The position numbers were made by a program, and so were the translations under genes. From positions 1-12,380 of the forward strand of contig JANLWX010000125.1 of assembly GCA_031364845.1 (NCBI GenBank): a stretch of 12,380 nucleotides of DNA, written 5' to 3'. How positions within the stretch are numbered: the first letter of the stretch is position 1; each line of letters starts with the position of its first letter. The notes beneath the pieces are model-generated. The model was given only the letters and a program-made list of their open reading frames with translations, did no database searches and had not been told where the DNA came from. Of the stretch, positions 1-12,380 are shown one piece after another. Origin of the DNA: Candidatus Eiseniibacteriota bacterium. GTDB lineage: Bacteria > Eisenbacteria > RBG-16-71-46.

Positions 1-573
1 GTCCTGGGCGTTGCCCTCGCCGTGCAGGCGCATGCCGCGGGTGTCGTTTGCGGGACGGTGCGTAACTCCGTTACCGGGAACCCCGTCGTGGGCGCCGGGA
101 ACTTCATCCGGCAGACCACGGGGCAGTACACCGGCTACAACGGCGCCACCGACGCCACGGGGCACTACTGCGTCGGCGGCATCCCGGCGGGCACGTACGA
201 TCTCGAGGTGCGCCTCGACGACTATCAAGTGGCGTATCGCCGTAACGTCGTGGTGAACAACGTGACGACCAGCGTCGACGTCGACGCCCGGTTCATGACG
301 AGCACCCTGTCACCACCGTGGCCCAATCCAGGCCGCGCGAGTGTCAGCTTCCGCATGCGCATCCGCGACACCGGTTCGATCGACCTTACCGTCGTCGATG
401 CGAACGGACGCCTGATGAAGGGCTGGGCGGGACTCGCCGGGGCGGGCGAGGAGCGAACGATTACGTGGGACTTTCGTGATGCAGCGGGGCGCCGCGTGCC
501 GGCGGGCCGTTACTTCGTGAGACTGAACGCCGGCGACCGGTCAGTCTCCCGCGCATTTGCGCGCATTCCATAA
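1..573 (+). CDS. Secreted protein (5' partial): carboxypeptidase-regulatory-like beta-sandwich plus C-terminal FlgD-Ig/T9SS-CTD-like domain
   Basis: Frame 1 is open from base 1 (VLGVALAVQAHA-AG, which looks like the end of a signal peptide), so the start lies upstream of the window. GTVRNSVTGNPVVGA...TDATGHYCVGGIPAGTYDLEV is a CarboxypepD_reg-like pattern. The C-terminus PWPNPGR...VVDANGRLMK...WDFRDAAGRRVPAGRYFVRL is an FlgD-Ig/CTD pattern. Stop TAA at 571-573. Confidence 0.8.
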   Translation, partial: VLGVALAVQAHAAGVVCGTVRNSVTGNPVVGAGNFIRQTTGQYTGYNGATDATGHYCVGGIPAGTYDLEVRLDDYQVAYRRNVVVNNVTTSVDVDARFMTSTLSPPWPNPGRASVSFRMRIRDTGSIDLTVVDANGRLMKGWAGLAGAGEERTITWDFRDAAGRRVPAGRYFVRLNAGDRSVSRAFARIP

Positions 574-588
574 CGAGGAGCACCGACG

Positions 589-2943
589 ATGCGCGCATTC
601 CTTCGAACAACTACCGCCGGCCCGCTCTCGGCCCTTGCAACCGTCTCGACATGCCTGCTGCTCGCGCTCCAGGCCGGATGCGGGAACGTCGACCGGAATA
701 CGTTGGCACCGCTGCCTGCGTCGCCGAGCGCGACCATCGCGGGATCGGCGCACGCAGCGGGCGGCGCCGGACTGCAGGGCGTGGTCGTCACGCTCGAAGC
801 GATCGACGGCGATGTGTCGGCAAGTGTGCAGCGCACTATCAGCCAGCTGGGATCGTCGGCGAAGAGTCTGAAGGCCGGTGTCTCGCCGCTCGGCAGTGCG
901 GCCGTCGCCACGCCGAGCCGCTCGGCGGTCACGGATGCCGGTGGCCGATTCGCGTTTACCAACGTGTCGCCCGGCACGTATCTCATGACCGGTATCGCGC
1001 AGAACCACATCGCAGGCGTCGCGCGCTCGACGGTGAAGCCGCTCGCGTCCCCCTCGGCGGTCGAAACGACGTTCGTCGACATCGCGATGATGCCGACCGG
1101 CAAGTTCTACGGGACGGTCACACTCGAGAATGCGACGAACCACCAGAGCACCGTCGTCTATGTGGACGGCAGCTCGTACGTCGCGGTTACGAACGCGGCC
1201 GGCGCCTACCTGATCGAGGGCGTGCCGGTGGGCAACTGGACCGTGCGCGGCACGCACCCCGGTTACCTCGACCGCTCGGTCAACGGGTCGATCGGGGCGG
1301 CGGGCGACAGTCTTCCGCTCGCCTCGTTCCAGCTGCCGCTCAACTCGAACATCCCGCCGACCGCCAACCCCGCCGCGCCGACTTCGCCGGTCGCGCACAC
1401 GCTCACGGGACTCTCGGGATCGGCGAGCGATGCCGACGGTTCGATCGTCCGCTACGAATGGGACTTCACGAACGACGGCACGTTCGACTACACGAGCCCG
1501 TCCACGGCGAGCACCACCCACGACTACGGAACGTCCGGAACCTACACAGCCAAGCTGCGCGTGACCGACAACGACGGCGCGATCGGGCTCGCGGTCGTGA
1601 CGGTGAACGTGGTCGACGGCGTGTTCGTTTCGGCCACCGGCAACGATGGTAACCCCGGCACGTACGACCAGCCCGTGCAGACGATCGGCATGGGTTTCAC
1701 GCTCGCGGGGATCTTCAACCGCACATACATCTACATCGCGACGGGCACGTACAACGAGACGCCGTCCTTCCCGGTCGGAACGGAGGTGCGCGGCGGCATG
1801 ACGACCGGCACCACGTGGACGCAGACGCTGGGCAACTACAGCATCGTCAACGTCGGCACAACGCCGGCGACCGTGTCGGGCGCGAATATTGCCACGCGAG
1901 TGAGCGGTCTCGATATCCGCGCCAGCAATCAGGTGACGGCCGGCGCCACGTCGATCGCCGTCAGCATTTCGAACAGCACGTCGGCGCTGCTCTTCTACGA
2001 CTGCAAGTTCACCGCGGGTAACGGTGCCGCGGGGATTTCGAAGTCGCCGGGCGCCAGCGGCGGCCACGCTTCCGGCGCACCCGGTCAGGCCGGCGGAATC
2101 GGTGGCGTTCCGGGTGGCGGCAACGGCGGCGGCGGTGCCGGTGGCGGTGGACCGGGCAGCAACGGCGGCTTCGGTACGACGGGCGGCAATTCGTGCGGCG
2201 GTAGCAATAGCGGCGGAAACGGTGGCAACAACGTCCAGTGCAGCAACGGCGGTACGGGAGGCAATGGGATCAACTTCTGCCCTGCAGTGGATGGATCGAA
2301 CGGCGCTGCATTGAGCAGCTTCGGCCAGACCGTCAGCGGTGTCTGGAATCCCGCGGCCGGCAACAACGGCGTCAACGGCCAGGGTGGTGCAGGCGGCGGC
2401 GGTGGTGGCGGCGGCGGCGGGTCATCGTCGAACGGATTCTGTCCCGCCAACGGAACGGGCGGCGCCGGCGGGGGCGGTGGCGGTGGTGGTGGGTACGGCG
2501 CCGGCGGAGCTGGAGGAAATGGCGGCGGCGCTTCGTTCGCGGTGTTCCTGTACAACGCGCTGCCCTCGTTCACCAATTGCTACTTCACGTCGAAGAACGG
2601 CGGCAACGGCGGCAACGGTGGCTCCGGCGGCTTGTACGGCAACCCGGGCAGTGGCGCGGGTGGCGCGACGGGCACCGGGACGTCCACGATCGGCGGAACC
2701 GGTGGAACCGGAGCGACCGGCATTCGCGGTGGCGGCGGCGGCGCGGGCGGCGGTGGCGCGGGTGGCATCACCGCGTGCCTCGGGCTCGCCGGTATTTCCG
2801 GCGGCACGTTCGACAGCAACTCGTACACCGTGGGCCTGCCCGGCAACGGCGGCACGGGCGGTGTTCATCCGGTCACGTTCGTTCAGGCGCCGACCGGGCT
2901 AACGGGGAGTGCTTCGCAGACGGTGACGTTGTCGGGGAATTAG
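589..2943 (+). CDS. Surface lipoprotein: two carboxypeptidase-regulatory-like domains, PKD domain, DUF1565-like/beta-helix start, long glycine-rich (PGRS-like) C-terminal region; 784 aa
   Basis: RBS GAGGAG at 575-580. Lipobox-like LLLALQAG-C. Domain motifs: VTDAGGRFAFTNVSPGTY and VTNAAGAYLIEGVPVGNW (carboxypeptidase-regulatory); SDADGSIVRYEWDFTNDG...HDYGTSGTYTAKLRVTDNDG (PKD); VFVSATGNDGNPGTYDQPVQTI (DUF1565-like). GGxGG runs from about 2015 to the end. Confidence 0.85.
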   Translation: MRAFLRTTTAGPLSALATVSTCLLLALQAGCGNVDRNTLAPLPASPSATIAGSAHAAGGAGLQGVVVTLEAIDGDVSASVQRTISQLGSSAKSLKAGVSPLGSAAVATPSRSAVTDAGGRFAFTNVSPGTYLMTGIAQNHIAGVARSTVKPLASPSAVETTFVDIAMMPTGKFYGTVTLENATNHQSTVVYVDGSSYVAVTNAAGAYLIEGVPVGNWTVRGTHPGYLDRSVNGSIGAAGDSLPLASFQLPLNSNIPPTANPAAPTSPVAHTLTGLSGSASDADGSIVRYEWDFTNDGTFDYTSPSTASTTHDYGTSGTYTAKLRVTDNDGAIGLAVVTVNVVDGVFVSATGNDGNPGTYDQPVQTIGMGFTLAGIFNRTYIYIATGTYNETPSFPVGTEVRGGMTTGTTWTQTLGNYSIVNVGTTPATVSGANIATRVSGLDIRASNQVTAGATSIAVSISNSTSALLFYDCKFTAGNGAAGISKSPGASGGHASGAPGQAGGIGGVPGGGNGGGGAGGGGPGSNGGFGTTGGNSCGGSNSGGNGGNNVQCSNGGTGGNGINFCPAVDGSNGAALSSFGQTVSGVWNPAAGNNGVNGQGGAGGGGGGGGGGSSSNGFCPANGTGGAGGGGGGGGGYGAGGAGGNGGGASFAVFLYNALPSFTNCYFTSKNGGNGGNGGSGGLYGNPGSGAGGATGTGTSTIGGTGGTGATGIRGGGGGAGGGGAGGITACLGLAGISGGTFDSNSYTVGLPGNGGTGGVHPVTFVQAPTGLTGSASQTVTLSGN

Positions 2944-2968
2944 GCGCGGCGAATCGCAACACTCCACA

Positions 2969-3005
2969 TCGGGCGCGGCTCCGGGGTTCTCGGGGCCGCG
3001 CCCGA
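2969..3005 (+). terminator. GC-rich stem-loop, probable intrinsic terminator or RNA-stabilising hairpin after the lipoprotein gene
   Basis: TCGGGCGCGGCTCCGGG-gtt-CTCGGGGCCGCGCCCGA forms a 17-bp stem with two G-U pairs, starting 25 nt after the stop codon. Only a weak U tract follows (ATGGTTTC). Confidence 0.55.
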
Positions 3006-3068
3006 ATGGTTTCACGGGTGAACGCGGGGTGGGACGGCGAAGGACGAGCAGCGTGAGACAATAACGGC

Positions 3069-3854
3069 GTGAACCTGATCTTGCTCACCGAGTCCGACCG
3101 CGTGGACGGCGCGCACTTCCGCCTCACCGGTCCCCGGGCGAAGCACATCGCAGAGGTGCTGCGCGCGGAGCCCGGCCGCGAACTGCGCGTCGGGCTGCTC
3201 GAAGGGCCGCTGGGGCAGGGGACCGTTGTCGCGACGACGCAGGACGCTGCCGACCTCGACTGCGCGTTCGACGAGGTACCGCCGCCGCGCCCACGGACCG
3301 ACCTCGTCCTCGCGATCCCGCGCGCCAAGTCGCTACGAAAACTCCTCCCCGAGGTGACGGCACTCGGGATCGACCGTCTCGTTCTGTTCCGGAGTTGGCG
3401 GGTCGCGAAGCCGTACCTGACGCAGACGATTCTCGACCCGGCAGAGTACCGTCCGCTGCTGCACGACGGGCTGATGCAGGCGAAGTGCACGCGCGAGCCG
3501 GTCGTCAGCGTCGAACCGCTCTTCAAGCCGTTCGTGGAGGACCGCTTGCCCGGATTCACCGCGGGAGCGATGAAGCTGGTCGCACACCCAAGTGCATCGG
3601 AGTCGCTCGCCTCGATCCGCCTCGGCGAAAACGATCGCGTCGTCCTCGCCGTCGGCCCCGAAGGTGGCTTCGTTCCATATGAAGTCGAGGCGTTCCGGGC
3701 CGCCGGGTTCACGGCCGTCTCGATGGGGGACCGGACGCTCCGGGTTGAGACGGCGTGCGTGGCGCTGCTCGCTCAGATCGAGCTGCTGCGGCACGCGGGG
3801 AACCTCTCGGCCCAGAATCGTGCTCAGGTCGAAGTCACCGAGGCTTCCGAGTAG
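3069..3854 (+). CDS. rsmE: 16S rRNA (uracil(1498)-N3)-methyltransferase (SPOUT family)
   Basis: KHIAEVLR, LVLAIPRAK, VTALGIDRL and the SPOUT knot motifs LAVGPEGGF and SMGDRTLRVETA. GTG start, 261 aa. Confidence 0.93.
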   Translation: MNLILLTESDRVDGAHFRLTGPRAKHIAEVLRAEPGRELRVGLLEGPLGQGTVVATTQDAADLDCAFDEVPPPRPRTDLVLAIPRAKSLRKLLPEVTALGIDRLVLFRSWRVAKPYLTQTILDPAEYRPLLHDGLMQAKCTREPVVSVEPLFKPFVEDRLPGFTAGAMKLVAHPSASESLASIRLGENDRVVLAVGPEGGFVPYEVEAFRAAGFTAVSMGDRTLRVETACVALLAQIELLRHAGNLSAQNRAQVEVTEASE

Positions 3855-3913
3855 CTCGCCTTTCGCCCCGATCCAGGAATGGCGGCTGGCCGTGAAGAAC
3901 GTCGTCTAGTGCG

Positions 3914-4216
3914 TCACTGGTACTTCTCTCCCCGCACCACGTGCACTTCCGCCACCCAGGCGACCAGCGCGTAGTGGGGGAAGTACCGCACGGCGAGCGC
4001 CTCGAGGATGCGCTCGGCAACCGCGTCCGTCACCACGACCTCGATCCGCAGGTTGTCGCCCTGCACGAGTCCCGACCTCATGTCGCGGGACCCTTCGCCC
4101 TGCGCATCGACCATGGTCCAGCCCTTCGCCCCCAATGCGAGCAGTTCCGCAGGGAGGCGTTCGGAGAGGACGGTCTCGCCCACGATCGTGACCAGCTTGA
4201 GGGGGACTGTGTGCAT
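3914..4216 (-). CDS. sbtB: P-II-like regulator, SbtB type
   Basis: 100 aa. KLVTIVGETVLSERL...GAKGWTMVDAQGEGSR...NLRIEVVV matches the SbtB/P-II pattern. It starts 1 nt after the sbtA stop (TGA-A-ATG), with a GGAGG RBS inside the end of sbtA. Confidence 0.85.
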   Translation of the reverse strand: MHTVPLKLVTIVGETVLSERLPAELLALGAKGWTMVDAQGEGSRDMRSGLVQGDNLRIEVVVTDAVAERILEALAVRYFPHYALVAWVAEVHVVRGEKYQ

Positions 4217-4217
4217 T

Positions 4218-5186
4218 TCAGCCTCCGTGTATGGCTCGCGCGATGGAGTAGTAGATCGGGATCCCGAACAGGACGTTGAACGGGAACGTGATCGCGAGGG
4301 ACGAGGTCAGGTAGTAGGTCGGATTCGCGGTCGGAAGATTCATGCGCGCCGCGGGCGGCGCCGCGATGTACGAGGCGCTCGCGGCCATGGCGCCGAGCAT
4401 CGTGCATCCGCCCACCGAGAGTCCGGACAGCTTTCCAAGGAGTACGCCGAGCGTTCCATGTGCAATCGGCATGAGTACGCCGAACGCACACAGGAACCAT
4501 CCGACCTTGCGCAAGTCCGAGATGCGGTCCGCGGCGAGGATCCCCATCTCGAGCAGGAACAAGGTGAGTGCTCCCTTGAAGCCGCCGTCGAAGAAGGGGC
4601 CAACGGCCTTCCAGTGCTGCTCGCCCATCAGCAGCCCGACAATGAGCCCTCCGACCAGGAGGATCATCGTGCGCCCGGTGAGCACCTCGTGAAGGGTCTC
4701 GCGGACGGGCCGGCCACCCCCGGTCTGAAGCACGCCGATCGCGAGCGCGATATGGATCCCCGGGCTCTCGAGCAGCGTGAGAAGCGTGGGCATGAATCCT
4801 TCGGGTGTCTGGCCCATGGCCGTCACGAAGTTCTGCGCGGCGATGTAGGTCACGGCGGACACCGAGCCGTAATGTGCGGCGATGGCTGCGGAGTTGGCCG
4901 CATCGAAGCGGCCCATGTGCCGCAGCACCAGGTACGACGTGACCGGCGTGATGCATCCCAGCAGCAGCGTGACGGCCGCGGGTCCAGCAAATTGATGCGG
5001 GGAGGCGTGGCTCAGTTCCACGCCTCCTTTGAGCCCTAGCGCGAACAGCAAGTAGATGGAGAGTGAGGCATACAGATCCTTAGGCAGCCGGAACTCACTC
5101 CTGATCAGGCGAGCAAGCACGCCGAGCGCAAACGCCAGGACAACGGGCGAGAGCAGGTTCGTCGCCAGGATCTGAGAATTGCTCAC
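4218..5186 (-). CDS. sbtA: Sodium-dependent bicarbonate transport family permease (SbtA/DUF897)
   Basis: 322 aa, highly hydrophobic. Family motifs LSIYLLFALGLKGG, AAHYGSVSAVTY, LLESPGI, FLLEMG, ASASYIAAP, SLAITFPFN. The GTG start overlaps the carbonic anhydrase stop (GTGA). Confidence 0.92.
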   Translation of the reverse strand: MSNSQILATNLLSPVVLAFALGVLARLIRSEFRLPKDLYASLSIYLLFALGLKGGVELSHASPHQFAGPAAVTLLLGCITPVTSYLVLRHMGRFDAANSAAIAAHYGSVSAVTYIAAQNFVTAMGQTPEGFMPTLLTLLESPGIHIALAIGVLQTGGGRPVRETLHEVLTGRTMILLVGGLIVGLLMGEQHWKAVGPFFDGGFKGALTLFLLEMGILAADRISDLRKVGWFLCAFGVLMPIAHGTLGVLLGKLSGLSVGGCTMLGAMAASASYIAAPPAARMNLPTANPTYYLTSSLAITFPFNVLFGIPIYYSIARAIHGG

Positions 5187-5857
5187 CTTGACGGGTTTGC
5201 CGGAATGGCCGTCACCACGCCGGTGTCGAGATCGTATACGCCGCCCGCAATCTCAACGCTTCCATCCTGGATCGCGTTCGCGACGATGGGCCCTGCCCCC
5301 TTGAGTTGCGCAACGACGGCCGCGACGTTCTGGCGCGCCGCTCGCTCCAGCGACTCGGGCGTGGCCGTCTCGGGTCCGCCCACGGCAGGTTCGATTGCCT
5401 CGAGGACCTTGCCGATGCTGCCGGGCACTTCGGTGTGCTCGAGCGCTGCCTGTACGGCGCCGCAACGTTCGTGACCGAGCACGAGGATCGACCCGGCGCC
5501 GAGCTTCGCGAGGGCGAACTCGATGCTCCCGAGTGCCACATCGTCCACGACGTGGCCCGCAGTGCGCACCACGAAGAGATCCCCGACCCCCTGGTCGAAC
5601 AGGAGTTCTGGAACGACGCGTGAGTCGGAGCAACTGACGATCACCGCGAACGGCTTCTGCTTTGCGGCGACCTCCTGCCTGCGCTGGCTGGACCGGTTTG
5701 GCCCCTTTGGCTTGCCGGCTGAGAAGCGCTCGTTGCCTTGCATGAGTCGTGTGATGCCGCCGGCCGGGCCTGCGGCCGGCGCAGCTCCGGCTGAAGCCGG
5801 ATGGGGCAGGGTCGTCAGCGAAAGAAGGGCGACGGCAATCAGGGCACGAGTCTTCAT
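5183..5857 (-). CDS. Beta-class carbonic anhydrase with N-terminal Sec signal peptide (predicted periplasmic)
   Basis: Zn-ligand motifs CSDSR and HERCG, plus LMQGNERF, QKPFAVIV and GDLFVVRTAG. N-terminus MKTRALIAVALLSLTTLPHPASA is a basic + hydrophobic + AxA signal peptide. The ATG overlaps the purK stop (TGATG). Confidence 0.93.
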   Translation of the reverse strand: MKTRALIAVALLSLTTLPHPASAGAAPAAGPAGGITRLMQGNERFSAGKPKGPNRSSQRRQEVAAKQKPFAVIVSCSDSRVVPELLFDQGVGDLFVVRTAGHVVDDVALGSIEFALAKLGAGSILVLGHERCGAVQAALEHTEVPGSIGKVLEAIEPAVGGPETATPESLERAARQNVAAVVAQLKGAGPIVANAIQDGSVEIAGGVYDLDTGVVTAIPANPSR

Positions 5858-6975
5858 CAGCGGATCCTTTCCATTTCGGGAGTGTGTGTCTTCATCTCGT
5901 GTTCGAAGTGCTTCATCCGCTCCAGCACCAGCGCCGGGGCGGCGGCGTTAAACGTGACGTGGCCGACCTTGCGGCCTTCCCGCGGGGCCTTGCCATAAAC
6001 GTGCACGTGAGCGTCGCTCACCGACAGGACACGATGGAGGCGCGGGATCTCGCCCAGCAGATTCACGAGACCGCTGTGTCCTCGTGGTTCAGTGGATCCC
6101 AGCGGGAGGCCGGTGACGGCGCGCACATGGTTCTCGAACTGACTCGTGACGGCGCCCTCGATCGTCCAGTGCCCGGAGTTGTGCACGCGCGGCGCGAGTT
6201 CGTTCACGACCAGCCGGCCCTCGTGCTCGAAGCACTCGATCGTGAGCACACCCACATAGTCGAGGGCCCCGAGAACACGCACCGCAAGCGCTTCCGCCTC
6301 GAGGCGGAGGGCCTCGGACACTTCGGGAGCAGGCGCGAGCGCGCTTGCGAGTACGCCGCGCGATTGACGCGTCTCAACCAGCGGATAGATTCGGATCTCG
6401 CCATTGAGCGCCCTGACGGCGATGACCGCCAGTTCGCGCTGGAAGGGGACGCGCTTTTCAAGCACAGCCGGCCGCCGGCCGATGGCGTCCCATGCTCGCT
6501 CGGCAGCGGCTCGTGATTCGATCGCGACCTGGCCGCGCCCGTCATAGCCCTCACGCCGTATCTTGAGAATCGCAGACGTTCCCAGCCGTTCGATCGCCAC
6601 TCGAAGCGTGGTGAGGTCATTCACTTCGGCGAACTCGGCAACACGAGCCCCGAGGCCGAGCATGAAGTGCTTTTCTTCGAGCCGGTCGCTTGCGGTCCGG
6701 CACGCCCGCAGGCAGGGGCGCACGGGGAGCCTCGTCTCGAGCCACTCCAGGGCGTCGGGCTCGACGTGCTCAAACTCGTAAGTGACGACATCGAGCCCGT
6801 CAGCAAAACGGGCCCACGCGTCGGGGTCGCGGTATTCACCCCGAACGTGCTCGCCGACCGCCGCGGCCGCTGGTTCGGGGGAAGGGTCCAGGAATCGAAA
6901 TCGAAACCCGAGTGGCAGTCCCGCCAGCGCGAGCATCCTGCCCAACTGTCCACCGCCGAGCACACCGATGGTCAT
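5857..6975 (-). CDS. purK: N5-carboxyaminoimidazole ribonucleotide synthase (ATP-grasp)
   Basis: MTIGVLGGGQLGRML, VVTYEFEHV, DRLEEK, GYDGRGQ, NELAPRVHNSGHWT, SQFENHVRA, YGKAPREGRKVGHV. The real start is ATG 6975 (or the adjacent GTG 6978), preceded by GGAGGAGG and overlapping the purE stop. The 7368 start in the ORF track is over-extended. Confidence 0.96.
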   Translation of the reverse strand: MTIGVLGGGQLGRMLALAGLPLGFRFRFLDPSPEPAAAAVGEHVRGEYRDPDAWARFADGLDVVTYEFEHVEPDALEWLETRLPVRPCLRACRTASDRLEEKHFMLGLGARVAEFAEVNDLTTLRVAIERLGTSAILKIRREGYDGRGQVAIESRAAAERAWDAIGRRPAVLEKRVPFQRELAVIAVRALNGEIRIYPLVETRQSRGVLASALAPAPEVSEALRLEAEALAVRVLGALDYVGVLTIECFEHEGRLVVNELAPRVHNSGHWTIEGAVTSQFENHVRAVTGLPLGSTEPRGHSGLVNLLGEIPRLHRVLSVSDAHVHVYGKAPREGRKVGHVTFNAAAPALVLERMKHFEHEMKTHTPEMERIR

Positions 6976-7502
6976 CACGAAACGGCCTCCTCCGTCGGGT
7001 GGAAGGGGACCGAAGCCGTGAGCGCCTCGCGATGCTTCCGCAATGCCTGGCGCGCCCATGGGTACCGAATCCCGAGCATGGCCGTTGCGAGGAGTGCGGC
7101 GTTGATTGCTCCTGCGCGGCCGATGGCCACAGTCCCGACCGGCACGCCGGCGGGCATCTGGACGATCGAGAGCAATGCATCGATGCCGCCCAGGCCGGTT
7201 GCGTTCACGGGCACTCCGAGCACGGGCAGCAGGGTCTTCGCAGACAGCATGCCCGGCAGGTGCGCCGCCCCGCCAGCACCCGCGATCAGCACCTCGATGC
7301 CTCGCGACTCGGCGGACTCCGCATAGGAGAAGAGGCGGTCCGGGGTCCGGTGGGCGGAAAGGATGCAAGCCTCGAACGGGACATCGAGCGAGCGAAGCGT
7401 GTCCGCTGCGGCCTGAAGGACCTCCCAGTCGGATCGAGAGCCCATGACCACTCCGACCAGGGGGCCGGTCGCCGCGCTTTGACTCGACTCGGAAGGTTCC
7501 AC
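6975..7502 (-). CDS. purE: N5-carboxyaminoimidazole ribonucleotide mutase (class I PurE)
   Basis: VGVVMGSRSD, SAHRTPD, AGAGGAAHLPGM (class I-type loop), PVLGVP, LLSIVQMPAGVPV, GAINAALLA. Start placed at GTG 7502 (175 aa, GAGAG upstream); the exact start is uncertain. Confidence 0.95.
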   Translation of the reverse strand: MEPSESSQSAATGPLVGVVMGSRSDWEVLQAAADTLRSLDVPFEACILSAHRTPDRLFSYAESAESRGIEVLIAGAGGAAHLPGMLSAKTLLPVLGVPVNATGLGGIDALLSIVQMPAGVPVGTVAIGRAGAINAALLATAMLGIRYPWARQALRKHREALTASVPFHPTEEAVS

Positions 7503-7552
7503 GACACTCTCATAAGGGGCAGGATGGGCGAAGTGGGCAAGGCCCCAACGGC

Positions 7553-7582
7553 TTGGCAGCACCGAGGCATGCGGAGTATAAT
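7553..7582 (+). promoter_or_regulatory. sigma70-like promoter for the winged-helix regulator gene
   Basis: TTGGCA (7553-7558), 18-bp spacer, perfect TATAAT (7577-7582), in an AT-rich patch of otherwise GC-rich DNA. Confidence 0.6.
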
Positions 7583-7606
7583 ACGCTCGCGTTTACACGA
7601 AGTCAA
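7578..7606 (-). promoter_or_regulatory. sigma70-like promoter for the purE-purK-CA-sbtA-sbtB operon
   Basis: On the minus strand: TTGACT (7606-7601), 17-bp spacer, TATTAT (7583-7578). Both hexamers are 5/6 matches to consensus. Confidence 0.65.
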
Positions 7607-7615
7607 TGTCGTGTA
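7594..7615. promoter_or_regulatory. Palindromic operator candidate TACACGA-N8-TCGTGTA
   Basis: Perfect 7-bp inverted repeat (7594-7600 and 7609-7615). Its 8-nt spacer contains the minus-strand -35 hexamer, and it lies just downstream of the predicted plus-strand start site. Confidence 0.6.
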
Positions 7616-7650
7616 TCACGCATCGCGTTATGCATTCGGGAGGGACCACG

Positions 7651-8028
7651 ATGATAAAAAAGAAGGCGGGCCGGACGGCCCGGCGCACAGACGCGGCCCC
7701 GTGGACGTTCCTCACGAACCACACCCACGTGCTGTTCTGCATCCAGCGCGACCCGAACGTCCGCATGCGGGACGTCGCCACCGCGGTTGGCGTGACCGAG
7801 CGGGCGGTGCAGCGGATCGTTCTCGAGTTAGAGGAGGCGGGCTACCTGGTCCGTACCCGAGAGGGCCGGCGGAATCGCTACGAGGTCCGCTCCAAGCAAC
7901 CGCTCCGACACGAAATCGAACAGCACTGCGATATCGCGGACCTGCTCGCGGTGCTGCTCGGTGCGCCAGCCCGGGCTTCCGCCGGCGCCAGGGGAGCCGC
8001 CGGGACTCGCTCGCGCGGCAAGAACTGA
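7651..8028 (+). CDS. Small winged helix-turn-helix transcriptional regulator (MarR/AsnC-like HTH, WTFLTNH family)
   Basis: ATG 7651 with GGGAGG RBS at 7638-7643, 125 aa. [11 protein letters not shown]...[33 protein letters not shown] (HTH), REGRRNRY (wing), PLRHEIE. Divergent from purE. Confidence 0.88.
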
Positions 8029-8044
8029 GCGCTCGAGTGAGAAC

Positions 8045-8122
8045 TGATTCCTGTCCACGGCTCATCGTGATATGTCCCATGGGGGGACATAATCACGTTG
8101 CAATTAAGGGAGGACAGAATCA
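8045..8122. repeat. Nested imperfect inverted repeat (long stem-loop) in the intergenic region
   Basis: Outer arms TGATTCCTGTCC (8045-8056) and GGACAGAATCA (8112-8122). Inner arms CGTGATATGTCCC (8066-8078) and GGGACATAATCACG (8084-8097). Each stem has one bulged base. Confidence 0.7.
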
Positions 8123-8305
8123 TCTGGCATCCACATCATGTGCAAAATTACTGTACCCGCGCCACCTGTGACCGCTACACTCTTCGAGGCGCATGAAGCA
8201 TCTGCGTGCCATGATCTCGGCTCTCACACCTCAGTGCGTCCCCTCCGCAATGTTTCCAGATTGGGCTAGACTAGGCGCCATCGCCAAGGGACGCAGGAAG
8301 CTCAC

Positions 8306-9088
8306 ATGAACGTTTCTCTGGCCTGCCTTCGCAGTTGGGTTGCTCTCGCCTTACTTTCATCGGTGAGCGTGATCTCCGCTCATGCGGGCGATCGGACTCC
8401 CCTCGTCGGCACGGGCCCTCAGGCACCCGCCGGCCGACCCTCGGTCGTGAGTGGTCAAACCGGGCAGATCATTCCGGTCGATCCGAAACAAGTGCCGTGC
8501 CTGCAGGTGACGTCGTTCTCCGAAGTCGCCGGTGGACCGTATCCAGGCACGAACTACGATGATGTGCTCAACGTGGGCGCCCTTTACTTCGCCGAGCGTT
8601 TCGCCGGGCAGTTGGTGTCTTCGAGCGGCGAATTCGACGTCATCACGGGATCGCCGACGGAGCCCCTGCTGACTCAGGCGGGCGAGCCGGGGCAGAACCT
8701 CGATGTATTCGATTATTCCGGCAACGTGCTCGCCGGTCTGGGCCCGCTGGGATACAAGGACATCGACGCGATCGGCGAGGGCTCGATTGCGATCTACTTC
8801 CCGGATGCCCAGTCGAAGGTGAAATTCTCCCTCGTAGGCGGGAACGGCGGCACCGCCACCCTCACGTTCTATCGAGGGGATGGCTCGCTTGTTGATGAAC
8901 TCGTTGTGTCGAACCTGGGTGATCTCTCGTATGCGTTCGGAACCCTCGACGATAGCCACTCGATCTCGGGGATCCTGATTCAGAACACGGATCCGAGCGG
9001 TATCGGCGTGACCGACATCTGCTACGACACATTCGTCACGAGCGCCCACCGGATGACCTGGGGAAGCCTCAAGCGACTCTTCCGCTGA
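8306..9088 (+). CDS. Secreted hypothetical protein, beta-rich domain, C-terminal TWGxLKxLFR tail
   Basis: AGGAAG RBS at 8295-8300. Signal peptide MNVSLACLRSWVALALLSSVSVISAHA. Acidic beta-strand-rich body, ending TSAHRMTWGSLKRLFR. 260 aa. Confidence 0.8.
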   Translation: MNVSLACLRSWVALALLSSVSVISAHAGDRTPLVGTGPQAPAGRPSVVSGQTGQIIPVDPKQVPCLQVTSFSEVAGGPYPGTNYDDVLNVGALYFAERFAGQLVSSSGEFDVITGSPTEPLLTQAGEPGQNLDVFDYSGNVLAGLGPLGYKDIDAIGEGSIAIYFPDAQSKVKFSLVGGNGGTATLTFYRGDGSLVDELVVSNLGDLSYAFGTLDDSHSISGILIQNTDPSGIGVTDICYDTFVTSAHRMTWGSLKRLFR

Positions 9089-9126
9089 GAACTCGATCCG
9101 TGGCAATTCTTCCAACGGGGCCCTGC

Positions 9127-10872
9127 ATGAATTGGCTGAAGTCATCCTTGCTCTGCCTCCTTATAGGGACAGGGCTGTCGGTGGTGGTGATCCCCGACGC
9201 TCATTCCACCTGGATCAACGATGGCGTGGCGATCTCGCCCAACGCGACGAACTACAAGCCGTTCATCCTTTCGGATGGCATGGGCGGATCGTTCATCGCC
9301 TGGTACGGCGGGAGCGGCTCGGACATCTTCGCCCAACGGGTCCTGGCGAGCGGAGTGATCGCGCAGGGCTGGCCGTCAACGGGCCCTCTGACCGTGTCCG
9401 CAGCAACCGGCCTTCAGGAGCAGCCCGTCATGGTGAGCGATCTCACGGGCGGGGTCCTGATCTTCTGGCAGGACGCTCGCAACGGAGGCAACTACGACAT
9501 CTTCGGCCAGCACATCAGCTCCACGGGAGGCGTGTTCGGGATCGGGGCATCGAACTGGACCGGGGGCGGGATCTCGATCGCGGGCGCGACAGGCAACCAG
9601 TACGTTCCGGCCGCCGTTTCCGACGGTGAGGGTGGCGCGATCGTGGTCTGGCAGGACGGCCGGCTCGGTGCGGGCAACTACGACATCTACGCCCAGCGCG
9701 TCGACGGAGACGGCAACCGCATGTGGGCGTCGGCGGGCGTGCCGGTGTGCGTCGCAGCGAACAACCAGATCAGCCCCACCATCATCCCCGACGGCGTGGG
9801 CGGGGCGTTCATCGCGTGGCAGGACTACCGCAAGGGCAGCGAGTTCGACATCTACGCGCAGCACATCAGCGCGAGCGGAGCGGTCGTTTCCGGCGGGCGC
9901 TGGGTCGCCAACGGCCTGGGGATCTGCACCGCCACGAACTCCCAGTTCTATCCGACGCTGGCCTCGGACGGGGCAGGGGGGGCATACGTCGCGTGGCAGG
10001 ATTTCCGTTCCGGGACCGACAACCACATCTTTGCCCAGCGCGTGACCGGGGCCGGAGACGTCGCGCCGAACTGGCCGGCCAACGGTTCCGCCGTCTGCCA
10101 GGCGCAGTACTCGCAATACTACCCGGTGGTTGCCGGTGATGGCTCGCGTGGCGCGTTCATCGCATGGCAGGACTACCGCTCGGGGACCACCAACCACATT
10201 TTCGCCCAGTATCTGACGGCCAGTAATGTCGAGTTGGCTGATGACGGCGTCCCTGTGAGTCAGGCGGGCAACGGGCAGTTCTCCCCGCAGATTGCCAACG
10301 ACGGACAGAACGGCGCCTTCGTCACCTGGTACGACAGCCGCAGCGGCTCGACCAACGACATCTACATCCAGCGCATCGACAACCTTGGTCGCAAGTACTC
10401 GGGCTGGGATTCGAACGGCCAGGCGGTGTGTCTCGCCACCAACACCCAGCAGTTCCCGGTGGTCGCGACCAGCAGTCCCGGCAGTGCGATTCTGACCTGG
10501 CAGGATCTGCGCTCGGGAGGCACGACCACCGCCGCGATCTTCGCCGGTCTGGCGGTTGCCACGTCGACCGCTGCGGTCGATGAGATCCAAACTCTGGAAG
10601 CGACACTTGCGGCGCCGCGGCCCAATCCCTCGCGCGGCCCGACGAGCGTCCAACTGACTCTTCCGCATTCCGCTTTCGTTCGCGCTGACGTACTGGACAT
10701 CAACGGCCGACGCGTCGCGTCGCTGGCATCGCAGACGCTGCCCGCGGGAACGCATGCACTCGCCTGGGACGGAAGCATGACCGGAGGCGAACGTGCCTCA
10801 CCCGGTGTCTATCTGGTTCGCGTGAAGTGGGCCGGATTCGAGCGCACCCAGCGCATCGTGAGGCTCCAATGA
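9127..10872 (+). CDS. Secreted repeat protein (probable 8-bladed beta-propeller) with C-terminal FlgD-Ig/T9SS-CTD-like domain
   Basis: Start placed at ATG 9127 (MNWLKSSLLCLLIGTGLSVVVIPDAHS, signal peptide). Eight repeats of about 60 aa with consensus P-x3-DGxGGAxIAWQDxRxG-x-DIxAQxV. C-terminus PRPNPSRG...VLDINGRRV...WDGSMTGGERASPGVYLVRV. Confidence 0.87.
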   Translation: MNWLKSSLLCLLIGTGLSVVVIPDAHSTWINDGVAISPNATNYKPFILSDGMGGSFIAWYGGSGSDIFAQRVLASGVIAQGWPSTGPLTVSAATGLQEQPVMVSDLTGGVLIFWQDARNGGNYDIFGQHISSTGGVFGIGASNWTGGGISIAGATGNQYVPAAVSDGEGGAIVVWQDGRLGAGNYDIYAQRVDGDGNRMWASAGVPVCVAANNQISPTIIPDGVGGAFIAWQDYRKGSEFDIYAQHISASGAVVSGGRWVANGLGICTATNSQFYPTLASDGAGGAYVAWQDFRSGTDNHIFAQRVTGAGDVAPNWPANGSAVCQAQYSQYYPVVAGDGSRGAFIAWQDYRSGTTNHIFAQYLTASNVELADDGVPVSQAGNGQFSPQIANDGQNGAFVTWYDSRSGSTNDIYIQRIDNLGRKYSGWDSNGQAVCLATNTQQFPVVATSSPGSAILTWQDLRSGGTTTAAIFAGLAVATSTAAVDEIQTLEATLAAPRPNPSRGPTSVQLTLPHSAFVRADVLDINGRRVASLASQTLPAGTHALAWDGSMTGGERASPGVYLVRVKWAGFERTQRIVRLQ

Positions 10873-12380
10873 TGCTCGCCAGGCTTCGCCCACTCGTCGC
10901 GCCCGCGTCCTTTGCCGCGCGCGTCCGATCCGCAGCGGCGGGCTGCATCTTCCTGACGCTGGCTGCGACGTTTGCCGGCCCGGCCGCGGGGGATCTCGTC
11001 ACCTCTTCGACCGCCGGCGCGCCCTGTGACCCACCGGTGTGCACCATCACGGGGCCCGATTCGATCTGCGCGGGCGAGACGGCGGATCTGTGCGGGCCGG
11101 AGGGGAACTACTCCTACCTCTGGAGCACGGGTGCGACCACCCGTTGCATCACGATCTCGGAGCAGGACACCTACACGCTGACGGTGACCAACGTCGAGAC
11201 AGGCTGCTCGAGCACGTCGGCCGGCGGCAACGTGCCGACCCGCACCGCGTGGCAGATGCACGACGGCCTCGAGGTGACGCCCCAGAATCCGCTCGGACTC
11301 CTGGCGTTCACGTGCAGCCCGCCGCAGCATGGCGACCCCTGCGAGTACGAAGTGTCCACCATTCCCGAGCAATCTCATCCGGCCTGGGGACCGGCTCCGG
11401 ATCCCGAGATCATCGACTTCCACGTGTACCCTTCGCGGGTCTGCCAGGCTCCGATCAACTGCAGCGCCTATGGCGACTTCACTTATTTCCAGACCCTGGT
11501 CAACATTCCGGTGGCGGTGGTCGTCACGCAATTCACGATTGAGTTCGCGGGGATGGACGACGGCGCACGCGTTTCGATCTTCAACTCCGCCCATCCGGCC
11601 GGGCTCGTTGTCCCGGGCAGCTACGTCTACTACGGCGGCACGGGAACCACGAATCTTGCGCCCTACGTCGTCGCGGGCGAGGTGAACCGCGTCGTCGTCA
11701 CTCAGGTGGACGATTGCTGCATCGAGAACAACCTGGACAGCGCGCTCGTCGTGTTGAACGGCCACTCGGTGTCGACCGCGTGCGGCAAGTTCGTTCGCGT
11801 GACCTCGTGCGGCACTCCGCCGGCGGTGAGCGACGCGTTCCCGATCTTCGACAACGACCTGGCGGGCCCCGGCCGCGTGGACAGCGTCCTGGTGGTGTTC
11901 GACCAGCCGGTCGAGCCGGTGAGCGCGGAGTACGTCCCGAATTATTCGCTCGAGTCGTCGGGGACGATCGCGAGCTCCAGGCGGCTGGACGCGCCCCGGG
12001 ACCATCAGGTGGTGCTGACGATCGTCGACGGTCCGGCCGACGGCGTCGGACAGGTGTTGAACGTCAGTGGTGTGCGGAGCCTCGAGGGCAACCTCGCCAT
12101 GCTCGAGCCGCTGACGCTGAGCTTCATCAGCGGTGTGCTCGGTCTGCGTGAGATCACCGCACCGGATCCCGATGCGCTCGTGGGCGAAGGCTGCGACGAT
12201 CGGTCGCGCTTCCTGACCCCCGACAAGTCACCGAATGTGCGCGTCTCGTTCAGCGGCACGGTAACGGGGCGCTTCGGTGACGACTACACACTTCAGGACG
12301 CTTCGAACCCGCGAGCAGGCTTGTGGGTGAGCCCGTCAGAACTCGGTTTGAGCGTCGGCCACACCTACGTGCTGTCCGGA
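10869..12380 (+). CDS. Large secreted multidomain protein (3' partial; absent from the ORF track): Cys-rich Ig-like domain, beta-sandwich, Ig-like domain, start of an OB-fold
   Basis: ATGATG at 10869 overlaps the upstream stop (ATGA). My hand translation is open for 504 codons to the window end: MMLARLRPLVAPASFAARVRSAAAGCIFLTLAATFAGPAAG (signal); CTITGPDSICAGETADLCGPEGNYSYLWSTGATTRCITI; FAGMDDGARVSIFN; VLVVFDQPVEPVSAEYVPNYSL; VSFSGTVTGRFGDDYTLQDASNPRAGLWV. Confidence 0.85.
   Translation, partial: MMLARLRPLVAPASFAARVRSAAAGCIFLTLAATFAGPAAGDLVTSSTAGAPCDPPVCTITGPDSICAGETADLCGPEGNYSYLWSTGATTRCITISEQDTYTLTVTNVETGCSSTSAGGNVPTRTAWQMHDGLEVTPQNPLGLLAFTCSPPQHGDPCEYEVSTIPEQSHPAWGPAPDPEIIDFHVYPSRVCQAPINCSAYGDFTYFQTLVNIPVAVVVTQFTIEFAGMDDGARVSIFNSAHPAGLVVPGSYVYYGGTGTTNLAPYVVAGEVNRVVVTQVDDCCIENNLDSALVVLNGHSVSTACGKFVRVTSCGTPPAVSDAFPIFDNDLAGPGRVDSVLVVFDQPVEPVSAEYVPNYSLESSGTIASSRRLDAPRDHQVVLTIVDGPADGVGQVLNVSGVRSLEGNLAMLEPLTLSFISGVLGLREITAPDPDALVGEGCDDRSRFLTPDKSPNVRVSFSGTVTGRFGDDYTLQDASNPRAGLWVSPSELGLSVGHTYVLSG

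Follow-up and report, generated by a model that had tools for sequence, protein, structure and literature searches.

The window, the whole 12,380-nucleotide stretch of DNA analysed here, carries five closely packed genes, purE-purK-β-CA-sbtA-sbtB (CA, carbonic anhydrase), on the minus strand and a divergent winged-helix (wHTH) gene on the plus strand. Together they probably constitute an accessory unit for the rescue of growth at low CO2, controlled by a wHTH repressor that would bind a palindrome in the promoter region. The locus belongs with the known heterotrophic bicarbonate-supply modules, and the palindrome is a new element. No description of the regulator or the operator was found in the literature searched.

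Organization of the locus

The features of the locus are listed below.

3914..4216, minus strand: sbtB, SbtB-type PII-like protein without cysteines (PF00543; best PDB match TTHA0516/2CZ4)
4218..5186, minus strand: sbtA, SbtA-family permease of the short, 322-residue type (PF05982; predicted fold)
5183..5857, minus strand: β-class CA with a signal-like N-terminus, likely exported (PF00484; C76-x-D-x-R, H129-x-x-C132)
5857..6975, minus strand: purK, N5-CAIR synthetase, using ATP and HCO3- (TIGR01161 above the cut-off; best PDB match 3AW8)
6975..7502, minus strand: purE, class I N5-CAIR mutase (TIGR01162 above the cut-off; SAHR and AGAGGAAHLPG motifs; tree)
7553..7582, plus strand: predicted regulator promoter, TTGGCA-18-TATAAT (consensus match only)
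7578..7606, minus strand: predicted sigma-70-type promoter of the five-gene unit, TTGACT-17-TATTAT (consensus match only)
7594..7615, strand not applicable: candidate operator palindrome, TACACGAA-N6-(G/T)TCGTGTA (motif from other loci)
7651..8028, plus strand: winged-helix regulator, 125 residues, predicted homodimer, likely repressor (weak Pfam HTH_24/MarR_2; model)

The preliminary description of five coupled genes and a divergent regulator is borne out by direct reading of the junctions. TGATG overlaps are found at the purE/purK (6975) and purK/CA (5857) junctions and a GTGA overlap at the CA/sbtA junction (5183–5186), and a 1-nt gap (TGA-A-ATG) lies between sbtA and sbtB. As judged from the sequence, these junctions imply translational coupling of the genes from purE to sbtB. 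The most likely start codons are GTG 7502 for purE and, for the regulator, ATG 7651 instead of 7606, with a Shine-Dalgarno-like GGGAGG upstream. The −10 box of the predicted regulator promoter overlaps the opposing −10 box of the five-gene unit, and three promoter-like sites are observed against 0.5 expected in shuffles. No canonical terminator was found downstream of sbtB. A Pfam scan of the 12 proteins of the window found no further pur, Rubisco or carboxysome gene, as had been stated earlier. One metatranscriptome had 0.07 of the sequence words in common. Mapping of the same data at 85% gave 117 pieces, mostly less than 95% alike and from relatives about 90% alike, and none was seen to bridge two genes.

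Enzymes and transporter of the cassette

The cassette PurE (190 bits to TIGR01162, cut-off 149.6) is of class I by its GGAAHL loop motif. PurK scores 369.6 bits against TIGR01161 (cut-off 318.4), and its best PDB match is 3AW8 (E 6e-116). Its assignment over PurT is supported by the PurK catalytic motifs and by a score of 82 against the purT model (cut-off 502). The gene is the single tblastn match in the genome and the sole purK found there.

The β-CA has the Cys, His and Cys zinc ligands as well as the Asp-Arg pair (CSDSR at 76, HERC at 129), with 1YM3 as the best PDB match. It is likely exported, as its N-terminus has a basic start and a hydropathy of up to 3.4 over residues 5–12. Most sbtA-linked CAs also have signal-like or twin-arginine-like N-termini, as judged by eye.

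SbtA matches PF05982 (Sbt_1) over model positions 1–307 of 308 (370 bits, E 1e-110). The best fold matches of its AlphaFold model (pLDDT 84) are five SbtA chains (TM 0.77–0.89). The identity to cyanobacterial SbtA1 is 25–26%, in a partial phmmer match (E 1e-23), which is less close than the SbtA1 subfamily would call for. Both helix-break motifs can be aligned but carry substitutions. The protein is a putative bicarbonate transporter.

The match to the P-II family, the position of the gene downstream of sbtA and the SbtB-like PDB matches identify the last protein as an SbtB. The best of these matches is TTHA0516/2CZ4 (E 3e-29), followed by cyanobacterial SbtB (about 1e-8); no literature was found on TTHA0516-0520 or 2CZ4.

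The regulator and its candidate operator

The regulator is matched weakly by Pfam HTH_24/MarR_2 (E 3e-8; MarR 24.8 bits at a cut-off of 24.6) and by no NCBIfam family, and the ESM Atlas gave generic HTH cluster names only. It has 1236 homologues at E ≤ 1e-10. Trp18, Phe20, Asn23, His24, Arg86 and His87 are invariant in 111 aligned rows, and the signature motifs are WTFLTNH and LRHxxExH. The model is a wHTH for which the PDB contains no match at E ≤ 0.001; the best hits to solved structures are at E 0.009 by sequence and at E 0.002 by fold, the latter with 13–24% identity. A homodimer is predicted with a score of 0.56 (best control 0.00), with contacts agreeing to at least 88% and pLDDT of at least 78; 20 of 30 known pairs attained the score mark, as did 1 of 23 single chains. 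The protein is a predicted dimer and likely a repressor of the cassette. A viral-sequence search with the regulator found one unrelated locus.

The palindrome TACACGAA-N6-TTCGTGTA was derived from other loci, with the motif trained on 20 other upstream regions and the window site held out. The held-out site scores 24.8, against a shuffle maximum of 10.7, and it is the top-scoring site in the genome (28.6; runner-up 20.0). It overlies the −35 box predicted for purE and is a short way downstream of the promoter predicted for the regulator. Of 14 loci with the regulator, 12 have a site scoring at least 18 upstream of sbtA, including 3 of the 4 outside the training set; loci that lack the regulator have one in 3 of 61 cases, and control windows in 0 of 62. 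Plasmids of Arthrobacter and Nocardia also have the palindrome ahead of sbtA or DabAB.

The host genome has no second strong site: C75 (20.0) and C105 (18.2) score close to the maximum of the shuffles (17.3–19.7) and are away from genes related to inorganic carbon (Ci). Scores are 1.2 or less at the core purD-purE, accC, carB and two CA loci, and 14.3 at the third CA. Over 206 genomes, the exact pattern has a match in 11, three of them at regulator loci, compared to 9 for the reversed control, so the pattern alone is not discriminating at genome scale. A looser pattern, run in five chosen genomes, found the regulator locus in three, plus two other places. A 14-nt tandem second site is seen at 20 of 31 strong sites; it is a hint only, since the palindromic matrix already favours it in part.

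Carbon metabolism and the second purE of the host

The host genome is 97% complete and has no match to Rubisco PF00016 (control positive in 5 of 14), in agreement with the absence that the preliminary description had proposed to check. Rubisco, the sink of an autotrophic CO2-concentrating mechanism, was accordingly not found; among other carbon-fixation markers, the search covered CdhC. DabA, PEP carboxylase and CdhC are not found above the cut-off, and COX1, AccC, CarB, PurC and PurM are present.

A second purE, a paralogue of the cassette gene (53% identical), is located in a core purD-purE-tsaC cluster without purK. Such a copy had been foreseen, either lacking purK or belonging to class II. 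It does lack purK, but the protein is class I-like, with E 1e-45 to class I enzymes compared to 1e-8 to 1e-9 to 3RG8 and PAICS. In the PurE tree, the purD-linked PurEs without purK form a separate clade (support 100/100, 16 of 53 rows). Across the host's family, purE is found in 72 of 89 genomes and purK in 16 of 89, and purE without purK is the default state. Three partial, below-cut-off TIGR01161 matches (G135, G157, G081) were counted as purK. Those of family f11, also below the cut-off (E about 1e-45, 33 genomes), are probably PurT and were left out of the purK count. Four genomes of the host's family have two purE matches, and three of these (the host, G135 and G146) carry regulator-purE-purK.

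Linkage of purEK and sbtA across genomes

The linkage of purEK to sbtAB recurs in other genomes, a point that the preliminary description had proposed to check. Among 80 metagenome sbtA loci, picked irrespective of purEK, sbtB is found in 52, CA in 19, the regulator in 14, purK in 9 (about 0.16 expected), purE in 8 and tsaC in 2. In seven, in several gene orders, purK is within 1.2 kb of sbtA. No purK was seen in 71 of the 80 loci, many of which are short. The genes accC, carB, purC, purM, purD and rsmE are found in 0 of 80. Within the phylum, purK is present in 9 of 11 genomes with sbtA compared to 24 of 195 others, kin among these not being independent. A genome-contig search with a single SbtA query returned one locus.

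At least five different gene orders are observed, and in the trees of SbtA and of PurE the linked cases are spread over several separate branches. In G206, of another phylum-level group, both the core purD-purE-tsaC cluster and the full cassette are repeated, the latter headed by an enoyl-ACP reductase gene. Regulator-CA-sbtAB without purEK is found in G040, G133 and several metagenome loci, and regulator-purEK without an adjacent sbtA in G146 and G119. The latter lacks the site at this locus and has a weak one (12.4) before a separate sbtA. G142 has purE-purK-sbtA-sbtB, but the 14 kb read there contain no regulator and no site.

Proposed function and alternatives

PurE without PurK needs high CO2 or bicarbonate, and PurK uses ATP and HCO3- (PMC3261824, PMC10880623). 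Upon a drop in inorganic carbon, the dimeric regulator would leave the operator. The exported CA would then hydrate external CO2 or leaked respiratory CO2, SbtA would bring in HCO3- with SbtB tuning it, and PurK and PurE would take over AIR carboxylation. The imported bicarbonate may also serve ACC, CarAB and TsaC. As a guess, the regulator could sense a Ci species, or some related cue, that binds at its dimer interface, which is rich in His and Arg. This suggests a two-mode purine pathway in one genome, with PurE alone at high CO2 and PurK-PurE at low CO2.

The term carbon-concentrating, applied to the module earlier, is doubtful, since the genome has three further β-CAs, one of which (C28) has no signal-like N-terminus and could dissipate imported bicarbonate. 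The earlier notion of a purine-linked bicarbonate module stands as far as the linkage is concerned, but a pump dedicated to purines was overstated, as the supply part also occurs without purEK. Since CA-sbtAB and purEK are each found without the other alongside, the locus is better described as a modular low-CO2 kit, with purEK as its commonest enzyme cargo. It is likely that purEK accompanies the pump because, of the steps that use bicarbonate, this is the one at which the host has no enzyme suited to low CO2, and not because the pump is for purines only.

The regulator and operator might instead answer alkaline pH or ion stress (Mn, Ca, Na), the cassette being a branch of an alkali-stress regulon, although we consider this unlikely. 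Bicarbonate uptake would be useful there because CO2 is scarce at high pH. TerC/Alx is induced by alkali. Among 15 inspected of 43 plasmid records with the regulator, TerC adjoins it in 6, STAS/ANTAR-type genes are present in 4 and isocitrate dehydrogenase in 1, and SbtA, DabAB or CA are nearby in only 5; the palindrome precedes TerC in 4 of 8 records scanned. Moreover, Ca/Na antiporters are seen repeatedly in the vicinity of sbtA and of the regulator, whose conserved His residues are possible metal ligands. On the other hand, the closest regulators in the phylum (at least 60% identical) flank purEK or CA-sbtA only, in 5 of 5 cases. Other members of the family are next to DabAB with TsaC, to a lone CA and to isocitrate dehydrogenase, an enzyme that releases CO2, and what these have in common is Ci, not ions. 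With the queries used, no Ci gene was seen near 3 of the 10 other regulators of the phylum, nor near 4 of the 5 from the group of G206.

That the pump serves to supply PurK, perhaps through local channelling, and is governed by the demand for purines appears quite improbable. The purK and purE genes are the sole ones for bicarbonate-using enzymes that recur tightly beside sbtA (7 of 80; AccC and CarB 0, TsaC 2), and the junctions have stop-start overlaps. However, gene order varies freely, the units of G040 and G133 do without purEK, that of G206 begins with a gene for enoyl-ACP reductase, and no Rfam family, purine riboswitch included, was found in the window. Chance insertion of purEK and sbtAB side by side, or hitch-hiking on one transferred fragment, is barely credible. 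The distribution is patchy, and the only other genome of the host genus has neither purK nor sbtA, but the repeated, independent linkage on separate tree branches largely refutes this, and the control genes (0 of 80) and the operator in common also argue against it.

Low-CO2 rescue under a divergent repressor remains our preferred reading. As a more tentative extension, the WTFLTNH family may be an unrecognised, cross-phylum Ci-sensing repressor in non-photosynthetic bacteria, with the palindrome marking a low-CO2 regulon (SbtAB, DabAB, CA, PurEK, TsaC) and switching purine synthesis from a high-CO2 mode that does without PurK to the ATP-driven one that uses it. If so, TerC proteins under the same operator would be candidates for carbon or pH functions.

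Comparison with known systems

The cyanobacterial SbtA1-SbtB1 system (Synechocystis Slr1512/Slr1513; PDB 7CYE, 7EGK, 7EGL, 8ZOR) has the same Pfam families, fold and sbtA-sbtB order. In comparison, SbtA here is 25% identical and shorter (322 versus 374 residues), SbtB is without cysteines, Rubisco and carboxysome are absent, and a likely exported CA and purEK are part of the unit. Synechocystis SbtB has a redox loop, and the cyanobacterial regulators CcmR and CmpR are LysR-type, compared to the wHTH here. The likeness to SbtA2-SbtB2 of α-cyanobacteria consists of about 25% identity to SbtA1 and a small SbtB partner. The published work on that system, which covers cyanobacteria, gives an SbtA1-SbtA2 distance of about 25% identity, a chloride and not a sodium dependence, and failure of two of five cyanobacterial SbtA2 proteins to complement (PMC13187645).

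The MpsAB/DAB systems of heterotrophs also combine a transporter with a β-CA in an operon (B. subtilis ndhF-mpsB-canC); they are needed in air and supply ACC, PurK and CPS (bioRxiv 10.64898/2026.09.08.750065; 10.1101/476713). The transporter here is of another family, and purEK is absent from the B. subtilis operon. The bacterial purE-purK operon has the same gene pair and motifs, both here above the NCBIfam cut-offs, but in this genome it is an accessory second copy, apart from the other pur genes and behind a new operator, with the core PurE lacking PurK. MarR/ArsR-type repressors are alike in the wHTH fold, the predicted dimer and a palindrome over divergent promoters, whereas the regulator here has no solved relative, its own signature and its own operator.

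Little is known of how heterotrophs perceive a shortage of CO2 and respond to it, and the 2026 B. subtilis preprint describes the regulation of its operon as still to be explored (bioRxiv 10.64898/2026.09.08.750065). The locus offers a concrete predicted regulator-operator pair, of which cultured Arthrobacter, Pseudonocardia and Deinococcus also carry copies. Relatives without the cassette are predicted to need, possibly, raised CO2 for culture. In addition, the large non-cyanobacterial SbtA clade is a potential source of transporters.

Organization of the cassette

The window is one whole 12,380-base contig of a 4.6 Mb host genome (66% G+C, 97% complete). Five of its genes form a unit on the minus strand, and a regulator gene lies in the opposite direction.

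7502-6975, minus strand: purE, above the NCBIfam cut-off
6975-5857, minus strand: purK, above the NCBIfam cut-off
5857-5183, minus strand: beta-carbonic anhydrase (CA), above the Pfam cut-off, zinc ligands kept, signal-like N-terminus
5186-4218, minus strand: sbtA, above the Pfam cut-off
4216-3914, minus strand: sbtB (PII-like), above the Pfam cut-off
7651-8028, plus strand: winged-helix regulator

The junctions are TGATG (purE/purK and purK/CA), GTGA (CA/sbtA) and 1 nt (sbtA/sbtB). The coordinates, junction sequences and family cut-offs bear out the preliminary description of the five genes, their junctions and the divergent winged-helix gene.

The best matches of the SbtA structure model are solved SbtA structures (TM 0.77-0.89, 25% identity). 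SbtB has no cysteines, and its nearest PDB match is TTHA0516. The top PDB match of PurK (5857-6975) is 3AW8, a PurK from Thermus thermophilus HB8. T. thermophilus, used here as a control genome, matches both Sbt_1 and purK, and the two genes may be adjacent there.

Linkage of purE-purK to sbtA

Among the 206 genomes of the phylum, sbtA is found in 11, and purK passes the cut-off in 30. With three partial matches added to these, purK is present in 9 of the 11 sbtA genomes as compared to 24 of the 195 others (Fisher p 1e-6, which is overstated as kin are non-independent).

The linkage was also followed in metagenomes, using the best 80 of 590 confirmed sbtA loci (about 4800 exist), picked regardless of purine genes; the sequence of L031 equals that of L010, and certain loci are near-duplicate or short. 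Their flanks (561 kb) contain sbtB in 52 cases, CA in 19, the regulator in 14, purK in 9, purE in 8 and tsaC in 2, and accC, carB, purC, purM, purD and rsmE in none of the 80. In seven loci purK is within 1.2 kb of sbtA. In two near-identical loci (L044 and L046), purE is 2.2 kb away and purK lies past a GGDEF-EAL gene; this PAS-GGDEF-EAL gene separates purE from purK, divergent from sbtA-sbtB.

The linkage proposed earlier thus recurs elsewhere in several gene orders (purE-purK-CA-sbtA-sbtB, purK-purE-sbtA-sbtB, CA-sbtA-sbtB-purK, sbtA-purE-purK and convergent), and in the SbtA and PurE trees these orders are spread over separate branches. The parts of the cassette are modular, since genomes carry differing subsets: regulator-CA-sbtA without purEK (G040, G133), regulator-purEK with sbtA elsewhere (G146, G119), and purEK-sbtAB without the regulator (G142).

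Host metabolism and the two purE genes

In the 97%-complete host genome there are no matches to Rubisco, the absence of which had been suggested beforehand, or to DabA or CdhC, and PEP carboxylase has nothing over the cut-off. From this, and with COX1, AccC, CarB, PurC and PurM present, we read the host as a probable aerobic heterotroph. It has single copies of purK, sbtA, sbtB and the regulator, and three beta-CAs beyond that of the cassette.

A second purE in a core cluster, either without purK or of class II, had also been anticipated. Such a gene is located between purD and tsaC without purK (53% identical to the cassette purE); the class II alternative does not hold, as this core purE is class I-like. 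PurK-free purE is the default of the family, with purE in 72 of 89 genomes vs purK in 16. In a PurE tree of 53 rows, the 16 purD-linked PurK-free copies form a separate clade (support 100/100), and the cassette purE clusters with those of the regulator-purE-purK loci in G146 and G135. Two purE matches occur in four genomes of the family: the host, G135 and G146, which are the regulator-purE-purK carriers, and G128, whose second match is partial. The tallies and the tree take in one unpublished genome (G038), on which no claim rests.

The two-purE design of the host is repeated in G206 (recorded as Candidatus Margulisiibacteriota, found via L010), which has a core purD-purE-tsaC block and a second unit, regulator / enoyl-ACP reductase-purE-purK-CA-sbtA-sbtB. 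This PurK-free block (L001:7497-9308 and L218) is conserved both in G206 and across the family. Its PurE forms a long-branched clade, which may be tuned for work without PurK.

Regulator and candidate operator

The regulator's family is large and unnamed (1236 homologue matches), with invariant W-x-F-x-x-N-H and R-H motifs. The model has a winged helix-turn-helix fold, and sequence and fold searches found no closely related solved structure. Modeling supports a homodimer (score 0.56, top control 0.00; contact agreement at least 88%; pLDDT at least 78), with a predicted interface built from the conserved motifs. Of 30 known pairs, 20 attain this mark, as does 1 of 23 single chains; resemblance to solved winged-helix dimers may contribute.

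A palindrome, TACACGAA-N6-TTCGTGTA, was recovered in 15 of 20 upstream regions, all from outside the phylum sample. The held-out window site scores 24.8, with shuffles reaching 10.7 at most, and six of the 11 held-out regions outscore every one of the 100 shuffles. With a matrix made without the window, 7594-7615 is the top site in the host genome (28.6, the next being 20.0; shuffled genomes reach 17.3 and 19.7). It spans the predicted -35 element of the purE promoter and lies just behind the predicted regulator promoter, which would be the geometry of a repressor acting on both.

A site scoring at least 18 is located upstream of sbtA in 12 of 14 regulator-bearing loci (10 trained the matrix; 3 of the remaining 4 pass), in 3 of 61 loci without the regulator, and in none of 62 control windows. 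Because the site precedes sbtA even where the regulator is downstream (L034, L036, L041, L074, L174 and L176), the candidate operator appears not to be merely autoregulatory.

Possible function

Every single part of this system is already known, as are transporter-plus-CA operons of heterotrophs; the anatomy, the family assignments, the PurK-free core purE, the repeated linkage and the conserved palindrome are established here. The literature covered, which leaves out most subscription journals, describes neither the operon nor the regulator, and sequence and keyword look-ups did not bring up the regulator. What could prove larger is the regulator-operator pair.

According to published work, PurK uses HCO3-, high CO2 is required where PurE has to do without PurK, and the absence of purK follows CO2-rich habitats (PMC10880623, PMC3261824). 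Bicarbonate import in E. coli is reported for three of five SbtA2 proteins, and SbtB2 reduces this uptake (PMC13187645). Heterotrophs in air are described as requiring CA or a transporter, with PurK as one sink (bioRxiv 10.64898/2026.09.08.750065 and 10.1101/476713).

The reading that we favor, with moderate confidence, is that low inorganic carbon would de-repress the cassette, CO2 would be hydrated outside and bicarbonate imported, AIR carboxylation would switch to the PurK route, and the excess would spill over to other carboxylases. Several results count against it. The candidate operator is absent at the purEK loci of G142 and G119 and from the other bicarbonate-using genes of the host, and its exact pattern does no better genome-wide than the control. 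It is also found upstream of TerC genes. In the 15 of 43 regulator-bearing plasmid records covered, the genes near the regulator include SbtA/DabAB/CA in 5, TerC in 6 (one record has both), STAS/ANTAR-type genes in 4 and isocitrate dehydrogenase in 1, and distant homologues (35-50%) frequently have no carbon gene close by. A metatranscriptome examined for the cassette yielded no evidence of expression. The main rival, a regulator that responds to pH or an ion, is unlikely overall. A module serving purine synthesis only is a weaker rival and quite improbable. A chance neighborhood is hardly credible: assuming one purK per 3.5 Mb, about 0.16 purK would be expected in the flanks of the 80 loci, where nine were found.

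Other regulator neighborhoods

On four actinomycete plasmids (L231:2242, L233:1945, L234:2336 and L235:1230), the palindrome stands before TerC-family genes that adjoin this regulator. In metagenome loci, Ca/Na antiporters and TerC recur around sbtA, and TerC proteins of this kind may be members of a low-CO2 or alkaline regulon. On a Nocardia plasmid (L172:1-5154), DabB-DabA is divergent from two regulator-family genes with DUF6671 and TsaC, a bicarbonate user. Three Arthrobacter plasmid loci (L174, L176 and L222) likewise have DUF6671 beside sbtA. One of these, the Arthrobacter sp. U41 plasmid (L222), has six regulator matches as well as sbtA, a TerC gene and a Ca/Na antiporter; its record gives Lake Untersee, which is alkaline and CO2-poor. 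In Deinococcus psychrotolerans (L173:3334-5318), the gene divergent from the regulator and a double site encodes NADP isocitrate dehydrogenase, an enzyme that releases CO2.

Other genes in the window

RsmE 16S rRNA methyltransferase (3069-3854) is convergent with sbtB, a linkage seen at 0 of 80 other sbtA loci. A secreted 784-aa protein (589-2943) has carboxypeptidase-regulatory-like and PKD domains and a long Gly-rich tail. Two further secreted proteins (22-573 and 9127-10872) end in FlgD-Ig domains, and one has beta-propeller-like repeats; proteins of this type are common in Eisenbacteria-like lineages. An AT-richer intergenic stretch (8030-8300, a 59% G+C block) precedes a secreted protein of 260 aa with no Pfam match, and may mark one edge of an acquired piece.
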